The position numbers and the translations under genes were made by a program. This document shows positions 1-61,120 of a stretch of 61,120 nucleotides of DNA, one piece after another (the stretch's first letter is position 1; each line of letters begins with the position of its first letter). Source of the DNA: a virus (Duplodnaviria; Caudoviricetes). The stretch is taken from the IMG/VR virus record IMGVR_UViG_3300048856_000042, positions 1 through 61,120 of that record; one strand, 5' to 3'. Under the pieces are notes generated by a model. That model saw only the letters and a program-made list of their open reading frames with translations. It ran no database searches and was not told the DNA's origin.

Positions 1-105
1 AAGATGAGACACAAGCGACCAAAGCTCCGCAAGGGTACCAAGGTCAATCAGCCCATGCGTCGATACACCCGAGAAAACCCCGACATGAAGTGGCTGCTCC
101 CATGA
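1..105 (+). CDS. 3' part of a hypothetical protein that starts at 61025 and crosses the circular junction
   Basis: ATG at 61025 gives 32 codons to 61120 and continues in frame (KMRHKRPKLRKG...) to TGA at 103-105, overlapping the next ATG (ATGA). Confidence 0.7.
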   Translation, partial: KMRHKRPKLRKGTKVNQPMRRYTRENPDMKWLLP

Positions 106-290
106 CTCGAGGATCACAGACCCGATCAATTATGGACAGCAACTTGGGTCCGACTTTGGCAGAGCTAAAGGACTTCGTTGATGCTGCCCTGAACGATGGC
201 CTTGACCCCCGATCAACGGTGAGAGTCGAGCGATCGCCCCATTACAACCAGTTCGACCGAGGCGAGTGGCGATTGGAGGTAACATCGTGA
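102..290 (+). CDS. hypothetical protein
   Basis: ORF coupled by 4-nt overlaps to both neighbours. Confidence 0.65.
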   Translation: MTRGSQTRSIMDSNLGPTLAELKDFVDAALNDGLDPRSTVRVERSPHYNQFDRGEWRLEVTS

Positions 291-688
291 CTTTCGAGAA
301 CGCGCACACCCCAACCGACGACGAGCGCAATGCACTCGCGAAGCGGATTGCTGATCTTCTGAACGACTATACGGGTGAGAGCTTCGCAGCGGAGTCATAC
401 ATGCTCGCGGACGCTCTGATTGACGAGGGCTTTTCCCGTTCCGAGGTACCGGAGCCGCGCGCCGCATGCCTGACCGAGCATCCGATCACTGGACGCCGAT
501 GCTCACAGCCCGCAGAACCGCGTCACGCACATGTCTGTGATCTGCCCCCGGAGTCGCAGGGCGAACCGTCCGACGCGATACTGAAAGCCTTCGAGGATGA
601 GTGGTACCGCCTGGATGGAGTAACCGAGCCGGAGCGCCATCGTCGAGCACTTCGCGCCGCTCTGGATATTGCTTGGAGGGTAAGATGA
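287..688 (+). CDS. hypothetical protein
   Basis: GTG start after GGAGG, overlapping the upstream stop. Confidence 0.7.
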   Translation: MTFENAHTPTDDERNALAKRIADLLNDYTGESFAAESYMLADALIDEGFSRSEVPEPRAACLTEHPITGRRCSQPAEPRHAHVCDLPPESQGEPSDAILKAFEDEWYRLDGVTEPERHRRALRAALDIAWRVR

Positions 689-1233
689 CGCTTCAGTTGA
701 GTGATGAGGAAGTTGCCTGGCTCGCCGGCATCATGTGCGTCCAGGGGGCATTCACTCGTACTGGTGGTGCTGCCTCACGAATTGGATGGATCGTCGGATC
801 GAAGAACTCACCTCAGACTGTAGCTAAGATCGCCGAGCTGACTCATCAGCGCCTCCGCAATACGAAGAGGGGTGATCATGTAGTCGTCGCAGGCCCGGCG
901 CTTGACGAGCTGATGGAGATCCTTTCGGAGTGGCTTGATAGTGACCGGTACGACGAATATCTGCGAGCGCTCGAGTTGGCAGCTGAAGTGGTTGCTGAAC
1001 GTAAGCGGAAACATGCAGAAGAGATATCGGCACGCGAGGCTCGAGTACGCGAGGATCGACTGATGACTCGTGAGCGCCGCCGGCAGCTCGCCGAAGCTAC
1101 CTATCGAAATCAAGACCCTGCTATTCAGGTCATCGAGGATAACGATGTTGCTGAAGCAGAGGTCACACGAGCGATTGCCCGCCGGGCGATTGAGAAGCAG
1201 CAACAGAGAAACGCAATGAGGAGTCCACTATGA
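685..1233 (+). CDS. degenerate LAGLIDADG-like domain protein with charged helical C-terminus
   Basis: N-terminal EVAWLAGIMCVQGAF resembles a LAGLIDADG helix lacking the acidic catalytic residue; GGAGG RBS. Confidence 0.5.
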   Translation: MTLQLSDEEVAWLAGIMCVQGAFTRTGGAASRIGWIVGSKNSPQTVAKIAELTHQRLRNTKRGDHVVVAGPALDELMEILSEWLDSDRYDEYLRALELAAEVVAERKRKHAEEISAREARVREDRLMTRERRRQLAEATYRNQDPAIQVIEDNDVAEAEVTRAIARRAIEKQQQRNAMRSPL

Positions 1234-1640
1234 GTGAAGAATCGTTCCGCCGTCCGACGGACACTGTCCGATCCTATGAGTTGATCTGGAAGGGCAATGT
1301 GCCTACAGTTCGCCCCTCGAACTGGGCTCCGGGTTATACGCCTGGTCACATGGCTTCAGTCGATGAGGCAGTGAAGTACGGTATGCACCGACTTCAGCAG
1401 GACCTTTCCGACATGCGCGAGAAGTGGTTGAACATCAACACGCTGGCCATGAGCCTGGCTGCTGACGACATGGAACAGGCCGATGCCGTCAAGGCAGCAG
1501 CTGAACCCACCACCAAGAAGTGCGATGGCTCTTGTGGGGATGACAACCCCCATGACTCCCACCTCACGAAGGCAGGACGTAAGCGCTATATCGAGCCCCA
1601 CACCGAGCAGGTCGATCATGGTGGATTCGAGGATCACTGA
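1230..1640 (+). CDS. hypothetical protein
   Basis: Coupled ORF with GAGGAG RBS. Confidence 0.7.
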   Translation: MSEESFRRPTDTVRSYELIWKGNVPTVRPSNWAPGYTPGHMASVDEAVKYGMHRLQQDLSDMREKWLNINTLAMSLAADDMEQADAVKAAAEPTTKKCDGSCGDDNPHDSHLTKAGRKRYIEPHTEQVDHGGFEDH

Positions 1641-2128
1641 TGGCTGATATCGCCCCTTGCAACATCAGAGCACCCCATGAGCGTCATTCCTGGCAAGAGG
1701 TGACAAACAACGATGAGCTTGGAATCCGCATTGGTTATCATCTTTGCAACGGCAAAAGATGGCAGAATGCTGAGGTCTACGAAAAACTCAAGGCCCTGAT
1801 CACTGATGTTCTGAAGGAAGAGAACAAGCAGTATTGGCGGGGAGGTCTCAATCCCGCTACCCGGATCACCGAGGCGATTTGGCAGGACATAGTGGGCTTC
1901 ATTCAGCCCGAGGACATGCCGACGCAATGGGACATCGACGCGGCGAAGGAAGATATCCAGAACTTCAAGTTGGGCAATGGCCGAGTCATGCTGATACCCC
2001 CTGACCCTCAGGAGCGAATCGCTAACGCGGTTGAGAAAATCGCCAAATTCACCGACAACTTCCATATCTGTGACCATGGCAACATCGAGGCTTTCTGCGA
2101 ACCCTGTAAGATGAAGAAATTTAGCTAA
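1640..2128 (+). CDS. hypothetical protein
   Basis: TGATG coupling; Cys/His clusters at both termini. Confidence 0.7.
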   Translation: MADIAPCNIRAPHERHSWQEVTNNDELGIRIGYHLCNGKRWQNAEVYEKLKALITDVLKEENKQYWRGGLNPATRITEAIWQDIVGFIQPEDMPTQWDIDAAKEDIQNFKLGNGRVMLIPPDPQERIANAVEKIAKFTDNFHICDHGNIEAFCEPCKMKKFS

Positions 2129-2137
2129 GGAGTAACA

Positions 2138-2377
2138 ATGCGCGCTATCTACGAAGACAATGGCTCGGGCAAGCTGACTGGTCGACACCTGCAGGAATTG
2201 GCTGCTCAACTGCCCCTTGAGGCTGAGATTATCTCCCTCAAGGTCGAGGAGTCTCAGACCGATGGATGGTATTGGTCGATCAAGGCTCGAGTGCCTGAGG
2301 TTCCCAAGCCGAAGATTCATACCCATCGACCAGGCATGCGAGGCTCAGTCGCTGATCAGGTTGGTCGGGATCGCTGA
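2138..2377 (+). CDS. hypothetical protein
   Basis: AAGGAG RBS. Confidence 0.7.
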   Translation: MRAIYEDNGSGKLTGRHLQELAAQLPLEAEIISLKVEESQTDGWYWSIKARVPEVPKPKIHTHRPGMRGSVADQVGRDR

Positions 2378-2955
2378 TGGCTGAGGACATTGGCAAGGTT
2401 TGCACCTGTATCCCGCATGACCAAGATGCCGGAGGGGTTTACATCGAACATCTACTTGAGTACGAGCCCTCGTGCCAGATTCACAGCCACCACCTTTACG
2501 ATCCTCGTCGAGGTTGTTGGATTCTGACTGATGGAGAACATCAGCTCAAGATCGTGGAGGGGGAGATCGAGGTCTGCGATACGTGCACCAACATGTACGG
2601 GTATAACATCGCCTGGGATCAGACCTGGCACGCTCTGCATAAGGACAAGGCCCGACAGGTGCAGCACTGCTGGCGACCCGTTGAACCCGATTCTGAGGAA
2701 CTTGTGCCCTACTGCGGTGATGAGACTGCGCCTCGGGGCCTGAATCTGGTCACCTCAACTGAAGCCAATGCGGTACCCGTATGTCCGAGATGCCATCGGA
2801 TGGCTATGGCTGCTGCACGTAAGGCAGAATGGGATAAGATGACCTCAGATGAGGCTGTCAATATTTTCAAGAACGCCTGGCATATTGCCCGTAGGCTTGA
2901 GAAGCCCAAGACCCAGTTCGCCCTCAACCGCATCCGAGAGCTGCTGGGACGATGA
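2377..2955 (+). CDS. hypothetical Cys/His-rich protein (possible Zn binding)
   Basis: CxC and CxxC motifs; TGATG coupling. Confidence 0.7.
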   Translation: MAEDIGKVCTCIPHDQDAGGVYIEHLLEYEPSCQIHSHHLYDPRRGCWILTDGEHQLKIVEGEIEVCDTCTNMYGYNIAWDQTWHALHKDKARQVQHCWRPVEPDSEELVPYCGDETAPRGLNLVTSTEANAVPVCPRCHRMAMAAARKAEWDKMTSDEAVNIFKNAWHIARRLEKPKTQFALNRIRELLGR

Positions 2956-3092
2956 AGAAATTCAAGCTATACTGGGCACGTTTAGTTTGTGAGTTGGTGG
3001 GACATAAGTATAACAATGATGAGTATGTCCCAGGCTCATGGCGTCTGCCCTGCGCTCGCTGCGATCATATCAGTCGACTCTGATGACACCCT

Positions 3093-3147
3093 AATCGCCC
3101 CGATTACGCATCCAATAAATTACTCATGGTGCATGATCGGGGCGATT
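3093..3147. repeat. 12-bp perfect inverted repeat at a convergent gene junction
   Basis: AATCGCCCCGAT (3093-3104) / ATCGGGGCGATT (3136-3147). Confidence 0.8.
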
Positions 3148-3187
3148 TTAGGCGTATCCCAGGGCCTGCTGGCGGCATTCCCATGCG

Positions 3188-3220
3188 CGATGATCAGTCG
3201 ATGATCAGTCGATAATCAGC
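3188..3220. repeat. 3 x 11-bp tandem repeat
   Basis: CGATGATCAGT CGATGATCAGT CGATAATCAGC. Confidence 0.8.
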
Positions 3221-3846
3221 TCTTCATCTGGGACATTCGTGAAGTCAATCACCTTCGGCAGTACGGGTGTGGAGAATCGGCGCACTTCCTTATCGACGAT
3301 GTCTTCGTTATCAGTTTCTTCGCGACCTCGCATACCAACCTGACCCTCCTCTTCGAGAGGGCGGATGAGCTCGTAGAATGGTGCGCCGGCAGCGAAGCCC
3401 CGCTCGAGATAACCCTCGACATCTAGTTCGGCGAGAACCTTCATCACTGCAGGCATGCTAAGTCCCACACCCTCAGGCTCGGGCAGTACGAGGACATGCG
3501 GGTAAACGCGGTTGGGAGCATCCATGTGAGACTTGCCAGTGCGATCGACCCCATGCAACCCCATCGTGCCCTGAGTGGTCGGACCCGCAGTGACATTTTT
3601 TCTGATCCAGGCTTCGATCTTGGGTCGATTGACGGGCTTTCGACCGGCAGTCCCCTTGGCTCGGGGTGCTCCAGCGGGCCGTGAAGCGAGCTGCTTGACC
3701 TCCACCTTATTGATCAGGCAGTTGGCCTTAGTCAGGGCCTGCTGTACAGCGATACGGAGATACTTCTCGACCTTATCAGCAGTCCGAGGATTGCCTTCAG
3801 TATCGACCCCCTCTTCGATGTCGATGATCAGAGTGTACTTTGACAT
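3205..3846 (-). CDS. hypothetical protein (possible DNA-binding)
   Basis: Long ORF; likely start MSKYTL; basic central linker. Confidence 0.7.
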   Translation of the reverse strand: MSKYTLIIDIEEGVDTEGNPRTADKVEKYLRIAVQQALTKANCLINKVEVKQLASRPAGAPRAKGTAGRKPVNRPKIEAWIRKNVTAGPTTQGTMGLHGVDRTGKSHMDAPNRVYPHVLVLPEPEGVGLSMPAVMKVLAELDVEGYLERGFAAGAPFYELIRPLEEEGQVGMRGREETDNEDIVDKEVRRFSTPVLPKVIDFTNVPDEELIID

Positions 3847-3933
3847 TGCCTTTCCCATCCCATGTATGCAATGAATTGATATTGCAATTATTGCACTTAT
3901 GCAATCGATTAGCAATAAGGGGGGAAGCCCATT

Positions 3934-6018
3934 TCATCGAGCTTCGACGGTTACCAAGAACCACCTGTTGCTGCCGTCAGTGAGTTGTTCGCGATCCACC
4001 ACGCCTCGCTCAAGATGACGAGTCATCTGACGGTGAACTGCCGAGCGAGAGATCTTACGGGCCTCAGCGATGGCCTGCGTAGTCATCGGACCGTGCTCGA
4101 GCAAACTGATGATCTCATCCCGGGCTTTCTTAGCCTGAGGGGTGCTTCGGCGATTGGCCCGCTCATCGTCAGTACCATGACGTTCCGGTCTTTCCTTCTC
4201 ATCACTAGACCATGGCTCGATCGTGGGCGACCACTCAAGGTTCTGAAGATTGCCCATGCGATAGGCTGCTCCTGGAATGGTCTTCGACTCAGTATCGATT
4301 CGCATATCTTTGCCACCAGTATGACTGATGTAGAAGCTATCCTCAGCCCATGCATGGTTAGCCACTGCACCGAGCATTCGTTGACCGGGGCGAGCCTTCT
4401 CAGCTTTAGCCATGTGATGAATGACGATAACCGCGACGTCATGCTTACGCGAAAGCACCTTCAGCGGTCGAAAGATCTTGTTCGTCATCTCCTGGGACTT
4501 GGTTTCTTCAACATCTCCAGCAGTCATCATCAGTGTATCGATGATCACCAGCTTATATGGTTGATCGTTCATTCCCTTGGCGAGCGTCTCATCGAGCCAC
4601 TCCTGCCATGCTTCATTTGAGATGGTGAAGCCTCGCTGGATGTAAGCCATCACATCCGGGTCGAACTTCTCTTCCTCTTCCTTCGGCAGCCACCAGATAC
4701 CAGCACCCTCTTCATCACGGACCAGCTCGAGCTTATCGGTAGTCTTGCCTACCCAGATCTTCGCTGATCGATTCTTTAGCGTGGCGGGTGGGTCTTCTTC
4801 TTGGATATATAGTACCGGGCCAGGATCTGCGACCCGAAAATGCCCCAGAAAATCAGCACCAGTAGCGACTGAGAAAGCCATGTCAAGGCCAACCCAAGAC
4901 TTATATGACTTAGGCTCGCCAGCAATAAACCCGCACGCACCTTTGGTGAGAACATCCTTGATGATGTACTTGGGCTTTTTGACGTTCTTGAGGAGGAAAC
5001 CGAGTCGTTCTGGTTCGGGTCGTTCGATTTCATCATCTTCCCCGTTTTCCTCTTTGTCGAGCTTCTCGATCGTCTCATCAGACCGTTTGGCAATTGCCTT
5101 GGAGGCTTCCGAGATGAGCCTACGCATTTCATCCTGGCGACCTTCGAACTTATTCCACACCGAAGGCTTGACGACTGATACGATCTCGGCTGTTGTGCAG
5201 CCAACATCAGCCAGGCATCGAATAAGATACCAGAGCTTCTCACTCTTATCTGCCCCGCCAGTATCCCGAGCGGTAAGCAATTCTCGAGCGGTATGGTTCA
5301 GCTTCAGCTTGACCCTAGCGATGACCGCGAGCCTATCAACTGCATCGATATCAGAGGATAGGGCCTCGGTTAGCTGGGTTTCACCGATCTTGAGCTCGGG
5401 TAGTTCAGCGAAGTCCGTCAACTCATATTGAGGACCGTCCATCCAAAGGATCTTACCCTTGGGGTAGTTACCGTGCTTATCTCGGTAATGGGGCTTATGG
5501 TTCTCCCACCCCGGAATGCGCAGCAACTGAGCAGTATCCCATCCACCAAGGTCAGCACCGAGGTGATAGGTGAGCTTTTGGTTCTCCTTGCCAGGCCACG
5601 ATGCCATAGCAAAGTTACCCGCCCCGCGGCGTGCTACCCAAAGAGCCTGGTATCGATCAGGTGATGACTCCCAGGCGATGGTAGGTTGATAATCTTCGAT
5701 CAGATAGGGGTTAGCTTCGTCGAGGTCAGCCCAGAGGGCATATTCCTCCATAGCGTAACCCTCTTGACGAATGGGGTATTCGAAGATGGAGGTGGACCAG
5801 TACAGATCATGCTGGGTGTGGGACAGCATGTAATCGATGATCTTGTCTTTCTCTTTCGGCCAATAGAACGAGGGTCCCTCATTGAACCCTGCGCGCCGCT
5901 TACCCGAGCGCTCTTGTTCTTCTCGGTCGATATAGGGAAAGAAGACATACCCTCGCTGAGGTCCCCATGCCTTGGAGATGAGTCTCAGTGCCTTCTCTGC
6001 GTCAGCCTTTGATACCAT
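3934..6018 (-). CDS. DNA primase-helicase (RepB-like primase + RepA/AAA_25 helicase + C-terminal HTH)
   Basis: Primase motifs LWADLD, ESSPDRYQALW, LLRIPG; Walker A GEPKSYKS, YIQEED, Walker B LVIIDTL, VIHH; C-terminal MTTQAIAEARKISRSAVHRQM HTH. Confidence 0.85.
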   Translation of the reverse strand: MVSKADAEKALRLISKAWGPQRGYVFFPYIDREEQERSGKRRAGFNEGPSFYWPKEKDKIIDYMLSHTQHDLYWSTSIFEYPIRQEGYAMEEYALWADLDEANPYLIEDYQPTIAWESSPDRYQALWVARRGAGNFAMASWPGKENQKLTYHLGADLGGWDTAQLLRIPGWENHKPHYRDKHGNYPKGKILWMDGPQYELTDFAELPELKIGETQLTEALSSDIDAVDRLAVIARVKLKLNHTARELLTARDTGGADKSEKLWYLIRCLADVGCTTAEIVSVVKPSVWNKFEGRQDEMRRLISEASKAIAKRSDETIEKLDKEENGEDDEIERPEPERLGFLLKNVKKPKYIIKDVLTKGACGFIAGEPKSYKSWVGLDMAFSVATGADFLGHFRVADPGPVLYIQEEDPPATLKNRSAKIWVGKTTDKLELVRDEEGAGIWWLPKEEEEKFDPDVMAYIQRGFTISNEAWQEWLDETLAKGMNDQPYKLVIIDTLMMTAGDVEETKSQEMTNKIFRPLKVLSRKHDVAVIVIHHMAKAEKARPGQRMLGAVANHAWAEDSFYISHTGGKDMRIDTESKTIPGAAYRMGNLQNLEWSPTIEPWSSDEKERPERHGTDDERANRRSTPQAKKARDEIISLLEHGPMTTQAIAEARKISRSAVHRQMTRHLERGVVDREQLTDGSNRWFLVTVEAR

Positions 6019-6278
6019 TACGCCTGGATCGCCTTCAGCTTCTCGGTCAGTTCAGTAGCCAGTCCGAGCAATGCTTTCGCCTCGGGTGAACCTCGCTCTG
6101 GTCGATCGATTCCGCTGATGTACTTATCCATGAGATGCTCATGAATCAGATCAGCAACCTCACGTTTGCCAGTCTCATACCCAAGCTCAAAGATTGGAAA
6201 GGTGGGATCCTTTTTCATCCTCTCCCGATTGTTTTTGTATCCAACAAGGAGGCTATCGAAGTTCTTTTTGGCGGCCAT
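6018..6278 (-). CDS. hypothetical protein
   Basis: Coupled to the primase start; AAGGA RBS. Confidence 0.7.
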   Translation of the reverse strand: MAAKKNFDSLLVGYKNNRERMKKDPTFPIFELGYETGKREVADLIHEHLMDKYISGIDRPERGSPEAKALLGLATELTEKLKAIQA

Positions 6279-6505
6279 GTGAGTCCTTTGCCTGTGAGTC
6301 CGTTGTTTACCTGTTCGTTCAACATCAGCAGCTGTGAGTCGAGTGACTGGTAATATCCATGATAATATGCCGGCACTGGGGGATGCAAACTTCTCATTCC
6401 GGGGACTGTAGCTCTGTTAGTGTTGACGGGGATCATACCCCTCGATATGATCGATATATGCTCGCGCGCGATGCGCACATATTGATATTGAGAGGAGGGG
6501 GGAGC

Positions 6506-7081
6506 ATGACTGACGTTGGCCTCATCACCATACATGAGTTGCTTGAAGATGAGAAATATGCCAAGTACTTTGAGAAGGCTCCTGAATTGCCGGCACATTA
6601 CTTCACTGGGGGCCACGAACCCTGGCGATTGATGGTGTTGGTAAAGGGCAAATCAAGGTGGGCATCGAAGAGATTTGCCGATTACACCGAGGCGGCTGAA
6701 CGAATAGTTGAGTTGCTCCCCAAGATCAGCAATGGAGCGATCAATTGCCCGGGACTCAATTTCATGCCACCCATTCGTCATGCGCGGGTAAAGAACCGCA
6801 TTGATCCCAAAACCAAGAAGCCGGCGATCATCTCGAGGGTATGGACCCCCCAGCTTGATGGTGATATGCCCCCGCATCACTGGTGTGGGTATTGTCGACG
6901 CCCCACGATCTTCGGACACAAGGCTATGCCTCCCAAAATGTTGGGTGACTTCAAGCTGCCTGCTTCGCAGATCGCCTACCGATGCACCCTATGCGGGGCC
7001 AGTGCATCACTGATGGATATTCGTCGACCTGAGTTGAATCAGCGCTGGGATACGAATCGACCAGCTTTCTTCCATGGCTGA
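6506..7081 (+). CDS. hypothetical protein with C-terminal Zn-ribbon
   Basis: Strong RBS GAGGAGG; WCGYCRRP...CTLCG. Confidence 0.75.
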   Translation: MTDVGLITIHELLEDEKYAKYFEKAPELPAHYFTGGHEPWRLMVLVKGKSRWASKRFADYTEAAERIVELLPKISNGAINCPGLNFMPPIRHARVKNRIDPKTKKPAIISRVWTPQLDGDMPPHHWCGYCRRPTIFGHKAMPPKMLGDFKLPASQIAYRCTLCGASASLMDIRRPELNQRWDTNRPAFFHG

Positions 7082-7247
7082 GGGTCTTCCACACCTGACG
7101 ATCGAAGAGCTTGATGCCTCGATCAAGGCGCTTAGTACTTTGCGCGAATTCGTCACAAACCCCGAGCTCGAGACGTCATTTCGCCTCGTGCTTACTGAAC
7201 TTCACACTGTAGCAAGAAATGCGAGAGACATCAGCGATGGAATCTGA
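7074..7247 (+). CDS. small hypothetical protein (57 aa, below ORF-track cutoff)
   Basis: MAEGLPHLTIEELDASIKAL...; fills the gap and overlaps both neighbours. Confidence 0.6.
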   Translation: MAEGLPHLTIEELDASIKALSTLREFVTNPELETSFRLVLTELHTVARNARDISDGI

Positions 7248-7458
7248 AGCCCGTACTACTACCAAAGATCACTTTTGGGTCGAGCTCAAGTATGTGCCCG
7301 TAACAGTCGAGGAGCGAGAGGAAGATGGTTCACTCGATATCTATGCGAGCGAAGAGGGACTCGATGTCTCTGCTGATGAGGCAGTATATGGATGCTGGTT
7401 CTGTCATACCCCCCTGAATACTTCAACCTTTCCGACCGAGTGCCGGCCAGAGGATTAA
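7237..7458 (+). CDS. hypothetical protein
   Basis: GCWFC...C motif; overlaps upstream stop. Confidence 0.6.
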   Translation: MESEARTTTKDHFWVELKYVPVTVEEREEDGSLDIYASEEGLDVSADEAVYGCWFCHTPLNTSTFPTECRPED

Positions 7459-7499
7459 GCACGCGGGCAAGCGAGGTTCAAAAAATGTTCTGAGGAACC

Positions 7500-7529
7500 T
7501 TGACTGATCGCCCAATGCCCATATAAGGT
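7500..7529 (+). promoter_or_regulatory. SigA-type promoter
   Basis: TTGACT-N18-TAAGGT upstream of ORF 7579. Confidence 0.6.
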
Positions 7530-7578
7530 ACTCATATCGCCACCTCAAGGCGATACCATATCACACAAAGGACTAATC

Positions 7579-8280
7579 ATGGGATACACCGAAGCCACCC
7601 TCAAGAAGAAGTCAGTCGCTGAGCTGAAGGAGCTCGCAGAGGATCTCTTCGACGAGGATGAGCTCGATGCCATCACGACCAAGCAGCCGATCATCGACAA
7701 GCTCATGGAGAGCAACACCGATGACGACGAGGTCGATGACGACGAGCTCGATGACGAAGCAGATGACGAGGTCGAAGACGACGAAGAAGCCGACGAGCTC
7801 GATGACGAGGCTGACGACGAAGTCGACGATGACGATGACGAGCTGCCCGAGGCCGATGAGGTAGACGAGGTCGAGGAGAAGCCGGCCGCCAAGGCGAAGA
7901 CATCGGCCAAGAAGACCAAGTACACCGATGGTGGTACCAACGACAAGGGTGAGAAGCTGCTCGGAGCCAAGGAGGTCGCGACCAACATCGGTACCGACGC
8001 CAAGACCCTTCGTCAGTTCTTCCGCTCGGGCAAGTCGAGCTTCACCGCAGTGGGCGCCGGCGGTCGCTATGAGTTCAGCGAAGCCGATCTGCCGAAGATC
8101 AAGGCCGAGTTCGAGGGCTGGAAGGCCAACAAGCCGGGTCGAGGCCGCGCTGCCGAGGGCGGTACCAGCACTTCGACCAAGAAGCGTCGCGGTAAGGCCG
8201 AGCCGAAGCCCGAGGACACCATCGATGAGATCGAGGAAATCGAAGACCTCGACGACATGGATGACATCGAGCTCGACTGA
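7579..8280 (+). CDS. acidic DNA-binding protein: N-terminal HEH-like module, D/E tract, winged-HTH domain (paralogue family member 1)
   Basis: LKKKSVAELKELA; long D/E run; GAKEVATNIGTDAKTLRQFFR...GAGGRYEF; strongly biased codon use. Confidence 0.8.
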   Translation: MGYTEATLKKKSVAELKELAEDLFDEDELDAITTKQPIIDKLMESNTDDDEVDDDELDDEADDEVEDDEEADELDDEADDEVDDDDDELPEADEVDEVEEKPAAKAKTSAKKTKYTDGGTNDKGEKLLGAKEVATNIGTDAKTLRQFFRSGKSSFTAVGAGGRYEFSEADLPKIKAEFEGWKANKPGRGRAAEGGTSTSTKKRRGKAEPKPEDTIDEIEEIEDLDDMDDIELD

Positions 8281-8287
8281 TCAAGCC

Positions 8288-8327
8288 GGGGGCTGGTGAC
8301 GCGAAATGTCTTCTGGCCATCAGCCCC
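8288..8327 (+). other. GC-rich hairpin after ORF 7579 (terminator or processing element)
   Basis: GGGGCTGGTG / CATCAGCCCC. Confidence 0.5.
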
Positions 8328-8500
8328 CTCCATAATTACACAGAGACTTAGCAACTGAATGGCACTACCCGCCTGTCACGCGGGGGATGACATTCACCAG
8401 TAGGGGGGAAGTGGAATTTCCTCGAGTCTGGTAGGGGGAGGGTAGAATAGATCCCTAATAATCCATCGAAATACCCTCCCCTCAACCCTCGACTATGCGA

Positions 8501-8622
8501 GGGGCGGTAGCTCAATGGCAGAGCCGCAGAGGGTGTTGCAACCTTCGTTTAGCACCTCTCGGAGGGGTGAGTCTATACGATAGCCTGATGCTGTGATGGG
8601 AGTTCGAGTCTCCCCCGCTCCA
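8501..8622 (+). ncRNA. tRNA-Ala-like RNA with expanded multi-hairpin anticodon domain
   Basis: Acceptor GGGGCGG/CCGCTCC with G3-U70 and A73; D arm GCTC-AATGGCA-GAGC; T arm GGGAG-TTCGAGT-CTCCC; 73 nt between D and T arms. Confidence 0.7.
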
Positions 8623-8779
8623 CGGCTAGTGAACTGGTACACGGCTTGCCAACAGAAACAAATGCCAGCGAGGTCTAGTGCTCCTCGGAAGTTAAACGCA
8701 TAGAGGCAGTGGGTAGGCTGGGAGCAGCTCACTCGTGAATGACCGGACCCTTAGTAATACCCCGGCGACTGTCTCGCCT

Positions 8780-8852
8780 ACCGATATAGCTCAGTTGGCA
8801 GAGCAAGGGATTGTTAATCCCTGGGTCACTGGTTCGAGTCCAGTTATCGGTG
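8780..8852 (+). tRNA. tRNA-Asn(GTT), CCA not encoded
   Basis: Full cloverleaf: ACCGATA/TATCGGT, D arm GCTC/GAGC, anticodon arm AGGGA-TTGTTAA-TCCCT, T arm ACTGG-TTCGAGT-CCAGT, discriminator G. Confidence 0.95.
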
Positions 8853-8983
8853 CAATGCGAGGAATCAGCCACTCGCAGAAGACCTGGTGAGTGAGAGCCG
8901 CACTTGAGGCGGACTTGGTCGAACTCGACAACGCGATCCGGACTGTCGCACCAGGCACTAAACCCGAACAAAGGAGTACTCAA

Positions 8984-9223
8984 ATGGCGAAGATTGAATT
9001 GACGCTCAAGATCAATGGAGTCGATCAGGATATGCCGGCATTGGGAGACGCCCCTCTTGATCTTCAACGAGTGGGCGATATCTCAAGTGCTGTTACTCTC
9101 TCTCTCATGGCGGCACTGAATGAGGAACAGGCCGAAGCGATGGCTGCGTCCGAAGCAGCAGAAATCGAAGCCGCCCGCGTAGAGGCGGAAACGATCAACG
9201 CCCAGCATGAGGAGACAGAGTAA
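8984..9223 (+). CDS. hypothetical protein
   Basis: AAGGAG RBS before MAKIEL. Confidence 0.7.
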   Translation: MAKIELTLKINGVDQDMPALGDAPLDLQRVGDISSAVTLSLMAALNEEQAEAMAASEAAEIEAARVEAETINAQHEETE

Positions 9224-9426
9224 TGGAAAAGACAACTATGGCCGCTGCCATGACTGGGCTCATCGCGACTGCAGCTGTGCTCGGAATGGTCATCATCGGT
9301 ACCAACGCTGCTCAGGTTGAAGGCACCAAACAGTTGACTTCCTGCGTCGAGGCGGGTGGCTCTTATCTGGTGAATGATGGTAACCCACTCTGCATCATGC
9401 CTGGTCAGGATCTTCCTGAGAGGTGA
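9223..9426 (+). CDS. small membrane/secreted protein
   Basis: Hydrophobic N-terminal helix, CVEAGG...C motif. Confidence 0.7.
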   Translation: MEKTTMAAAMTGLIATAAVLGMVIIGTNAAQVEGTKQLTSCVEAGGSYLVNDGNPLCIMPGQDLPER

Positions 9427-9623
9427 AAATCACCGTCCATTGTGGTCACTGCTCGGGTACTTTCGACTTTGAACACCCAGCAGTAACTCACGCAGCTCAA
9501 CTCAAAAACTTCGGAATCTCTTGCGCTTGGTGTGGAATTCTTCTAAAAATGCCCACCAATGAGATACATATGATCCCTGATCAATTACCCGAGAACGTAA
9601 CTAGGTTGCCTCGACGCGCTTGA
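9423..9623 (+). CDS. small Zn-ribbon protein
   Basis: CGHC...CAWC. Confidence 0.65.
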   Translation: MKITVHCGHCSGTFDFEHPAVTHAAQLKNFGISCAWCGILLKMPTNEIHMIPDQLPENVTRLPRRA

Positions 9624-9769
9624 TTTCCACACCAGAGAGCCCCGGCCTCAATTGGTTTCGGGGCATTTTGGCGTTCGCTTTGATCAATCGACGATCGCGC
9701 GATGATTGAGGGCATTCCCTAAAGGCTCTGGAGAAGGGTCTGCATTTCCGCAATCATCATTGCGAGTCA

Positions 9770-10057
9770 TCATCGAGCGCGCGATTTGCGAGACTTTTGG
9801 GATTGACTCGCGGTCTTCGAATCGCTCAGCTGCCCGGCTTTCTCGCGCCTCTTGAACTCGTTGTATGCATCGATCATGTCATCCGTGCGATTCTGTTCTG
9901 AAGTGCGCAGATAATCAGACGCGAGTGAGCGAAGGTTGCTCTCGGTCAAACTTCGAGCCCATACGTCACACATATGGTCATATTCACCCGGGCTTAGTTC
10001 GGTGCGGTCAGCCATGACATGGGGGTAAGTCGAAGGTCGGCCGACTGGTCGATTCAC
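9770..10057 (-). CDS. hypothetical protein
   Basis: Coupled to the VRR-NUC stop; GRPS motif. Confidence 0.6.
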   Translation of the reverse strand: MNRPVGRPSTYPHVMADRTELSPGEYDHMCDVWARSLTESNLRSLASDYLRTSEQNRTDDMIDAYNEFKRREKAGQLSDSKTASQSQKSRKSRAR

Positions 10058-10371
10058 TGGTCTCTCACTCTGTTCTCATCGATGGTTTCTTGGATCGTCC
10101 TGAGGGCTTCGTCTGGGGAGCAGACCACGGTTGCTTTGCCCCCTGCATCATTGATCAACCCATGCACATAATCCTGGCGAGCTGAGGTATTGCTACGAGT
10201 CGCAGGGAGCTTAACTTCAAGGCCGATGAAAAGGCCCTCAGCGCATACGATCAAGTCGGGCAGTCCAGCCATCATAAATTCGGAACCATGAACCTTGAAA
10301 ACGAAATAACCCTGGGCTTTGATTGCATCCTGGATCTTTCGCTGAAGCCTTGATTCTGGTTGAGTGGACAT
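10054..10371 (-). CDS. VRR-NUC domain nuclease
   Basis: ESRLQRKI...GLPDLI...GLEVKLP...Q...G PD-(D/E)XK pattern. Confidence 0.85.
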   Translation of the reverse strand: MSTQPESRLQRKIQDAIKAQGYFVFKVHGSEFMMAGLPDLIVCAEGLFIGLEVKLPATRSNTSARQDYVHGLINDAGGKATVVCSPDEALRTIQETIDENRVRDQ

Positions 10372-10423
10372 ACCTGTATCCTATCAATGCTGAGTTTCAT
10401 GGGGCAAGGACGTCAAACACCAA

Positions 10424-10480
10424 GTACCCCCGATCGTGGGGAGGCTCAAGCCTTGGGGAGAGGCGAGCGATCGGGGGTAC
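10424..10480. repeat. 13-bp perfect inverted repeat downstream of the SSB gene
   Basis: GTACCCCCGATCG (10424-10436) / CGATCGGGGGTAC (10468-10480). Confidence 0.8.
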
Positions 10481-10522
10481 CTGGGGGAACTCAGTAAGGG
10501 GGACTAGGCCTCACTGAGTGGT

Positions 10523-11359
10523 TCAGAGCGAATCGATATCGAGCTCGTCGATGTCGTCGTCTGCAACCTTCTTCTGTGCTGCCTTGCGAGCAGCAGTGCG
10601 AGTCGGCTTGGGAGCGGGCTCTTCCTCAGCCTCGTCCTCATCCTCAGCATCACCGGCGAGCAGACCCTGGAGAACTTCCCTCAGGTCATCATCGGAGTGA
10701 GACTTACGGACCTGGAAGTCAGCCTGAATCGCCCGAATGCGATCCTTGAGCTCGGCGCGAGTCAGAGCAGCGAGGTCCTCAGTCGAGTCCTCCTCCTCAT
10801 CCTCAGCTTCGTCCTCGGCTTCTTCAGCCTCGTCCTCAGCCTCGTCTTCGTCCTCGTCATCCGAGGGGGTGAATCGGGGACCCGACTCCTCCTCTTCATC
10901 CTCATCGTCCTCGTCGTCGATGTCAGCGTCATCCGTGGTGAGCTGGTCATCGTCATTGAGCTCGGCAGCCGGGAAGACTGCGACGATCTCGGACTGCTCC
11001 TTGTCCTTATAGTCCTCAGCATCCTCGACCGTGACGCCGATGACCTTGCCGACGAGCTGGTTCGGGTCGAGCTTCAGCTTCTTCTTCGGCACTGTCTTGC
11101 CGGCGGCGATGGCGAGGTTGCGCACCTTCCAGAGCATGTTCTCTTCGAGGATGCACTGGTAGCGGAAGACCGACTGCGATCGCGACTTGATCTTGATGCT
11201 GAAGAGCCAGGAATCCTTCTTCGTCTTGTTGGTGACAGCGTCCTCGACCTTGGTGATGATCGCCGCATAGTCGCCCGCCGGGATGCGAGACTGATTGAAC
11301 TGCCCGCCGTCCTTGACGTTGCTCATATCGAGGGTGCGAGCGGTTGCCCGAGTTGCCAT
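10523..11359 (-). CDS. single-stranded DNA-binding protein (DUF669-like) with long acidic tail
   Basis: IPAGDYAAIITKVE...LVGKVIGVTV pattern; follows the AAA ATPase; D/E-rich C-terminus. Confidence 0.7.
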   Translation of the reverse strand: MATRATARTLDMSNVKDGGQFNQSRIPAGDYAAIITKVEDAVTNKTKKDSWLFSIKIKSRSQSVFRYQCILEENMLWKVRNLAIAAGKTVPKKKLKLDPNQLVGKVIGVTVEDAEDYKDKEQSEIVAVFPAAELNDDDQLTTDDADIDDEDDEDEEEESGPRFTPSDDEDEDEAEDEAEEAEDEAEDEEEDSTEDLAALTRAELKDRIRAIQADFQVRKSHSDDDLREVLQGLLAGDAEDEDEAEEEPAPKPTRTAARKAAQKKVADDDIDELDIDSL

Positions 11360-11378
11360 TTGATTTCTCCTTGGTTGG

Positions 11379-11393
11379 GTGATCTAAGATCAC
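11379..11393. promoter_or_regulatory. palindromic operator-like site upstream of SSB
   Basis: GTGATCT-A-AGATCAC next to the extended -10 TGATAAAGT; degenerate second copy at 11412-11426. Confidence 0.5.
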
Positions 11394-11438
11394 TTTATCA
11401 TGCTAGGTGTGGAGATCTAAGGTCCCCAAACCCTGTTT

Positions 11439-12236
11439 TTACTTGGTTCTTGCGGTAGCAGGCTTCGGCACAGTCGCCTTACCCGTACGAATCAGCCTTG
11501 TGAGCCGAGGTGCAGTGGGGTTGCTCAGGTATGGCGGGAGCACATGGTCGGATCGATAACCCGTATCATACTTCAGTGACTCACCAATCCAGAGTCGACG
11601 CTCGTACTTATCCTGGTCGTTCTTGACGACATAGATACGACCGATGACATCCACGATTGAATTGACATACCCTCGGACACCCTTGGGCAGATCGGGGATG
11701 AAGAGTGCGTCTGCCTCTTCCGAATCTTCATCTTCCTCAGAATCGAAATTCTCAGCCATTCGTTCCTGAGCTGTAAAGATAACACCCATCGGCAGGTTAT
11801 GGAACCGAGTCAGGAGATCTTTCATCAGTTCTCCAGACTTACCATAGTCCTTGAGCTGGACCATACCAGGGATGCGGTCGAGTGACTTCTCCTCCTGAAG
11901 CTTCATCACGTACTTCAGCGCCATGTTGGCATAGCGAGTCAGTCCGTCTACTGATACCCACTTGTATGGGTGGTCAGCATACTTCAGATAGTTGAAGCAG
12001 TCATCCAGGTCTTCCCATCGCGTGATCTTCCACACGTGAGGGTTGGAGGTACGCATTTCATCAGTGCCATCCTCAGGATCGAGAACCAGCGTCTGATTGA
12101 TACCGCCTGAAAGACCGAAGGTCGACTTACCCTTTTTGTTTCGACCATAGATCAAAAACTTGGGATAACGAGTGGCATCAGCCGGCCGACTAATATGCTT
12201 AGCGGCCAGAGCAGCGTAATCGATCTTGCCTGCCAT
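11439..12236 (-). CDS. AAA ATPase (AAA_24/Sak4-like recombination protein)
   Basis: LIYGRNKKGKST Walker A, VSVDGLT, VIFTAQE, VDVIGRI. Confidence 0.85.
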   Translation of the reverse strand: MAGKIDYAALAAKHISRPADATRYPKFLIYGRNKKGKSTFGLSGGINQTLVLDPEDGTDEMRTSNPHVWKITRWEDLDDCFNYLKYADHPYKWVSVDGLTRYANMALKYVMKLQEEKSLDRIPGMVQLKDYGKSGELMKDLLTRFHNLPMGVIFTAQERMAENFDSEEDEDSEEADALFIPDLPKGVRGYVNSIVDVIGRIYVVKNDQDKYERRLWIGESLKYDTGYRSDHVLPPYLSNPTAPRLTRLIRTGKATVPKPATARTK

Positions 12237-12526
12237 CAGAGCTGCACCCGCCGATGAATGTTTTCGAGACTACTGACGAGCATGTTCAGTCTGTTATACT
12301 GAAGCATCATCTGTGTCTGGAGGGGAGCTAGCTGGGAACCTACAGCGGGCTCGCTATCACGTTCGGTGTTCGTGGGCTCCTGAAGCAGAATGGGGGAGAG
12401 CACCTCTTCGAGTGCAACGATCCGATCCTTGAGAATCTCGATCAACTTGTCCTGCTGATCCAATTGATCCCGGAGCAGAACTCGCCCTTCTTCCTTAATG
12501 GTGGGACTTTTCATAGCACTGTTCAT
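12236..12526 (-). CDS. hypothetical coiled-coil protein
   Basis: Coupled ORF within the operon. Confidence 0.65.
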   Translation of the reverse strand: MNSAMKSPTIKEEGRVLLRDQLDQQDKLIEILKDRIVALEEVLSPILLQEPTNTERDSEPAVGSQLAPLQTQMMLQYNRLNMLVSSLENIHRRVQL

Positions 12527-13632
12527 CATGCTTTCCTTTCATCTTCGCCTGCGCGATCCTGGTAGTAATCGTTGGGATCACCGACCGTGTAATTCAGTCG
12601 GATGAGTTGTTTCACATTGCCTCCCATAACATGAGCGACGTGAAGGTCTTCGTAATCCTCGAAGAAGCCTCGCTGCTGAGGATCAGCCATCTCGATGGAG
12701 TTGATGTCGTCGAAGTCATAGTTCTGCATCCGCAGCGCCGTACGATAGTTCATCATCATCACACGGTCGAGCATGCTGTCACTCTTCTCGAGGATATCTC
12801 GTCGGAAGAATTCAGAAGTCTGAGGCTTACCCACCTCATACTGATGACCCCTGAGATAGAGAGCCTTGTCCCGATCCTTGGGTCGAACCTTGAATGTCTC
12901 AGCGTAGTCGCGCTTGTATCGCTTCAGTGCCCTGACATAGGTCGGATAGTCAGTGTCACAGGCAGCATCACTGAGGCGCGAATTGCCACTGACAATCTTG
13001 GGAACCGAGGCCGGCTTCCATCTCAGATAGTTCCAGATGAAGCCTTGTACCGGGAGCCCATTTTCCCTCGCGGCCCAGAGGTACAAAGCACTCTGAGAGT
13101 CACGAAGTCGGAACTGCAAATCGGGCAGTGATCGGTGCGTTTTGTGGTCGACGAGCCAGAGTCCGTACTCGTTTTCGATGAGGGCGTCAACCTTGCCACG
13201 ATATAGGGTGCCATCGGGAAACTCCGCTTCTAGAGTGAATTCATTGGCGATGTATTTCCAGGGATCGTTGGCATAGTGCCAAGCGTAGGACTCCATGATT
13301 CGCTCGATCTCTGTCGGCATGTCACCATAGTAGTCCTTCTCTTCATCGAAGAGCTCATCGAACTGACGGCTGAAGTGCTTATGCAGCCTGCGCCAGTCTT
13401 CGCCATTACCCTGGGCCTCAAGAAGGGTGTGGACCCAAGTTCCTCGCTTGAGAGGTTTCTTCAGCATACGAGGTTTGAGTCTCAAGATATACTTGAAGTA
13501 GGCGCACATCTCGCACCGGCGGAAGGTCTTGAGCATGGAGTGGGTGATGATTCGCTTCTCCAGCTCATCATCGTAGTAAAGACCCCGATGGTCAGACGTC
13601 ATCAGCGACTCGAGCCGCGCAAGCTCAGTCAT
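12526..13632 (-). CDS. PD-(D/E)XK RecB/Cas4-like exonuclease
   Basis: THSMLKTFRRC, RGTWVHTLLE, RGKVDAL, LVDHKT, QSALY. Confidence 0.85.
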   Translation of the reverse strand: MTELARLESLMTSDHRGLYYDDELEKRIITHSMLKTFRRCEMCAYFKYILRLKPRMLKKPLKRGTWVHTLLEAQGNGEDWRRLHKHFSRQFDELFDEEKDYYGDMPTEIERIMESYAWHYANDPWKYIANEFTLEAEFPDGTLYRGKVDALIENEYGLWLVDHKTHRSLPDLQFRLRDSQSALYLWAARENGLPVQGFIWNYLRWKPASVPKIVSGNSRLSDAACDTDYPTYVRALKRYKRDYAETFKVRPKDRDKALYLRGHQYEVGKPQTSEFFRRDILEKSDSMLDRVMMMNYRTALRMQNYDFDDINSIEMADPQQRGFFEDYEDLHVAHVMGGNVKQLIRLNYTVGDPNDYYQDRAGEDERKA

Positions 13633-13876
13633 TGGGGTCCAGTTTCTCCCAAGCTTCCTTGCATTCGGGGCAGACCGGGAAGCGCTTCGCATCTTTCGTA
13701 GGGTACCAGGTCTTTCCACACAACGCGGTGACCGAGCCGCCAGTCAGCATGACATTGCCCCATTCTCTTTTTGAGACATAGTGAGAGAAGGTATCATGAT
13801 CGCCTGGCTCAGCAGGCTCAACGACTTCGTCGAGTTTAACGTCTTCGAGGACAGAGGAATCAGCCAATGTGATCAA
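13625..13876 (-). CDS. DUF3039-like small Zn-binding protein
   Basis: GDHDTFSHYV...GGSVTALCGKTWYP...FPVCPECKE matches the actinobacterial DUF3039 pattern as recalled. Confidence 0.75.
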   Translation of the reverse strand: MITLADSSVLEDVKLDEVVEPAEPGDHDTFSHYVSKREWGNVMLTGGSVTALCGKTWYPTKDAKRFPVCPECKEAWEKLDPND

Positions 13877-13946
13877 CCCTTTGTTTCAGTAAGTAGTTGA
13901 GTCTATCATACCACTACTGAGTCAGGGCTCGCAACCCTCTGATACC

Positions 13947-14129
13947 TTACGACTTCGGTGTATATTCTTTCTCCGAAGTCAGATGATAGTGAGATCCGAA
14001 GTTGCATTCGTAGTAACGAACCTCGCCCTTGTCCTTGCGCATTCTAACCGCAAGGGCGATCTTGGCGGCAAGTTCATCTGGGAATGATACCTTGCGTGCT
14101 CGACGGCAATATTCAACTCGCTTACCCAT
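13947..14129 (-). CDS. small Zn-finger-like protein
   Basis: C...K.SF...A...RYYECNFGSHYHLTS pattern. Confidence 0.65.
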   Translation of the reverse strand: MGKRVEYCRRARKVSFPDELAAKIALAVRMRKDKGEVRYYECNFGSHYHLTSEKEYTPKS

Positions 14130-14401
14130 CAGACGTTCACCCGCCCTGCGAGTTCAGTCTTGGTCGTCTTGAGAATCGCCTTGGTCGTACCTGAGAAACC
14201 TTGTGAAAGATACTGCACCAGTACCCAACCTCGGCTGAGCAGTTCATCAACATCTTGAAGATAAACCTCGATGGTGAAGGTCTCGGTAGTGGCATACTTC
14301 AGCCACTCCCTTTCACGAATGTCAAAATACTTCTGACGCTTCTTCTCGCGCTTATCAAGCTGGCGCTGATTCCAGTCGCGCAGCGAATGCTTCCCCATCA
14401 C
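14129..14401 (-). CDS. hypothetical protein
   Basis: GGAGG RBS, coupled. Confidence 0.65.
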   Translation of the reverse strand: MMGKHSLRDWNQRQLDKREKKRQKYFDIREREWLKYATTETFTIEVYLQDVDELLSRGWVLVQYLSQGFSGTTKAILKTTKTELAGRVNV

Positions 14402-14574
14402 TTCACCTCCGAGAGCTTAGTCCGAAGCTGGAAGTTGGGCAGACAGTGTGACTTCAGGTGCTCGTCGCAAACATATGCCCAAGGTCCCGTATAGGTCTTA
14501 GCATCGTGAGTTGCATCTCGATCCACTGGGGGGTTCTGCAGGGCGCAAATGTTGCACTTGCGGTGAATAGCCAT
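14398..14574 (-). CDS. small Cys/His protein (58 aa)
   Basis: MAIHRKCNIC...GPWAYVCDEH; AAGGAG RBS. Confidence 0.65.
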   Translation of the reverse strand: MAIHRKCNICALQNPPVDRDATHDAKTYTGPWAYVCDEHLKSHCLPNFQLRTKLSEVK

Positions 14575-14646
14575 TGTATCATCTCCTTTGTATCATATCG
14601 AGCGATTTGATCGATATAAGCATTTTATCGCCTAAGCAATGCCTTA

Positions 14647-14820
14647 TCAACTGGCAAGGGACTTCTTGCACTTTATGCAGAGAATCTCCTTGATTTCAGT
14701 TCTCATGTATGCGCGTGACCATCCTGAGATATCCAACCCGCATGAGGTCTTGTTGTGATCGGGGGTGAAATGCTGCAGAGACGGGCGTTTGCTCATCGTG
14801 CGGGCAACTACATAGGGCAT
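14647..14820 (-). CDS. small Zn-finger protein (57 aa)
   Basis: MPYVVART...H...TSCG...CIKCKK; AAGGAGG RBS. Confidence 0.65.
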   Translation of the reverse strand: MPYVVARTMSKRPSLQHFTPDHNKTSCGLDISGWSRAYMRTEIKEILCIKCKKSLAS

Positions 14821-14853
14821 TTAATTACCTCCTTATGAGGCAATCATATTGAC

Positions 14854-15216
14854 CTAGTTATCCCGAGTCAAACCCTTGTGACGCAATGCAAGAGCCGCCG
14901 CCTTCATCTCTTTGTACTTGCGAATCTCAGCATTGATTTCACGCTTGGTATCATTGGTCAACCAGGGCCACACCTCAGCCAGGAAGCCTCGCACAGCAGC
15001 ATAGCCGCTTAGGAGGAATGCCTTATCATCCTGTAGCCGCTCGCCATTATTCGCTGCGCTCATCATGCGCGCGTGTGCATCAAAGCGATTACAGACTACT
15101 ACAAGGCTCAATGCGGCATACGTGCGAGTCGGCCCCTGCTCAACGCTCGCAATGACTCGGCCAGAAGCATCGATCATGCCGGCGGCCCAGATGAGGCGGT
15201 TCTTCTCATTTACCAT
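14854..15216 (-). CDS. LAGLIDADG-like domain protein
   Basis: LIWAAGMIDASGRV helix; leaderless start downstream of TGATATAAT. Confidence 0.55.
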   Translation of the reverse strand: MVNEKNRLIWAAGMIDASGRVIASVEQGPTRTYAALSLVVVCNRFDAHARMMSAANNGERLQDDKAFLLSGYAAVRGFLAEVWPWLTNDTKREINAEIRKYKEMKAAALALRHKGLTRDN

Positions 15217-15228
15217 GTCATCATTATA

Positions 15229-17889
15229 TCATGCCGCGATACCAGAGATGTTGGGGTCAAACTTGCGTGCCTCAGCAATCTCAAGTACCTTGTTGTTCAC
15301 GAACCCATCATCGTAAACCTGCTCATCCGTGAGCTCAAGCTTGTTACCCCACCATGCGCCGAGCGCAACATCGGCAACAATCGGGATATCAACAACAGTG
15401 CCAAACTTCTTGTAAATGTAGTCCATGTCTTCCATGCACTTCTTGATGATGGGGATAACTCGCGAGACATAGTCGTTGCGAATCTCAAAGTTGATAGCAT
15501 CGTGCACGAGGCCAAGGCAGTGGGCGTACTGATCCCAGCCCTTGTTACGAAGGATCTTGTTAATGCGAATCATGGCGATAACGGCGAGGTCACTACCGAA
15601 GCCCTGCACTGGTGAGTTGATCGCCTGACGTTCGGCTTCAGCTCGGACCCCCTGATCAGGCGAGTAGATATCAGGTAGATGACGAACGCGACCCAGAGGG
15701 CTAACCACTCGACCATACTTGTGAACGAGGCGTCGTTGCTTCGCATGCCAAGGCAAAAGCTTGGGGTAGAGATCGAAGTAGGCGATTCGTGCGCCCTGTG
15801 CCTCCTGCTCGGTGAAGATAGAGCCATAGCTGTTGAAGGCGGTTTCGATAAACTTTCGCCAACCCATGCCATAGAGGAAACCAAAGTTGACTGGCTTGCC
15901 AACCTCTTTACGAATCTTGCTGGTAACCTGAGACTCAGGCAGGCCAGTGACTCGTGCTGCGGTTGATCGATGAATATCCCCCCCGATAGAGTAGATATGC
16001 TTCATCGTGGTTTCGTCGGCGAGATAGGCCCCGATCCTCAGCTCGATCTGAGAAAAATCCGCCTCGACGAACGTCCAACCTGGAGGTGCACCAAAGAGCC
16101 CCCGGATGAAAGGGTCACGAGGTACTTGTTGTAGGTTGACACCTCGAAGTTTACCCCGAGAACCCGATATCTTATCTGCGTCAGCCTTACCACTCGAAAG
16201 ACGCCCGGTGACAGTCCCGGCAAGCTTAAAGTTTGTATGGATTCTATGGTCTTCATCATATAGCTCGTTGTATGGGTTGAAGAATGCTGCCATCTGCTTC
16301 TGCTTGGTAACTCGCTCGAGCATCTGATCGACAGCTGGGTGTGGATAATCCTGTTGAATGTGCTTTAGTACATCTTCAGCCATACTAGGATCACCGGGTG
16401 AACCATCAGGCTTGGGCTTACCTCGCTCAAGCACTGGTAGTTCGAGCCAATCGAAAAGCATCCACTTAGCGAATCGACTCGCGTTGAAATTGACGGCAAG
16501 AGGCAGCTCTCGCTTGCCCTTGATCTGAGTAGGCCACTCGGGATGACCCGGCCATACCCATTGATCAATACTCTTAGGTCGATTATCGTTAGGGGTACTC
16601 CAAGCCATCAGATCCCTAGCTTGTTCCTCGCTTTCAGCGATACCGGCTGCCTCCTTGATCCGCTGATCAACCTCGGCGAGTCGCTGCTGAGCAATAGGAG
16701 TGCGCTTCTTCAATCGATCGACATCGATCCAGGCACCCCTAAGCTCGGAATCGATCAGGTCGCGTTGTGCCGGCATAGTCTCAAGGTCGAAGATGCGTCT
16801 GATACGAAGGTCTTCCTCGAGCTCAACCTCAAGCTGCTTCTTTATCCAGTAGGTATACCAAGTATCAAGTACGTTGTAATGCAGCACCTCAGCAATGGGG
16901 TACTTAGTCAAGTCGCCGGTGTCGATACCCCAGGGCTCAACACCAAGACGAGCCATAGCCTGAGGCTTAAGACCCTTTTGTACGTTCTCATTGAGCAATG
17001 CAATGGCGAGCATGGTATCGAAGGTGGGATAAAGTTTGCAGCCGAACCAGATCAACCATTTGCAGTCGAACGAGCTATTGTGAGCGATGACCTCACGAAT
17101 GTTTTGGATGTACTTACCTAACAGCTCGACAATGCGCTGCCAGTTACCCCGCCAGGGTGATTGAGGGTGCCAAAGGGGCAAAGCCCAGACCACTCGCTTT
17201 TTCGTGCCGAAGGAATCGATCACGATGCATGTTGCGGCGACCGAGACCATCCTCCCAGCGTCCATATAGTACTCGCCACCAGGCGCATACGTCTCGATAT
17301 CGATGGAGATTTCATCGGTCATCGAAAGGATCTTGAATAGCTTCTTGAGTTTATCCTTGTCATCTACGACTAGATAATCAGGTTGGGGGAAGGTATCAAC
17401 TAAGTCTTTGGTGCGGTTGACGAAGAGCCGCAGGTCGGCAAGATAACCTGGCTTCTGCCCCGGATTGCGGTTGATCGCAGAAGGCGAGAGCGTGCCCATC
17501 GCAACTGCTGTGCCTCCGAGAACGTCAAATGGTTTCCCACGGTATTTGGTAATACCGCTCTTACCCGTGACGGCTTGAAGGGCTTCATTACCCAAGCAGA
17601 GGATGAATTTTCGAGGATGTTCCTCAAGCTCTGGAATGAGATAGGCGGCGGCATGTTCCTTAAGCTGCTTAGTTGTGAGGCTGACATCAAACTCTCGACA
17701 CTTGATGACGGGGGTGAATAGGACTTTCGAGACATCAAGACCCATCTCCTTCAGCTCAAGGTCAAGTGCATCTTGGAATCGACCTGATGACTTACGATTG
17801 GTGATAACTACAATCTCGGCATCGAGAGGTCCAATCGAGAAACTGCTGTAATCATGTGATCCGCAGAGTTCGCAAATCTCGGCTACCAA
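15229..17889 (-). CDS. polA: family A DNA polymerase with N-terminal degenerate family-4 UDG-like domain and 3'-5' exonuclease
   Basis: Exo DIET, HNSSFD, YNVLD; Pol TGRLSS, NLQQVP, ADFSQIELR, KPVNFGFLYG, VHDAI; N-terminal VIKCR...ILCLGNEA...TLSPS UDG-like pattern. Confidence 0.93.
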   Translation of the reverse strand: MVAEICELCGSHDYSSFSIGPLDAEIVVITNRKSSGRFQDALDLELKEMGLDVSKVLFTPVIKCREFDVSLTTKQLKEHAAAYLIPELEEHPRKFILCLGNEALQAVTGKSGITKYRGKPFDVLGGTAVAMGTLSPSAINRNPGQKPGYLADLRLFVNRTKDLVDTFPQPDYLVVDDKDKLKKLFKILSMTDEISIDIETYAPGGEYYMDAGRMVSVAATCIVIDSFGTKKRVVWALPLWHPQSPWRGNWQRIVELLGKYIQNIREVIAHNSSFDCKWLIWFGCKLYPTFDTMLAIALLNENVQKGLKPQAMARLGVEPWGIDTGDLTKYPIAEVLHYNVLDTWYTYWIKKQLEVELEEDLRIRRIFDLETMPAQRDLIDSELRGAWIDVDRLKKRTPIAQQRLAEVDQRIKEAAGIAESEEQARDLMAWSTPNDNRPKSIDQWVWPGHPEWPTQIKGKRELPLAVNFNASRFAKWMLFDWLELPVLERGKPKPDGSPGDPSMAEDVLKHIQQDYPHPAVDQMLERVTKQKQMAAFFNPYNELYDEDHRIHTNFKLAGTVTGRLSSGKADADKISGSRGKLRGVNLQQVPRDPFIRGLFGAPPGWTFVEADFSQIELRIGAYLADETTMKHIYSIGGDIHRSTAARVTGLPESQVTSKIRKEVGKPVNFGFLYGMGWRKFIETAFNSYGSIFTEQEAQGARIAYFDLYPKLLPWHAKQRRLVHKYGRVVSPLGRVRHLPDIYSPDQGVRAEAERQAINSPVQGFGSDLAVIAMIRINKILRNKGWDQYAHCLGLVHDAINFEIRNDYVSRVIPIIKKCMEDMDYIYKKFGTVVDIPIVADVALGAWWGNKLELTDEQVYDDGFVNNKVLEIAEARKFDPNISGIAA

Positions 17890-17932
17890 GTGGTACTCCT
17901 TAAGTCGTATACCCCCATTATATCACACGGGG

Positions 17933-18376
17933 TTAAAAGATATCGTGCTTGTATACCTTGATACCAGCGGCTTGAAGCAGTTCCACACCAGCAGTCAGGC
18001 GATAAGGCAGGTCATATGTGAGCTTGGTTACGCCCGCATTGATCAGGCTCCGAGCGCATGCCGAACAAGGCATATGAGTGACATGTACCTCAGTACCTTC
18101 GAGTGCCAACCCATGGCGAGCAGCCCAAGCGATGGCGTTTCGCTCAGCGTGTTCCGCGACCTCGCAGCCACTCTCTGGCATTACGATGTTGTCGAAGAAT
18201 GGCTGCTTTTCGGCATGGACGCAATGGGGCATCCCTGCAGGAGCGCCATTATAGCCAGTGCTGACAATGCGACCGTCACGACTGAAAACGGCCCCCACTT
18301 GCAGCCTCGAGCACGTGCCTCTCTTTGCGATCGCATGAGCTACCTCCATCAGCATCTCGTCACGTGTAGTTCTCAC
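17933..18376 (-). CDS. dCMP deaminase
   Basis: TCSRLQVGAV, TGYNG, HAERNAI, PCSAC. Confidence 0.92.
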   Translation of the reverse strand: MRTTRDEMLMEVAHAIAKRGTCSRLQVGAVFSRDGRIVSTGYNGAPAGMPHCVHAEKQPFFDNIVMPESGCEVAEHAERNAIAWAARHGLALEGTEVHVTHMPCSACARSLINAGVTKLTYDLPYRLTAGVELLQAAGIKVYKHDIF

Positions 18377-18507
18377 AGATCATCCCCCATGCTCGCCTCG
18401 ACCGTGCATTGGAGGCCTTGAGCATTGATAGCCCCCACCACTGATTGGTATACGTCGGGGAACTCCTTAGCTCCACCCTCATGAATGACGATTTCCAGCT
18501 TAATCAT
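18373..18507 (-). CDS. small hypothetical protein (44 aa)
   Basis: MIKLEIVIHE...; coupled on both sides. Confidence 0.55.
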   Translation of the reverse strand: MIKLEIVIHEGGAKEFPDVYQSVVGAINAQGLQCTVEASMGDDL

Positions 18508-19376
18508 TAGTACCACAACTTTCCTTGATTGTTCCACATCTCGATCATTGGAAGATCGGCATCGAAGATATGAAGATTGGCGGTATGGAAGATCAACTTG
18601 CCAGGCCGCAACGGACGATGCGGGTTCGCTTCGCGGAGCTGATCGACAACCCATTGAACAAGGCGCACTGCGAGATAGACATCATCTTGGAAGTGCCTAA
18701 GCAGGTCCGTGGACCGCATGAAATAGGAGCAATCAATCTGCCCATCTCGGATGATGAAGTGGTACCCGAGAGTGCAGGGTACTCGCTTGCCATGTACTGC
18801 TCCAGTATCTTCAGGAAACCAGATCGGAAGGTATGCCTGGCGAGTATTCGGGGACTTGATCAGCTGATTGATGACATCGTTCAGATCTCCATAGGCAAAT
18901 CTAATTCCGATATTGATCTCGCCTTCACTGCCCCGAATCAATGAACCAGCATGTTTCGGCCACATGCGCTCGGGATAGGTGTGGGAGAATGCTTCGCCTT
19001 CGCTCTTGTGAGCAACGTTCGTGCCATCTTTCTTGGCAGCGAAAGGCCACCAAGCCTCGGAGGGGGAGGGATTAAGGGGCTCGCCACTGACTCGTTCGCG
19101 GAAATGATCTTCAGCCCAAGGCATCCGAGCGCCAGTGACAATGGCCACCTGCTCAGGGAATTCAGGCATCTCCCACTCGAAGATGACATGTAGCAACTCT
19201 CGCATGGGCATATCGATCGCCTGAGACTGCCACTCACCGACAGAGACCGGAGGCTGTGCTACCAGCTCATCACGAAGTCGACGAAAGATCGAGCGAAAGG
19301 TCTCATAACTGGGGCCCTCGGCCTCGTGAATCGTCGAAGCAATGAACATGGAAGCGGTTCCTCCGGTCTCTGACAT
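18507..19376 (-). CDS. thymidylate-synthase-fold enzyme, probably dCMP-specific (hydroxy)methyltransferase
   Basis: TRQAYLPIW, VPCTLGYHF, MRSTDLLRHFQDD (Asp at the Asn177-equivalent), NLHIF. Confidence 0.8.
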   Translation of the reverse strand: MSETGGTASMFIASTIHEAEGPSYETFRSIFRRLRDELVAQPPVSVGEWQSQAIDMPMRELLHVIFEWEMPEFPEQVAIVTGARMPWAEDHFRERVSGEPLNPSPSEAWWPFAAKKDGTNVAHKSEGEAFSHTYPERMWPKHAGSLIRGSEGEINIGIRFAYGDLNDVINQLIKSPNTRQAYLPIWFPEDTGAVHGKRVPCTLGYHFIIRDGQIDCSYFMRSTDLLRHFQDDVYLAVRLVQWVVDQLREANPHRPLRPGKLIFHTANLHIFDADLPMIEMWNNQGKLWY

Positions 19377-19445
19377 ATCCCGTATCACTCCGGGACGTTA
19401 ATCATGGGTGATTGATTAGATCATATCAACTGGGAATGACCCTAG

Positions 19446-19766
19446 TCAATCCTCTTCGGAATCGAGCAACCCGGCCGCAGCATCCGACCAGTAGTCGTGA
19501 GTCACGTCCGCGATACCTACAGCCATGTATGTGTTGATACCCATGCTGGCTTCCTGGAGAAGATCGTCAAACTCGTCTTCGTCGTTGATCACCGAGACGG
19601 CGATGGGAAGTACCCAACCGGTAACGATAAGGTTACCCGCCTTGCCATCTTTGTCGTTGATCACTGCCCATGACTGAGCATAGGCAGCGAGCTCGCGGAT
19701 CTTTCCATCCAGTTCGGACTTGATCCGTTTGTATACTGGGTCGTCGTTGATATTACTCATCATCAT
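19446..19766 (-). CDS. hypothetical protein
   Basis: AAGGAG RBS; overlaps the upstream stop. Confidence 0.65.
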   Translation of the reverse strand: MMMSNINDDPVYKRIKSELDGKIRELAAYAQSWAVINDKDGKAGNLIVTGWVLPIAVSVINDEDEFDDLLQEASMGINTYMAVGIADVTHDYWSDAAAGLLDSEED

Positions 19767-20784
19767 CTCCTTCGTCCTCGCCGCCACCCACGAAGGGTTC
19801 ACCGTACCGGCGACTGATGGGCATTCCGATTGGAGCGAAGTCCAGCGTGTCGATATGAACCGAGGGGAGTGGCTCATAAGCCTTGAAGAACTCTTTCTTC
19901 TCGCCTTTCATTGGACCTTTCTTGTAAAACTCCCAGCCCTCGAACTGCTGAGCGTACTCAAGTCCATGAACCTCAGTGTGGTATCGACGAACCACTCGAC
20001 GGAAGGTATTGTATGTCAGGGCTCCGAGAGTTCGACCCTCAGCATCTTCCCGGACGACTTTCTGGATCCACTTGCGTGAGCCAAGTAGAGCGGGATGCTC
20101 GATGACCATGAGCTTCTCTTCACGAGTGAAGGTGTTGCTTGGCTCAAGCAGCAGTCGTCGAAAGAGCTTTGACTTCTCGGGATCAGGGTTGTTGAGCAGG
20201 AAGGACATGGACTTGAAGAAATGCCACTGAGTCGCTTCATTGATCCACACGAAACTGATGTCCTTGACCGAGATGCCAAGCTCTCGAGCGATGTACTTTC
20301 CGAGCATGTAAGCGACACCCATATCGAGTCCACCGACATATCCGAGATATGATGTTCTCGAGTGAAGAACGATCGTCGGGCGAGGCAGCGCTTTGTAGCT
20401 GAAGCTCAGCATACAGGCACCCCAGGTACGAGTCTGCTTGTTCGAGTGGCCAGTTGCCTCACCACCTCGGGGCTTGACCGTCTTGGTACGCATGACAGCG
20501 ATGCCGCGTTCCTTGACCCCGATCTTCGAAGTGATACGACCGATCCACTGCTCGAGGTCCTGAGGATCGATATACTGACGCACGAGCATCGACCAGCGAG
20601 CCTTCGTAAGCCAGGAGGATTTGAGGTCGAAGTCGAAGTCCATCGAATCCGCTTCAGCAACTACTAGATGCTGCTGCACATCGACAGAGCTGACTAGATC
20701 GAGGTCTTCGCGCTTACCCCAGACGAGACCATCGACAAGCTCATCGTAGAGCTCAGTCATCGTGGAGGTGTGGAAATTCCTCAT
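19753..20784 (-). CDS. highly divergent second thymidylate-synthase-fold protein
   Basis: WGACMLSFSY, LHSRTSYLGYVGGLD and ATQWHFF align in order with the TS PC, RSxD...N and HxY motifs. Confidence 0.6.
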   Translation of the reverse strand: MRNFHTSTMTELYDELVDGLVWGKREDLDLVSSVDVQQHLVVAEADSMDFDFDLKSSWLTKARWSMLVRQYIDPQDLEQWIGRITSKIGVKERGIAVMRTKTVKPRGGEATGHSNKQTRTWGACMLSFSYKALPRPTIVLHSRTSYLGYVGGLDMGVAYMLGKYIARELGISVKDISFVWINEATQWHFFKSMSFLLNNPDPEKSKLFRRLLLEPSNTFTREEKLMVIEHPALLGSRKWIQKVVREDAEGRTLGALTYNTFRRVVRRYHTEVHGLEYAQQFEGWEFYKKGPMKGEKKEFFKAYEPLPSVHIDTLDFAPIGMPISRRYGEPFVGGGEDEGDDDE

Positions 20785-21344
20785 CGGCCGGAATCCTTTG
20801 CTGAGTCGGGAATAAATTGGCGTCCCAAAACAGCGCACCAATTCAAAGGTCCTTGATACGAACCAAGTCGACCGAAAGTCACCCGGCATTCGACTGCTTC
20901 GTCATCGAGAGCGCGCTTGCAGCCAGGGCACTTGGTGCTGACTCCATCGTACTCCTCGTTCTGGCGCTTCTCATTCTTAGCGTGCTTGGCGTCGTAGCGC
21001 CGCTTGATTTCCATCTCATCGAGACCCAGGAGCAAAGCCCCATTGAGCATGAAGTGGAACATATCGATCCACTCACCCCGAGCTGCCTCCATGTTGACGA
21101 AGGCACCCTTTGCCCAGGGCTTCCACCCGGTCTCACCCTCCATCTCCACCATTTCGTGGAGGAGCGCCTTGTCATTCCACTGCATCATCTTGATGATACC
21201 AGCGGCAGCATCATCGGTCGAGAGCTGAGCAGCTTCTGCACCGGCGAACTCATTGAAGAGCTTGGTGGGATGGGGCGAACCGTTCTTTTCTTCCATGACT
21301 CGCTGCAGATCGCTCTGCTGGTCGAGGAAATACTGGAGACTCAC
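20781..21344 (-). CDS. all-alpha dNTP pyrophosphatase (dimeric dUTPase/dCTPase, MazG superfamily)
   Basis: HEMVEM...WKPW...EWIDMFHF...KHAKNEKRQ...Y. Confidence 0.85.
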   Translation of the reverse strand: MSLQYFLDQQSDLQRVMEEKNGSPHPTKLFNEFAGAEAAQLSTDDAAAGIIKMMQWNDKALLHEMVEMEGETGWKPWAKGAFVNMEAARGEWIDMFHFMLNGALLLGLDEMEIKRRYDAKHAKNEKRQNEEYDGVSTKCPGCKRALDDEAVECRVTFGRLGSYQGPLNWCAVLGRQFIPDSAKDSGR

Positions 21345-21889
21345 TTGGTGTTCCTTTCAGCCTTCCGGTCAGCCAGGAGGCCCAGTACAAAGCCCTCCGT
21401 CTCGCCCGGATAGGTATCGGTGTAATCGTGGATGATGGTGCGAGTAGGACGATTGATCAGGTCGAGGGTTGCTCGCTGAAGGTATGCCGTGTAGATCTGC
21501 TCGATATGATCGACGACCTGGGTGTTATCCGGATCGCCTTCGAGATTGAATCTGACTGTGTCGAGTGGCGGCAGGCAGTAGATAATGATCGGATCGTTCT
21601 CGTAGAGCTTGCTCATCGAGTGCAGCACCCAGTCGAAGTCAGTGAATCCGGGCTGCTGAGTGATCCTCAGTGTCGGTCCATAGATGAACTCGCTGATCAA
21701 CCTGTAGCGATCATAGATGGCGTCGTGAGGACCCTGATCCAAGTTATCCTCGACCCACACCTTCAAGTCGAGGAGTGCCTTCGTCTCCTTGTTAACCACC
21801 CGTTTAGCTACCTCGAAGCCTGTAAGCTCTTGAATCGACTTGATCAGGGTAGTCTTGCCTGCCCCATCGGGACCTTCGACGATGATCAC
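21341..21889 (-). CDS. deoxynucleoside monophosphate kinase (thymidylate-kinase-like)
   Basis: IIVEGPDGAGKTT, YDRY..SE..YG. Confidence 0.88.
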   Translation of the reverse strand: MIIVEGPDGAGKTTLIKSIQELTGFEVAKRVVNKETKALLDLKVWVEDNLDQGPHDAIYDRYRLISEFIYGPTLRITQQPGFTDFDWVLHSMSKLYENDPIIIYCLPPLDTVRFNLEGDPDNTQVVDHIEQIYTAYLQRATLDLINRPTRTIIHDYTDTYPGETEGFVLGLLADRKAERNTK

Positions 21890-22041
21890 TACTTGCTCCT
21901 GAACTTCGTGTCGGCGCGAATGGCTTCGGAGTTAGCCTGAACTTGATCAGTCAGTGCGCTGATGTGAACTGCAAGCAAAAGACCCAAAACGATAACTACG
22001 GCGAACAGCGCCCAGATGAGAAAGGTGAGTGCGGTTTCCAT
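21889..22041 (-). CDS. small membrane protein (50 aa)
   Basis: METALTFLIWALFAVVIVLGLLL; coupled on both sides. Confidence 0.6.
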   Translation of the reverse strand: METALTFLIWALFAVVIVLGLLLAVHISALTDQVQANSEAIRADTKFRSK

Positions 22042-22274
22042 CAGATCTCCTCGACTTCAATCCAGAGAGTCTGACCAATCAGGGTCCGTTCTTCTTCACT
22101 GTCCTCAGGACCGTCATAGTGATTCTCGACCTTCACGTCGGTGACGGTTGAAATGATACCCGAGTTCTTATCGATGATGGCCACCCTTGCTTCGGGGGAA
22201 ATCTTTCCATCGAGGAACTGAGCCGAGAGGAGCGTTGATCGCGAGACGATGTCACTGGCGGTTTTGATTTCCAT
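22041..22274 (-). CDS. hypothetical protein (leaderless, first gene of the nucleotide operon)
   Basis: ATG sits at the predicted +1 of the adjacent promoter. Confidence 0.7.
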   Translation of the reverse strand: MEIKTASDIVSRSTLLSAQFLDGKISPEARVAIIDKNSGIISTVTDVKVENHYDGPEDSEEERTLIGQTLWIEVEEI

Positions 22275-22280
22275 GCTTTA

Positions 22281-22309
22281 ACCCTATCTTATCCCCGTTA
22301 CCTTGTCAA
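22281..22309 (-). promoter_or_regulatory. SigA-type promoter of the nucleotide-metabolism operon
   Basis: TTGACA-N17-TAGGGT. Confidence 0.75.
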
Positions 22310-22318
22310 TGGTCTCAT

Positions 22319-23872
22319 TCACCCGAAAGTCTTACCAAGTCGAAGCAGGCGATCCGGGGATTCGATCATCATCTTACCCATGTCCCCATCCTTCAGCAGC
22401 GTCTCGTACCTAAGCTCATCGACGGTATCCTTACCCAAGTAGAACTCATGGAAGGTAGGGTGAGGACTCAGCGCGATCCGGTCAGAGAACTGTTTGAAAT
22501 TCACCCAGGAAGTGGGGAGGGAATACCACTGAAGAATGCTGGCGGCAGACAGGTCGATAGCTTCACCGGCTGCAGCAGGCTGTCCAATGAAGATGGCTCC
22601 CCCAGAAACTTTACTGAACTGATGAGGTATGGGTGCCCGGTCCGCCTGCTTAACCCCACCATGAATGGCGAAGGTCGGAACGCCCAACTTCTTTCCAAGC
22701 TTGATAAGTCGTGCAATGTCGTGCTTGAAGAGTGCACCGATAACCACCTTCTCGTCTGCTTCCATAAGGTCCGTGAGCCGGTCTTCAATCGCCCTCAGCT
22801 TCTCTGCCCCAATGATGACGAGACGGCCCTCAGGATGTTCCTTGCTCGGCGTCGTCTTTGCCACCCCGGAAGTGATCTGCTGAAGCCTGAGCTGTTGGAC
22901 GAGCTTGATCGACGCTTCGGTAATCTCTCCGGTCCGGATACGTGCAACCATATCCTCTGCCATCTGGTCATAGGCTTTTCCAGACTCTTCCAGGGGGACA
23001 GAGATGATCTGTGTCGTTTGGGGAGGTAGGTCATAACATTCTTCTCGAGTAATGCTGAAACTATCAAGATGGATAAGGGAGTGAAGCTTCTTCTCATTTC
23101 GGGGACCGAGAAACTTCTGGTATTTCTCCTGAGCAAGCCAGCGTCCGTACTCCGCCTTGAACTCAGCGAAGTTCATGGGATTACCCCACTCATCGACGAA
23201 TCGCTCAGGATTGAGGAACTTCCATTGACTGTAGACGTCGAAGAGTCGTTTCTCCTTCGTCACAACAGTACCCGTCATCAGTGTGCGATACTCAGCATGC
23301 TTACCCAGTGAGTGAATCGCTGTCGACTTTTTGGCACTGGGGGACTTGATACGATGGCTCTCATCGAGAGTAATGAGTTGCGGGTTCCACCTGATCACCA
23401 TGTTCTTCATAGCATAGCGACCGCCCTTGGTCTTCGACCTCAGGTGATTGCCTTCCTTGTCAAGAACAGGCTTACCCTTGTCTGGCCCCCGCATGTGATA
23501 CCGAAGCTCACCCGGTGTGGAGAAGGCGTCGTAGTTAATGATGACGATGTCGAGGATATCCTTCCCATACGCCGGCATACGCCCATTCTTTCGACCGTCC
23601 CGATCCATAATGACAAGGCGGTACTTCACTGGGCAATTAACTTCGAGCTCTCGCCTCCACACCTCAATGGCGACCACCGGGCAGATGATCACCCACCGGT
23701 TCATGCCATGAAACTCATGGAGGATCGAAGCATAGTCGATCATGGTTTTGGTCTTACCAGTTCGGGGCTCCATGAGCAAAGCACCACCATAACCAGTCTT
23801 CAGTAGTTTCTTGACTGCTTGAACCTGGTGCTTGTATGGCTTGGTCTTGAACCTATAGATTCGACGACTCAC
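22319..23872 (-). CDS. SNF2-family SF2 helicase
   Basis: MEPRTGKT, INYD, LDESHRIK, MTGT, QFSDRI. Confidence 0.88.
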   Translation of the reverse strand: MSRRIYRFKTKPYKHQVQAVKKLLKTGYGGALLMEPRTGKTKTMIDYASILHEFHGMNRWVIICPVVAIEVWRRELEVNCPVKYRLVIMDRDGRKNGRMPAYGKDILDIVIINYDAFSTPGELRYHMRGPDKGKPVLDKEGNHLRSKTKGGRYAMKNMVIRWNPQLITLDESHRIKSPSAKKSTAIHSLGKHAEYRTLMTGTVVTKEKRLFDVYSQWKFLNPERFVDEWGNPMNFAEFKAEYGRWLAQEKYQKFLGPRNEKKLHSLIHLDSFSITREECYDLPPQTTQIISVPLEESGKAYDQMAEDMVARIRTGEITEASIKLVQQLRLQQITSGVAKTTPSKEHPEGRLVIIGAEKLRAIEDRLTDLMEADEKVVIGALFKHDIARLIKLGKKLGVPTFAIHGGVKQADRAPIPHQFSKVSGGAIFIGQPAAAGEAIDLSAASILQWYSLPTSWVNFKQFSDRIALSPHPTFHEFYLGKDTVDELRYETLLKDGDMGKMMIESPDRLLRLGKTFG

Positions 23873-24288
23873 TCGTTCATCCGATCTTCCATCTTCGTGC
23901 TAAAGGTACCCGGCCCAAGTGAACCGATGAAATTGAACCAAGTATGACCCCAGTTATCCCATCTCACCATTGAGATGATATCCTTGGGCTTCAGTAGGTT
24001 GACTAGTGCTGAGTTGTTTTGCGCCGGCCTCTTGCACTCAGTGCACATCCACCAACCCAATTTCTTGCCCCGCTTCAGCGTTGAGGCTTGGGTCTTCGTG
24101 GTCATTTGCTTCTCAGGGGGGCATGAACAGAACGGTGCACGGGGTTTTGCAAATAGGCCTACTACCCGGAACGACTTACCATTGCGAGTGGCATTATCAA
24201 TCTGTGCGCGTAGCTTGTTCGCAGAGGCTTCATCATCGAACTCGATGAGGAGGTATCTACTTGGCAATGGACACCTCACATCTGTCAT
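23869..24288 (-). CDS. hypothetical protein (Cys-containing)
   Basis: CSC...CTEC; coupled to the helicase. Confidence 0.65.
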   Translation of the reverse strand: MTDVRCPLPSRYLLIEFDDEASANKLRAQIDNATRNGKSFRVVGLFAKPRAPFCSCPPEKQMTTKTQASTLKRGKKLGWWMCTECKRPAQNNSALVNLLKPKDIISMVRWDNWGHTWFNFIGSLGPGTFSTKMEDRMNE

Positions 24289-24430
24289 CGATCAGACAGT
24301 CAGTGAGAGTAGCTCCCGGACCGAGGGTGATGTGGCAAGCTTGGAAGTCAACCCCATTAAGTTCGCCCCCCTTGATCTCTACTACCCCATTGCGAACGAT
24401 CATCCGTTCTTCCCCAGCTTCACGAATCAT
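24257..24430 (-). CDS. small hypothetical protein
   Basis: Fills the operon gap; start uncertain. Confidence 0.45.
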   Translation of the reverse strand: MIREAGEERMIVRNGVVEIKGGELNGVDFQACHITLGPGATLTDCLIDDRCEVSIAK

Positions 24431-24612
24431 CCGAGCAGATCCTTTGTATAGGTGCATCCGTATCCCGAGCACCAGCGATGACTGGGCTTGCATGTATCGA
24501 TCCCACTGATTACCACGGCTTTCAATACATCATCATGCCCGCACGAGGGGCACTTCTCGAGGATGTCGATGGTAATCTCTTGAGTGGATACGGGGTCGGC
24601 AGATTTGCGCAT
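24427..24612 (-). CDS. small Zn-ribbon protein (leaderless)
   Basis: MRKSADP...CPSCG...CSGYGC; ATG at the predicted +1 of TTGACT-N17-TATGAT. Confidence 0.65.
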   Translation of the reverse strand: MRKSADPVSTQEITIDILEKCPSCGHDDVLKAVVISGIDTCKPSHRWCSGYGCTYTKDLLG

Positions 24613-24618
24613 GCTTAT

Positions 24619-24703
24619 ATCATAATGCCCGAGTATAACCGAGTCAATGTCGAGTTTCTCCATTCCCAGCCCCCTTGACAACCTAACCGAGATGGGGTAA
24701 AGT
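24619..24703. promoter_or_regulatory. back-to-back divergent SigA promoters
   Basis: Minus: TTGACT(24647-24642)-N17-TATGAT; plus: TTGACA(24675-24680)-N17-TAAAGT. Confidence 0.75.
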
Positions 24704-24762
24704 ATATCTCGACGCCCTAACAAGGCACTATCCCACCATCGCCGAAGCAAAGGAAAAGGCTC

Positions 24763-25197
24763 ATGGCCACGAAGGCAACCGCCACCAAGAAGACCGCTGC
24801 AAAGAAGCCTGCCGCCAAGCCGGCACCCGCTCCCGAGGTCACCGAAGAGGGCACGTTCGGTGTCGCCAACATCGTCGAGCTGATCAAGGTCAAGACCGGC
24901 AAGACCACGAAGACCCGCGATCTGCGTATCCTCCTCCGCAAGATGGCCCGTGACGGTCGACTCAACCGCGAGATCGTCGCCGGCAACCGCAACCGCTGGG
25001 AGTGGACCGGCCCGGAGGACCCGGAGATCGACCTCATCATCGAGGCTTTCGAGGCTGGCGAGCTCGAGGAAGACAAGCAGGCCAAGCTCCAGGCGCTGAA
25101 GGACCGCAAGGCCAAGGAGAAGGCCGAGAAGGCTGCTGCCGCTGCCGCTGAGGCCGATGAGGCTGAGGGCGACGACGAGGAGCTCGAGGACGAGTAA
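24763..25197 (+). CDS. winged-HTH-like DNA-binding protein with basic N-tail and acidic C-tail (paralogue family member 2)
   Basis: AKKPAAK tail; TRDLRILLRK...GNRNRWEW; strongly biased codon use. Confidence 0.75.
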   Translation: MATKATATKKTAAKKPAAKPAPAPEVTEEGTFGVANIVELIKVKTGKTTKTRDLRILLRKMARDGRLNREIVAGNRNRWEWTGPEDPEIDLIIEAFEAGELEEDKQAKLQALKDRKAKEKAEKAAAAAAEADEAEGDDEELEDE

Positions 25198-25214
25198 TCG
25201 TTCCAATACCAACT

Positions 25215-25243
25215 GTGCCCCTGGGCTAATCACCTGGGGGCAC
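25215..25243 (+). terminator. hairpin after ORF 24763 at a convergent junction
   Basis: GTGCCCCTGGG / CCTGGGGGCAC. Confidence 0.55.
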
Positions 25244-25279
25244 GGTTCTGTGTATGCGCTCTGAATGCTCACATGATAA

Positions 25280-25357
25280 ATGACTCGACCCCCAGGGTGA
25301 TAGGCATTTTTGGCCCTCTCTGAGCCTTTCCTATCCCATCCCTGAGGGTCGAATCAT
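25280..25357. repeat. 18-bp imperfect inverted repeat
   Basis: ATGACTCGACCCCCAGGG vs CCCTGAGGGTCGAATCAT (16/18 complementary). Confidence 0.75.
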
Positions 25358-25364
25358 GCGCGCA

Positions 25365-25685
25365 TCACTCAACGGGCGGAACCCTCACCACATTGATCGC
25401 CTGCTCGATCTGCTCGTCCGTAACGGCTGCCGGATTCAGCCCTGGAGCAGGAGGAGTGGCCTCGATATGAGCCTGTCGAATACCCGCGGCATAGGCGTAG
25501 ACATCAGTGACTGTCTGAAGACCGGGAGTAGCCGTATCGATATCGACACTGATGAGAGTCGCGATGTTGTTCTGAACGAAGGACCCGGGTGCATCCAGGC
25601 CCATCATCTCAGCCTTGGCGATGAATCGCTGGATCAGATCGATATCGTCCCGAGCGGCGATGTGCTGAGCAGTTGTGGCAGACAT
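25365..25685 (-). CDS. hypothetical protein at end of tail operon
   Basis: AAGGAG RBS; follows the tail fibre-like gene. Confidence 0.7.
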   Translation of the reverse strand: MSATTAQHIAARDDIDLIQRFIAKAEMMGLDAPGSFVQNNIATLISVDIDTATPGLQTVTDVYAYAAGIRQAHIEATPPAPGLNPAAVTDEQIEQAINVVRVPPVE

Positions 25686-25695
25686 TAATTTCTCC

Positions 25696-27846
25696 TTATC
25701 CGTTTACGAGTGGTGGTCCTGCGTACTTGAGAGTGAGGAAGGTTCGACGAGTAATTCCATCACCGTAGATGTTATCGACCGCGGCATTCATCACGGTAAG
25801 AGCGGCTCCCACACCAGGTGGGAAGAGGACCGATGGGGCAGAAGTGCTGCCTTGACCATCAGCTCCAGTATTGGGGAATCGAACCGAGGTGATAGCGGGA
25901 TAGGTTCCCGATGTGAAGTCCACCATGATGTTTCGATAAACTCCGGGGCCACCACCAGACCAGTAAGCTCCGGCGACTACATCATAGTATCCTCCAAATG
26001 GGGGAGTGATAACGTTGTTACCGGAGACCGTGAAGCCCCCCAGATTGATCAGTGGCGGATTGATTAGTGTGGGGGCAACCAAGGTACCTGCGGGTGAAGG
26101 CTGGAAGTCATTGGATTTGATCCGAGTGCAAACAAGATTACTACCCGGCAGGGGGTACCAACCGGCAGCATGTCCAGCTACCAAGCCTCGGGCAGTAAGA
26201 CTAGCAGTACCCGTTGGTACGTAATATGATTCAAACCAACCCTTTTCGGTGTTATACCAAACCACCTGGCGGTTAGCCAAAGCTACTTGCTGAGCGGTAG
26301 TAGTAAGGGTTCCATAATAGGCATTGCGCTCCGCGGTAGTCCCAGTGTGGGGCAGTCGATCCGTGACTACTCCTCGACCAGTCGGAGCTGGAATCAGGGA
26401 GCCATCTTGACCGGCATCAGTATCTGGTTTGATATAGACATCTCCAGCGATGTCCATACGACCCTCTTCGCGAAATTTTCCAATTCCCACACCTACCGAG
26501 CCGTCCCAGTGCATGAAGATGGCGGCAACTGCTACCGAAACGATGACCGAGCTTGTGGCGAATTCGTCATAAACCTCGATCAGCACGTCATACGCGGTAG
26601 TCAGTGAGAAGGTGCCAAACAGTTTATAGCTGGCAAACGAAGTACCCGTGAAAGTTCCGGATGACCTAAGTGTCCATGAACCCCCAGAATGAAGACGGGT
26701 ATACATTCGCCATCCCCACGAGTTTCTCTGAGTCCCGTTGAATAGGGAGCTCATCGAGGCTCCAAGGTTTACCCGGAAGTATGTACCCTGGTCTTCATCG
26801 ACAGTAGCATTTGAGAGGGCTCGCTTTACTGAGTACGAAGCGATGACTGGGGGCGCCCAGTTGAGGACTGTGATGTTCTTGCTAAAGGTGGCGGTTCGTC
26901 CTCGGGTATCAGTAACCGTAGCTCGAAGAGTAAGCGTCCCGGAGGCAGTCAGGATACCCGAAGTACCTTGACCCGAGTTAATCGTTTGAAGTACCGTAGT
27001 ACCTGAGAGAATTTCGATCTTTTGAGAAGCGATGGTCGAGCCTGCTATACCCTGGGGATCCACGATCTCCAGAGCCAGGGTACTGACCCCCTTAACATAC
27101 CTACCGATATTAGCCGCAACCCCTGGACTCGCTTCAATATCGGTAAGGCCACCAATGGTCGGTACATAGCTCGCAGGAACAGTGAGTCGGAATGGTGCCT
27201 CTGTTTGACCGATATAGGTTCCACCGCTATAGGTGTAAGTCCTCATCCACCCAACCATGGTGGTGGTATCGGGCATTTGCTCGATCAGCGAAAGAGGGGG
27301 TGTCCAGGTGGCAGTAGCCCCCCAGTCAGTAAGAGCTCTTGCCCCTATACTCCCGAAGTAGTAATCGGAGTTGTGAATGAAGTTAGCCGAAGCTCGGTTA
27401 GAGGCAACGTTCCAGGGCTGACCGGGGACACCGCTGTGCATATCCGGACTGACGAACTGGATGTTAGAAGCTCGAGGGATTGTCGGAAGACCAACCCAGT
27501 AACCACTAATAGAAGTCGCCCCGAGGATGTCATAATTGGCGGCCGCAGCCACCAGGACCGCGCCAGTACCATCAGCGTTATGAGGAACCCAGAATTGACC
27601 AGAGGCAATAAGGAAGTTACTACCATTACGGAAGTCGAACCCACTACCGCCGTAGTTCCAAACATAAACTCCACTGAGGGTCATCCATGAATGGGCGATT
27701 CCGCCAGAATGGGTAGGGCTGTAGGATCGCTTGTCAATAACCAACTGCCACCCGACAAGGGATCGGTTGTTAGCGATATCCGACTGAACGAACCAGACAT
27801 CAGTGCGCAGGTCGAACGGTCTGTTAGGAAATGATGCAGAAACCAT
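25696..27846 (-). CDS. minor tail protein / receptor-binding protein (DUF859-like N-terminus)
   Basis: QSDIANNRS, LPTIPRAS, VTDTRGRT motifs; beta-rich; position after tail tip. Confidence 0.75.
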   Translation of the reverse strand: MVSASFPNRPFDLRTDVWFVQSDIANNRSLVGWQLVIDKRSYSPTHSGGIAHSWMTLSGVYVWNYGGSGFDFRNGSNFLIASGQFWVPHNADGTGAVLVAAAANYDILGATSISGYWVGLPTIPRASNIQFVSPDMHSGVPGQPWNVASNRASANFIHNSDYYFGSIGARALTDWGATATWTPPLSLIEQMPDTTTMVGWMRTYTYSGGTYIGQTEAPFRLTVPASYVPTIGGLTDIEASPGVAANIGRYVKGVSTLALEIVDPQGIAGSTIASQKIEILSGTTVLQTINSGQGTSGILTASGTLTLRATVTDTRGRTATFSKNITVLNWAPPVIASYSVKRALSNATVDEDQGTYFRVNLGASMSSLFNGTQRNSWGWRMYTRLHSGGSWTLRSSGTFTGTSFASYKLFGTFSLTTAYDVLIEVYDEFATSSVIVSVAVAAIFMHWDGSVGVGIGKFREEGRMDIAGDVYIKPDTDAGQDGSLIPAPTGRGVVTDRLPHTGTTAERNAYYGTLTTTAQQVALANRQVVWYNTEKGWFESYYVPTGTASLTARGLVAGHAAGWYPLPGSNLVCTRIKSNDFQPSPAGTLVAPTLINPPLINLGGFTVSGNNVITPPFGGYYDVVAGAYWSGGGPGVYRNIMVDFTSGTYPAITSVRFPNTGADGQGSTSAPSVLFPPGVGAALTVMNAAVDNIYGDGITRRTFLTLKYAGPPLVNG

Positions 27847-30716
27847 TAGAGGGCCCTCACCACCGTTCCGTTAGCATCGAACTGTTCAATCTGGTGCCGA
27901 CCAAGTGTGACTCGCTGTCCGATGAGCTGGTTCACATACATTTGGCCAGAGTTCCAATAGGAGATGACGTTTCCGTTCTCCAACATCTCGATTCTATCAT
28001 TACGGACCGCAGTTGCAAAAACTGACCCGGGACTCGAAATGACTGCCCCATCAGGGCCAAAGTCATAGTACGTTTGCATCTCAGCGAGATTATCGCTGGT
28101 ATTCTCCAGGTCAGTAGCCACCCCATTGATTTGATTCCGGGTAGCAACGATGGTAACATTACCCTCGATTTGCAGTTCAGAGCCTACCTCAGGTGCGAGA
28201 TGGTTTGTCCTTACCGATCCAGCGATGAGAACGTTAGCATCGACCGAGTTGGCCTCGATATCGGGACCGGTAATACCCGTGATGGTGTGCTGAACAGCGG
28301 GAGAGGGGAGGGATTCAATTCCCACACCATCGACGGCGATCAGGTGAACCCAGAGGGCAGTACCAACCGAGAACTGGGGGAGAGGGATTGTACCGCCACT
28401 GCGGAAGAGCACCGAGCCTACTCGCTGCCAGGGGCCTGTCTCATCAGCAGCCACTTCGGCATAGACATACCGGAACTGAGGGGGCGGCAGGTAATCTCCC
28501 ATCAGGCCGTCCCAGGCCACCGACATTGTCCCTCGATGAGAGGTAACCGAAGGAGCATTCGGTGAGGGCATCGGTGTCGATGGACCCTCTGGAATGTGCT
28601 CTACCTCGGGTGACCAATCACTCCAAGCACCGTCATCACCCGCACGAACTCTGAACTTCCATACTGAGCCTGGTTCAAAGGGTTGAAGCGACATTTCAGA
28701 CTCGGTAACTCGACCGAAGTCAACCGGTCCGACCAGGGGCTCGAGGGTTGTATTACCGTCGCCATCGACATATTCCTCGAAGAGTTGACCCTCAACATTG
28801 TACCAGGTAGGGGTCATCGGATTGTCATTGATATCCTGAGTGACTGCAGTCCAGTCAAGCGTCACGATACCAATGGGAGTAACTCCGTTAGGCGACCATG
28901 CACCCTCCGAGGTCACAACTAGATCAGTTGGCGCCTTGGGTGTAGGCAGAGGAATATTGCCCGTATCAGGGGTAGTAGGCGGGAAGATGATTGGCCCACC
29001 CCCAGGTGTGGACCCCTCCGAGTTAGGAGAGCTGCCCGCGGCACCACCTTGACCGAGCTTATCCAGAATCTTGTTGATTCGATCTTCGTTATCACGGAAG
29101 ATCACATCAAACTCGATAGTGTATAGGGGTCGTCCTGCACTGCTCTCTTGAACCGAGATAGACATCACTCGACGAGGTACCGATTCACCAAACTCATTCG
29201 GAGCAAGAACCAGGTCGCCTACATTGAAGTCGATGTATGGCTTGTACTCAAGAGTTAGAAGGTCATAGCTGGCCCCCTCTTCTTCCTGAGCCCGCTGAGC
29301 GAAAACCGCCATAGCAATGTCTGCAGCAAGGGCGGCTGAGACTCCCGTATCGATACTTGACTCAAGACGGCCATACTCGTTCTTCGACGGCCCGTTTTCC
29401 AGGGTAATGAACCCATCGAGAGTCTTCAGTAGAAGATTGTTCTTGATCTTCGATTTGCTCTGAGTGGATGCAGTACGAAGGTGCTTACCGAGCTTGAACT
29501 CAATGGGAGTAGCAACTGCCGCGCCATTTTCAAAGATGAACTTGGTACGATCCACACCCCGTACTGGGATCATATGAAGCTCGAAGGTATCGGGGTCGAT
29601 CCAGATATCGACGGTGGATTCTTCAAGCTTGTTGACCACCGAGAGCATCGACTCGCCGACCTTAAACTCCCAGTCGATAAATGACTCTTCAGGCCAAGGT
29701 ACACCGTTCGAATCTACAACATCGGTGAAGGTCTTGGTGAGCTTAGTAGGAAAGAGAACCCCTCGGTCACCCGCCTCATCGAGAAGGTCTCCCATCACCT
29801 CACCAGGGGACCATCCAGGAGCCTTCTCAGGATAGGGCAAGACTTTCCAACCTGCCGCCTGAGACTGACCAACGAAGGTTTCAGCGCCATCGATTGCAAC
29901 CTTAGCTACTGCCATTGCCAGTGCAGCAGGACCCATAAACTCAGGACCATTGATGTTGTTTGCTCGATAAGCGATTACTGCCTGACCCCCGGGCAGATCC
30001 ACCTCTACTCGAGTGGCTTCCCTCCAGGCCGTCTTGTTATCACTGCTTTTGGCGATCTGCTCACCATTGATATAAAGAACATACTGGTCATCGGCTGCAG
30101 AGTAGATGGCATATCGACCCGCAGTAACGTTGATTGTGTATCTGAAGTAGCAGTAACCAAAGGGCATGGTAGGCAGCTTAGGCGAAGCCCAAATCCACTG
30201 AGCAGCAGTAGCACCAACGGGCCACTTTTCGGGTACTGGGTAAACCGATCCGCCTGTCACTGACCCCTGAACAAAGGGATCGATCCAGTCAGCGGGCTTG
30301 TACCAACTACCCTGCTCGGACGCGAAGTTGAAGAATCGCTTATCGCTCGAGAGCTGTTGAGTTCCCCCGACGGCTTCGACGCGCGCATCATCGAATAGCT
30401 GCTTCAGGCCGGGGCCAGCGAGCTTGTAGGTAAGCTCAGATCGCTCCCCACTGCTCACAATCGTCGATGCTCGGTCACCAATTAGGAAGGCCCCTACGAC
30501 TTCCCTATCGACGAGCACCTTGCAGATGTTGCGGCCCTTGAGCAGAGTGGGGTCACGCTTGAGCTTGGGATCCTCTCGACGAATCTCGAAGCTGCCGCCT
30601 CCCACACCACCAAGTTCTTCGAGGGCCTCGGGATTCTTACGTCCGGGCAAACGACCTTTGAGGGTGCTCCAATCACTGTAGTGATAGATTTCGAGCTGGA
30701 TGCCTTCGTTAGCCAT
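27846..30716 (-). CDS. minor tail (tail-tip/hub) protein with FN3-like domains
   Basis: Position after Dit; PTDLVV...LDW...FRVRA...WSDWS FN3 pattern. Confidence 0.75.
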   Translation of the reverse strand: MANEGIQLEIYHYSDWSTLKGRLPGRKNPEALEELGGVGGGSFEIRREDPKLKRDPTLLKGRNICKVLVDREVVGAFLIGDRASTIVSSGERSELTYKLAGPGLKQLFDDARVEAVGGTQQLSSDKRFFNFASEQGSWYKPADWIDPFVQGSVTGGSVYPVPEKWPVGATAAQWIWASPKLPTMPFGYCYFRYTINVTAGRYAIYSAADDQYVLYINGEQIAKSSDNKTAWREATRVEVDLPGGQAVIAYRANNINGPEFMGPAALAMAVAKVAIDGAETFVGQSQAAGWKVLPYPEKAPGWSPGEVMGDLLDEAGDRGVLFPTKLTKTFTDVVDSNGVPWPEESFIDWEFKVGESMLSVVNKLEESTVDIWIDPDTFELHMIPVRGVDRTKFIFENGAAVATPIEFKLGKHLRTASTQSKSKIKNNLLLKTLDGFITLENGPSKNEYGRLESSIDTGVSAALAADIAMAVFAQRAQEEEGASYDLLTLEYKPYIDFNVGDLVLAPNEFGESVPRRVMSISVQESSAGRPLYTIEFDVIFRDNEDRINKILDKLGQGGAAGSSPNSEGSTPGGGPIIFPPTTPDTGNIPLPTPKAPTDLVVTSEGAWSPNGVTPIGIVTLDWTAVTQDINDNPMTPTWYNVEGQLFEEYVDGDGNTTLEPLVGPVDFGRVTESEMSLQPFEPGSVWKFRVRAGDDGAWSDWSPEVEHIPEGPSTPMPSPNAPSVTSHRGTMSVAWDGLMGDYLPPPQFRYVYAEVAADETGPWQRVGSVLFRSGGTIPLPQFSVGTALWVHLIAVDGVGIESLPSPAVQHTITGITGPDIEANSVDANVLIAGSVRTNHLAPEVGSELQIEGNVTIVATRNQINGVATDLENTSDNLAEMQTYYDFGPDGAVISSPGSVFATAVRNDRIEMLENGNVISYWNSGQMYVNQLIGQRVTLGRHQIEQFDANGTVVRAL

Positions 30717-31546
30717 CAGACCCATGCCCCTCTCGCCTGAAGATTGATAACTCCCGCACCTGAAGTAGATTGAACGTGAATCACGTTAGTACCATGCTCG
30801 AGCTGCATCCACTGATAACCGCCCTGCCAGATGACTCGAGTACTTGCATCATACTCGGGGGCGTTCACGGGCTTATGAAATGCATCGTATGTCTTCGGTT
30901 CGATTCGAACATACTCACCAGCAAGTACTGCCTGGGGGTACGTGAACTGGAACTCATTGGTTTTGTTGAGAATGCGGGTATTGGTACGAGCACCATTGAT
31001 TGTGAACATCGCATTGAGGGTAGGGGCGTCACCCGGAACCTCGATGATGTTGTCGCCATTCACCAGGGGTACCTCGAGCAGGGTATCTGCATAGAAGAAA
31101 GGGTCAGCAAGCCTCAGATCGACCGTGAACTTTCCCGCATTGTTACCGATCATGGTAGGGGCAAGCCCGCCCGCATATTCTACCAGAGCCGTTGCTGAGA
31201 TGGGGTCATCACCATCGCCGTCGTAGAATCGCTTAGTGAGGGCGACTTGACGACGGGGATTCCAGAACATCCGAACCAGGTCGTGGTAATTCTTCTGATA
31301 CTGTCTTTTGGTCGCCTGAGAAGCACCCCCGCCAGCATCAGGGTCGACTCCTCGTGCCCACATCCCCAAAGTGATGACGTTCTGATCGGGAACCTTTTCT
31401 ACCCAGGTGGCCCCGGGAGTCAGAGGTACAACATCATTCTCGCCCCGAAAGTTCGGGATAGCGATGTTACTGAGCGTCTCGATCGAATGAGCGTAGGTGT
31501 GGAGGCTTCGTCCATCAGCTTCCCAGTAAGTCTCAGTGTTATTCAT
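30716..31546 (-). CDS. distal tail protein (Dit-like)
   Basis: Directly after tape measure; ADPFFY; LEHGTNVI. Confidence 0.75.
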   Translation of the reverse strand: MNNTETYWEADGRSLHTYAHSIETLSNIAIPNFRGENDVVPLTPGATWVEKVPDQNVITLGMWARGVDPDAGGGASQATKRQYQKNYHDLVRMFWNPRRQVALTKRFYDGDGDDPISATALVEYAGGLAPTMIGNNAGKFTVDLRLADPFFYADTLLEVPLVNGDNIIEVPGDAPTLNAMFTINGARTNTRILNKTNEFQFTYPQAVLAGEYVRIEPKTYDAFHKPVNAPEYDASTRVIWQGGYQWMQLEHGTNVIHVQSTSGAGVINLQARGAWV

Positions 31547-31547
31547 C

Positions 31548-34500
31548 TTAACCCACCACGTATGTTGTCTTGCGGATGGCGTTCGGGAGGGAAACGTCGA
31601 GGTTCTCGCCCTCTTCCTTCGTTACCTCAAGTTTCTCGATGTTAACAGTGTCCTTGTCCATGATCTCTGCAAGCTTCTCATTGAGTTCATCGAACTGGGC
31701 ACCCAGCGATACCTGCATCGGAGCCATTTGGCTTTGCAGATTCATCATCACGTCGAACTCCCGAGCAGCGTAGACCTGATCGTAGAAGGTCTCAAGCGAG
31801 TCGGCAACGATATCGTAAGAGCGGCGGAGACCGTTCTTCATGTTGTCGATACCGTTAATCATACCCTGAATGGTCTGAGTTCCAATAGCGCGGAAGACTC
31901 TCGAGGGCGACTTAATTCCCAGCAAGCCCTTGGCCCAGTCAATCGCTCCATTAACGACGTCGCCGATGACGTTCAGAATCTTCTGTCCTGCGTTCTTGAT
32001 ACCCCTAGCAAGACCATCGATCAGCTGCCCACCCATGCTGATCAAGGAGTTAATGAGTTGGGGGACCACCTTCGGAATAGCCTGAGCAATCCCGAGGAAG
32101 AGCTGAACAGCGGCGTTGATCAGCTGAGGAATAAGGCTGAGCAGGGTAGAGATAATGGTCGGGATCAGGTTAATGATCGCCGAAATCAACTGGGGAATGA
32201 TCTTGGGCAATGCTTGTACGAGAGCAAGGAAGAGCTGAATGGCTCCGTTAAGCAAGACCGGAATCATACTGATAAGCGAAGAGATGATGACGGGGATAAG
32301 CTCGATCACCGTAGTGATAAGCATCGGAATGATCTCAACCAGGGCAAGAATCAGCGAAGTGAAGAGCTGAATACCAGCTTCAATCAGAACCGGGATCATG
32401 CCGAGGAGTGCCTCAATCAGCATGGGAATTGCTTCTGTGATTGCCGTGAGGAGCTGAGGGATGATGATCGGGATAGCTTCAACGAGGCTCGTGAAGAGCA
32501 TGATGGCGGCTTCCAGCAAAATCGGAAGAGCCTCAACAAGAGCAGTCACGATTGCCAGGATAAGCTGGATGATCCCTTGGATGATCAGGGGCAAAGCAAG
32601 AGCGATACCCTGTACCAGGCCGGTGAAGAGCTGAAGAGCCCCCTGGATGATCATGGGCAAAGCGCCGATCAGGGCGGTCATTACCTGGAGGATCAGATCA
32701 ATAACCGCGGTAATAACCATCGGTAGAACCTGAATGATACCCGTGAGCAAGCCCTGGAAGAGAGTGAGGGCTCCCTGAATAATCATGGGCAGCATACCGA
32801 CCAATGATGTAATCAGGGTCGTAACCAGCTCAACCAAAGCATTGATTACAAGGGGGATCGCCTGAATCAAACCCTGGAAAATACCAGCGCCAATTTCTAC
32901 CAAGCCCTGAAGCCCGGTTGCGCTTGTTCCCACACCTGAGAATGCGCTAGCGAGGTCGCCCAGTAGCGTAGAAACGATCTGGATATACGGCGCCAGGATC
33001 GTCATGAAAAGGTTGCCCAGCTGAATCAGCAAGGGAACGATAAAGGCAAGAGCCTGAGAGAGCCAGCCCCCAACAACCCCCGCAAGCTGCATCAGTGCAG
33101 CGAATAGGGGCTGGAGCTGGACCATAGCGTTCTGGAACATCGCAACCAGCTGGCCCCATACTACCTGACCTTGCTCAGTCTGCGTGAAGAAGAATGCAAG
33201 AGCTGCAGCAATGGCTAGGAAGACTGCGATGATCGGTGTGGCAGGAAAGAGCAGCACTGCCTTCAGTCGAGCAACAGCGACCGTGAGAATTGGGAATACC
33301 TTGGCGAGTGTCTGTAGAGCCGGGCCGAGAACCAACACTAGCTGGGCCATGTTGAGTATTGCCCCAGCAAAAAGACCAGCCACCCCGATGAACGCGAGAA
33401 TACCCGCCACGGTTGCAATGAGACCAACGATCAAGCCGAGAATGGCAGGATCGAGTTCATTGAGCCATTGGGTTACTGCTACGAGTCCCTGAGTAACCCA
33501 GCGCATGAAACCATCGGCAGTAGCACCGACATTGATCTTCAGGGTCTCAAGATTACCCCTAAGAATCTCAATGTCACCACTCAAGTTATCGAGCCGCTGA
33601 GAAGCGATGTCGAGTGCCGTGGTCTTTCCGATCTCATCATTGAGTCGGGCCATGGCTTCTGAACCACCATCAAGCAGGTTCAGGATGGTAGGCAGTGAAG
33701 TGATCGGGAAGATGTTACCGAGGACGTCCATCTTCTCTGACGTAGTGAGTCCTGCAAGTGACCCGTTGAGTGTATCGAGCAGCTGAGGAATGGGCTTAAG
33801 CCCCCCATCCATATCCAGCAGCGCGTTGGTACCATCCTCGGTAACAATTCCGAGCTCCTTCAGAGCACTAGTGCCCTTTTTCGTAGGAGCCAGTAGTTTA
33901 TCGAACATCTGGCGAAGACCCGTACCAGCCTTCGATCCGCGAATACCTCGCTCACCCAGGAGAGCAATAGCGGTGTTGACATCGTCAAACTCAATTCCTG
34001 CCACCTTCGCAGACGCGCCGGCATAGGAAAGGGTAAGGATCAGGTCATTAACATCGATGGATGATGAATTGGCTGCACCAGCCAACCTATCGACTACGCT
34101 AACCGCATCCTCAGCAGCAAGACCAAAGGTGTTAAGGACCGTTGTCAGACCCGTTGCAGCATCTGCCAGGGGCATATCAGCCGCAGCGCCGAGGGAGGAA
34201 ACTGCCTCACCGATACCGGCAAGAAGATCCTGAACCCCGACACCCGACTTGGCAAGCTCGATGAACGAGTCGGCAATTTCACCGGCCGAGTAGATGGTGT
34301 CATTACCGAGGCGAAGAGCCTCTTGCCGAACTAGATCATATTGATCAGCAGCACCCGGACCAGCGACTGCGGTGAAGTAATCGAGCTTGCGTTCGAACTC
34401 GCCCGCAGCAAGAGCGGCATCGAGAAGACCGGCACCCAGTCCCACACCTGCCGCGGTGAATGCCGCTCCAACTGCAGCAAGCGCCCCAGCACCAGAGCCA

Positions 34501-34604
34501 AGAGCGCTAACCGTGGAAAGGTGTTCCTGACGAAGTTGGGTATAGGACTGCAGGGCATCCTTGACATCGAGCAGCATTTGTGCCCGCCATGTCATATCTG
34601 CCAT
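31548..34604 (-). CDS. tape measure protein
   Basis: 1018 aa; GIRGSKAGTGLR, DNLSGDIEIL, amphipathic repeats, LGIKSPSRVF. Confidence 0.93.
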   Translation of the reverse strand: MADMTWRAQMLLDVKDALQSYTQLRQEHLSTVSALGSGAGALAAVGAAFTAAGVGLGAGLLDAALAAGEFERKLDYFTAVAGPGAADQYDLVRQEALRLGNDTIYSAGEIADSFIELAKSGVGVQDLLAGIGEAVSSLGAAADMPLADAATGLTTVLNTFGLAAEDAVSVVDRLAGAANSSSIDVNDLILTLSYAGASAKVAGIEFDDVNTAIALLGERGIRGSKAGTGLRQMFDKLLAPTKKGTSALKELGIVTEDGTNALLDMDGGLKPIPQLLDTLNGSLAGLTTSEKMDVLGNIFPITSLPTILNLLDGGSEAMARLNDEIGKTTALDIASQRLDNLSGDIEILRGNLETLKINVGATADGFMRWVTQGLVAVTQWLNELDPAILGLIVGLIATVAGILAFIGVAGLFAGAILNMAQLVLVLGPALQTLAKVFPILTVAVARLKAVLLFPATPIIAVFLAIAAALAFFFTQTEQGQVVWGQLVAMFQNAMVQLQPLFAALMQLAGVVGGWLSQALAFIVPLLIQLGNLFMTILAPYIQIVSTLLGDLASAFSGVGTSATGLQGLVEIGAGIFQGLIQAIPLVINALVELVTTLITSLVGMLPMIIQGALTLFQGLLTGIIQVLPMVITAVIDLILQVMTALIGALPMIIQGALQLFTGLVQGIALALPLIIQGIIQLILAIVTALVEALPILLEAAIMLFTSLVEAIPIIIPQLLTAITEAIPMLIEALLGMIPVLIEAGIQLFTSLILALVEIIPMLITTVIELIPVIISSLISMIPVLLNGAIQLFLALVQALPKIIPQLISAIINLIPTIISTLLSLIPQLINAAVQLFLGIAQAIPKVVPQLINSLISMGGQLIDGLARGIKNAGQKILNVIGDVVNGAIDWAKGLLGIKSPSRVFRAIGTQTIQGMINGIDNMKNGLRRSYDIVADSLETFYDQVYAAREFDVMMNLQSQMAPMQVSLGAQFDELNEKLAEIMDKDTVNIEKLEVTKEEGENLDVSLPNAIRKTTYVVG

Positions 34605-34619
34605 GTCAGCCCCTTTCCC

Positions 34620-34913
34620 CTACTGAGTGAAGAGCATCGCCGGATCAGCGAATTGCCCCTGTGCCTTGTCTCCGAAGAGGAGTTTGTCCAGGGCCCTCTT
34701 GCGAGCAGCCTCGTTAGCGACCGTTTTCCGATCCCTCTTCGCGCCTACCTTATCCAGTTTGTTGGTGATCGTTACTCCGAGGTACCAGACTGCTTGATCA
34801 AGGCAGAAGGCTTCATAACTACCCGGCGTCAGTCCCAGACTTAGGCTTGGTGGAACTCGCATCTCCTTCGACTGAAGATACAACATCCACATTCCGCTCG
34901 TGTTGCTGACGAA
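34620..34913 (-). CDS. tail assembly chaperone C-terminal extension (GT), probably reached by +1 frameshift
   Basis: Overlapping ORF in the +1 frame between chaperone and tape measure; AAG TTT CGT at 34917-34909. Confidence 0.6.
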   Translation of the reverse strand, partial: FVSNTSGMWMLYLQSKEMRVPPSLSLGLTPGSYEAFCLDQAVWYLGVTITNKLDKVGAKRDRKTVANEAARKRALDKLLFGDKAQGQFADPAMLFTQ

Positions 34914-35421
34914 ACTTCTCGAGGTCGCGGGTACCTCCGGTGACCCACTGGAACAGGAACTGCTTGTCCAGTTCATCGATCTCGTCGGTGTAGAGAACTT
35001 CCTCCTCACGAAGGTCCTCGGGCTTCTTCACCTGGTCCTCAGGGTGGAGGAGATTCCATCGAGTCACATCTTCGTCGGTTGGGGCCATGCGGACATCCGG
35101 CTGGACGATGACCTCGGCAGTGACGATGTTCATCAACTCCATCATATCGCGGATGGAGTCCATGTCCTTGCTGAGGTCCTTGGCCTTGTTGACCAGCGAT
35201 TCCTTGGACTCTTCGCCACTCAGAGCGTCCTGAACAATCCTGAGCAGCGAATTGGGGATCTTACCAGAGGCGACGAAGGCCGTCAGTCCTCCAGGGTTGC
35301 GTACTTTGACGACCAGGTCAGAGGGGAGCTTCTGAAGGCCTCCGAGCCTCTCCTTGAAGTCGCCGATCTGGGATACGCGCAGCTGTTCAGCTGCCTTTGC
35401 GGTCTTGCGTGGGGTAGCCAT
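34819..35421 (-). CDS. tail assembly chaperone
   Basis: Position between major tail and tape measure; AGGAGG RBS. Confidence 0.75.
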   Translation of the reverse strand: MATPRKTAKAAEQLRVSQIGDFKERLGGLQKLPSDLVVKVRNPGGLTAFVASGKIPNSLLRIVQDALSGEESKESLVNKAKDLSKDMDSIRDMMELMNIVTAEVIVQPDVRMAPTDEDVTRWNLLHPEDQVKKPEDLREEEVLYTDEIDELDKQFLFQWVTGGTRDLEKFRQQHERNVDVVSSVEGDASSTKPKSGTDAG

Positions 35422-35461
35422 GGGGTCCTCCTAGGGGATCGGGCTATGGTGTGGATGGGGG

Positions 35462-36010
35462 TCAGGCGATGGTCAGCGGAACTGCCGTCTCGCGGTGGGT
35501 GAAGGTGTAGAGCTCGCCGGTCGTCTCGTCGCCGTAGCCCTTGCCAGAGGCAGAGGTCAGCTGGAACGAACCGTTCTCCATGGAACCTTCGATCGAGGAA
35601 TCAGCCTTGCAGCGCGAGACCTTGGTCTCGAAGTCGCCGCCGTTGTCGCTGATCGCTCGACCGTAGACGTTGAAGTACGGGCGAGATTCGGTGTTGAGCT
35701 TCTTGTAGGTGCGAACCGCAGCCGGGGTCGTACCGCTTTCGGTGTTGGTACCGCCGGCCATGACAGCCCAAGCGGCGAGCGAGATACCGCCACCTTCGAG
35801 CTCCCATTCAACCGTCGGTCCTGCACCATGCGATGCAACGGTGCGGTCGTCGCCTTCCAGCGTCTCGAAGTCCTCGGTCTCACTGAAGGAGAACGTACGA
35901 GAGGCGGGAAGAAAGACCGCGTTGGCTGCGTCCTCCGTGCCGTCAGCCAGGAGAGGCACCAGCTTCACCTGACGGAGACCGAAGGGGATCGCGTACTCAG
36001 CGAGTGCCAT
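35462..36010 (-). CDS. major tail protein
   Basis: Position; FGLRQVKL...LEGDD pattern; strongly biased codons. Confidence 0.8.
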   Translation of the reverse strand: MALAEYAIPFGLRQVKLVPLLADGTEDAANAVFLPASRTFSFSETEDFETLEGDDRTVASHGAGPTVEWELEGGGISLAAWAVMAGGTNTESGTTPAAVRTYKKLNTESRPYFNVYGRAISDNGGDFETKVSRCKADSSIEGSMENGSFQLTSASGKGYGDETTGELYTFTHRETAVPLTIA

Positions 36011-36203
36011 GATCTTCCTTTCGTGTTGGGTCTGCAAAGACCCGGGTGTCGGTTACTTTCCCCGTTGTTAGGGAAAGAGTATGAAGAACGACCAACCCCG
36101 GAGCGTGACCGCACCTGCGTCGATTGCACTTCACTTCAATACTGGTACCATCGTCGGAAATAATCCCGAAAAGAGTCCCGTCGCATCGAAGTTCTGTCGC
36201 CAT
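35997..36203 (-). CDS. small Com-like Zn-ribbon protein
   Basis: ELRC...LFG...IEVKC..RCG. Confidence 0.55.
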   Translation of the reverse strand: MATELRCDGTLFGIISDDGTSIEVKCNRRRCGHAPGLVVLHTLSLTTGKVTDTRVFADPTRKEDHGTR

Positions 36204-36297
36204 TTCGTTCTCTGTTTCTGCTTACCAGTAATTTATCATTGCGCGTAGAATAGGCACTCAGAGAAGCTGTATGGCGATGCTGAGGAAAGCCTACTGA

Positions 36298-36654
36298 TCA
36301 GCGCGACGATCGAGTCGACGTGCGACCCGTCGAGGTTGCGCCGGTCGTGGCAGTGGGGGTGTCGACTCCAGTCTGCGGGGTATCGAGAACCTCGCCGGCC
36401 TGAGACTCACTCTCGATGCTCGAGAAGTCCAGCTGCTCCGCATCGAATCGCTGACCCTCGGCTGCGTCGGTCTCTTCGAATGGACCGAAGAGGCGAGTGT
36501 GCTCCGTGAGTGCTTTGGCGATTTCATTCGTCACCTCGGTGGCGATACGGCGCTGGAACGTGAAGGACTTGTCGGTGTCCACACCAGCCTTCTTGAAGTC
36601 CTCAGGCCCGAGGATACGGGCGTCAGAACGACCTGTGTATGCAACTTTCTTCAT
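36298..36654 (-). CDS. hypothetical protein in head-tail region
   Basis: AGGAG RBS; coupled. Confidence 0.7.
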   Translation of the reverse strand: MKKVAYTGRSDARILGPEDFKKAGVDTDKSFTFQRRIATEVTNEIAKALTEHTRLFGPFEETDAAEGQRFDAEQLDFSSIESESQAGEVLDTPQTGVDTPTATTGATSTGRTSTRSSR

Positions 36655-37070
36655 TGTGCTCTCCTAATTAGTTGGAAACGGACGTACTTGAAAAGTGTGT
36701 TCAGGGTGTCATCGTTGAGATCCTGAGAAGTTTCGACCCAGTTTGTGATCCATACCCCCTCTTCCTTGGAATTCTTGATCCAGAAAACCCGACGCAGGCA
36801 CTCGATGATCTTATCGATCTTGTCATAGTCCCCCGTTTCGGAGTCGTGGTAATCATGAACCCAGATTTGAAAGAACTGCCTCGTGACTTCCAGCTGCTCA
36901 TTCATCATCTCGGGGGTCTCATTGCCCAGCTTGTAGACGATGTATGGATGCATCTCGATGGCGGAGGTCATGGTCTTCTTGGCGAAGATACGAGGTTCAT
37001 CCCCACCAACCAACTCAACCAATTCTGGATCGGCGAGCATTGTGCCATAGATAAAGGTACGAGCAGTCAT
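36651..37070 (-). CDS. tail terminator
   Basis: PYIVY...QIWVHD pattern and position. Confidence 0.7.
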   Translation of the reverse strand: MTARTFIYGTMLADPELVELVGGDEPRIFAKKTMTSAIEMHPYIVYKLGNETPEMMNEQLEVTRQFFQIWVHDYHDSETGDYDKIDKIIECLRRVFWIKNSKEEGVWITNWVETSQDLNDDTLNTLFKYVRFQLIRRAQ

Positions 37071-37447
37071 TACGGCTTTCCCTTTCTGGCGTATCGAATG
37101 CGTCGGATTGCATTGTAAGTCACTCGGCGAGCGTGAGCTTCAAGCGTTGGTCCTACAATGGCGAAACGACCATTCTGGATGAGTTCCAACCACTTACCCC
37201 ATTCTACGCCATGCGCGAGGATAATACTGACTACGCCATCCTTATTTTCAACTGATGCGTTCAACCCGGCTCGAGCCTGACCTGTTCGATCTGCCCAAGG
37301 CGCACCAGTGCGCATAATTTGTTCGAGCTCACCCGCGGCCTTTTCAAACTCTGCTTCGGCCTCATCGTCCCATTCCGGCCCGTCCAGCCAGGTGATAATG
37401 CCGTCGCTGATCGTACGGAAGCTGAACTGGGCACTAGCCCTAGCCAT
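37070..37447 (-). CDS. tail completion/neck protein (HK97 gp10-like)
   Basis: APWADRTGQARAGL...WLE...RFAIVGPTL. Confidence 0.75.
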   Translation of the reverse strand: MARASAQFSFRTISDGIITWLDGPEWDDEAEAEFEKAAGELEQIMRTGAPWADRTGQARAGLNASVENKDGVVSIILAHGVEWGKWLELIQNGRFAIVGPTLEAHARRVTYNAIRRIRYARKGKP

Positions 37448-37841
37448 TGCGGTTTTCCTCGCCCTTGAGGTCAATGGCTGCGAACACCGACTCAGTTCGT
37501 GCGGTGTGGATGCCTGTAATCTTGTAGTGTTCGCCCAGCCATACGAACTCATCGTTGACCTCAATGTCAGCGTCGTGGCGGGCAATAAGTCTGTACTCGG
37601 TATCGGGGATGTCTCCTGCTTCGGAGTTCACGATACCATCAGTGTAACGGCGGACGTTCTGAACAATCCGCATACCTTGGGGTTCCAGAACGGAGGGGCT
37701 ATCAGGGTTTTTGATATACCCCCCCGTCCCAGGATTTTTAATCGGGGGAAGATTGCGGGAGAGCACAATGTCCATCTTGTCGGCGTCGATGAACGCGTAG
37801 ACCGACCGACGACGCATGATGAGCTCTACCCCACTAACCAT
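37440..37841 (-). CDS. head-to-tail stopper
   Basis: Position; DIEVNDEFVWLGEHYKI. Confidence 0.65.
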   Translation of the reverse strand: MVSGVELIMRRRSVYAFIDADKMDIVLSRNLPPIKNPGTGGYIKNPDSPSVLEPQGMRIVQNVRRYTDGIVNSEAGDIPDTEYRLIARHDADIEVNDEFVWLGEHYKITGIHTARTESVFAAIDLKGEENRNG

Positions 37842-38166
37842 GACGAATGATTCTCCCGATTCGTGTTCGGACCCGAGAGACTGACTCAGGTCCTTGGTTG
37901 GCCTTACCCTGGTAATACTTCAGCATAGCCAGGGCATTCTCGTAAAGCGAACCCAGTTTTCGACTGGCAGCTCCATCAGTTACATCGACGAGGCTGGAGA
38001 AATGTGCTACCTTCGATTCCCATCCTGCAACGGTAGCTCGGAGGATGTTCGGCGAGTTCTTCAACATGATGTTGAGGTCGTCATCGCTAAACAGGGAACC
38101 ATCCGACGCAGGCGGTTCACCAAGCTTCAGCCGAAGCTCGGATCGCAGCTCGTTCGTCGGTTCCAT
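37834..38166 (-). CDS. head-to-tail adaptor
   Basis: LRLKLGE...FSDDDL; position. Confidence 0.65.
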   Translation of the reverse strand: MEPTNELRSELRLKLGEPPASDGSLFSDDDLNIMLKNSPNILRATVAGWESKVAHFSSLVDVTDGAASRKLGSLYENALAMLKYYQGKANQGPESVSRVRTRIGRIIRHG

Positions 38167-38171
38167 GGGGA

Positions 38172-38585
38172 TTACTTTCCGGCGGTGAGCTCACGAAGGC
38201 GGGCGCGAACCTCGCCGACCGTCTTGAGACCCTTGATGTCGTGACCATTCTCCTTGGCGAACGACTGGAGCTCCTTGCCGCTCATCGTGGTGAACTTGTC
38301 CTCGTCCTCGGACTCGTCATCGTCCTCATCGAGGTCTTCCACACCCTGCGGTGCGGTGGAGCGAGCCACCTCGAGCTGACGGCGAAGCTCCTCGAGCTCA
38401 GCGTCCTTGTTCTGCAGCTGAGAGCGAGCCTCATCGAGCTCCTGATAAAGCTCTTCGGTGTCCTCACTGGCACTCATGCCGGCAGCCTCGAGAAGCTGCT
38501 GAGCCTTCCAGCGGGGGTCGTTGGAGACCTCTTCGCCAGCGGAGTTCAGAAAGATGACGAAATCCTCGTCCTTGGTCTTTGCCAT
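38172..38585 (-). CDS. acidic coiled-coil protein with C-terminal HEH-like module
   Basis: MSGKELQSFAKENGHDIKG; follows capsid. Confidence 0.7.
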   Translation of the reverse strand: MAKTKDEDFVIFLNSAGEEVSNDPRWKAQQLLEAAGMSASEDTEELYQELDEARSQLQNKDAELEELRRQLEVARSTAPQGVEDLDEDDDESEDEDKFTTMSGKELQSFAKENGHDIKGLKTVGEVRARLRELTAGK

Positions 38586-38620
38586 GATGTCCTACTTTCT
38601 CATCAGAAATGAATAGGGGA

Positions 38621-38652
38621 GGGGCGGCCAGCCATGGGAAACTGACCGCCCC
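38621..38652 (-). terminator. hairpin downstream of major capsid gene
   Basis: GGGGCGG / CCGCCCC stem. Confidence 0.55.
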
Positions 38653-38658
38653 AGGTGT

Positions 38659-39834
38659 TTACGCCGTGGGGTCGTAAACGGCCGGAATCTGGTAGGTACC
38701 AGCAGCCTTGATCTGCATGATGGCAAGAGCCCCGCGGTGACGGATACCCGTACCGAAGCCCCGGCGGTAGAACGAATCCACCAGCGGGTACTGCGAGCGC
38801 TGACCGGGGATGATCTTCAGCCCGCGGTAGTCAGGGTTCGAGTGCTCCCGGAAACCGACCGGGTTGCCGAGGCGGTCCGGACCGTTGGTCGCGATCGCCA
38901 CTGCGTAGCCGGCGGGGATGTACCCCTCTTCCACGACGTGGAACGGACCCCAGGTACCGATCTCACCCTGAACGACTCCCTGAGGACCACCGACGTACTG
39001 GCCGTTGGTGGGCACCCAGATCTTGCCGTTGTACAGGGCCGGATTGGGAACGAAGTCGTACTCCGAGCCCGCATCGGTCTTGAACGTGCGGATGACCGCG
39101 GCTTCCTGCTTGTTGACCCAGAGGATGAGCTCATAGCCGTTCGGCAGGGTGTAGCCGTGGTGACCCAGCTCGTTGGCAAGCGTGGTCAGGTTGGCCGGCG
39201 TGATGGTTGCGCCACCTGAGACGAGGTAGTGGTTGTGTGCCCCCGTGAACGTCTCGTGGTTGTAAGGCGGCGGAACCTCTCCGTCACCATTGTAGGCGGC
39301 GAAGACGGTGACCGGCTCGTTCTTCGCGGTGAAGCCGTTGCCGTTCAGCGGGTTGAAGAGGCGGCCCATCAGCTTCTGGAAGCGCAGCTTCACATCCGCC
39401 TCGAGCGCGAGGTTGTGGTTCAGCCGGAGCTGAGCCAGGTCTGCCTCTGCGATGTACATCCAGGTGTACCGGATCGCCAGGTCCCAGAACTTGAAGTCGA
39501 AGCCCCGGAAGAAGCGAGCCGCGCCACCCTTGATGGACATCGGCTGACCGAACTCGGTCGCTTCCTCGAACTCGACCTCGGTCGGGGTGGTGATCTCTTC
39601 CGAGACTCCGTCGACGCGAGTGGTGATCCGGTCGAGGATGCTGGTGCGATCACGGTTCCGAAGAGCGATGGTCGCGTTCACCTCGTTCCAGAACTCGTTC
39701 AGGTCGGTGCCGTCCGCAGCGCGAATGACGTCGGCCCGCTCGTTGATACCGTTCTCGCGAGCGAAGACGGTGAGCGACTGGTTGGAGTCGTCCATGAGCC
39801 ACTGAATGAGGCCCTCGGGGGAGATGGTTTCCAT
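38659..39834 (-). CDS. major capsid protein
   Basis: 391 aa from METISPEG with AAGGAG RBS; position; C-terminal GFGTGIRHRGALA; strongly biased codons. Confidence 0.8.
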   Translation of the reverse strand: METISPEGLIQWLMDDSNQSLTVFARENGINERADVIRAADGTDLNEFWNEVNATIALRNRDRTSILDRITTRVDGVSEEITTPTEVEFEEATEFGQPMSIKGGAARFFRGFDFKFWDLAIRYTWMYIAEADLAQLRLNHNLALEADVKLRFQKLMGRLFNPLNGNGFTAKNEPVTVFAAYNGDGEVPPPYNHETFTGAHNHYLVSGGATITPANLTTLANELGHHGYTLPNGYELILWVNKQEAAVIRTFKTDAGSEYDFVPNPALYNGKIWVPTNGQYVGGPQGVVQGEIGTWGPFHVVEEGYIPAGYAVAIATNGPDRLGNPVGFREHSNPDYRGLKIIPGQRSQYPLVDSFYRRGFGTGIRHRGALAIMQIKAAGTYQIPAVYDPTA

Positions 39835-39850
39835 GTTTCCTTCTCCTTTC

Positions 39851-40318
39851 TCAGGCCGCAGCGACCGGGTTGAAGGCGATGTTGACGAAGAGCTGACCAG
39901 CCTTGACCGTGAAGCCAATCTGGGTCGACCCTGCCATACCACCAGTGATGGAGACTGAGCCATCCTCCAGGACGTAGACCTTGCTTCCTGCCGGGAAGTC
40001 ATCTTCATCGAGGTTGACGACGTGGCCCTGAACGAGGACGTCGACTGCGTCGCCTGCCTTCGCACCGATGGGCGAGTTGGGGTTCGGAACTCCGGTGACC
40101 TGCTGGTCCCACTGGTAAGCGGGCCCCCGACCGACGTTCTTCACCAGGATGCCGACGAGACCAGACTGCCCGCCGGTGCCGACCACGACTCGACCGGATG
40201 CGTTGAGCGAGACGCCCACCGGACCGATCGAACCATCGGTGAGCACAAGGTCTGCCGCGAGGCGTCCCCGGAAACCACCGATGATCGGGTCGAACTTATC
40301 ATATGCTGCGCGAGCCAT
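39851..40318 (-). CDS. capsid decoration/cement-like protein
   Basis: Gly-rich beta protein between scaffold and capsid. Confidence 0.6.
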   Translation of the reverse strand: MARAAYDKFDPIIGGFRGRLAADLVLTDGSIGPVGVSLNASGRVVVGTGGQSGLVGILVKNVGRGPAYQWDQQVTGVPNPNSPIGAKAGDAVDVLVQGHVVNLDEDDFPAGSKVYVLEDGSVSITGGMAGSTQIGFTVKAGQLFVNIAFNPVAAA

Positions 40319-40355
40319 GATAGGTGACCTACTTTCTTGCTAGTGTGTGGATGAA

Positions 40356-41018
40356 TCAGAGACCGGGGTAGAGCTCCCGAAGAGCTTCCTCTTCGTTCTT
40401 CTTCTTGCCCTTTTTGCTACCTCCGAAGGAAGAGCCAGTAGCTTCTCCATCATCGGTGCCCCGGGTGAGGTAGTGCGGCTTCTTGGTCGCAAGGGCCTTG
40501 ACCGCGAGCTTGACGGTGTCCAGATCGATGTCGATGTCGGTGGGGTCCTCGTCGTCCTGATCGAAGTCGATCTTGGTTCGGTCCACACCAGCGATGGCAT
40601 CATCGGGATCGAGGAATCCCAGTTCACGGGCTGCCTTCTCGATGGCCGAGTTCAGATCGCGCTGAAGCAGGCCGGAAGCCAACTTCTCTGCTTTCTGCAT
40701 CGCCTCACGCGACTTGTTTCGCTCGGTCTCGAGGTCAGCCTGCTCCTGCTGATCCTCCTGGGTCTTGCCGGCCTTGAGTCGCTTGTTCTCACGTTCAAGT
40801 CGCTTCGCAGCGCGGCGCTCGGCGTTCAGAGCCTTCTGAAGCTTTGCGATGTCGTCTTCCTTGGGCTTCTTGTCCTTGTCGGCATCGGCGTCAGAGTCGG
40901 ATTCCTCCTCCTCTTCCTCCTCATCCTCATCGGAACCATCGCCTTCGTTCTGATCTTCATCGCCCTCTGCACCAAGGATCACCCCGGGCCAGAGACTCCA
41001 GAACTTCTCGTCGTCCAT
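40356..41018 (-). CDS. capsid scaffolding protein
   Basis: Acidic N-terminus, coiled coil, KPHYL; position after portal. Confidence 0.75.
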   Translation of the reverse strand: MDDEKFWSLWPGVILGAEGDEDQNEGDGSDEDEEEEEEESDSDADADKDKKPKEDDIAKLQKALNAERRAAKRLERENKRLKAGKTQEDQQEQADLETERNKSREAMQKAEKLASGLLQRDLNSAIEKAARELGFLDPDDAIAGVDRTKIDFDQDDEDPTDIDIDLDTVKLAVKALATKKPHYLTRGTDDGEATGSSFGGSKKGKKKNEEEALRELYPGL

Positions 41019-41065
41019 TGCTTTACTCCCTCTAACGCATCACGCGTTGGTTGGTTTCCAAGGGA

Positions 41066-42676
41066 TCACCCCTTGTTGTTTGCTTCCGTACCCGCACTTT
41101 CGTTCGGGCGGTCGCGATTGTTACTCTTGTTACCCCCGGAGGGAAGAGTACTACCCGAGGAATCACCCTCGGAAGATTTGTTATCAGGGTTGTTCTTCGC
41201 CTGTGCTTCGGCGGCGAGGATCATATTCTGCATCTGCAACTCGAAGGCTGCTTCAGCTTCCTTTTGGATCTGCTGCTCGATATCGTCTGGGAAGTCGTAT
41301 CCCAGCTTCTCGAGTTCCTGTCGGTAGTAGGCCTTCGAGATAGCCTTGCGATCCAACATATTGTTGAGTTCGTTGAGCTTAGCGGTTCGATCCATCGGGA
41401 GCTTATCCCCGATTACTGGGACTATATCACCTTCGAGAGGCTCGAGCTCGAAGACAGCATGCCATGTCTTCCAGTCGTAGAACATATGAGTCAGCAGATC
41501 AAGACCGGCCTGATCCCGGCTCTCAAGTCGTGCCAGAGTCGGCATGAATTTGATTGCCAGTGCAATACCAGACTGAGCCACCTGGGCATCGACCTGACCC
41601 AGTGCAACATCAGAGAGGCCCAAAGCAGAGTGCATCGATCCTTCGAGGTACTTGATCTGGTCCATGGCAGGAGTAACCGAACCAACTCCATCGACCCGGC
41701 GGAAGTAGGCCCCAGAAGGAACCTCCATCACCTTACCAGGGGCAACTTCCCAATCAGTTTCAACCAGCTCACCCCCTGCGTTTTCCGCAACGGGTCGCCC
41801 GCCATCGGTGGCGTAAACTCCCAGGCCCTCGAGTGAAAGCGCGCCAGTCACATCCGTAGAGCTCTGTGAGATGACCTCGAGAATTCGTTCAATACCCCTG
41901 AGTTCACTCGAGCCGTAGTCATCGCCGTTCCAGGCCTGGTTCTTGAACCAGTAGATCGGGATGGCATCGATACGGGCATCTAGCAGACCCTTTTTGAGGA
42001 TGGTCTTGATCTTCCGAACCTTGGTACTATCGCTGAAGCCCAGCAGAGCCGAGTCCTCGATGATGTAGATGCCCTCTTCGCGAGAAATTCGACGAGAGCC
42101 ATCCCTCTGCTCCTCGATACGATAGGTAAGTCGACGCAGGCGGGTCTTCTGCTCAGGGTCCTTATCCTTAGGTAGAACATAGGGGGTAGCCAGATGGCAA
42201 CCAACCATCTTACCCGGGATATCTTCGTCCCAGATCGGAAAGACATTGTGAGGCTCGACTGGGACCAATGAGATACGACGACCCTTGGGCTTACGAGGAT
42301 CAGCCGTCATGTGGTAGATGAAATCGCCCCGAGCAACCCCCGCGATCTTTGCCTCATTGAACCGAGAGTAGAAAAGCTCTCGCTTGAGGAAGTCCTTCAG
42401 AACATCCTTGGTCTTCTTATCCTCACATGAGATTTCCAATCCCTTAAGGAGGAAGTGTGCTGTGGTGTTGACCACCGTACGACCATTGGGTACGTAAACG
42501 GGGCTTTCACTCTCGAGCACTCGCAGTTCGAATTGACGAGGATCGTTCCAGTACATCTCGTCGTACTTGAGGTAAGCAGCGATACGATGACGATGCTCTT
42601 CATCCATCCAAGACATAGCCGCGGTGGTGTCGCCCCGATACGGCTTCGTCGTCGACCACTGGGTTTCTTCGCTCAT
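41066..42676 (-). CDS. portal protein
   Basis: 536 aa right after TerL; YGSSEL, SGIALAIKF motifs typical of SPP1-type portals. Confidence 0.85.
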   Translation of the reverse strand: MSEETQWSTTKPYRGDTTAAMSWMDEEHRHRIAAYLKYDEMYWNDPRQFELRVLESESPVYVPNGRTVVNTTAHFLLKGLEISCEDKKTKDVLKDFLKRELFYSRFNEAKIAGVARGDFIYHMTADPRKPKGRRISLVPVEPHNVFPIWDEDIPGKMVGCHLATPYVLPKDKDPEQKTRLRRLTYRIEEQRDGSRRISREEGIYIIEDSALLGFSDSTKVRKIKTILKKGLLDARIDAIPIYWFKNQAWNGDDYGSSELRGIERILEVISQSSTDVTGALSLEGLGVYATDGGRPVAENAGGELVETDWEVAPGKVMEVPSGAYFRRVDGVGSVTPAMDQIKYLEGSMHSALGLSDVALGQVDAQVAQSGIALAIKFMPTLARLESRDQAGLDLLTHMFYDWKTWHAVFELEPLEGDIVPVIGDKLPMDRTAKLNELNNMLDRKAISKAYYRQELEKLGYDFPDDIEQQIQKEAEAAFELQMQNMILAAEAQAKNNPDNKSSEGDSSGSTLPSGGNKSNNRDRPNESAGTEANNKG

Positions 42677-44103
42677 TATGCGGCTCGCTTCCTCATACCG
42701 ATGCTGCTCTGACGGGCGCCAGTACCCTGTGCCGCGTTCATGTGTTCGAGATGACCTTTAAAGTACCGACTCAGTGCCTCAGGGCCGTGGTTATTGTCAT
42801 CCATGGGGATTTCGCTGGAGTTCTTACCGTCACCCTTGGATTCGGGCCAGCGGTATCCCTCTCGCATTTCCCAGATCAAGTCGGTGCATGATTCATCAAC
42901 GATTAGACCGGGAAGCTTCTCAGGGTGGTCGTCTGGAAGATGTGCCGGCTGAAGCTTCAATGCCCGACGGATCATCTTCATACGAGGATTGATCTCTCCA
43001 CCCGTATTGTTTCGCGTTCCCACACCAGTATGGCGGGTGAGGATTTTGGCGTCGTCCGGCGATGAGGGATCGACGTAGATGCATCGAAGATTACTCATCA
43101 GAGGATCGTGCGCCATCTCCCGAGCAATATCCTCAGTATCGCGCTCAAAGAATCGCTCCTCGCCGATCACATATGTTCGGTTGTTGAGGCGATCATACTG
43201 AATCCAGAGCCAGACCCAGGCATTTCGATAACCGTAGTCAACAGCAGCAAATAGAGGAAGATCACGACGATATAGGAGCTTCTTGACGTGGACATCATCA
43301 TCCCACTCTTTCATAACTCGGCCGCGCTTAAGCACGAACTGACCACCATACTGACGGTTAAACTCGTCGTCAGTTAGATCAGCGGCGGCTTCCACGATTT
43401 CGGGGTCTTTTCGACCACCGGGGAAAACTGAGGTATTCGTCCAGGAGGGCATCTGCCAGGATGTCCACTGCGAGAAGTTTGGATCCTGACCCCGATTGTA
43501 CCCCCAGTACAGCAGGTTAGTGTCAGCAACATCCTCGGGCACCCCGCTCATCAGCGAGAACCCTCGCTTATCCGAAAGAGCTGGTCGTACGTACTCCGTA
43601 AAGGTTCGCTTGAGATGTCGACCTGCCTCAGCCAGTAGCACAAAGTCGAGACCCTCACCAACCAGGCTATCAGGATGCTGAGCAGATCGGCATTCAATAA
43701 CCCAGCCCCAGTTGGTCTCGATCTTCATGTTACCATTGTCAACGTTCGAGACGAATTTCTTGGATGTCGTATCCACACCCAAGGCCTTGAGCGAGTTGTA
43801 GATGACTCGGAATTCCTTCTCGGCATCCGTGTAGTTCGGACCAATGATCCAGCCTCGCATGGGCTGACCGAGGAAGTTCTTGACGAAGGCGGTCGACTCG
43901 AGTTCCTTACCTCCGAAGAGGGACTTACCCCATCGTCGACCATTGCAGAGGACTCGGTGGCGAGTACTATCGTAGTGAACTGTTGCCTGACCAGGGTGTG
44001 GAATATACCCTGTTTCCTTGAAGTAGAGGTCCTTACGAAAGACGCGACCGGCAGGGATCAACTTTGATCTCTGTGCCGTTCCCATTTTCTTGCCCTTCGT
44101 CAT
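42676..44103 (-). CDS. terL: terminase large subunit
   Basis: PHPGQ, NGRRWGKS, GEGLDFVLLAEA, VDYGY nuclease motif, NHGPEALSRY. Confidence 0.92.
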   Translation of the reverse strand: MTKGKKMGTAQRSKLIPAGRVFRKDLYFKETGYIPHPGQATVHYDSTRHRVLCNGRRWGKSLFGGKELESTAFVKNFLGQPMRGWIIGPNYTDAEKEFRVIYNSLKALGVDTTSKKFVSNVDNGNMKIETNWGWVIECRSAQHPDSLVGEGLDFVLLAEAGRHLKRTFTEYVRPALSDKRGFSLMSGVPEDVADTNLLYWGYNRGQDPNFSQWTSWQMPSWTNTSVFPGGRKDPEIVEAAADLTDDEFNRQYGGQFVLKRGRVMKEWDDDVHVKKLLYRRDLPLFAAVDYGYRNAWVWLWIQYDRLNNRTYVIGEERFFERDTEDIAREMAHDPLMSNLRCIYVDPSSPDDAKILTRHTGVGTRNNTGGEINPRMKMIRRALKLQPAHLPDDHPEKLPGLIVDESCTDLIWEMREGYRWPESKGDGKNSSEIPMDDNNHGPEALSRYFKGHLEHMNAAQGTGARQSSIGMRKRAA

Positions 44104-44199
44104 TTATCGCGTGCATCATGTGAGGCATTTTGAAGCAGCCTCAAGGTCTGTTGGGATATACTTTATCGCCTGATCGATCGATGACCATAATCGACCTTC

Positions 44200-44487
44200 T
44201 CAGCGAGGGGTCTCCCGGTAGCGACGGGCTTCCCTGCGACGGATCTGTTGTTCTCGACGGAGTCGTTCACGATCTACGGGTCGCTTCTCATTCGGATCAA
44301 AGTACTCGTTGCCATAGAAAACGCCTGGGTCAACCTTGGCTCGACTATCTTCTTCTTGACCCGTGGTGTAGCCCAGGAGGAACTTGTCTGAGGGCGTAAG
44401 AGCGTCATTTCCCTTGGGAAACACCCCATTCGGCATAACCCCGCCACCCTGAAACTCGGTGCGGTCATCCATCGAGTAATCGCTCAT
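44200..44487 (-). CDS. hypothetical protein
   Basis: AGGAGG RBS. Confidence 0.65.
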   Translation of the reverse strand: MSDYSMDDRTEFQGGGVMPNGVFPKGNDALTPSDKFLLGYTTGQEEDSRAKVDPGVFYGNEYFDPNEKRPVDRERLRREQQIRRREARRYRETPR

Positions 44488-44510
44488 AGCTACCTCCTGG
44501 GCTACATCGC

Positions 44511-44963
44511 TTACTTGGCGAGTCCGGTTTCGAGACCCTCTCGGAAGGCCTTATCGATCAGAACGTTGGACTTCTTCTCGAGAGCCTGCTTATCCTGGTA
44601 GCCAGCAGTGAAGACTGCGAGCAGGTTGCTGATAGCACCCAGGGCAAGGCTGATACCTGTGAGAATGGTCGCATTGGTGGCGTCATCGTAGAACCCAAGA
44701 AGTACAAGGGCAGGTGAGACGACGGTTCCGAGGGTATAGATAGCACCTCGGAGGATAGTCCAGATCTCCAGAACTCCGCGCAGGTTGACAAGACTCAGCG
44801 CACTGGAGATGAACTGCATGATGGCACCGGAGATGATAAGGGCCTGTTCCCAGACACCCTCATTACCGAAGCCGAACATGATGGCGAACGGGGCAAGACC
44901 ACCCAGGAAAACCTGAATCGCCTGGCGTCGTTCGAGTGTGAACCACTCATAGAGCTTACGCAT
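44511..44963 (-). CDS. holin-like membrane protein
   Basis: About four hydrophobic segments; lysis cassette. Confidence 0.7.
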   Translation of the reverse strand: MRKLYEWFTLERRQAIQVFLGGLAPFAIMFGFGNEGVWEQALIISGAIMQFISSALSLVNLRGVLEIWTILRGAIYTLGTVVSPALVLLGFYDDATNATILTGISLALGAISNLLAVFTAGYQDKQALEKKSNVLIDKAFREGLETGLAK

Positions 44964-44964
44964 T

Positions 44965-45837
44965 TTACTCTCCTATGGGATTGGGACGGCAGATGACCGC
45001 CTGTTGGTTGCTGGGCAGCCCGGTCTCTTCCTCAGAGATGACCATCCAGACCTCATCAAGATAATACCCCTCGGGGCAAGTTGGGCCAGGGGGGCCAGTA
45101 GGACCTACTCCACCAGGAAGTCCATCCAGACCATCTTTGCCATCGATGCCGTCTCTTCCGTCATTCCCGTCATTGCCAGGATCACCCTTGCAAGCATCGT
45201 TAGCACAGAACGCGGCTACAGCATCAGATACCATAGCTCGTAACTCATCAACCGTGGGAGTCTTGCCATCGGGACCCTTGCAGAGCCCGTTTTCTAGACA
45301 GAAGTTAGTTACAGCAGCGGCGATTTGAGCCATGGAAGGAGGGGGTCCTGGTTCGCCCCTCTCTCCCCGCATGGGAGCTGATTCCGGCTGATCGTCCTCA
45401 GTGAGAGGGTCGGGTACTTCCAAGCTATCAGGATCAGGGGTGACCGGCTCTTCTCCCAACCGCTGTACTTGATCGAAGAGCTCCTTGGCCGTATCCTGAC
45501 TGACGTGGAGTACCTCAGTCAGTTCACTAACCTGATGTTGCATCTCTGTAAGACGAGTTGCTTGAGTGTCGATTCTTGCCTGCTGGGAGGTAAACACTGT
45601 TACCCCAAAGCCAAGAACTAGGATAACCAACGCGATAATCGCAGCCAGAAGTCCCCACTGAGGAGTCCGAGGAGCAGCTGAGGGTTGAACCACTACCGTG
45701 CCGGGGGCAGGCTGACGAAGAAGGAGATCCTCAATTTCTTCCTTCTCGGCATCGACTACCGGTATCGGCAGGCTTTCGGTGGGGACTGCCTTAGAGGAGT
45801 CGTCCGGTTGATCCCCAACGATATCTTTTTCACTCAT
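44965..45837 (-). CDS. membrane-anchored coiled-coil protein with collagen-like repeats
   Basis: One TM helix, coiled coil, GxD/GPP repeats. Confidence 0.75.
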   Translation of the reverse strand: MSEKDIVGDQPDDSSKAVPTESLPIPVVDAEKEEIEDLLLRQPAPGTVVVQPSAAPRTPQWGLLAAIIALVILVLGFGVTVFTSQQARIDTQATRLTEMQHQVSELTEVLHVSQDTAKELFDQVQRLGEEPVTPDPDSLEVPDPLTEDDQPESAPMRGERGEPGPPPSMAQIAAAVTNFCLENGLCKGPDGKTPTVDELRAMVSDAVAAFCANDACKGDPGNDGNDGRDGIDGKDGLDGLPGGVGPTGPPGPTCPEGYYLDEVWMVISEEETGLPSNQQAVICRPNPIGE

Positions 45838-46202
45838 GTTATTAGACCTCCATTGAGTACCCATAATACGATGGCTCCTGCAATGGGGGTAGCAAACATA
45901 CCGAAGATGAGCCACCCTCGATTGGCTCGTTCCTTTTCTCGGAGCTTCGCCTCATCTGACCGTTCTTTCCCTAGCGCAGTCTCAGCAGCAACTCGAGCAG
46001 TTGCCTCGGCTTGCAGTGCACCTTTCAGCTCACCGAGCTCACGATCGTGACCCATCAGTCGTTCGTTAACTCGGGCTTGTTCCTGCACAAACGCATCTCT
46101 CGTGACAAGGTTGTCAATTCGAGAGTTGGTGTCAGCAAACTGACCCCTCATCTGATCAAGAACAAATGTCACCCACGGGGGGATGCCTTCTTCTCCAGCC
46201 AC
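45834..46202 (-). CDS. coiled-coil protein with C-terminal TM helix (lysis cassette)
   Basis: GTG start after AGGAGG. Confidence 0.7.
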   Translation of the reverse strand: MAGEEGIPPWVTFVLDQMRGQFADTNSRIDNLVTRDAFVQEQARVNERLMGHDRELGELKGALQAEATARVAAETALGKERSDEAKLREKERANRGWLIFGMFATPIAGAIVLWVLNGGLIT

Positions 46203-46221
46203 CGTGGGCTTCCCTCCTAGC

Positions 46222-47979
46222 TCAGCCGAGCCACTCGGTGATGCTGTCTCGCATGCTTTCAAGGCTATCACGGGGGACCTCGACCATAGTGGGCTCGGGC
46301 TCAGTGACAACCGGGGGCTTTCCCGTGGCAGGATCAAGCTCGCCCGAGGCAAACTTGTCCGCAAATGCCCGTACCTTGGCGGTATCGATGTTACTGCACT
46401 CGGTACCCATGAACTCCTTGTGAAGACGGATCGGCTCGCCCTTGAGGTGTGGGTTCAGCTTTTCGACCAGGTAGTGAAGGAAGCCCAGCGTCTTGTATCC
46501 CAGATCATCCGAAGACGTCGTGATGTTGGGGTCGTTCTCAGACTTCCAGGCGTATGGATTTCGCTGACCTGTAGTGAGCGCGATCTTGTTGAGGGGACAG
46601 GTAAGAGTGATTCGTCCTGCCGAGGTAACGAAGTTGGCTCCCACATCAGGAGTTCGGTTCAGGAAGTCGGTGTTGCCATCGTGAGTACCCGACTGACCCG
46701 GGAGACCCCACCAATGAACATGAGACTCGATTGGCTTATAGGGGGTGTTGTTGTAGTACTTCTGAGCCTTGACATTCCAGAGGGGCTCTGCCATCATCTG
46801 CTGATCGAACTTCTCCTCGTAGCGAATCCACGAGGGGTAATCGCCAGCAGCCGGGGTCTTGATGTCTGGGGTTGCCGACGCTTCATCCACACCAGCCGGA
46901 GGGGTGACTGGCGGGGTTACCGGAGGCGGAGTTACTGGAGGCGGGGTCGTCGGCGGAGCGGTGATGGGAGCAGTCCAGGCGGTATTCCAGGTGCTGGGTC
47001 CGATCAGCTTGTCGACCACCAACCCCTTTTCCTGCTGGAACTGACCCACGATATCCGCTGTATTACCAGTAGGCTCTGTAGCACCCTTTGGACCATACAG
47101 ACCGTCGACCGTGATGGGCCAACCGCGGTCCTTCATCCGCTGCTGGAAGACCTTCAGATCCTCCCGGTGGGAATGCCACCCAGAAATCGAGTTGTCGCCA
47201 CCCGCTTCAGGACCGAACCACTTACCCGCAGGGAGGGGGAAGGGGGGATGACCCGATGGGTTGTTGACCTCAGTCCAGAACTTATCATGTCCCGCCTGAG
47301 TGCCCGGACCCCAGTCACCATCGATTTCCCCAGAGTACCAGCCGCGACCCCTCAGGTAGGTTTGGTATGCCTTGACCGCTGCTTCATACTTGGGACCGGC
47401 GATACCGTCCGCTCCAGTCGGACCAAGATCATAGCCTCGCGAGATGAGCCAGTTCTGACGGTCCTGAACTGCCTGAGAGAACCCTGGGGCAGTTCCCCCA
47501 CCGCCTCCACCGATGCTGCCTCGGAAGGTCTTATGCCAGGGTTCATTGAAGTTGTTGCCCTCGTTCTCGAAGCCGTAATTGCCGGCGTTTCGCTGCATCC
47601 ACTTATCACGGGGGGTGCCGAAGCGAGTAACTCCAGCATCAGAGCCCGAGTCGTAGATATCGAGGGAACGTGGCCCATTGGGACCATTCTCCTCGTGGTT
47701 CGAGGTGCCGGGGGTAGCCACCGTACCAGCCGCAGAAACTCGGTAATATCGAGTCCCGTTCCAGACTCGGGTGTCATAGACCTTTCGACCATTGACGTTA
47801 CCCGCAGTCACGTACCGACTCAGGAAGATATTGATCTGTTCCTGATGGGATCGCGTACCGCTTCGAACATGCATCGAGCAGCCGGTGTCTCGACGAAAGT
47901 CCGCTGCCATGCGACGGAAGGCACTGGCAACGTTCGTCTCTACCCTCTGACCATCGATGGTTTCATAGGTAAAAGCCAT
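46222..47979 (-). CDS. endolysin: M15-type peptidase, peptidoglycan-binding repeats, amidase_2-like domain
   Basis: R...SNHE...D...EPWH; ADGIAGP/IDGDWGP/VDGLYGP/VDKLIGP repeats; HWWG...E...H...C amidase pattern. Confidence 0.88.
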   Translation of the reverse strand: MAFTYETIDGQRVETNVASAFRRMAADFRRDTGCSMHVRSGTRSHQEQINIFLSRYVTAGNVNGRKVYDTRVWNGTRYYRVSAAGTVATPGTSNHEENGPNGPRSLDIYDSGSDAGVTRFGTPRDKWMQRNAGNYGFENEGNNFNEPWHKTFRGSIGGGGGGTAPGFSQAVQDRQNWLISRGYDLGPTGADGIAGPKYEAAVKAYQTYLRGRGWYSGEIDGDWGPGTQAGHDKFWTEVNNPSGHPPFPLPAGKWFGPEAGGDNSISGWHSHREDLKVFQQRMKDRGWPITVDGLYGPKGATEPTGNTADIVGQFQQEKGLVVDKLIGPSTWNTAWTAPITAPPTTPPPVTPPPVTPPVTPPAGVDEASATPDIKTPAAGDYPSWIRYEEKFDQQMMAEPLWNVKAQKYYNNTPYKPIESHVHWWGLPGQSGTHDGNTDFLNRTPDVGANFVTSAGRITLTCPLNKIALTTGQRNPYAWKSENDPNITTSSDDLGYKTLGFLHYLVEKLNPHLKGEPIRLHKEFMGTECSNIDTAKVRAFADKFASGELDPATGKPPVVTEPEPTMVEVPRDSLESMRDSITEWLG

Positions 47980-47985
47980 CTTGAA

Positions 47986-48291
47986 TCACCGCCCCTTGAC
48001 GAGCTCGTTGTCGGCGAAGCCAGGCTTCGGGGTGTCCGGACCATTGATGATTCGCTCCGGACGGATGTCATCACCCTCCGAGACGTAAACGGTGTCATCG
48101 AGCTTTACGCCGGAGACAACGATCAGGTTGTCATCCTCGTCAAGCCCATAAGAATCTGCGGTACCATCGCCGTCGAGGTCGACATCCGAGGGCAGGAGGG
48201 GGTTTTCGATCCCACTCTCCCGATATCCGATCAGGATGTTCTTGATTTCGACTTCGTCTTCGGCAGAGAGACCCGTAGCAAGAGTGCTCAT
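47986..48291 (-). CDS. acidic hypothetical protein
   Basis: DVDLDGDGTAD Ca-binding-like motif; own extended -10. Confidence 0.65.
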   Translation of the reverse strand: MSTLATGLSAEDEVEIKNILIGYRESGIENPLLPSDVDLDGDGTADSYGLDEDDNLIVVSGVKLDDTVYVSEGDDIRPERIINGPDTPKPGFADNELVKGR

Positions 48292-48339
48292 ATCAATCCC
48301 CTTTCCTGCTATGACCCTATCACAGCAGGGAGGACGATT

Positions 48340-48687
48340 CTAATACCAAGTAGCTACCATGTCCCCATCGACATTGGTGAGCACCAGGTGATGCTTAAGA
48401 GGTGTCCGATTTTGCATATCCTCACGACTGGGACCTACCAGACCACCAGGATGCGTATGCCAAATGACAACGTCATCGTTCATTCGATCAAGCGGAACTT
48501 TGAAATGGAGAACTGCAGTCTTCAGTTCGGAAAGGTAGAAGAGGAATTGGTTGTGTGGATGTTCTGAGTGGTTATACAGGACATGCACTTCCTTTTCTCG
48601 GACAATGATACCGCCCACCTCGTTGGGCAAAGCATCCGCCATCAGCATCTTCAGCGAGGTTTCTACCTTGCCCTCGATTTGAAACAT
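48340..48687 (-). CDS. JAB/MPN metalloprotease-domain protein
   Basis: PNEVGG...WHTHPGGLVGPSREDM (E-HxH-x7-S-xx-D). Confidence 0.85.
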   Translation of the reverse strand: MFQIEGKVETSLKMLMADALPNEVGGIIVREKEVHVLYNHSEHPHNQFLFYLSELKTAVLHFKVPLDRMNDDVVIWHTHPGGLVGPSREDMQNRTPLKHHLVLTNVDGDMVATWY

Positions 48688-49004
48688 TAACCCTTGCCCG
48701 AGAAGATTCGGATGATATCCTGCTTAGTAAGTAGCTCTCTACCGACCCCATCGAAACTGATCTGTTTCTCCGCGAGTACCTCGATCAGTGTGGCAAAGGC
48801 CATACCTAGATCAGGCCCCACACCAGCCGAGGTGGGAGGAGGGTCATCACGGTGACGGGGCGCCTCCTTTGCGGGAGGCTTGCCCTGTTCGAGGGGGATG
48901 AGTTGACCATCCGTAGAGAACTTGTGCATCTTGTCACCATGCTCGTCCCGAACGGTACCGCAAACCTCACATACATCGTCAGGACTGATCGTCAGATCAA
49001 CCAT
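48687..49004 (-). CDS. hypothetical protein
   Basis: CEVCG...H...H; GAGGAG RBS. Confidence 0.65.
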   Translation of the reverse strand: MVDLTISPDDVCEVCGTVRDEHGDKMHKFSTDGQLIPLEQGKPPAKEAPRHRDDPPPTSAGVGPDLGMAFATLIEVLAEKQISFDGVGRELLTKQDIIRIFSGKG

Positions 49005-49779
49005 CACTGCTCTCCTCTTCATCTTCGTCGCGGAAGGCCGCGAGCTCCATCGTGACACCCGGCATATGACCGGGGAAGAACCCGCCAGCATCATCAGGGT
49101 TGACCATGACCGCGCCCAAGATGCCCTGGAGCTTAACCGAGACATCCGACTCGATGTGCTGAGTGGGCTTACCAATGAGGTGCTCGATCAAGAACTTAGC
49201 AGCATCTACCTTAGTACCTGCAGCGACTACCGGCTTACCCCGATTATCCAGTTCCTGATCGGTGATGATTTCGCCGAGGACCTTGATAGCATCCACCGTA
49301 GCGACCCTCATACCCGTGCGAATAACCGAAGTGAATCGATCCATCGCCTCCTCGTGCATCTCCATCGTGACGTACTCTGGAGAAGGTCCACTGAACGTGC
49401 CATCCTTATTGCGAGGCCTACCACGAGCGAGTTCTTCGTTATCCCACTCTCGCAAGGGCTTCTTGTAGAGCACTGCAGCTTCAGCCTCAGACAGCTTTGT
49501 CTTTTCCTTGAAGCGCTTCAGTGCACGCTTACGACGTCGATACACCTGCTGCTTATTGAGCGCGTAGCCCTCAGCAGTCATCGGCGCCGTGTTATCCTGC
49601 CAATTACCACTGGCATGCTGAAGCTTATTCGCATACGTCAGATCAAGGACTCTCGGGGTTGCGAGGGGTTCCTCCAACGCGGCGTTGTGCAACCTTGCCA
49701 ATTCGGACTGGAGTGCCCGACGCTGTGATCGCTCGAGGCTCTGCTCCGGGCTTTTGACGAGGTGTGCCTTGTCCTTCAT
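48997..49779 (-). CDS. putative terminase small subunit (start uncertain)
   Basis: Basic, GRPRNKDG, KVDAAKFLIEHLIGKPTQ TerS-like C-terminus; start of virion operon. Confidence 0.5.
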   Translation of the reverse strand: MKDKAHLVKSPEQSLERSQRRALQSELARLHNAALEEPLATPRVLDLTYANKLQHASGNWQDNTAPMTAEGYALNKQQVYRRRKRALKRFKEKTKLSEAEAAVLYKKPLREWDNEELARGRPRNKDGTFSGPSPEYVTMEMHEEAMDRFTSVIRTGMRVATVDAIKVLGEIITDQELDNRGKPVVAAGTKVDAAKFLIEHLIGKPTQHIESDVSVKLQGILGAVMVNPDDAGGFFPGHMPGVTMELAAFRDEDEEESSDG

Positions 49780-49981
49780 AGTGCTGCTCAGCCTTCGGTT
49801 TGTGGACGCGAGGGTTCGGGTCAGACCGCTTCTGGGTCTTGATATTCGACTGGGTCGATCCCATGGTCTTGAGGATGAGATTGCGGGTGTACTGAAGCTC
49901 ATCGAAAATCTTGATGCAGTACCAAAGAATGAAACCCAGGAGGCCTATGCCGACCAGTCCCAAGAACAAAATCAGCTCCAT
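49643..49981 (-). CDS. small membrane protein
   Basis: N-terminal TM helix; RBS and extended -10 upstream. Confidence 0.55.
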   Translation of the reverse strand: MELILFLGLVGIGLLGFILWYCIKIFDELQYTRNLILKTMGSTQSNIKTQKRSDPNPRVHKPKAEQHYEGQGTPRQKPGAEPRAITASGTPVRIGKVAQRRVGGTPRNPESP

Positions 49982-50042
49982 GTCAACCCTTTCCTCGCTT
50001 CACCCTATCACGGGGCGACTGTGAGGGGCAAGGATCGATGCC

Positions 50043-50498
50043 TCAATATCGCTTGCGCGATGATGCATTGATCGCTGATTGGCGCGCGAGATCGAGCCCC
50101 AGGCCGCTTCGGGTATCGCCTATCAGTCGATTGATCGCGCTATCAGTCATCACCCCATCGTGCTCCCGGATGAAGATAATCCCATCCGCTCGCTTGAGTC
50201 GACGAGCCTGTTCCTCGATGTAGAAGTCGTGAGAACCAATACCTTTGGGCGACATTTGCTTATAGTAGTTCGAGACAAAAACCGCCCATTTGATCGCCAT
50301 CTCGAACGTGTAGAATGTGCGACTGTGGCGCTTCGCCTGACCGGTAGTCCATGCGCGCCATTGCCCATTGACCTTCTGGCGTACTGACCATCGACCCCCC
50401 CTCACGGGAGGCTTGCCGACAGATTTGAACTGGGGCGGATACGCATTATTGTACCGACCGCGAGTAGCGAAGCCGTGATCGTACCTAGGTCGAGTCAC
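50043..50498 (-). CDS. hypothetical basic protein
   Basis: Coupled ORF. Confidence 0.6.
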   Translation of the reverse strand: MTRPRYDHGFATRGRYNNAYPPQFKSVGKPPVRGGRWSVRQKVNGQWRAWTTGQAKRHSRTFYTFEMAIKWAVFVSNYYKQMSPKGIGSHDFYIEEQARRLKRADGIIFIREHDGVMTDSAINRLIGDTRSGLGLDLARQSAINASSRKRY

Positions 50499-50668
50499 TT
50501 CTTTTTCGCCCTCGTGAAGGTCAGTCGCTCACGCTTGACATTGGTCATGGTATCGTTCGAGAGCAGGATACGGAAGTACCCATCGCCCTGGTAGTCGATG
50601 ACTCGGACCCTCTTGCCCTGGTAGCGAGCATAGCGGGGGATGTTGTCAGCATTCGCCTGATCGGTCAT
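50495..50668 (-). CDS. small hypothetical protein (leaderless)
   Basis: MTDQANAD at the predicted +1 of TTGATA-N17-TATAAT (50703-50675). Confidence 0.7.
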   Translation of the reverse strand: MTDQANADNIPRYARYQGKRVRVIDYQGDGYFRILLSNDTMTNVKRERLTFTRAKKK

Positions 50669-50707
50669 GCTTCGATTATATCTACCCCAGATACACATAT
50701 CAACTGT

Positions 50708-50971
50708 TCAGTAACTCGACTCACACATATGGGGAACGTATACGATGGGGATCTGTTCGACATGATGGTCAGGGTACTTCTTCACCACTATGTCTGATAT
50801 TTGCTTATTAGGGTTACACATGGGTGATGAATAAAGGGGCGATCGTTCAGTGCGCCGGTAGAACAGTAGTTCTCCCCATTTATTTACCAACCACCATTCA
50901 TTTACTTTGACTTCGAAAAGCCCTGAGCGTGGCGTGGAGAGATTCTCGAGTTTTTCTTCGCGGTATGGCAT
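50708..50971 (-). CDS. hypothetical protein
   Basis: Coupled ORF. Confidence 0.65.
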   Translation of the reverse strand: MPYREEKLENLSTPRSGLFEVKVNEWWLVNKWGELLFYRRTERSPLYSSPMCNPNKQISDIVVKKYPDHHVEQIPIVYVPHMCESSY

Positions 50972-51480
50972 TACAGTCCCATCTCTTGTCGAAGCTTATC
51001 GAGTTCGATCCACTTCTCATGTGATCCGCCCGTATCAGGATGACACTTGCGCTGAGCTTTCTTCAGCAAGGCCTTATCCTCCATCAATTGAGCTACTGCC
51101 CAATCGATACCCGCCATCTCAGCGAGCTTGGCCTTACGAGTGTTAGTTGATGTTTTACCCCCGGTTCCGGGAGGTGTGTAGTGAAATCTATTGTATTGAG
51201 TGTAAGCGCTAAAGAATGACTCGAACGGGTCACCCCCATCGGATCGTCCCGTGAAATTGAACGTGGGCCGTTCTTCACGTCTTTGTCTGTCTCTCTGATA
51301 TTGTTCCTGAGTGCGTCTTCTTTGTTGATCTTGCCAGAAAGTCTCGTGAACTCCAATGCGATTCAACAACAACCATAAAAGGTTATCGTCGTCCTCATCG
51401 ATGTAGTAAGTGCGTTCTTGCACTTTGGAATCATCGAGAATCCCACTCTCGACTGTGATCTTGTAGTAGTTTTTAGGCAC
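50971..51480 (-). CDS. J-domain (DnaJ-like) protein
   Basis: C-terminal LKKAQRKCHPDTGGSHEKWIEL with HPD motif. Confidence 0.75.
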   Translation of the reverse strand: MPKNYYKITVESGILDDSKVQERTYYIDEDDDNLLWLLLNRIGVHETFWQDQQRRRTQEQYQRDRQRREERPTFNFTGRSDGGDPFESFFSAYTQYNRFHYTPPGTGGKTSTNTRKAKLAEMAGIDWAVAQLMEDKALLKKAQRKCHPDTGGSHEKWIELDKLRQEMGL

Positions 51481-51877
51481 TGGTTTCAGCCTGCTTCTTG
51501 CGAATCGTTAGTACTGACTCGGGCATTTCATTGGAGTCTTCCCAAGTGTAACCTGGCAAATTATGAATATCGCAGGGTCGCTTACCGTAGTAGCCGTGAT
51601 TGCGACATGCGGCATCCATGGTATTTCCCCATTCATGGTCCTCACAAGTGCAGCAGAAACACTCGAGTCGTTCCTTTTCGACCCAGTTCGAGACCCACAC
51701 CACCCGTTCGCTGATCGACTCGATGGAGACGCGTCGCTCAGTAACGAAGGCTCCGTTCTTCAGGGTAATTCGCTTCACCTCGTAAACAGAGGCGTGATGA
51801 TCATGCTCATCTACCCGAAGAAACTTCAGACCCTCGATGGCCGCAAGTCGTTTCTCATGCTTCTCGCCAGTGCTCAT
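51473..51877 (-). CDS. Cys/His-rich hypothetical protein
   Basis: CFCCTC...CRNHG...CDIH. Confidence 0.65.
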   Translation of the reverse strand: MSTGEKHEKRLAAIEGLKFLRVDEHDHHASVYEVKRITLKNGAFVTERRVSIESISERVVWVSNWVEKERLECFCCTCEDHEWGNTMDAACRNHGYYGKRPCDIHNLPGYTWEDSNEMPESVLTIRKKQAETSA

Positions 51878-52146
51878 GCGCTATCTCTTTCGTACTTCTT
51901 CTTTTGAACATTGGCGGCGATGAGGCCGATACCCACTAGAGCCATCGCTATGGCAATTCCGAGCATGCCCAGCGCCATTGCTGGGTCACTCCCCGTTGTG
52001 GCCAACGGGGCAGGCTGTTGGGTGGCGCAAACGGCAGTGTTGTTGCCGATCTTCCATCCATATTCGCACTCGGGCAAGTTCACTTGTTCTTCGGGCGGAC
52101 AAGCATACCCCTTGCATTCATCTACGGTGAGCATAATTGTGGACAT
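51874..52146 (-). CDS. small protein with LAxTG sortase-type sorting signal
   Basis: PLATTGSD + hydrophobic helix + KKK tail. Confidence 0.65.
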   Translation of the reverse strand: MSTIMLTVDECKGYACPPEEQVNLPECEYGWKIGNNTAVCATQQPAPLATTGSDPAMALGMLGIAIAMALVGIGLIAANVQKKKYERDSA

Positions 52147-52460
52147 TGTACTACCTCTTCCCCCTTTTTTCTGAAGAATCTGATTCGGTGCTTTTCCTTG
52201 AGCCACTCGTGAACCTCGTGCTCGTAGAACTTTCTATGACCCAAGATCTTGAGGCTGGGAAGATCATGGTAGGTGTAGTAAAGGTAGACCGATTTCTCGG
52301 ATACTCCGATCATCTCGGCGACCTCAGAGATGCTCAGGATAACGCCCTCATCCAGGCAGTTGCGCATACGCACGATCAAATCAAGGAGCGATTCAGGATC
52401 AAGCTTGGTAGCCTTGAATGACTCTGCGATCAGTTCGTCGCGCAGTTCAGCAGTAGCCAT
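52122..52460 (-). CDS. excisionase-like HTH DNA-binding protein
   Basis: LSISEVAEMIGVSEKSVY...LPSLKILGHRKF...EVHEWL. Confidence 0.8.
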   Translation of the reverse strand: MATAELRDELIAESFKATKLDPESLLDLIVRMRNCLDEGVILSISEVAEMIGVSEKSVYLYYTYHDLPSLKILGHRKFYEHEVHEWLKEKHRIRFFRKKGEEVVQCPQLCSP

Positions 52461-52675
52461 TACAAGTACCTCCTGACATAATGATCGACGTATTTACCCC
52501 GACTACTGAAGTTTGTGCCACATCGGGGACACTGCACCTTATTACCACGAAGAACGTACCTTGGTTCCTCCACTCCTTCGGGCAACAGGCCGCTCGGGGT
52601 AGATGCCTCTTGGTACGTATCCGGGAGCCTCGTTAGTATCCCAAGCATCAAGTCGGACATCTTTGGCTTCTTCAC
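52460..52675 (-). CDS. small Zn-finger-like protein
   Basis: CPRCGTNF...H. Confidence 0.55.
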   Translation of the reverse strand: MKKPKMSDLMLGILTRLPDTYQEASTPSGLLPEGVEEPRYVLRGNKVQCPRCGTNFSSRGKYVDHYVRRYL

Positions 52676-52725
52676 GAATGAGCTCCATGATGGTCTCTAG
52701 CACGGAGTCAGGGATCGCCCTGACT

Positions 52726-52932
52726 TTAATGGTTGCGTTCTTCATAGTGACCATACATCCTGAACGTGGGAGTCTTGCCCTTGTCAAGATCGGCAGCGAG
52801 CTCGGGCATCGACTCCTTCCGCTCAGCCGACTTGACCATGGCGATTCCGATGGCCGAGAGTACGAAGCCGATGAATGCAATGATAAGGAAACCCAAGGCA
52901 AGCTGAATGCCCGGGTCGATTGAATTGATCAT
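52726..52932 (-). CDS. small membrane protein (leaderless)
   Basis: TM helix; ATG at the predicted +1 of TTGACC-N17-TATGAT (52967-52939). Confidence 0.7.
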   Translation of the reverse strand: MINSIDPGIQLALGFLIIAFIGFVLSAIGIAMVKSAERKESMPELAADLDKGKTPTFRMYGHYEERNH

Positions 52933-52979
52933 ACCTAGATCATATATCATCCCCGTTACCAGGTCAAGGCATGGCACAC

Positions 52980-53207
52980 TTAGGATTCTGACGGACCCTT
53001 TATAGCCCAGGGGCTATCAGGACATTTGTTCCTCTCAACGATCAGGCAGGTAATGAGGTGATCCAGTTCGGCGTCATTTTCAAGCGCGATGATCCCCCGT
53101 ATCCCATGCTCGAGTCGCTCAACGAGAATCGATGTGCTATGGTCAAAGTCAGGGGCAGTGCCTGGCCCATAATGTTTGATCATGAACTTGGGCTCGGATC
53201 GGACCAT
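52980..53207 (-). CDS. hypothetical protein
   Basis: ORF in minus-strand operon. Confidence 0.55.
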   Translation of the reverse strand: MVRSEPKFMIKHYGPGTAPDFDHSTSILVERLEHGIRGIIALENDAELDHLITCLIVERNKCPDSPWAIKGPSES

Positions 53208-53209
53208 GA

Positions 53210-53371
53210 TCAGACTTCCGAGGTATCGATGGGGACGTAGAAAATACGACCAATGCGTCGATTCATGTCATCGGCCTCAGTCTTGTTCTCGATGGAGTAA
53301 CTCTTCACCCACTTCTGACCATCCCAAAACTTGAACCGGGCGAACTTCATAGGTTGCTTCTTAGGGGGCAT
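53210..53371 (-). CDS. small hypothetical protein (53 aa)
   Basis: MPPKKQPMKFARFKFWDG; downstream of TGATAAAGT. Confidence 0.55.
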   Translation of the reverse strand: MPPKKQPMKFARFKFWDGQKWVKSYSIENKTEADDMNRRIGRIFYVPIDTSEV

Positions 53372-53413
53372 TAATCTTCTCTTTCTGTCGTATAACGGGG
53401 TTTGATAACTTTA

Positions 53414-53860
53414 TCAGCTCTTATCCGAGGGCCACCAAAGCTCCTCGCCCTTGGTCTCAGTCTCGAACGATGTGGGACGAACCAGCCACTCATTCATGGA
53501 CCGATCCTCAGGGGCTTTTGCCAGCTCTGCTTCGCACTTGCCGCAACGATTGCTCTTGATCGAGTCACGGTACATCGCTCGGCCGTACTGATTGCTGGCT
53601 AGAATGAAGTCGAATGTATAGACGTACCCGCACAAAGCACGAACATGCATCTCCACTTTGTCAAGATGGGGGTTATTCGGGTATGGAGTGCGCGTCTGAA
53701 TGATGTCCACACCAGCATGCCAATACTTCGGCGCAAACTCAACTGTTTTCATACCGCCCGGCAGTTGAACGCGGCGCCTGTATTTCTCCCGCTTGAACCA
53801 AGGCCGCTTAAGAGCCCCTCGCCAGGTGACTAACTCAGGCTTACTCAGTTGATCGGTCAT
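53414..53860 (-). CDS. hypothetical Zn-binding protein
   Basis: WH...ALCG...CGKC; GGAGG RBS. Confidence 0.65.
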   Translation of the reverse strand: MTDQLSKPELVTWRGALKRPWFKREKYRRRVQLPGGMKTVEFAPKYWHAGVDIIQTRTPYPNNPHLDKVEMHVRALCGYVYTFDFILASNQYGRAMYRDSIKSNRCGKCEAELAKAPEDRSMNEWLVRPTSFETETKGEELWWPSDKS

Positions 53861-54050
53861 CTATAGCCTCCGTGGTATGTGTGAGTGGCGTAGGGGGATC
53901 ATCAGGGGGCAGCGGTTCCTTGGTGGTCAGCGAGGGCATCATCAGCCACCCAAGTAGCGCAAGTACCGCACCCAATCCGAGAAAGACGAGCACGATCAGC
54001 AGTAACTGAATGAGTACGTTCTCAGTGGGACTGATTGCCATGAAGATCAT
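53841..54050 (-). CDS. small membrane protein
   Basis: TM helix plus Pro-rich tail. Confidence 0.6.
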   Translation of the reverse strand: MIFMAISPTENVLIQLLLIVLVFLGLGAVLALLGWLMMPSLTTKEPLPPDDPPTPLTHTTEAIDDRSTE

Positions 54051-54538
54051 GACTTGAACCGATTCTGTAGCTTAGGGTACGCATCGAATAAGCGCATGGA
54101 AATTCTCTCGTATTCCGCACGCGTTATCTCATATACACCAGGAGTCACCGGCCGGCGATCATGGAAGACCATCCGATGACACTGAGTGCACTTATATACC
54201 GGCTGGCGTGTGATCGATGAGTGACCCATAAGAGTGGTCGTGGTGTGAGGACAAGGATCGTCAGAAGCGGGAGGAATCTCATCCATCGGCTCCCAGTTTC
54301 GCTTCATGGCGAGAGCGCGGAAGATGGGATATTCTTCACGAGCAGTCTCATCGTCGATGAACTTCCAACAGCGGAAGTAGTGAGTCGGCCTGTCCCGGTG
54401 TGGATACTGATGGGGGTAAAATACCAGTTCCCAGTCCTTGTCTTCTCGGGAGGGTGTTGTGTAAGTCACGTAATCGTTCTCGAAGAAGTTGTCGGGGTCA
54501 ATTCGGCCCTTGTTCAGGAAAGTGTATGTCTCAGTCAT
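54047..54538 (-). CDS. hypothetical protein
   Basis: CPH...CTQC; GAGG RBS. Confidence 0.65.
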   Translation of the reverse strand: MTETYTFLNKGRIDPDNFFENDYVTYTTPSREDKDWELVFYPHQYPHRDRPTHYFRCWKFIDDETAREEYPIFRALAMKRNWEPMDEIPPASDDPCPHTTTTLMGHSSITRQPVYKCTQCHRMVFHDRRPVTPGVYEITRAEYERISMRLFDAYPKLQNRFKS

Positions 54539-54539
54539 T

Positions 54540-54680
54540 TTACTTGCCCCTCTCTTTCATCAGTACCAAGCTAAGACTCCAGGTATGACCCCGATGGTCC
54601 TTGAATGTAAGGCTCAACGGCTTCTTCGCTCGCACTGCCTTTTTGATCTCCTTGAGTAAGACCTCAGGTTCTTCAGCCAT
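54540..54680 (-). CDS. small hypothetical protein (46 aa)
   Basis: Fills the operon gap exactly. Confidence 0.5.
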   Translation of the reverse strand: MAEEPEVLLKEIKKAVRAKKPLSLTFKDHRGHTWSLSLVLMKERGK

Positions 54681-54682
54681 AA

Positions 54683-55186
54683 TCAAAAGAGTCCTAGCAG
54701 TTCAGCGCGAAGCTTCTCGCGTCGGCGGGTGAGTTCTTCGAAGAGAAAGGACAGAGTCCAGTTCTCAGGATTGTGAACATTACCATAGGCGATCTTGCCT
54801 TGTCGGAGAGCTTCCTCGATTGATGAGAGCTCCTGCCCGATTTCAATTGCTCGCGCAAGAGGTGTGGGAGGTTCGGAAGGCTCGGTACGAGGGCCATCTT
54901 GGAAGTCAATCCGCTGATAAAAGTAGTCCATTGCTTCGAGCGTGAGTTGACCGAAGTTATCGGCGAGGTTCTCTTGCTCCGGGTGCTCGAGTGCGTAATG
55001 AAGCAGGTTCAGGATCGACTGCGTATTGTAAGCGAGTTCGGCGATTGGACCATCCTCGTCGACCAGATTCTCGGTTAGTGCGAAGGATGCTTCATAGGCC
55101 TGCTTGACTGGCTCGGAGAGTACGTCGATCGATGGAAAGGGCATCGGCGAAGGCGTCGAGTGGGGCGAAGGTTCTTGGTTGATCAT
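54683..55186 (-). CDS. hypothetical protein (leaderless)
   Basis: ATG at the predicted +1 of TGATATGAT. Confidence 0.7.
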   Translation of the reverse strand: MINQEPSPHSTPSPMPFPSIDVLSEPVKQAYEASFALTENLVDEDGPIAELAYNTQSILNLLHYALEHPEQENLADNFGQLTLEAMDYFYQRIDFQDGPRTEPSEPPTPLARAIEIGQELSSIEEALRQGKIAYGNVHNPENWTLSFLFEELTRRREKLRAELLGLF

Positions 55187-55494
55187 GCATCGATCATATC
55201 ACCCCCTGGTGACTCTGTATACTGATACGATCTCATCGTATTGAGAGAGGTATACAGTGGATGGACTTTCAGGGAGAGCTCACAGTCCGCGCCAACTATG
55301 GTCCGTGATTTCCCCCCTTGACTTTTTGCACTTTTTCTGATAGGGGGGTTCAGCGATCGTTGGTTATTGAGAATCGTTATCAATTAGAAAAAATATCAAA
55401 AATCGCTTTGCAATCAATCGATTCATGATAGACTTTCATTAACAACTTAAGAGAGAAACATTCAAATCAAATCAATGATAAGGACGTGATTCAA

Positions 55495-55710
55495 ATGGCT
55501 AACAAGACTTATTCGATCAATGAAATCGCAGAGAAGATTGAAGTTCCTGCTCGCACAATTCGAAAGGTGCTTCGCGCAAATATCAATAAGGACAATCAGC
55601 CGGGGCGCGGGGCGCGATGGGCAATCGCTGAAAAGGACATTGCGAAATTGACCGAAATGGTTAATGCATTCAATGCACGCACTGAAGTTGTCGCTGATTT
55701 GGGCGAATAA
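55495..55710 (+). CDS. small winged-HTH DNA-binding protein (paralogue family member 3)
   Basis: SINEIAEKIEVPARTIRKVLR...PGRGARWAI; AAGGA RBS; AT-rich coding. Confidence 0.8.
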   Translation: MANKTYSINEIAEKIEVPARTIRKVLRANINKDNQPGRGARWAIAEKDIAKLTEMVNAFNARTEVVADLGE

Positions 55711-55729
55711 CAATTCGGCATTAATGATT

Positions 55730-55757
55730 AGGGTCTATCAATTGATAGGCCCTTTTC
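55730..55757 (+). terminator. intrinsic terminator
   Basis: AGGGTCTATCA-AT-TGATAGGCCCT followed by TTT. Confidence 0.7.
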
Positions 55758-55897
55758 ATTTGCACTGTTATTGATAATGGTTATCAGTATCACCCCGCGC
55801 GCGGGTTTGTTAGGGGTGTGTATGTATAGGAAGTATGTTCGAAAGTGGGGTCATCGATGGGGTGTTTGGTCGAAGATGCATTCGGAGTCAGGGGTGG

Positions 55898-55937
55898 GGA
55901 ATAATTAGAACTCCTTCTACTCCGCTAGAATTACGAA
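55898..55937 (+). repeat. bipartite motif copy 1
   Basis: GGAATAATTAG-N16-CTAGAATTACGA. Confidence 0.8.
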
Positions 55938-56392
55938 TCCTCTCTGCTCTCTTTCGATTCTCAGGATACACATCTTCCCGTCTTTCTCGTCCAGCTATAC
56001 CCTACGAATGCTCTTATATAGTCCCCGCGCGGGGGCATATGCATGATCAGAATGCTCCCTATCGACTCTCAAATTTGATGGCGCATCATTTATCATCATG
56101 AAAGTTCCGGCAATCCCAGAGAGTGATCTCGCAATCCCCAGGGCATTCTCTGATCATTGATCGATCGCATATCGCACGGATCGACCAGAATCGTTTCTCC
56201 CCCCGTTCCTCAGCTTCTCGTCCGTCCCATCTTCTCTAATGTATCTCTAACAGAAGCTCGTTCCGTCCAGTCCGTCTCGTCTTTCTCTCCCTCGGCTTCT
56301 CGTCTTTCTCTTCCACACCGGACAGGCAAGCGGACTCGGGAGAAAGCGAGGAGCGGTCAAAGACCGACGAGACTCCGAGGATTCTAAGGTCC

Positions 56393-56431
56393 GGAATAAT
56401 TTGAAAACACAAGTCTGCCCTAGAATTATGA
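56393..56431 (+). repeat. bipartite motif copy 2
   Basis: GGAATAATTTG-N16-CTAGAATTATGA. Confidence 0.8.
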
Positions 56432-56485
56432 GGTTCTAGAGCGGTCCTTTAGGCTATCCCTCGAGCCGAGAGTCGTCCCGTCAGC

Positions 56486-56887
56486 TCAAGTGTCGTGATT
56501 GGGAAAGTACTGGCGGATGACTCGGCAGTCTTCCTCGTCGTCGTCGAAGCAGCCCTGATAGTCACCGTGGTGAACTGGGCATAGCGAGTTCTCGAGATAC
56601 TGGTGAGAGAGCCAGTCAATCGAGTACTTGTCGGTCAGGATGACGGCCAGAGCCTGGTACAGATCGTTGATCGTAGCATCGATGATGGACTCGTGCCGGA
56701 CAATTGAGAGATAGTCGTCAATATAGTCGGACTTGCGAATCGTGGTCAGGTCGTTATCCGAGCCGAGCAGGTCTCTCCAGATTTCCTGAGACATCGTGTA
56801 GATGTCATCAGATCGATAGGGATGGTTACCCTTGTCAGGCGATGTGATGATGTCGAGTACCCGTCGGCGGGCTTCAGTAGCGTTCAT
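56486..56887 (-). CDS. hypothetical protein
   Basis: Coupled; CPVH...C motif. Confidence 0.7.
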   Translation of the reverse strand: MNATEARRRVLDIITSPDKGNHPYRSDDIYTMSQEIWRDLLGSDNDLTTIRKSDYIDDYLSIVRHESIIDATINDLYQALAVILTDKYSIDWLSHQYLENSLCPVHHGDYQGCFDDDEEDCRVIRQYFPNHDT

Positions 56888-57195
56888 GAGTAGATCCTCT
56901 CCAGAAGCTTGGTGGCAACGAATGAGCAGATGCTATCCAGTTGGCTGTAGTAGTCCCCGTCACGGATGGCCTGGACCTCGTCCTCTTCCCAGCCAAGATC
57001 CTCATCGTTGCCGTTCTTGAGCAGGTCGTGGATGTCAGCGCAGAGGGCCTCTTTCAGTCGGTGATGAACGGTTACCTCCTCGTCGTAATCGGTGTAATTG
57101 TCTTCGAGGTACTCATGCAGAGCGTTCTCATCGGTGAGGTCATTGTAGTAGTAGTCGATGGCGCGTTCGGCGAGTTTATCGTGGTAGAGAGTCAT
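56884..57195 (-). CDS. acidic hypothetical protein
   Basis: D/E/Y-rich; RBS present. Confidence 0.7.
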   Translation of the reverse strand: MTLYHDKLAERAIDYYYNDLTDENALHEYLEDNYTDYDEEVTVHHRLKEALCADIHDLLKNGNDEDLGWEEDEVQAIRDGDYYSQLDSICSFVATKLLERIYS

Positions 57196-57270
57196 TGTTT
57201 CATCCCCTTATGGAATCGATTTGATTTGATATTTCATCATATCAAACCCTGTGAGCCTTGTATACTGAGA

Positions 57271-57513
57271 TCAATCTTGGTAGATCGTAACCCCCTCGAC
57301 CGTGATGAAGCTTCTCCCCTGACCGTTCCCCATTTCGTCAGCATCCCAGTAACAGTTGTCGGAATCTTCCATTGCGCATGGAGGCAGTCCTTGTGTCCAA
57401 TCCTTCTCGGCTGCGGTGTCCATGAAAGCCCACACCAGCGGAAAGATGCAAGCTGCCATGACTGCCAGGACTACCAGCTTCATCCAGATCGGCTCCTTCT
57501 TCTCCATGATCAC
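57271..57513 (-). CDS. small membrane protein
   Basis: TM helix; PCAMEDSDNCYWDA..MGNGQGRSF. Confidence 0.7.
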   Translation of the reverse strand: MIMEKKEPIWMKLVVLAVMAACIFPLVWAFMDTAAEKDWTQGLPPCAMEDSDNCYWDADEMGNGQGRSFITVEGVTIYQD

Positions 57514-57836
57514 TCCCCGTACTGTGTCTGTCGTGCCGGCCTGGGCGATCCAGGTAGCGCTGCTGCGTGACTGTTGATTGCCTGCTGAATGAACTCTCCA
57601 GCTTTGTAGAGATCCATTTCAATCCAGACCTCATCGAACTCCTCATTGCTCTTCTCGTCAAAGCCATGCCTGACTCTGAACTTGAACTGCATCCGAGGCA
57701 TTTCTCGAAACCCCTGCACGATCGCTCTGGTCGCTGTGGCGAACTCACCCTCGAGCACCATAACCTGAGGGTCTGGCTTCTTCGAGAACGTGAACTCTTC
57801 GATCGGAACTACCCGCTTCTTGAACCATTTAGCCAT
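57510..57836 (-). CDS. hypothetical protein
   Basis: RBS; coupled. Confidence 0.7.
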   Translation of the reverse strand: MAKWFKKRVVPIEEFTFSKKPDPQVMVLEGEFATATRAIVQGFREMPRMQFKFRVRHGFDEKSNEEFDEVWIEMDLYKAGEFIQQAINSHAAALPGSPRPARQTQYGE

Positions 57837-57845
57837 GTCGTCCCC

Positions 57846-58121
57846 TTAGATATCGTCGATGGTCGGTGCCGGCTCGGGCTGCGGCGTGAAGTAGTTCGCG
57901 ATGAGCTGTTCTGCGACGATCTCAAGAACGGCGAACTGGTGATCCTCGTTCTCAGTGCTCCAGCCCTCGGGCATTCCCACTTCGTCGATGATCGCATCCT
58001 CGGCCTTCTGGATGAGTTCCTCGACTGCCCTCTGGATGTCCCTCCCTCCGAGTCGTTCGAACACCAGCTCCTTGTAGTTCTCGAGTTCCATTCGCATCTC
58101 TTTCCTCGTTTTGATACCCAT
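57846..58121 (-). CDS. hypothetical acidic protein
   Basis: AAGGAG RBS. Confidence 0.7.
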   Translation of the reverse strand: MGIKTRKEMRMELENYKELVFERLGGRDIQRAVEELIQKAEDAIIDEVGMPEGWSTENEDHQFAVLEIVAEQLIANYFTPQPEPAPTIDDI

Positions 58122-58123
58122 GA

Positions 58124-58453
58124 TCAGTTCTCCTTGTCCAGGTGTGACTCGTCCTTGTGAAGCAACTGAAGCATACCGAACTGCTCCAGTGTGGTGAGCG
58201 CATCGAACAGCTCGTCCATGGTGGGCCAGCTTCCCAGCATCACATTGTGATCGAGGCTGTCCGGCCCGTATACGGCTTCTGAGTGGTTCTTGGCCAGCTC
58301 TCTATAGAGCGTTCCCATGACATCCATCAGGTCGATACCGTCTTCGTCGTACTGACCCTGTCGAATCCTGCACCGGTAATCCAGTGCCTGTCCGAGTCGT
58401 GCCAGTGATCTTGGCGTGATCTCGATCTGTGTAACCTGTATCATCTTCGTCAA
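58124..58453 (-). CDS. hypothetical protein
   Basis: Downstream of TGATATGAT promoter; start uncertain. Confidence 0.65.
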   Translation of the reverse strand: MTKMIQVTQIEITPRSLARLGQALDYRCRIRQGQYDEDGIDLMDVMGTLYRELAKNHSEAVYGPDSLDHNVMLGSWPTMDELFDALTTLEQFGMLQLLHKDESHLDKEN

Positions 58454-58597
58454 CCCCTTTCATTCAATTTCATATGCGCGATTGCGATATCAATATCATA
58501 TCATGCTGGGTATACTCCCTAAACACCACTGTCATTGGAGTCGCGGATCGCTCCCTAGAGCTGTCCCAAACTCCATCAAACTTTTTTCTTCCCGCTG

Positions 58598-58626
58598 TTG
58601 ACAGGGTTGCTAGGTCGTTATATGGT
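58598..58626 (+). promoter_or_regulatory. SigA-type promoter
   Basis: TTGACA-N17-TATGGT. Confidence 0.75.
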
Positions 58627-58695
58627 TGTATTAATCGATCAACTGATCGAAGGAAATGATGATCACAGGATCACCAAGAACAAGGAGATGAAGAA

Positions 58696-58926
58696 ATGGC
58701 ACAGATCACGGTTAACGAGCTGGCAGAGCAGCTGGAGACGACGCCCCGTACGGCACGGAAGTTCCTGCGGACGATCACTCCGAAGGAGGAGCAGCCCGGA
58801 AAGGGCAAGCGCTGGCAGATCCAGAAGCGCGACGTCCGAGGGCTGGTGAAGAAGTTCGCCACCTTCGAGAAGGAGCACATGCGGCAGATCGAGGAAGAGC
58901 TCGAAGCCGACACCGAGACCGAGTAA
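58696..58926 (+). CDS. small winged-HTH DNA-binding protein with acidic tail (paralogue family member 4)
   Basis: TVNELAEQLETTPRTARKFLR...PGKGKRWQI; AAGGAG RBS. Confidence 0.8.
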   Translation: MAQITVNELAEQLETTPRTARKFLRTITPKEEQPGKGKRWQIQKRDVRGLVKKFATFEKEHMRQIEEELEADTETE

Positions 58927-58991
58927 TCTCTCTGGGGAGGGATACTCAAAGAAGGCTGCTTGCAGCCTCTGAGCTGACTGGGGTTTCAGCG

Positions 58992-59032
58992 CCAGAAGAC
59001 CTAGCTTATGGGGATGAGTTAGGTCTTACTGG
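58992..59032 (+). other. long hairpin (terminator-like)
   Basis: CCAG-AAGACCTAGCTTAT-GGGG-ATGAGTTAGGTCTT-A-CTGG. Confidence 0.6.
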
Positions 59033-59157
59033 TTGGTAAGATTCCCGTCTCGTCCGTCTCTTGGCTCCCATTCTTCCTCTCCTCTATGCTCTACGGAGTA
59101 TATGAGACTCACTTAGAACTCTATGGAGAATACAGAATCCTTGGATATACGCTGGAA

Positions 59158-59197
59158 GGAATAATTTGGGGTCTCAAAATGCTCCTAGAATTACGAA
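59158..59197 (+). repeat. bipartite motif copy 3
   Basis: GGAATAATTTG-N16-CTAGAATTACGA. Confidence 0.8.
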
Positions 59198-59566
59198 ACT
59201 GTTCTCGGTCCGTTCTCTTTCCGTTCCGGATCCGCCGTATTCACCGTGCCACTCATTCCTCAAAGTATATCCGTCCCATGTACTCTGTCATCGCCGTTCC
59301 ACGATAATGTTTCTCGTTCCTCATTTTACCGTGGTATCCATACCTCCTGGAACCCATTCCCCCAACTCACATCAGATCATCACTCCCATCTCTCCCATCT
59401 CAATCGTCTTCACCAATTCCACACCGAACAGCTTGGAATTCACATTACACCACTCAGCCTTTCCCTCACTTCATCGTAGAGTACTCGGCTTGAGCGAATC
59501 GGCCTGTGTGTCACTGCGCCGCATGGCGCAAGGGACGCACTTGTCAGTATTGGCTTAGGGCAGAGA

Positions 59567-60184
59567 CTACTCGGTCAGCATCCACTTCTCTGGCCTACCC
59601 CCAAGAGCTTTCACTCTTCCCTTAGTTGCAAGAGCAAGCATCTGACTCTTCGTATATCCTGCCTTGTTGAACCCTTGAGCCTTCGCTGCCTCTCGAGTTG
59701 TGAATGGTCCTCCCCTGCGCCCTTGGTCCTCCAGCCAGCCGGCAATGAGGTTCCAGGCCTGTTGCTGCTTATCTGTCAAAATCAACTTCTGCAGCTTCTT
59801 TTCGTCCTTGACTTGGCCAGCGATGACCGTTTGATTTCCCGAGGACAGTACTCCCTTGATCTCTGAAAGAACCCTGGGGCTGACCTCAGCGATCCATCGA
59901 GCCTCGATCAAGTCCGCCAATTTGGCAGCCTCAGCAAGCATTTCATACTGCTCTCCCTGCTTACTGATCAACCAAGCCTTTGCCATATAGTGCTTGATGT
60001 GACCCTCTGACTTCAGCTTGGTCAAGTCCTCGGTCACTTGCTTGGGACCAAGTCCTGTCATCAGCCCGATTCTAAGCTCGGTTGTTGCCCCCCGAACGAT
60101 TGCCCAGAGCACAGGCTCATCGGCTCTGAGGTTCTCCAAGCGCTGCATGATCTCTTGAGTCTTATTTGTAGGTGATTTACTCAT
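59567..60184 (-). CDS. protein with two winged-HTH-like domains (leaderless)
   Basis: ATTELRIGLMTGLGPKQVTEDLTKLKSEG and FTTREAAKAQG...LATKGRV; ATG at the predicted +1 of TTGACA-N17-TAAACT. Confidence 0.7.
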   Translation of the reverse strand: MSKSPTNKTQEIMQRLENLRADEPVLWAIVRGATTELRIGLMTGLGPKQVTEDLTKLKSEGHIKHYMAKAWLISKQGEQYEMLAEAAKLADLIEARWIAEVSPRVLSEIKGVLSSGNQTVIAGQVKDEKKLQKLILTDKQQQAWNLIAGWLEDQGRRGGPFTTREAAKAQGFNKAGYTKSQMLALATKGRVKALGGRPEKWMLTE

Positions 60185-60190
60185 ATATTG

Positions 60191-60364
60191 AGTTTATCTC
60201 ACTAGCTTACTCTTGTCAACAGCAAGAAACCCCCACCTGGTAGTGAGGGATTAGAGAATGATTTCTGATGTTAGTGAGCCATGAGGGTTATAAGGGAATA
60301 GGAATCGTTCATATTCGCTGGGAGGCGATAAACAAATCCTATCCATAAACCAGGCACTTGTCAA
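60191..60364 (-). promoter_or_regulatory. two tandem SigA-type promoters
   Basis: TTGACA-N17-TAAACT (60219-60191) and TTGACA-N17-TAGGAT (60364-60336). Confidence 0.7.
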
Positions 60365-60519
60365 TATCATGGGAACGAACTCTTATTCCCTCGCATTCTT
60401 CGAATATACCGTGGTATCCCTGACACAATACTGGTCGCGCGTGCGCGGGGATGGGTATATGAGCCTTAGTGGCGATAATGCCCTATGATATGATGGTGAC
60501 AATGACGAAAGGGCGGACA

Positions 60520-60984
60520 ATGGCACACATGCCGAATCAGGTGACGGTTCACATCACTCAAGGGGAACTGGCTCAGCAGCTGGAGGAACTGGCGCTTCAG
60601 TATGAGGAGGTCGTGCAGACTCTCCGCTGGCAGGCTGAGAACCTTCGTTCTGGGTTTGACCTGACGCTGGATATACGGGCCACTCAGGTCAGTCAGCCCG
60701 TGAGGAATTTTGATCCCCCACCGAACGAAGAAGATGAGGCTGAAGCGTTCGCAGAGCCCAAGACCAAGGCCCAGAACGATGCGCTGATTCGATTGAGGCG
60801 AGAAGCCGAGGCACAGCGCAATCGCCTTGCCCGTGAGCAAGGTACTCCCAGCATCTTCGATGCGTTCGAGCCCAAAGTGGGTCTGAAGTCAACCCCCGAA
60901 AAGTCCGTCAACAAGCTGCCCCAAGAAGCCATCGACCTCATCGACTCGATGACCAACACAAGCAACAAGGGAGAAGAAGAATGA
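60520..60984 (+). CDS. hypothetical protein
   Basis: Downstream of TGATATGAT (60486-60494); first gene of the plus-strand operon that crosses the junction. Confidence 0.7.
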   Translation: MAHMPNQVTVHITQGELAQQLEELALQYEEVVQTLRWQAENLRSGFDLTLDIRATQVSQPVRNFDPPPNEEDEAEAFAEPKTKAQNDALIRLRREAEAQRNRLAREQGTPSIFDAFEPKVGLKSTPEKSVNKLPQEAIDLIDSMTNTSNKGEEE

Positions 60985-61024
60985 CTATGCAAGGTTCTCG
61001 CCGCATTTCTGGTGTGGAGAACGA

Positions 61025-61120
61025 ATGAGTACCGAACCTGAAGTTACTCCCGAGATGGCTATTCTTGGGGCCTGGTATAACCAACAGGTTGAGACTCTAA
61101 CTGCTGTTGCCACGGCTATC
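61025..61120 (+). CDS. 5' part of hypothetical protein continuing at position 1
   Basis: GGAG RBS; open to the window end and in frame with 1-105. Confidence 0.7.
   Translation, partial: MSTEPEVTPEMAILGAWYNQQVETLTAVATAI

What the first reader, a model, noticed from the sequence alone, without database searches (positions are those of the whole stretch)
8501..8622. tRNA-Ala-like RNA whose anticodon arm is replaced by a multi-hairpin domain
Seen: a full acceptor stem with G3-U70 and A73, plus canonical D and T arms. In place of the anticodon loop, stem CGCAG/CTGTG (8525-8529/8591-8595) closes about 60 nt that can fold into three hairpins: GAGGGT-GTTGCA-ACCTTC (UGC in the loop), CACCTCT-CGG-AGGGGTG and CTAT-ACG-ATAG. 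Known: G3-U70 and A73 are the AlaRS identity elements, AlaRS ignores the anticodon, and tmRNA uses the same logic. The insert is far too short for a group I intron or a tmRNA tag domain. Inference: an alanylatable tRNA mimic, possibly a decoy for anticodon nucleases or tRNA-sensing defences, a mini-tmRNA-like ribosome ligand, or a tRNA with an unusual intron.
Basis: partly seen in the sequence, partly recalled or inferred. Interest (0 to 1): 0.82.

Follow-up and report, generated by a model that had tools for sequence, protein, structure and literature searches.

The report
Anticodon-less tRNA-shaped phage RNA gene
This soil phage carries a real, conserved RNA gene that keeps the whole upper body of a tRNA but has a long folded insert where the codon-reading loop should be, and the same RNA turns up in otherwise unrelated Microbacterium phages, so it is kept for a job that is still unknown.

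Summary
Window 8501-8622 (+) is a genuine tRNA-shaped gene. Rfam tRNA scores it 40.6 bits (cut-off 29), with 69 nt in place of the anticodon arm. Default ARAGORN and Rfam miss it.

The same 122-nt RNA occurs, unannotated, in Microbacterium phages SallyK, Nike and Hubbs. It is the only nucleotide similarity between those genomes and the window.

Window and SallyK differ at 29 columns. Sixteen of these form eight pairs changed on both sides, and no helix has a one-sided change.

Hairpins 2 and 3 are really one long bulged hairpin (8545-8580), and only 3 bp of the closing stem are conserved.

G3-U70 and A73 are present here but not in Hubbs.

Cluster EG and EA Microbacterium phages each carry one tRNA-like gene with a different closed arm instead of an anticodon loop. 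GenBank names these inconsistently.

Intron, tmRNA and pseudogene readings fit poorly. Function and expression are untested.

This scan has noted similar anticodon-less phage tRNA mimics on other DNA.

The parts
8501..8622 (+). Whole tRNA-shaped RNA gene (122 nt, no encoded CCA)
   Evidence: Rfam RF00005 40.6 bits, model positions 1-71. 122-nt homologues in SallyK, Nike and Hubbs.
8501..8507 (+). Acceptor stem, 5' strand (GGGGCGG), pairing with 8615-8621. Contains G3 of the G3-U70 pair.
   Evidence: 7 of 7 pairs kept in all 3 distinct sequences; 4 pairs changed on both sides.
8615..8622 (+). Acceptor stem, 3' strand (CCGCTCC), plus discriminator A73 (8622)
   Evidence: The next bases are CGG, so CCA is not encoded.
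8510..8524 (+). D arm (GCTC-AATGGCA-GAGC) with G18 G19
   Evidence: Aligned to the D arm of RF00005. Invariant in homologues except for one extra loop base.
8598..8614 (+). T arm (GGGAG-TTCGAGT-CTCCC)
   Evidence: Aligned to the T arm of RF00005. Invariant in homologues.
8525..8597 (+). Insert domain that replaces the anticodon arm and variable loop
   Evidence: 69 nt skipped by the tRNA model. Conserved in SallyK, Nike and Hubbs.
8527..8532 (+). 5' strand of two candidate 3-bp helices. 8527-8529 pairs with 8591-8593; 8530-8532 pairs with 8584-8586. The 3' strands are separated by the bulge 8587-8590.
   Evidence: Each helix has one pair changed on both sides (A-U to G-C, A-U to C-G). Free-energy folding of either sequence does not favour them. 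Provisional.
8535..8547 (+). Invariant 13-nt strand GTTGCAACCTTCG. It contains the 8-nt palindrome GTTGCAAC and the letters TTGCAA.
   Evidence: Invariant in all 4 sequences. Occurs once in the window.
8545..8580 (+). Long bulged hairpin: lower stem 8545-8552/8573-8580, 3-nt bulge 8570-8572, upper stem 8553-8558/8564-8569
   Evidence: 14 pairs, 3 of them changed on both sides, and one U-U mismatch in the window only.
8434..8481 (+). Context: strong upstream hairpin (GGGGGAGGGTA ... TACCCTCCCC) that ends 19 nt before the RNA's first base
   Evidence: Fold of 8421-8500, -29.9 kcal/mol. Hairpins also lie just upstream of the related genes in cluster EG phages, Schubert and Andromedas.
8623..8700 (+). 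Context: conserved spacer between the tRNA-like gene and tRNA-Asn
   Evidence: 89.9% identical over 79 nt to L023, where it follows a normal tRNA-Leu. Covered by soil-metagenome contigs.
8780..8853 (+). Context: canonical tRNA-Asn(GTT)
   Evidence: ARAGORN. Rfam 71.3 bits.

Best explanation
This is a functional, non-decoding, tRNA-shaped RNA gene. The acceptor stem, D arm, T arm and elbow form an intact tRNA scaffold. A selected structured insert takes the place of the anticodon arm: a conserved 13-nt strand followed by a 14-bp bulged hairpin.

Inferred mechanism:
1. The RNA is transcribed with the plus-strand gene island 6359-9623.
2. Host RNase P and 3' tRNA-processing enzymes cut it out, and it receives CCA.
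3. The window copy, which has G2-C71, G3-U70, G4-C69 and A73, is probably charged with alanine by host AlaRS.
4. Lacking an anticodon loop, it cannot read codons.
5. It acts in trans as a stable tRNA-scaffolded ligand for a host factor, with the insert as the specific part.

Shown: the gene, the scaffold, selection on the structure, transfer between unrelated phages, and the lack of a shared phage protein partner.

Inferred: expression, processing, charging, action in trans and the target.

Rough odds:
- Real, selected RNA gene: 0.9.
- Non-decoding: 0.85.
- Alanylated in this phage: 0.45.
- Acts in trans through the insert: 0.5.
For: - Scaffold: Rfam tRNA 40.6 bits against a cut-off of 29, with all arms except the anticodon arm aligned.
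- Selection on structure: window and SallyK differ at 29 of 123 columns. Sixteen lie in helices and form eight pairs changed on both sides. Seven of these remain standard pairs; the eighth is U-U in the window and C-G in SallyK. No one-sided helix changes occur.
- Shuffle and slide controls: 9 pairs with a change on both sides, against 2.9 +/- 1.4 in shuffles (0 of 500 reach it) and 0-1 when partners are slid.
- Horizontal spread: the element is the only blastn match at E<=1e-5 between Hubbs and SallyK (111 nt, 100%), window and SallyK (78.4%), and window and Hubbs (79.5%).
- No shared phage partner: no window ORF of 60 aa or more matches Hubbs, and only one matches SallyK (28 aa), by tblastn at 1e-4. 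No phage protein co-occurs with the RNA.
- Not a bacterial sequence: a 20-base pattern from the insert gave only chance hits in 185,579 species genomes, JGI metagenomes and IMG/VR.
- A wider class: SallyK, Hubbs, Squash, Fizzles and the L021 record each have exactly one RF00005 hit, 41-51 bits, and it is such an odd gene. Their anticodon arms are closed hairpins with 3- to 6-nt loops or larger inserts.
- Alanine marks: G3-U70 plus A73 occur on 4 different acceptor sequences: GGGGCGG, GGGCAGG, GGGCGGG and GGGACGG. Bacterial AlaRS reads no anticodon base (identity table in PMC9976931).
Against: - No expression data. No RNA run holds the stretch.
- Only 3 distinct sequences and 2 insert variants exist, so the covariation rests on one divergence.
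- Hubbs carries the insert on a U3-A70 stem. Of 8 acceptor types seen in the wider class, 4 lack G3-U70 (Hubbs, Phinky, Schubert, Andromedas). Charging with alanine therefore cannot be a general requirement.
- The determinant G20 is apparently C here (my numbering).
- The two 3-bp helices that tie the insert to the scaffold are 8.6-8.7 kcal/mol worse than lineage-specific folds.
- No target for the invariant strand was found in the window.
- The compact position between genes, with a hairpin just upstream, also fits a purely cis-acting processing signal.
Confidence: 0.5

Rival explanations
1. It is a cis-acting processing signal, like plant mitochondrial t-elements or the mascRNA at the end of MALAT1. 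The tRNA shape exists only so that RNase P and the 3' tRNA-processing enzymes cut the polycistronic transcript there. The upstream mRNA is left ending in a protective hairpin. The excised RNA is a by-product.
For: - Only the parts read by the processing enzymes are constant across the class. The anticodon domain and the acceptor identity vary.
- The genes sit between co-oriented protein genes.
- A strong hairpin ends 3-19 nt upstream. In cluster EG the next gene's ribosome-binding site follows within about 20 nt.
- In relatives of the window a normal tRNA occupies the same slot (L023 tRNA-Leu). In Huwbert and Triscuit a CDS does.
- t-elements as mRNA end-formation signals: PMC1920247 (title and abstract seen in the listing).
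Against: - A cutting signal does not need an invariant 13-nt single strand or a 14-bp hairpin kept by compensatory change.
- It does not need G3-U70 kept on four different stems.
- It does not explain why the interior cassette moved 100% identical into an unrelated genome.
- The window already has a canonical tRNA-Asn 157 nt downstream that could serve as a cutting signal.
Confidence: 0.2
2. It is a decaying tRNA-Ala(UGC) pseudogene, or a neutral product of recombination among phage tRNA genes. The insert is junk carried along.
For: - TTGCAA in the invariant strand looks like positions 33-38 of a tRNA-Ala(UGC) anticodon loop (my recall).
- Recombination breakpoints lie inside the gene. Hubbs and SallyK differ only in acceptor pairs 1-5.
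- Soil contigs share 8595 onward but differ upstream. One has a normal CAU anticodon arm, by my reading of the loose end.
- Neighbouring relatives lack the element.
Against: - Zero one-sided substitutions in 36 modelled pairs, against eight pairs changed on both sides.
- All tertiary-core positions of the D and T loops are kept.
- The RNA is retained as the only shared DNA in three unrelated genomes.
- It is the sole tRNA-model hit kept by many phages.
Confidence: 0.07
3. It is a decoding tRNA after all. Either the insert is removed, or the GAGGG/CCTTC hairpin with its 8-nt loop containing UUGCAA serves as an unusual anticodon arm beside a giant variable arm.
For: - The hairpin GAGGG-TGTTGCAA-CCTTC can be drawn in the window, and free-energy folding predicts the 6-bp form.
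- G3-U70 would match a UGC (alanine) anticodon.
- Hubbs encodes an RNA ligase and a polynucleotide kinase.
Against: - In SallyK, Nike and Hubbs two of that hairpin's pairs are mismatches, and its base competes with the covarying lower stem.
- A 4-nt linker and a multi-helix junction would displace the arm from the D stem.
- ARAGORN with introns gives a different junk call for each type-A sequence tried: Leu(gag) for the window and Asp(gtc) for SallyK, Nike and Hubbs.
- No intron family matched in Rfam at E<=10.
- No window ORF matched any part of Hubbs, including its ligase and kinase genes.
- Class members of normal length have 3- to 6-nt loops without U33.
Confidence: 0.08
4. It is a message-less mini-tmRNA, like the 'TLD only' gene of mycobacteriophage DS6A. 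It would titrate SmpB or enter stalled ribosomes.
For: - G3-U70 and A73, as in tmRNA.
- The anticodon arm is replaced by a long irregular helix.
- PMC4131195 (passages read) lists DS6A as 'TLD only' and cites Mao et al. 2009 for inhibition of tmRNA by such a molecule.
Against: - A full 4-bp D stem and a canonical D loop are present. From recall, the tmRNA tRNA-like domain lacks these, and SmpB occupies that space.
- ARAGORN -m finds no tmRNA.
- No tmRNA family matched in Rfam at E<=10.
- No conserved tag frame.
- Hubbs lacks G3-U70.
Confidence: 0.05

Closest known systems
Canonical bacterial or phage tRNA (Rfam RF00005), acceptor of the tRNA-Ala type
   Same: 7-bp acceptor stem, U8, a 4-bp D stem with G18 G19, a 5-bp T stem with a TTCGAGT loop, A73 and G3-U70. 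Scores above the family cut-off.
   Different: There is no 5-bp anticodon stem with a 7-nt loop and U33. About 70 structured nt stand in its place. Standard finders miss it.
The single odd tRNA-like genes of Microbacterium phage clusters EG (Squash, OneinaGillian, Fizzles, Phinky and relatives) and EA (Schubert, Andromedas)
   Same: Same scaffold. In SallyK and Nike it also shares the locus and acceptor stem with Squash and Fizzles. One such gene per genome, lying between co-oriented genes of the replication region, and no anticodon loop.
   Different: Those genes carry short closed arms with 3- to 6-nt loops, a D-loop insert, or a GGG-internal loop-hairpin arm instead of the 70-nt domain. GenBank leaves them unannotated or calls them tRNA-Ser, Tyr, Val, Pro, Thr or OTHER. 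PMC7302621 counts 0 tRNAs for EG and 'a single tRNA-Ala' for EA subclusters (passages read).
tRNA-like domain of tmRNA, including the 'TLD only' gene of mycobacteriophage DS6A (PMC4131195)
   Same: Alanine-type acceptor, T arm, no anticodon, encoded by a phage of an actinobacterium.
   Different: A full D arm is present. No tmRNA model matches, no tag frame is conserved, and the insert is a closed arm rather than helix 2 leading to pseudoknots.
tRNA-like processing signals: plant mitochondrial t-elements (PMC1920247) and mascRNA of MALAT1 (recalled)
   Same: A tRNA shape between genes, with a hairpin just upstream that would be left at the new 3' end.
   Different: Those signals, as I recall, need little beyond the acceptor and T minihelix. 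This RNA keeps a full elbow and a selected insert. Processing was not tested.
Bacteriophage T4 species 1 and species 2 stable RNAs of the tRNA cluster (recalled; no text found)
   Same: Phage-encoded stable RNAs of about 120-140 nt, next to tRNA genes, with tRNA-like ends and unknown function.
   Different: The resemblance rests on recall and on an earlier scan note.

Membership tests
tRNA (Rfam RF00005) | Score at or above the gathering cut-off, with acceptor, D and T arms aligned | tested here: met
   40.6 bits against 29, E 3.4e-7, model positions 1-71. Lost with default filters or on the whole window.
tRNA (Rfam RF00005) | 5-bp anticodon stem closing a 7-nt loop with U33 and a 3-nt anticodon | tested here: not met
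   18 model positions are replaced by 69 nt. ARAGORN default makes no call. With introns allowed it gives inconsistent forced calls.
Bacterial tRNA-Ala identity set (PMC9976931 table: A73, G2-C71, G3-U70, G4-C69, G20) | Acceptor determinants A73, G2-C71, G3-U70 and G4-C69 | tested here: met
   GGGGCGG/CCGCTCC plus A. SallyK and Nike keep G3-U70 and A73 but have C4-G69. Hubbs has U3-A70.
Bacterial tRNA-Ala identity set | G20 in the D loop | tested here: inconclusive
   The D loop is AATGGCA. By my numbering, position 20 is C. This is a minor determinant and the numbering of a 7-nt loop is uncertain.
Bacterial tRNA-Ala identity set | Actual charging with alanine | not testable with these tools
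   Needs an aminoacylation assay.
tmRNA, or tmRNA of the 'TLD only' kind | Recognised by tmRNA models | tested here: not met
   ARAGORN -m finds 0 genes. No tmRNA family in Rfam at E<=10 on 8350-8900.
tmRNA, or tmRNA of the 'TLD only' kind | Reduced D region without a D stem; tag reading frame (full tmRNA) | tested here: not met
   A 4-bp D stem is invariant. The frame ATFV* in the window runs without a stop through the SallyK RNA.
Intron-containing tRNA (group I, or bulge-helix-bulge type) | A recognisable intron whose removal restores a canonical anticodon arm | tested here: not met
   No intron family at E<=10. The insert is about 70 nt. Inspection shows no excision that gives 5 bp plus a 7-nt loop. 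Relatives of 68-87 nt also lack an anticodon loop.
Bacterial Y RNA / YrlA tRNA-like module | Match to Y RNA models; ends in the Ro-binding stem rather than the acceptor stem | tested here: not met
   No such family at E<=10. Here the ends lie in the acceptor stem. The YrlA topology is recalled.
tRNA-like processing signal (t-element, mascRNA type) | Cleavage by RNase P and RNase Z that defines the ends of neighbouring mRNAs | not testable with these tools
   The context fits: co-oriented genes and an upstream hairpin. There are no RNA data.

The most novel reading that the evidence does not exclude
The RNA is a horizontally mobile, tRNA-scaffolded effector. Host enzymes mature it, and in most lineages alanylate it, like a tRNA. 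The swappable anticodon-domain cassette is a bait or inhibitor for a host tRNA-directed defence or toxin of Microbacterium. Candidates are an anticodon nuclease or an acceptor-end-modifying AbiEii/MenT-type nucleotidyltransferase. On this reading, the five or more different cassettes at one locus in cluster EG phages would record an arms race, and the cassette moves between unrelated phages by recombination through the conserved D and T arms.
Probability: 0.13. Interest if true: 0.85.

Novelty: new variant of a known kind. Interest (0 to 1): 0.62.

Why it matters
Why phages carry tRNA genes is still debated.

- **An overlooked set of genes.** Many Microbacterium phages keep exactly one tRNA-shaped gene that cannot read codons. 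The gene is selected for structure, and in this variant it has spread between genomes that share nothing else. Codon supply cannot explain such genes.
- **Inconsistent annotation.** Standard finders miss them, or they are named inconsistently: tRNA-Ser, Tyr, Val, Pro, Thr, OTHER, or nothing.
- **A possible uncoupling of charging from decoding.** If the RNA is charged with alanine, it would be a natural case of this outside tmRNA.
- **A possible natural RNA scaffold.** If the insert is the active part, it is a natural counterpart of the engineered tRNA scaffolds used to express RNAs.
- **Testable now.** SallyK, Nike, Hubbs and their host M. foliorum NRRL B-24224 are cultured, non-pathogenic teaching strains.

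This scan has met similar anticodon-less phage tRNA mimics several times.

Tried and rejected
- **More homologues of the insert.** Exact-pattern scans of IMG/VR, JGI metagenomes and one genome per prokaryotic species gave 0, 2, 4 and 3 hits. All were chance matches without tRNA context. More divergent relatives would be missed by exact patterns.
- **Loci reached through the neighbouring gene.** The search for related loci with the neighbouring protein alone found nothing. With an alignment of 26 homologues it found 3 loci. None had the type-A insert. One had another odd tRNA-like gene (L021) and one a normal tRNA-Leu (L023).
- **RNA evidence.** No RNA holder is listed for 8281-8900. This says nothing about expression.
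- **Soil-metagenome contigs.** No contig of the four runs laid covers 8443-8594. Contigs of relatives begin to match at 8595 or 8610. This shows variation at the locus, not absence of the element elsewhere.
- **Antisense target.** The invariant 13-mer has no complementary site in the window beyond chance. There were 4 matches at up to 2 mismatches, including the strand itself, and 3 of 100 shuffles reach 4.
- **Palindrome.** GTTGCAAC occurs once in the window. 36 of 100 shuffles have at least one, so there is no sign of a dispersed protein-binding site. The dimer folds are dominated by swapping of the long hairpin and were not taken as evidence.
- **Co-occurring protein.** None was found. The RNA ligase and polynucleotide kinase of Hubbs have no counterpart among window ORFs. 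Squash and Fizzles genomes were not fetched for this test.
- **Other readings.** tmRNA, intron, Y RNA and C/D-box readings were rejected as described under membership. The sR36 hit on the minus strand at 8430-8489 scores 10.7 bits against a cut-off of 55 and is noise. The minus-strand ORF 8493-8732 (79 aa) gives only E about 0.004 to the same place in SallyK and Hubbs. I take that to reflect the shared RNA, not a protein.
- **Literature.** Searches found no paper describing these genes as anticodon-less. Supplements were closed, and the tables of PMC7302621 may hold per-phage tRNA calls that I could not see.
- **Host tRNA-Ala genes** could not be fetched for comparison.
Full report
**What is in the sequence.**
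Window 8501-8622 on the plus strand reads as follows:
- a 7-bp acceptor stem, GGGGCGG with CCGCTCC, with G3-U70;
- U8 and A9;
- a D arm, GCTC-AATGGCA-GAGC;
- about 70 nt of other sequence;
- a T arm, GGGAG-TTCGAGT-CTCCC;
- discriminator A73, followed by CGG, so CCA is not encoded.

ARAGORN in default mode reports only the neighbouring tRNA-Asn at 8780-8853. Rfam at gathering thresholds does the same, as does an E-value search of the whole window.

When only 8350-8900 is searched with permissive filters, the Rfam tRNA model matches 8501-8622 from model position 1 to 71. The score is 40.6 bits (cut-off 29, E 3.4e-7), and 69 nt stand in place of 18 model positions. ARAGORN with introns allowed forces a tRNA-Leu(gag) with a 36-nt 'intron' and a poor stem. 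It gives different forced calls on the homologues.

The free-energy fold is not exceptional for the composition (z = -1.31). The case therefore rests on the tRNA model and on comparison with homologues.

**Genome context.**
The window is a 61-kb IMG/VR virus record. It encodes a RepB-primase/AAA protein, a family A DNA polymerase with a UDG-like domain, a PD-(D/E)XK nuclease and an AAA_24 protein.

The element lies in a small plus-strand island, 6359-9623, between minus-strand genes. The order is:
- a 233-aa acidic DNA-binding-type protein gene (7579-8280);
- a strong hairpin at 8434-8481;
- the element;
- a 157-nt spacer;
- tRNA-Asn;
- three small ORFs.

No sigma-70-like promoter or terminator pattern lies next to the element.

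The upstream protein's nearest GenBank relatives are in Microbacterium phages Huwbert and Triscuit and in Curtobacterium phage Shrew. In Huwbert and Triscuit a 381-bp CDS occupies the element's place before tRNA-Asn.

**Homologues and selection.**
Distant blastn against 50,697 phage records finds the element in only three: Microbacterium phages SallyK, Nike and Hubbs. It is unannotated in all three. Each copy is exactly 122 nt. Nike is identical to SallyK.

Hubbs is identical to SallyK across 111 interior nt. It has a different, fully paired acceptor stem, GATGCGG/CCGCATC.

On the 4-sequence alignment (3 distinct rows) I tested a structure made of:
- the acceptor, D and T helices;
- two 3-bp helices, 8527-8529/8591-8593 and 8530-8532/8584-8586, whose 3' strands are separated by a 4-nt bulge;
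- one long hairpin: lower stem 8545-8552/8573-8580, a 3-nt bulge, and upper stem 8553-8558/8564-8569.

The counts are:
- 99.1% of 108 cells pair;
- 9 of 36 pairs show a change on both sides;
- no pair shows a one-sided change;
- the only unpaired cell is a U-U in the window.

In the controls, shuffles give 2.9 +/- 1.4 such pairs (0 of 500 reach 9). Sliding the partners by 1-3 columns gives 0-1.

Window and SallyK differ at 29 of 123 columns. Sixteen fall in helices and form exactly eight pairs changed on both sides. Thirteen are in unpaired columns.

- its hairpin 3 pairs in 50% of cells;
- its hairpin 1 loses two of five pairs in the other lineage;
- the two outer pairs of its closing stem fail.

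One caution applies. There are only two insert variants. The two 3-bp helices each rest on one compensatory pair. Free-energy folding prefers lineage-specific local hairpins by 8.6-8.7 kcal/mol. How the long hairpin is attached to the scaffold is therefore unresolved. The scaffold and the long hairpin are solid.

The 13-nt strand GTTGCAACCTTCG (8535-8547) is invariant. It contains an 8-nt palindrome and the letters TTGCAA.

**Horizontal spread.**
I fetched the rest of the SallyK and Hubbs genomes and compared them locally.
- At E<=1e-5 the element is the only blastn match between Hubbs and SallyK (111 nt, 100%).
- It is the only match between the window and SallyK (125 columns, 78.4%).
- It is the only match between the window and Hubbs (117 columns, 79.5%).
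- By tblastn at 1e-4, no window ORF of 60 aa or more matches Hubbs. Only one matches SallyK, over 28 residues.

Three genomes that share essentially nothing else thus share this RNA. No phage protein co-occurs with it, so any partner must be a host component.

The insert was not found outside phages. A 20-base pattern spanning the D stem and the invariant strand gave only chance hits in IMG/VR, JGI metagenomes and one genome from each of 185,579 species.

**A wider class.**
SallyK and Nike belong to the Squash group, which is cluster EG in PMC7302621 (passages read). At the same locus, its relatives have the same flanks and mostly the same acceptor stem, but other interiors:
- Squash, Mashley, AluminumJesus and Blab have an 87-nt gene with a hairpin in the D loop and a 6-bp arm capped by GATG.
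- Fizzles has a 74-nt gene with a bulged 6-bp arm capped by CGAG.
- Kelcole, Marcie and OneinaGillian have a 73-nt gene with a 5-bp arm and a 6-nt loop.
- Phinky has a 77-nt gene with a 7-bp arm and a tetraloop.

Gazebo, BabyDotz, StrawberryJamm, Rowlf, Hyperion, Tempo, Fregley and RobinRose are assigned to these types only from their blast rows.

A relative of the window's own lineage (IMG/VR locus L021) carries an 85-nt gene whose arm is GGG-internal loop-5-bp hairpin-CCC. Phage Schubert (EA8) has the same arm, with a compensatory A-T to C-G change, on a different acceptor stem and T arm. Andromedas (EA2) has a 68-nt gene with a 2-bp anticodon stem.

In whole-record searches, SallyK, Hubbs, Squash, Fizzles and the L021 record each have exactly one tRNA-model hit, at 41-51 bits. 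In each case it is the odd gene.

GenBank treats these genes in different ways: as nothing, or as tRNA-Ser(gga), tRNA-Tyr(ata), tRNA-OTHER, tRNA-Val(gac), tRNA-Pro(agg), tRNA-Ser(tga) or tRNA-Thr. PMC7302621 counts no tRNA for EG phages and 'a single tRNA-Ala' for several EA subclusters.

**Alanine identity.**
G3-U70 with A73 occurs on four different acceptor sequences:
- GGGGCGG in the window;
- GGGCAGG in SallyK, Squash and Fizzles;
- GGGCGGG in Kelcole;
- GGGACGG in L021.

It is absent from Hubbs (U3-A70), Phinky (G3-C70, U73), Schubert (G3-C70) and Andromedas (A3-U70, C73).

The window copy has A73, G2-C71, G3-U70 and G4-C69. These are four of the five bacterial alanine determinants tabulated in PMC9976931, which lists no anticodon element for alanine. 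Charging of the window RNA is therefore plausible. It cannot be a requirement of the whole class, nor of the insert.

**Variation at the window's own locus.**
- In L023 a canonical tRNA-Leu(taa) sits where the element sits. It is followed by a spacer 89.9% identical to 8622-8699 and then by tRNA-Asn.
- Two soil-metagenome contigs, of 57,128 and 15,830 nt, match the window from 8595 onward (T arm, 3' acceptor strand, spacer) but differ upstream.
- By my reading of the 30 loose letters of the second contig, it has a normal 5-bp stem and a 7-nt loop with anticodon CAU.
- A third contig replaces 8443-8609 with 425 other letters.

Together with the Hubbs and SallyK breakpoints, this shows recombination inside tRNA(-like) genes. 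The junctions lie at the conserved D and T arm sequences.

**Interpretation.**
A decaying pseudogene is unlikely, given the substitution pattern and the spread between unrelated genomes.

An intron is unlikely for three reasons. No excision restores an anticodon arm. No intron model matches. Relatives of normal length also lack an anticodon loop.

A mini-tmRNA is unlikely. A full D stem is present, no tmRNA model matches, and the short frame ATFV* is open-ended in SallyK. The DS6A 'TLD only' precedent (PMC4131195) remains the nearest published idea for an alanine-type, anticodon-less phage RNA.

A purely cis-acting processing signal fits the compact intercistronic position, the upstream hairpins and the variable arms. 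It does not explain the invariant strand, the compensated hairpin or the transfer of the interior cassette.

My best reading, at about 0.5, is a stable, non-decoding, tRNA-scaffolded RNA. Host tRNA enzymes would mature it. In this phage it would probably be alanylated. It would act in trans through its insert on a host factor.

Nothing on expression, processing, charging or the target was measured. No RNA run holds the stretch.

**Comparison with earlier notes of this scan.**
A word search returned several follow-ups on other phage genomes describing anticodon-less tRNA mimics. Some had G3-U70 and some had swappable inserts. I treated these as leads only. They agree that the kind recurs.

I found no paper that describes the Microbacterium-phage genes as anticodon-less. 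One survey of viral structured RNAs mentions tRNA-like candidates only in general terms (PMC10690425, passages read).

Noticed in passing
window 8623-8700: The spacer after the element is about 90% identical to the spacer that follows a normal tRNA-Leu in IMG/VR locus L023. Several soil-metagenome contigs also cover it. It is conserved whatever gene precedes it, so it could be a further small RNA or a processing element. The two-sequence fold shows three small hairpins without covariation.
   Followed up: partly
window 8434-8481: A strong 10-11-bp hairpin (GGGGGAGGGTA/TACCCTCCCC) ends 19 nt before the element. Similar U-tract-less hairpins end 3-9 nt before the related genes in cluster EG phages, Schubert and Andromedas (L005, L029, L030).
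   Followed up: partly
L034 1593-3856 (Microbacterium phage Hubbs genes 76-77): Hubbs is annotated with an RNA ligase next to a polynucleotide kinase, the classic tRNA-repair pair. This hints that tRNA-cleaving defences matter for phages of this host. No window ORF matched any part of Hubbs at E<=1e-4.
   Followed up: partly
Soil-metagenome contig laid on window 8595-8698 (run X4): A relative has what reads as a canonical CAU anticodon arm joined to the same T arm and the same U70-bearing 3' acceptor strand as the element. If its unseen 5' strand also has G3, it would be a CAU-reading tRNA with alanine identity. The contig could not be fetched.
   Followed up: no
window 7579-8280: The upstream 233-aa protein has very acidic tracts and an invariant core (LLGAKEVA ... 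GGRYEF). It has 147 relatives in the protein collection, many on 57-68-kb contigs. Some carry PF02037 or PF07498 (by recall, SAP and Rho N-terminal domains).
   Followed up: partly
L008 1443-1529; L024 327-402; L025 327-400; L028 321-398; L029 394-478; L030 4841-4909: GenBank annotations of the related odd genes disagree: tRNA-Ser(gga), tRNA-Tyr(ata), tRNA-OTHER ?(Ile|Tyr)(at), tRNA-Val(gac), tRNA-Pro(agg) and tRNA-Ser(tga). Identical or near-identical copies in sister phages are left unannotated.
   Followed up: yes
H172-H177 (Arthrobacter phages TaylorSipht, Kepler, Melons, Kuleana; Microbacterium phage RubyRalph): Unannotated partial matches to the T arm and acceptor half of the Kelcole-type gene suggest more cryptic tRNA-like genes in Arthrobacter phages.
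   Followed up: no

What the first reader, a model, noticed from the sequence alone, without database searches (positions are those of the whole stretch)
15229..22309. Candidate novel pyrimidine-replacement (modified base) pathway
Seen: one contiguous minus-strand block with dNMP kinase, all-alpha dNTP pyrophosphatase (WKPW / ExxDxxHF type), two TS-fold genes, dCMP deaminase and a UDG-fused PolA. Known: this make-modified-dNMP, phosphorylate, destroy-the-normal-dNTP logic underlies T4 hmC (gp42, gp1, gp56) and SPO1 hmU (deaminase, hydroxymethylase, kinase, PolA with UDG-like domain). Here SPO1-like parts are combined with T4-like cytosine specificity and an extra TS paralogue, and no glycosyltransferase is recognisable. 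Palindromes such as CTCGAG, TCGA and GATC look abundant by eye (not counted), consistent with protection from restriction. Inference: virion DNA carries a modified C (or T) that may be chemically new.
Basis: partly seen in the sequence, partly recalled or inferred. Interest (0 to 1): 0.88.

Follow-up and report, generated by a model that had tools for sequence, protein, structure and literature searches.

The report
Phage cytosine-modification cassette, two TS folds
A soil phage related to Microbacterium phage Triscuit carries a conserved gene cassette that looks built to make a modified cytosine nucleotide, using one T4-like enzyme and a second uncharacterised enzyme of the same fold, but whether its DNA really holds an unusual base is untested.

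Summary
[quoted passage not shown] The recognisable TS homologue (TS-A) has Asp at the Asn177 specificity position. Its nearest solved structure is T4 dCMP hydroxymethylase. The second (TS-B) has no Pfam or NCBIfam hit and is a TS fold only by structure prediction.

The cassette is not special to this phage. It is collinear in 42 of 42 IMG/VR loci that hold all six genes. TS-B occurs in 85 cultured actinophage records, including Muddy. One genome announcement reads four of its genes as a "thymine synthesis" operon.

The palindrome argument fails: TCGA, GATC and CTCGAG are explained by lower-order composition. The UDG-like domain lacks the catalytic motifs. No glycosyltransferase appeared among 40 ORFs scanned.

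A T4-like modified-cytosine pathway is the best reading (about 0.45). Canonical DNA with a dTTP-supply role remains a serious rival. "Chemically new" is speculation resting on TS-B. This scan had already noted the same cassette on other DNA.

The parts
15229..17889 (-). [quoted passage not shown]
   Evidence: Pfam DNA_pol_A 1e-67, DNA_pol_A_exo1 8e-11, UDG 5e-09. PHROG 17 at 1e-134. The UDG region reads ITNRKS and SPS where the catalytic motifs are expected.
17933..18376 (-). dCMP deaminase (147 aa).
   Evidence: Pfam dCMP_cyt_deam_1 3e-23. PHROG 174 dCMP deaminase 7e-50. HAE and PCxxC zinc motifs are visible in the translation.
18507..19376 (-). TS-A: a divergent thymidylate-synthase homologue (289 aa) with the cytosine-type Asp. 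Probably a dCMP C5-hydroxymethylase or methylase.
   Evidence: Pfam TS 30.2 bits, cut-off 24.3. PDB sequence hits are T4 TS, T4 gp42 and MilA. Invariant in 27 of 27 members: C201, R198 (at Ec L143), R221 (Ec R166) and D232 (Ec N177); D224 (Ec D169) is in at least 90%. The top Foldseek hit is 1b49, T4 dCMP hydroxymethylase, E 3.6e-10. The gene caller's product on record is 280 aa (P0182), so the start codon is uncertain.
19446..19730 (-). Small ORF (94 aa) between TS-B and TS-A, function unknown. Related loci carry variable small genes at this place.
   Evidence: No Pfam, PHROG or NCBIfam hit. 32% tblastn match at the position of Triscuit gp65. Other loci hold different small ORFs here.
19753..20784 (-). 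TS-B: a 343-aa protein of an uncharacterised family with a TS fold, a C-terminal extension of about 140 aa and an acidic tail.
   Evidence: No Pfam or NCBIfam match; PHROG 13667 'unknown', 1e-132. AF2 pLDDT 88.7. Foldseek PDB hits are 9iqu/9iqc, MilA and ThyA; BFVD hits are viral TS and dCMP hydroxymethylases. Invariant: C124, R143, Y146, D154, Q186, H188. 435 relatives at E<=0.001.
20781..21344 (-). All-alpha NTP pyrophosphatase of the dimeric dUTPase family (187 aa) with a Cys-rich C-terminal extension. Substrate unknown (dUTP and/or dCTP).
   Evidence: Pfam dUTPase_2 2e-09. PHROG 18650 dUTPase 2e-87. Weak PDB hits to dimeric dUTPases 1w2y and 2yay, with the WK.W and E..D..HF motifs aligned.
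21341..21889 (-). P-loop (d)NMP kinase-like protein (182 aa).
   Evidence: PHROG 761 'thymidylate kinase' 3e-21. Pfam dNK and NCBIfam dTMP kinase match only at the P-loop and below cut-off. Relatives in phage records are annotated as thymidylate kinase or polynucleotide kinase.
21889..22274 (-). Two small ORFs (50 and 77 aa) between the kinase and the helicase, function unknown.
   Evidence: ORF list. For the 77-aa ORF: no Pfam or PHROG hit, and one NCBIfam hit far below cut-off (E 0.013, 15.7 bits against 125). The 50-aa ORF was not scanned.
22319..23872 (-). SNF2-family helicase (517 aa). It lies just outside the flagged range but is collinear with the cassette in relatives.
   Evidence: Pfam SNF2-rel_dom 9e-15, Helicase_C 8e-06. 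Collinear in 42 of 42 loci that hold all six genes.

Best explanation
The block is a conserved pre-replicative pyrimidine-nucleotide cassette whose core is a T4-like route to a C5-modified deoxycytidine nucleotide.

Inferred flow:
1. The dimeric-dUTPase-family pyrophosphatase returns dCTP and/or dUTP to the monophosphate.
2. TS-A takes dCMP (Asp at the Asn177 position) and adds a one-carbon unit at C5. Hydroxymethyl is more likely than methyl, because the residue at the Leu143 position is an invariant Arg rather than a bulky hydrophobic residue, and the C-terminus aligns with T4 gp42 rather than with the long tail of canonical TS.
3. The phage kinase phosphorylates the modified monophosphate, and a host NDP kinase completes it.
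4. The phage PolA incorporates it.
5. The dCMP deaminase feeds dUMP to a host (or, in Triscuit, a phage) thymidylate synthase so that dTTP supply continues, as in T4.

TS-B is a second enzyme of the same fold that keeps a Cys, an Arg and an Asp at the catalytic, phosphate-binding and cytosine-recognition places. It has Tyr where Asp169 lies; from recall, that Asp contacts the folate. TS-B probably acts on the same nucleotide pool with a different co-substrate. Its reaction is unknown.

Shown: gene identities, folds, conserved residues and synteny. Inferred: substrates, products, the order of steps, and that the base ends up in virion DNA.
For: TS-A:
- Asp232 aligns without gaps to Asn of T4 TS and to Asp of T4 gp42 and MilA, and to Asn of Triscuit's canonical ThyA.
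- C201, R198, R221 and D232 are invariant in 27 of 27 members.
- The nearest solved structure is T4 dCMP hydroxymethylase, 1b49 (E 3.6e-10, TM by target 0.65). AfhB (0.70, 0.66) and MilA also rank high.
- The alignment to gp42 runs to residue 232 of 246, so TS-A shares gp42's short C-terminus.

Published rules (Lee et al. 2026, PMC13326640, sections 24 and 28 read): Asp at 177 gives dCMP preference; a bulky Leu143 is thought to exclude water and favour methyl; Asn at 169 marks 5-hydroxy-dCMP synthases. In a metagenome survey (Yang et al. 2021, PMC8670742, passages read), position 177 was among the top two positions separating modified from unmodified contigs. The authors hypothesised Asn in unmodified and Asp in modified contigs.

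Triscuit carries a canonical ThyA (Pfam 410 bits) next to its TS-A orthologue (87% identical to the window's). This is the T4 arrangement of td plus gp42 and argues that TS-A is not simply the dTMP synthase.

Synteny: 47 of 48 IMG/VR loci hold both TS-A and TS-B; the remaining locus is cut inside TS-B. All 42 loci with helicase, kinase, TS-B, TS-A, deaminase and PolA are collinear on one strand.

TS-B is the best conserved cassette gene, with median identity 57% against 53% for PolA and 50% for TS-A. It exceeds TS-A in 41 of 47 loci, which suggests an enzyme under strong constraint.
Against: - No chemical or sequencing-signal evidence exists. The only run holding this DNA is kept as assembled contigs.
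- The Leu143 position is Arg, not the Asp/Glu of known hydroxymethylases, so the product is uncertain.
- The pyrophosphatase belongs to the dimeric dUTPase family. No test here shows that it cleaves dCTP, and without a dCTPase replacement of C would be partial at best.
- The kinase is identified only weakly: all Pfam and NCBIfam hits are below cut-off.
- No glycosyltransferase or other post-replicative modifier appeared among 40 ORFs scanned.
- The cassette sits in 85 cultured phage records, including Muddy, and my searches found no report of unusual DNA.
- The Azira genome announcement reads four of the cassette's genes (deaminase, TS, dUTPase, kinase) as thymine synthesis.
- The phage (about 54% G+C) and Triscuit (58.3%) may be poorer in G+C than their hosts; the host figure is from recall, not from any call. 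If so, extra dTTP supply would be a sufficient reason for such genes.
Confidence: 0.45

Rival explanations
1. Canonical DNA, with the cassette only boosting dTTP. There are two versions. (a) Classical route: the deaminase and dUTPase make dUMP, a TS makes dTMP and the kinase makes dTDP. (b) A dUMP-free route: TS-A methylates dCMP to 5-methyl-dCMP and the adjacent deaminase converts that to dTMP. Virion DNA would hold only the four normal bases.
For: - All four named activities fit thymidylate supply, and the literature reads them so (Azira announcement, PMC10353413, passages read).
- The deaminase lies next to TS-A in every complete locus.
- No downstream modifier was found in 40 scanned ORFs.
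- There are no reports of odd DNA for the cultured carriers.
It would explain the Asp.
Against: - Version (a) conflicts with the invariant Asp at position 177, Thr at 147 and Arg at 143 in TS-A. It also conflicts with Triscuit keeping a separate canonical ThyA.
- Version (b) needs reductive methyl transfer, but TS-A lacks the long C-terminal segment of canonical TS and aligns with the hydroxymethylase gp42 there.
- Neither version explains TS-B, the most conserved gene of the cassette.
Confidence: 0.28
2. Thymine replacement through cytosine intermediates. TS-A makes 5-hydroxymethyl-dCMP, the deaminase converts it to 5-hydroxymethyl-dUMP, the kinase activates it, and 5-hydroxymethyluracil (or a derivative) enters DNA in place of T.
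For: - The deaminase is always adjacent to TS-A.
- PolA carries a UDG-like domain. Active UDG-PolA fusions occur in phages with T-modified DNA that also encode a deaminase, a dUTP-cleaving enzyme and a TS homologue (Missoury et al. 2026, PMC13697223, abstract, section 15 and passages read).
Against: - The UDG-like domain here lacks the catalytic motifs, as described for the N4-like cluster.
- No 5-hmdU DNA kinase or aGPT-pyrophosphorylase family was found among 40 ORFs scanned with Pfam.
- Triscuit's extra canonical ThyA implies that dTMP is still wanted.
- A dUMP hydroxymethylase with Asn would be the simpler route.
Confidence: 0.1
3. TS-A and TS-B form one heterodimeric enzyme, with TS-B as a non-catalytic or regulatory subunit that completes the shared active sites of TS-A. 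There would then be a single new activity rather than two.
For: - The two genes are adjacent, with TS-B upstream of TS-A, in all 47 untruncated IMG/VR loci and in Triscuit, Hexbug and Muddy.
- From established knowledge, recalled: TS enzymes are obligate dimers with active sites built from both subunits.
- Both models have invariant yet low-confidence loops, TS-A residues 103-160 and TS-B residues 106-118, that could order on binding.
Against: - TS-B keeps its own Cys, Arg and Asp at the catalytic places and is more conserved than TS-A. This fits an active enzyme better than a scaffold.
- There is no direct evidence of contact.
Confidence: 0.15

Closest known systems
Phage T4 hydroxymethylcytosine pathway (gp42 dCMP hydroxymethylase, gp1 dNMP kinase, gp56 dCTPase/dUTPase, cd dCMP deaminase, td thymidylate synthase)
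   Same: - The same set of activity classes lies in one block.
- TS-A has the gp42-type Asp, the catalytic Cys and a gp42-like short C-terminus, and 1b49 is its nearest solved structure.
- Triscuit pairs TS-A with a canonical ThyA, as T4 pairs gp42 with td.
   Different: - Arg rather than Asp/Glu at the Leu143 position.
- The pyrophosphatase is of the dimeric dUTPase family and its substrate is untested.
- There is an extra TS-fold gene (TS-B).
- No glucosyltransferase was found.
- The host range is Actinomycetota and the virus is a siphovirus of about 60 kb.
- The T4 gene list is from recall, not from a call.
5-hydroxy-dCMP synthases (RB69 gp48, DLP3 gp80, HY126 AfhB; PDB 9iqu, 9iqc)
   Same: They are TS-fold, cytosine-specific and flavin-using rather than folate-using. 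They are the best Foldseek PDB hits of TS-B (E 3e-08 and 1.5e-07) and high-ranking hits of TS-A.
   Different: The diagnostic Asn at position 169 (Lee et al. 2026) is absent: TS-A has Asp224 and TS-B has Tyr146. TM-scores for TS-B are low (0.38 by query, 0.57 by target). No arabinose or other sugar pathway genes were found.
Canonical thymidylate synthase ThyA, with dCMP deaminase, dUTPase and dTMP kinase ('thymine synthesis' operon as annotated in cluster CT Gordonia phages)
   Same: The same Pfam family for TS-A and the same neighbouring activities. This is the published reading of the deaminase, TS, dUTPase and kinase genes.
   Different: - TS-A scores 49 bits against a cut-off of 174.55 on its best NCBIfam TS model, and 26 bits against 327 on the best bacterial-type model.
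- It has Asp, Thr and Arg at positions 177, 147 and 143.
- It lacks the long C-terminal segment.
- TS-B has no counterpart in that operon.
PolA with a fused, inactive UDG domain (N4-like cluster as summarised by Missoury et al. 2026)
   Same: An N-terminal family-4 UDG-like fold on an A-family polymerase, with the catalytic motifs lost.
   Different: Membership of the N4-like cluster was not tested here. The polymerase's nearest relatives are those of actinophages.

Membership tests
T4-type dCMP hydroxymethylase (for TS-A) | TS fold with the catalytic Cys in a Pro-Cys motif. | tested here: met
   Pfam TS is above cut-off. P200 and C201 are invariant in 27 of 27 members. The top Foldseek hit is 1b49.
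T4-type dCMP hydroxymethylase (for TS-A) | Asp at the position of E. coli Asn177 (cytosine specificity). | tested here: met
   D232 aligns to gp42's Asp and to Asn of T4 TS without gaps. It is invariant in 27 of 27 members.
T4-type dCMP hydroxymethylase (for TS-A) | Acidic residue (Asp/Glu) at the position of E. coli Leu143. The rule is as stated by Lee et al. 2026. | tested here: not met
   R198 is invariant. The alignment to canonical ThyA places it opposite Leu.
T4-type dCMP hydroxymethylase (for TS-A) | The product is 5-hydroxymethyl-dCMP. | not testable with these tools
   This needs an enzyme assay with dCMP and methylene-tetrahydrofolate.
Canonical thymidylate synthase ThyA (for TS-A) | Asn177, His147 and Leu143, and a score above the curated family cut-off. 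| tested here: not met
   TS-A has D232, T202 and R198. The NCBIfam TS models give 49.3 against 174.55 and 26.2 against 327 bits.
5-hydroxy-dCMP synthase (AfhB / RB69 gp48 type), for TS-A and TS-B | Asn at the position of E. coli Asp169 (Lee et al. 2026). | tested here: not met
   TS-A has D224, present in at least 90% of members. TS-B has Y146, invariant. The placement in TS-B rests on motif spacing and a non-significant hhalign alignment.
Thymidylate synthase fold (for TS-B) | Structural similarity to TS-family structures. | tested here: met
   The AF2 model has pLDDT 88.7. Every row shown in the Foldseek PDB list (ranks 1-49) is a TS-family entry, and 129 matches reached E <= 0.001. BFVD hits are viral TS and dCMP hydroxymethylases. 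Sequence profiles do not detect the relationship: hhalign gives probability 0.4 against TS-A and 0.3 against ThyA.
T4-like base-replacement system (whole cassette) | A dCTPase that removes the normal triphosphate. | tested here: inconclusive
   The protein belongs to the dimeric dUTPase family. Base specificity cannot be read from these matches.
T4-like base-replacement system (whole cassette) | A kinase for the modified monophosphate. | tested here: inconclusive
   PHROG thymidylate kinase 3e-21. Pfam and NCBIfam hits cover the P-loop only and are below cut-off.
T4-like base-replacement system (whole cassette) | A modified base present in virion DNA. | not testable with these tools
   Only assembled contigs of one soil metagenome run hold this DNA. 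No raw signal is available.
SPO1-type hydroxymethyluracil system | A dUMP hydroxymethylase with Asn at position 177, and a PolA with a catalytically intact UDG domain. | tested here: not met
Both TS-fold proteins have Asp at that place. The UDG motifs are replaced.
Thymidine hypermodification systems (5-hmdU DNA kinase plus aGPT-pyrophosphorylase) | Presence of those two families. | tested here: not met
   Neither appeared among 40 window ORFs scanned against Pfam. ORFs not scanned could still hide one.

The most novel reading that the evidence does not exclude
TS-A makes 5-hydroxymethyl-dCMP. TS-B is a TS-fold enzyme that keeps the nucleophilic Cys and the cytosine-reading Asp but has Tyr in place of Asp169. 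It turns that nucleotide (or dCMP itself) into a further, so far undescribed C5-substituted cytosine at the mononucleotide level. Possible routes are oxidation with a flavin, or exchange of the hydroxyl through the exocyclic-methylene intermediate. That base would then replace C in the DNA of a large clade of actinophages, including the therapeutic phage Muddy and some 68 Gordonia phage records.
Probability: 0.18. Interest if true: 0.9.

Novelty: new variant of a known kind. Interest (0 to 1): 0.62.

Why it matters
If these phages replace cytosine, a whole clade has DNA chemistry that nobody has looked for: 85 cultured phage records, including Muddy, which is used in compassionate therapy, and at least 48 IMG/VR contigs. 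That would bear on their resistance to host restriction and CRISPR, on how they can be engineered and sequenced, and on how the current 'thymidylate synthase' annotation should read.

TS-B would add a new branch to the TS superfamily. That superfamily has recently turned out to include flavin-dependent hydroxylases (Lee et al. 2026).

The question is cheap to settle, because cultured relatives grow on laboratory strains. If the answer is negative, the cassette would still show a non-standard, Asp-type route within pyrimidine supply.

Tried and rejected
- Heterodimer test. Complex prediction on TS-A plus TS-B, using alignments paired by locus (A5, A6), gave no verdict: score 0.01 against a mark of 0.32, and the controls were not run. 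It counts neither for nor against binding.
- Expression and read-level evidence. The look-up of sequencing runs listed one DNA holder, a soil metagenome kept as contigs that may be the source of this DNA, and no RNA holder. Read laying was therefore not used, because contigs cannot show modification.
- Sequence-profile link between TS-A and TS-B. hhalign found none (probability 0.4). TS-B against canonical ThyA gave probability 0.3, although the top alignment did pair Cys, Arg and Asp with their expected partners.
- Archaeal comparison. The best NCBIfam hit of TS-A is the methanogen-type TS model. The genome search returned only the window's own match, and the control genomes carry no handles, so I could not check which residue those archaeal enzymes have at position 177.
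- Kinase relatives. Homologues occur in Rosemountvirus phages such as Salmonella phage BP63, next to a DHFR-like gene. This gave no functional lead.
- Small genes between TS-B and TS-A in related loci are variable and carry no recognisable enzyme features by eye. They were not scanned against families.
- Literature. I found no paper linking these phages to modified bases: Microbacterium phage + hydroxymethylcytosine, 0 papers; actinobacteriophage + dCMP hydroxymethylase, 0 papers. Broader searches gave nothing relevant in the rows listed.
- Not done: the search of protein representatives, and a family scan of every small ORF.

Full report
**What the DNA is.** The window is the whole record, 61,120 bases. 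It is a phage genome assembled from a soil metagenome with about 54% G+C. Over the flagged 7 kb it is 82% identical in nucleotides to Microbacterium phages Triscuit and Huwbert, with 90% of the query covered. It also matches many Gordonia, Mycobacterium and other actinophages more distantly.

**Checking the observation.** On the minus strand, from 22274 down to 15229, lie the following genes:
- two small ORFs;
- a P-loop kinase (21341-21889);
- a dimeric-dUTPase-family pyrophosphatase (20781-21344);
- a 343-aa protein without any Pfam or NCBIfam match (19753-20784);
- a 94-aa ORF;
- a divergent thymidylate-synthase homologue (18507-19376);
- a dCMP deaminase (17933-18376);
- an 886-aa PolA with a UDG-like N-terminus (15229-17889).

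I tested TS-B by structure prediction on an alignment of 25 sequences. The model has mean pLDDT 88.7 and pTM 0.86. Foldseek against the PDB returned TS-family entries: phage HY126 dCMP hydroxylase AfhB (9iqu, E 3e-08; 9iqc), CMP hydroxymethylase MilA, then many ThyA structures, with modest TM-scores of 0.38 by query and 0.57 by target. The viral model library gave the same picture, and the ESM Atlas neighbours are viral hypothetical proteins and TS clusters. So the fold call is sound, although no sequence profile detects it.

**The palindromes.** TCGA, GATC and CTCGAG are 2.7, 2.1 and 3.4 times more frequent than base composition predicts. Against a maximal-order Markov expectation the ratios are 1.00, 0.91 and 1.09. 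Their abundance is a by-product of shorter-word usage. It is no sign of freedom from restriction.

**TS-A.** Alignments to T4 thymidylate synthase, T4 gp42 and MilA are ungapped across the Arg-Ser-x-Asp strand and the following helix. They put Asp232 opposite Asn of T4 TS and opposite Asp of gp42 and MilA. The same holds against Triscuit's canonical ThyA.

In 27 family members from the window and IMG/VR loci, C201, P200, R221 (Ec R166), D232 (Ec N177) and R198 (Ec L143) are invariant. D224 (Ec D169) is present in at least 90%.

Lee et al. 2026 (PMC13326640; outline, sections 24 and 28 and passages read) give the current rules:
- Asp at 177 confers dCMP preference.
- A bulky Leu at 143 is thought to exclude water and give methyl, while known hydroxymethylases have Asp/Glu there.
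- Asn at 169 marks the flavin-dependent 5-hydroxy-dCMP synthases.

TS-A therefore reads as cytosine-specific and not of the 5-hydroxy type, with an unprecedented Arg at 143. Its model (pLDDT 75.7, weak between residues 103 and 160) is closest to T4 dCMP hydroxymethylase 1b49 (E 3.6e-10). Its short C-terminus aligns with that of gp42, whereas canonical ThyA continues for some 35 further residues. I take hydroxymethylation of dCMP as the most likely reaction, with methylation second.

**TS-B.** Invariant residues include C124, R143, Y146, D154, Q186 and H188. The predicted strand-hairpin-strand-helix around them matches the TS core. By spacing, and in the non-significant hhalign alignment:
- C124 sits at the catalytic Cys;
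- R143 sits at Arg166;
- Y146 sits at Asp169;
- D154 sits at Asn177.

A Cys and a cytosine-type Asp, together with loss of Asp169 (the folate-contacting residue, from recall), suggest an active enzyme on a cytosine nucleotide that does not use folate in the usual way. TS-B also has a C-terminal extension of about 140 aa with an Arg-rich helix and an acidic tail. It has 435 relatives at E<=0.001, most on phage-sized contigs and none with a Pfam domain.

**How general the cassette is.** A scan of IMG/VR with the TS-B alignment gave 48 loci. By tblastn, 47 hold both TS-A and TS-B; the other locus is cut inside TS-B. Forty-two hold helicase, kinase, TS-B, TS-A, deaminase and PolA, and all 42 are collinear on one strand.

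TS-B is the best conserved gene, with median identity 57%. The others are helicase 54%, PolA 53%, TS-A 50%, deaminase 48% and kinase 44%. TS-B exceeds TS-A in 41 of 47 loci. The pyrophosphatase was detected in only 24 of 48 loci at this sensitivity. Muddy and Hexbug annotate a dUTPase at that place that tblastn also missed.

Among cultured phages, TS-B is present in 85 records: Gordonia 68, Mycobacterium 9, Streptomyces 4, Microbacterium 2, Curtobacterium 1 and Mycobacteroides 1. It is annotated as hypothetical in the 40 rows shown. In Muddy (gp44-50) and Hexbug (gp51-60) the order is the same, and their TS-A orthologues also have Asp at the specificity position.

Triscuit differs from the window by an additional canonical ThyA (Pfam 410 bits) inserted between the deaminase and TS-A. 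The window has none. The four weak "ThyA" tblastn hits in IMG/VR loci fall on TS-A itself.

**What else is in the genome.** Pfam scans of 40 ORFs found replication, recombination, lysis and regulator domains but no glycosyltransferase, methyltransferase, 5-hmdU DNA kinase or aGPT-pyrophosphorylase. Triscuit's annotation lists none either. Many small ORFs remain unscanned.

**The UDG-PolA fusion.** The UDG-like region has ITNRKS and SPS where the catalytic motifs are expected. Missoury et al. 2026 (PMC13697223; outline, passages and section 15 read) summarise two earlier clusters of UDG-PolA fusions: N4-like with catalytic residues lost, and SPO1-like with them kept. They add an SP15-like group from T-modified phages. 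An inactive UDG-like domain is thus no marker of base modification.

**Weighing the readings.**

For a modified cytosine:
- the invariant Asp and the gp42-like architecture of TS-A;
- the companion kinase and pyrophosphatase;
- the T4-like coexistence of TS-A with a true ThyA in Triscuit;
- the metagenomic association of position 177 with modified contigs (Yang et al. 2021, PMC8670742, passages read).

Against:
- there is no chemical evidence;
- the substrates of the pyrophosphatase and the kinase are uncertain;
- no downstream modifier was found;
- there is no report of odd DNA in well-used phages such as Muddy;
- there is a plausible mundane need for dTTP in phages that may be poorer in G+C than their hosts. 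Triscuit is 58.3% (Jacobs-Sera et al. 2020, PMC7302621, passages read); the host value is from recall.

The only published reading I found treats four cassette genes as thymine synthesis (Azira announcement, PMC10353413, passages read).

It fits the Asp and the adjacency of the deaminase, but not the gp42-like C-terminus or the existence of TS-B.

I put a modified cytosine in virion DNA at about 0.45, canonical DNA at about 0.28 and a hydroxymethyluracil route at about 0.10. A genuinely new base that depends on TS-B is at about 0.18; that reading overlaps with the first. The heterodimer reading (about 0.15) concerns how TS-A and TS-B assemble. It is compatible with any of these outcomes and is not part of that sum.

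**Novelty.** The logic is that of T4. The new elements are the Arg-143 type of cytosine-specific TS homologue, the unrecognised TS-fold family TS-B, and the wide distribution in actinophages under a "thymidylate synthase / hypothetical protein" annotation. This scan has met the same cassette on other genomes, and an earlier follow-up reached a similar view. My results were obtained independently of it and agree.

Noticed in passing
L001:9462-10259 (Triscuit gp67) compared with window 18376-18507: Triscuit and Huwbert carry a canonical ThyA between the deaminase and TS-A. The window phage lacks it, and the 48 IMG/VR loci show none within their fetched ~16-kb stretches. The window's deaminase is also shorter (147 aa against 194 aa).
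   Followed up: partly
window 20781-20960 (C-terminal ~60 aa of the dUTPase-family protein): There is a Cys-rich extension (CPGC ... C ... C) that looks like a small zinc ribbon. It is absent from the shorter Muddy and Hexbug dUTPases (about 152 aa).
   Followed up: no
window 19753-19790 (C-terminus of TS-B): The acidic tail (Gly-rich, then Asp/Glu) is conserved in the Microbacterium-like clade but absent in Muddy and Hexbug. It recalls the acidic tails that tether proteins to replisomes.
   Followed up: no
L019, L021, L024, L025 between TS-B and TS-A (about 8900-9600 in each locus): Several related loci carry an extra small gene here. It has a conserved C-terminal motif (…VLHND…YHPVP…GW…IGKG.GRV.VPL…) and a Cys-rich N-terminal part. 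Others carry an unrelated ORF of about 150 aa. Their function is unknown.
   Followed up: partly
L055:5034-6211 (Salmonella phage BP63): The cassette's kinase has 30-37% identical relatives in Rosemountvirus phages of Salmonella and Escherichia. In BP63 the relative sits next to a DHFR-like gene that is annotated as hypothetical.
   Followed up: partly
window 3934-6018 (-): A 694-aa protein combines a RepB-type primase domain, an AAA_25/DnaB-like ATPase and a C-terminal winged-helix domain. It is probably the replicative primase-helicase.
   Followed up: no
window 48340-48687 (-): A 115-aa protein has a prokaryotic JAB/MPN domain (Pfam 1.8e-10) and lies among small early genes of unknown function.
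   Followed up: no
window, whole: A few 6-bp palindromes are about half as frequent as the Markov expectation: GGATCC 6 against 14.2, GGGCCC 4 against 9.6, TCATGA 10 against 21.2, CGATCG 27 against 46.1. With 64 words tested this may be chance, and significance was not assessed.
   Followed up: partly
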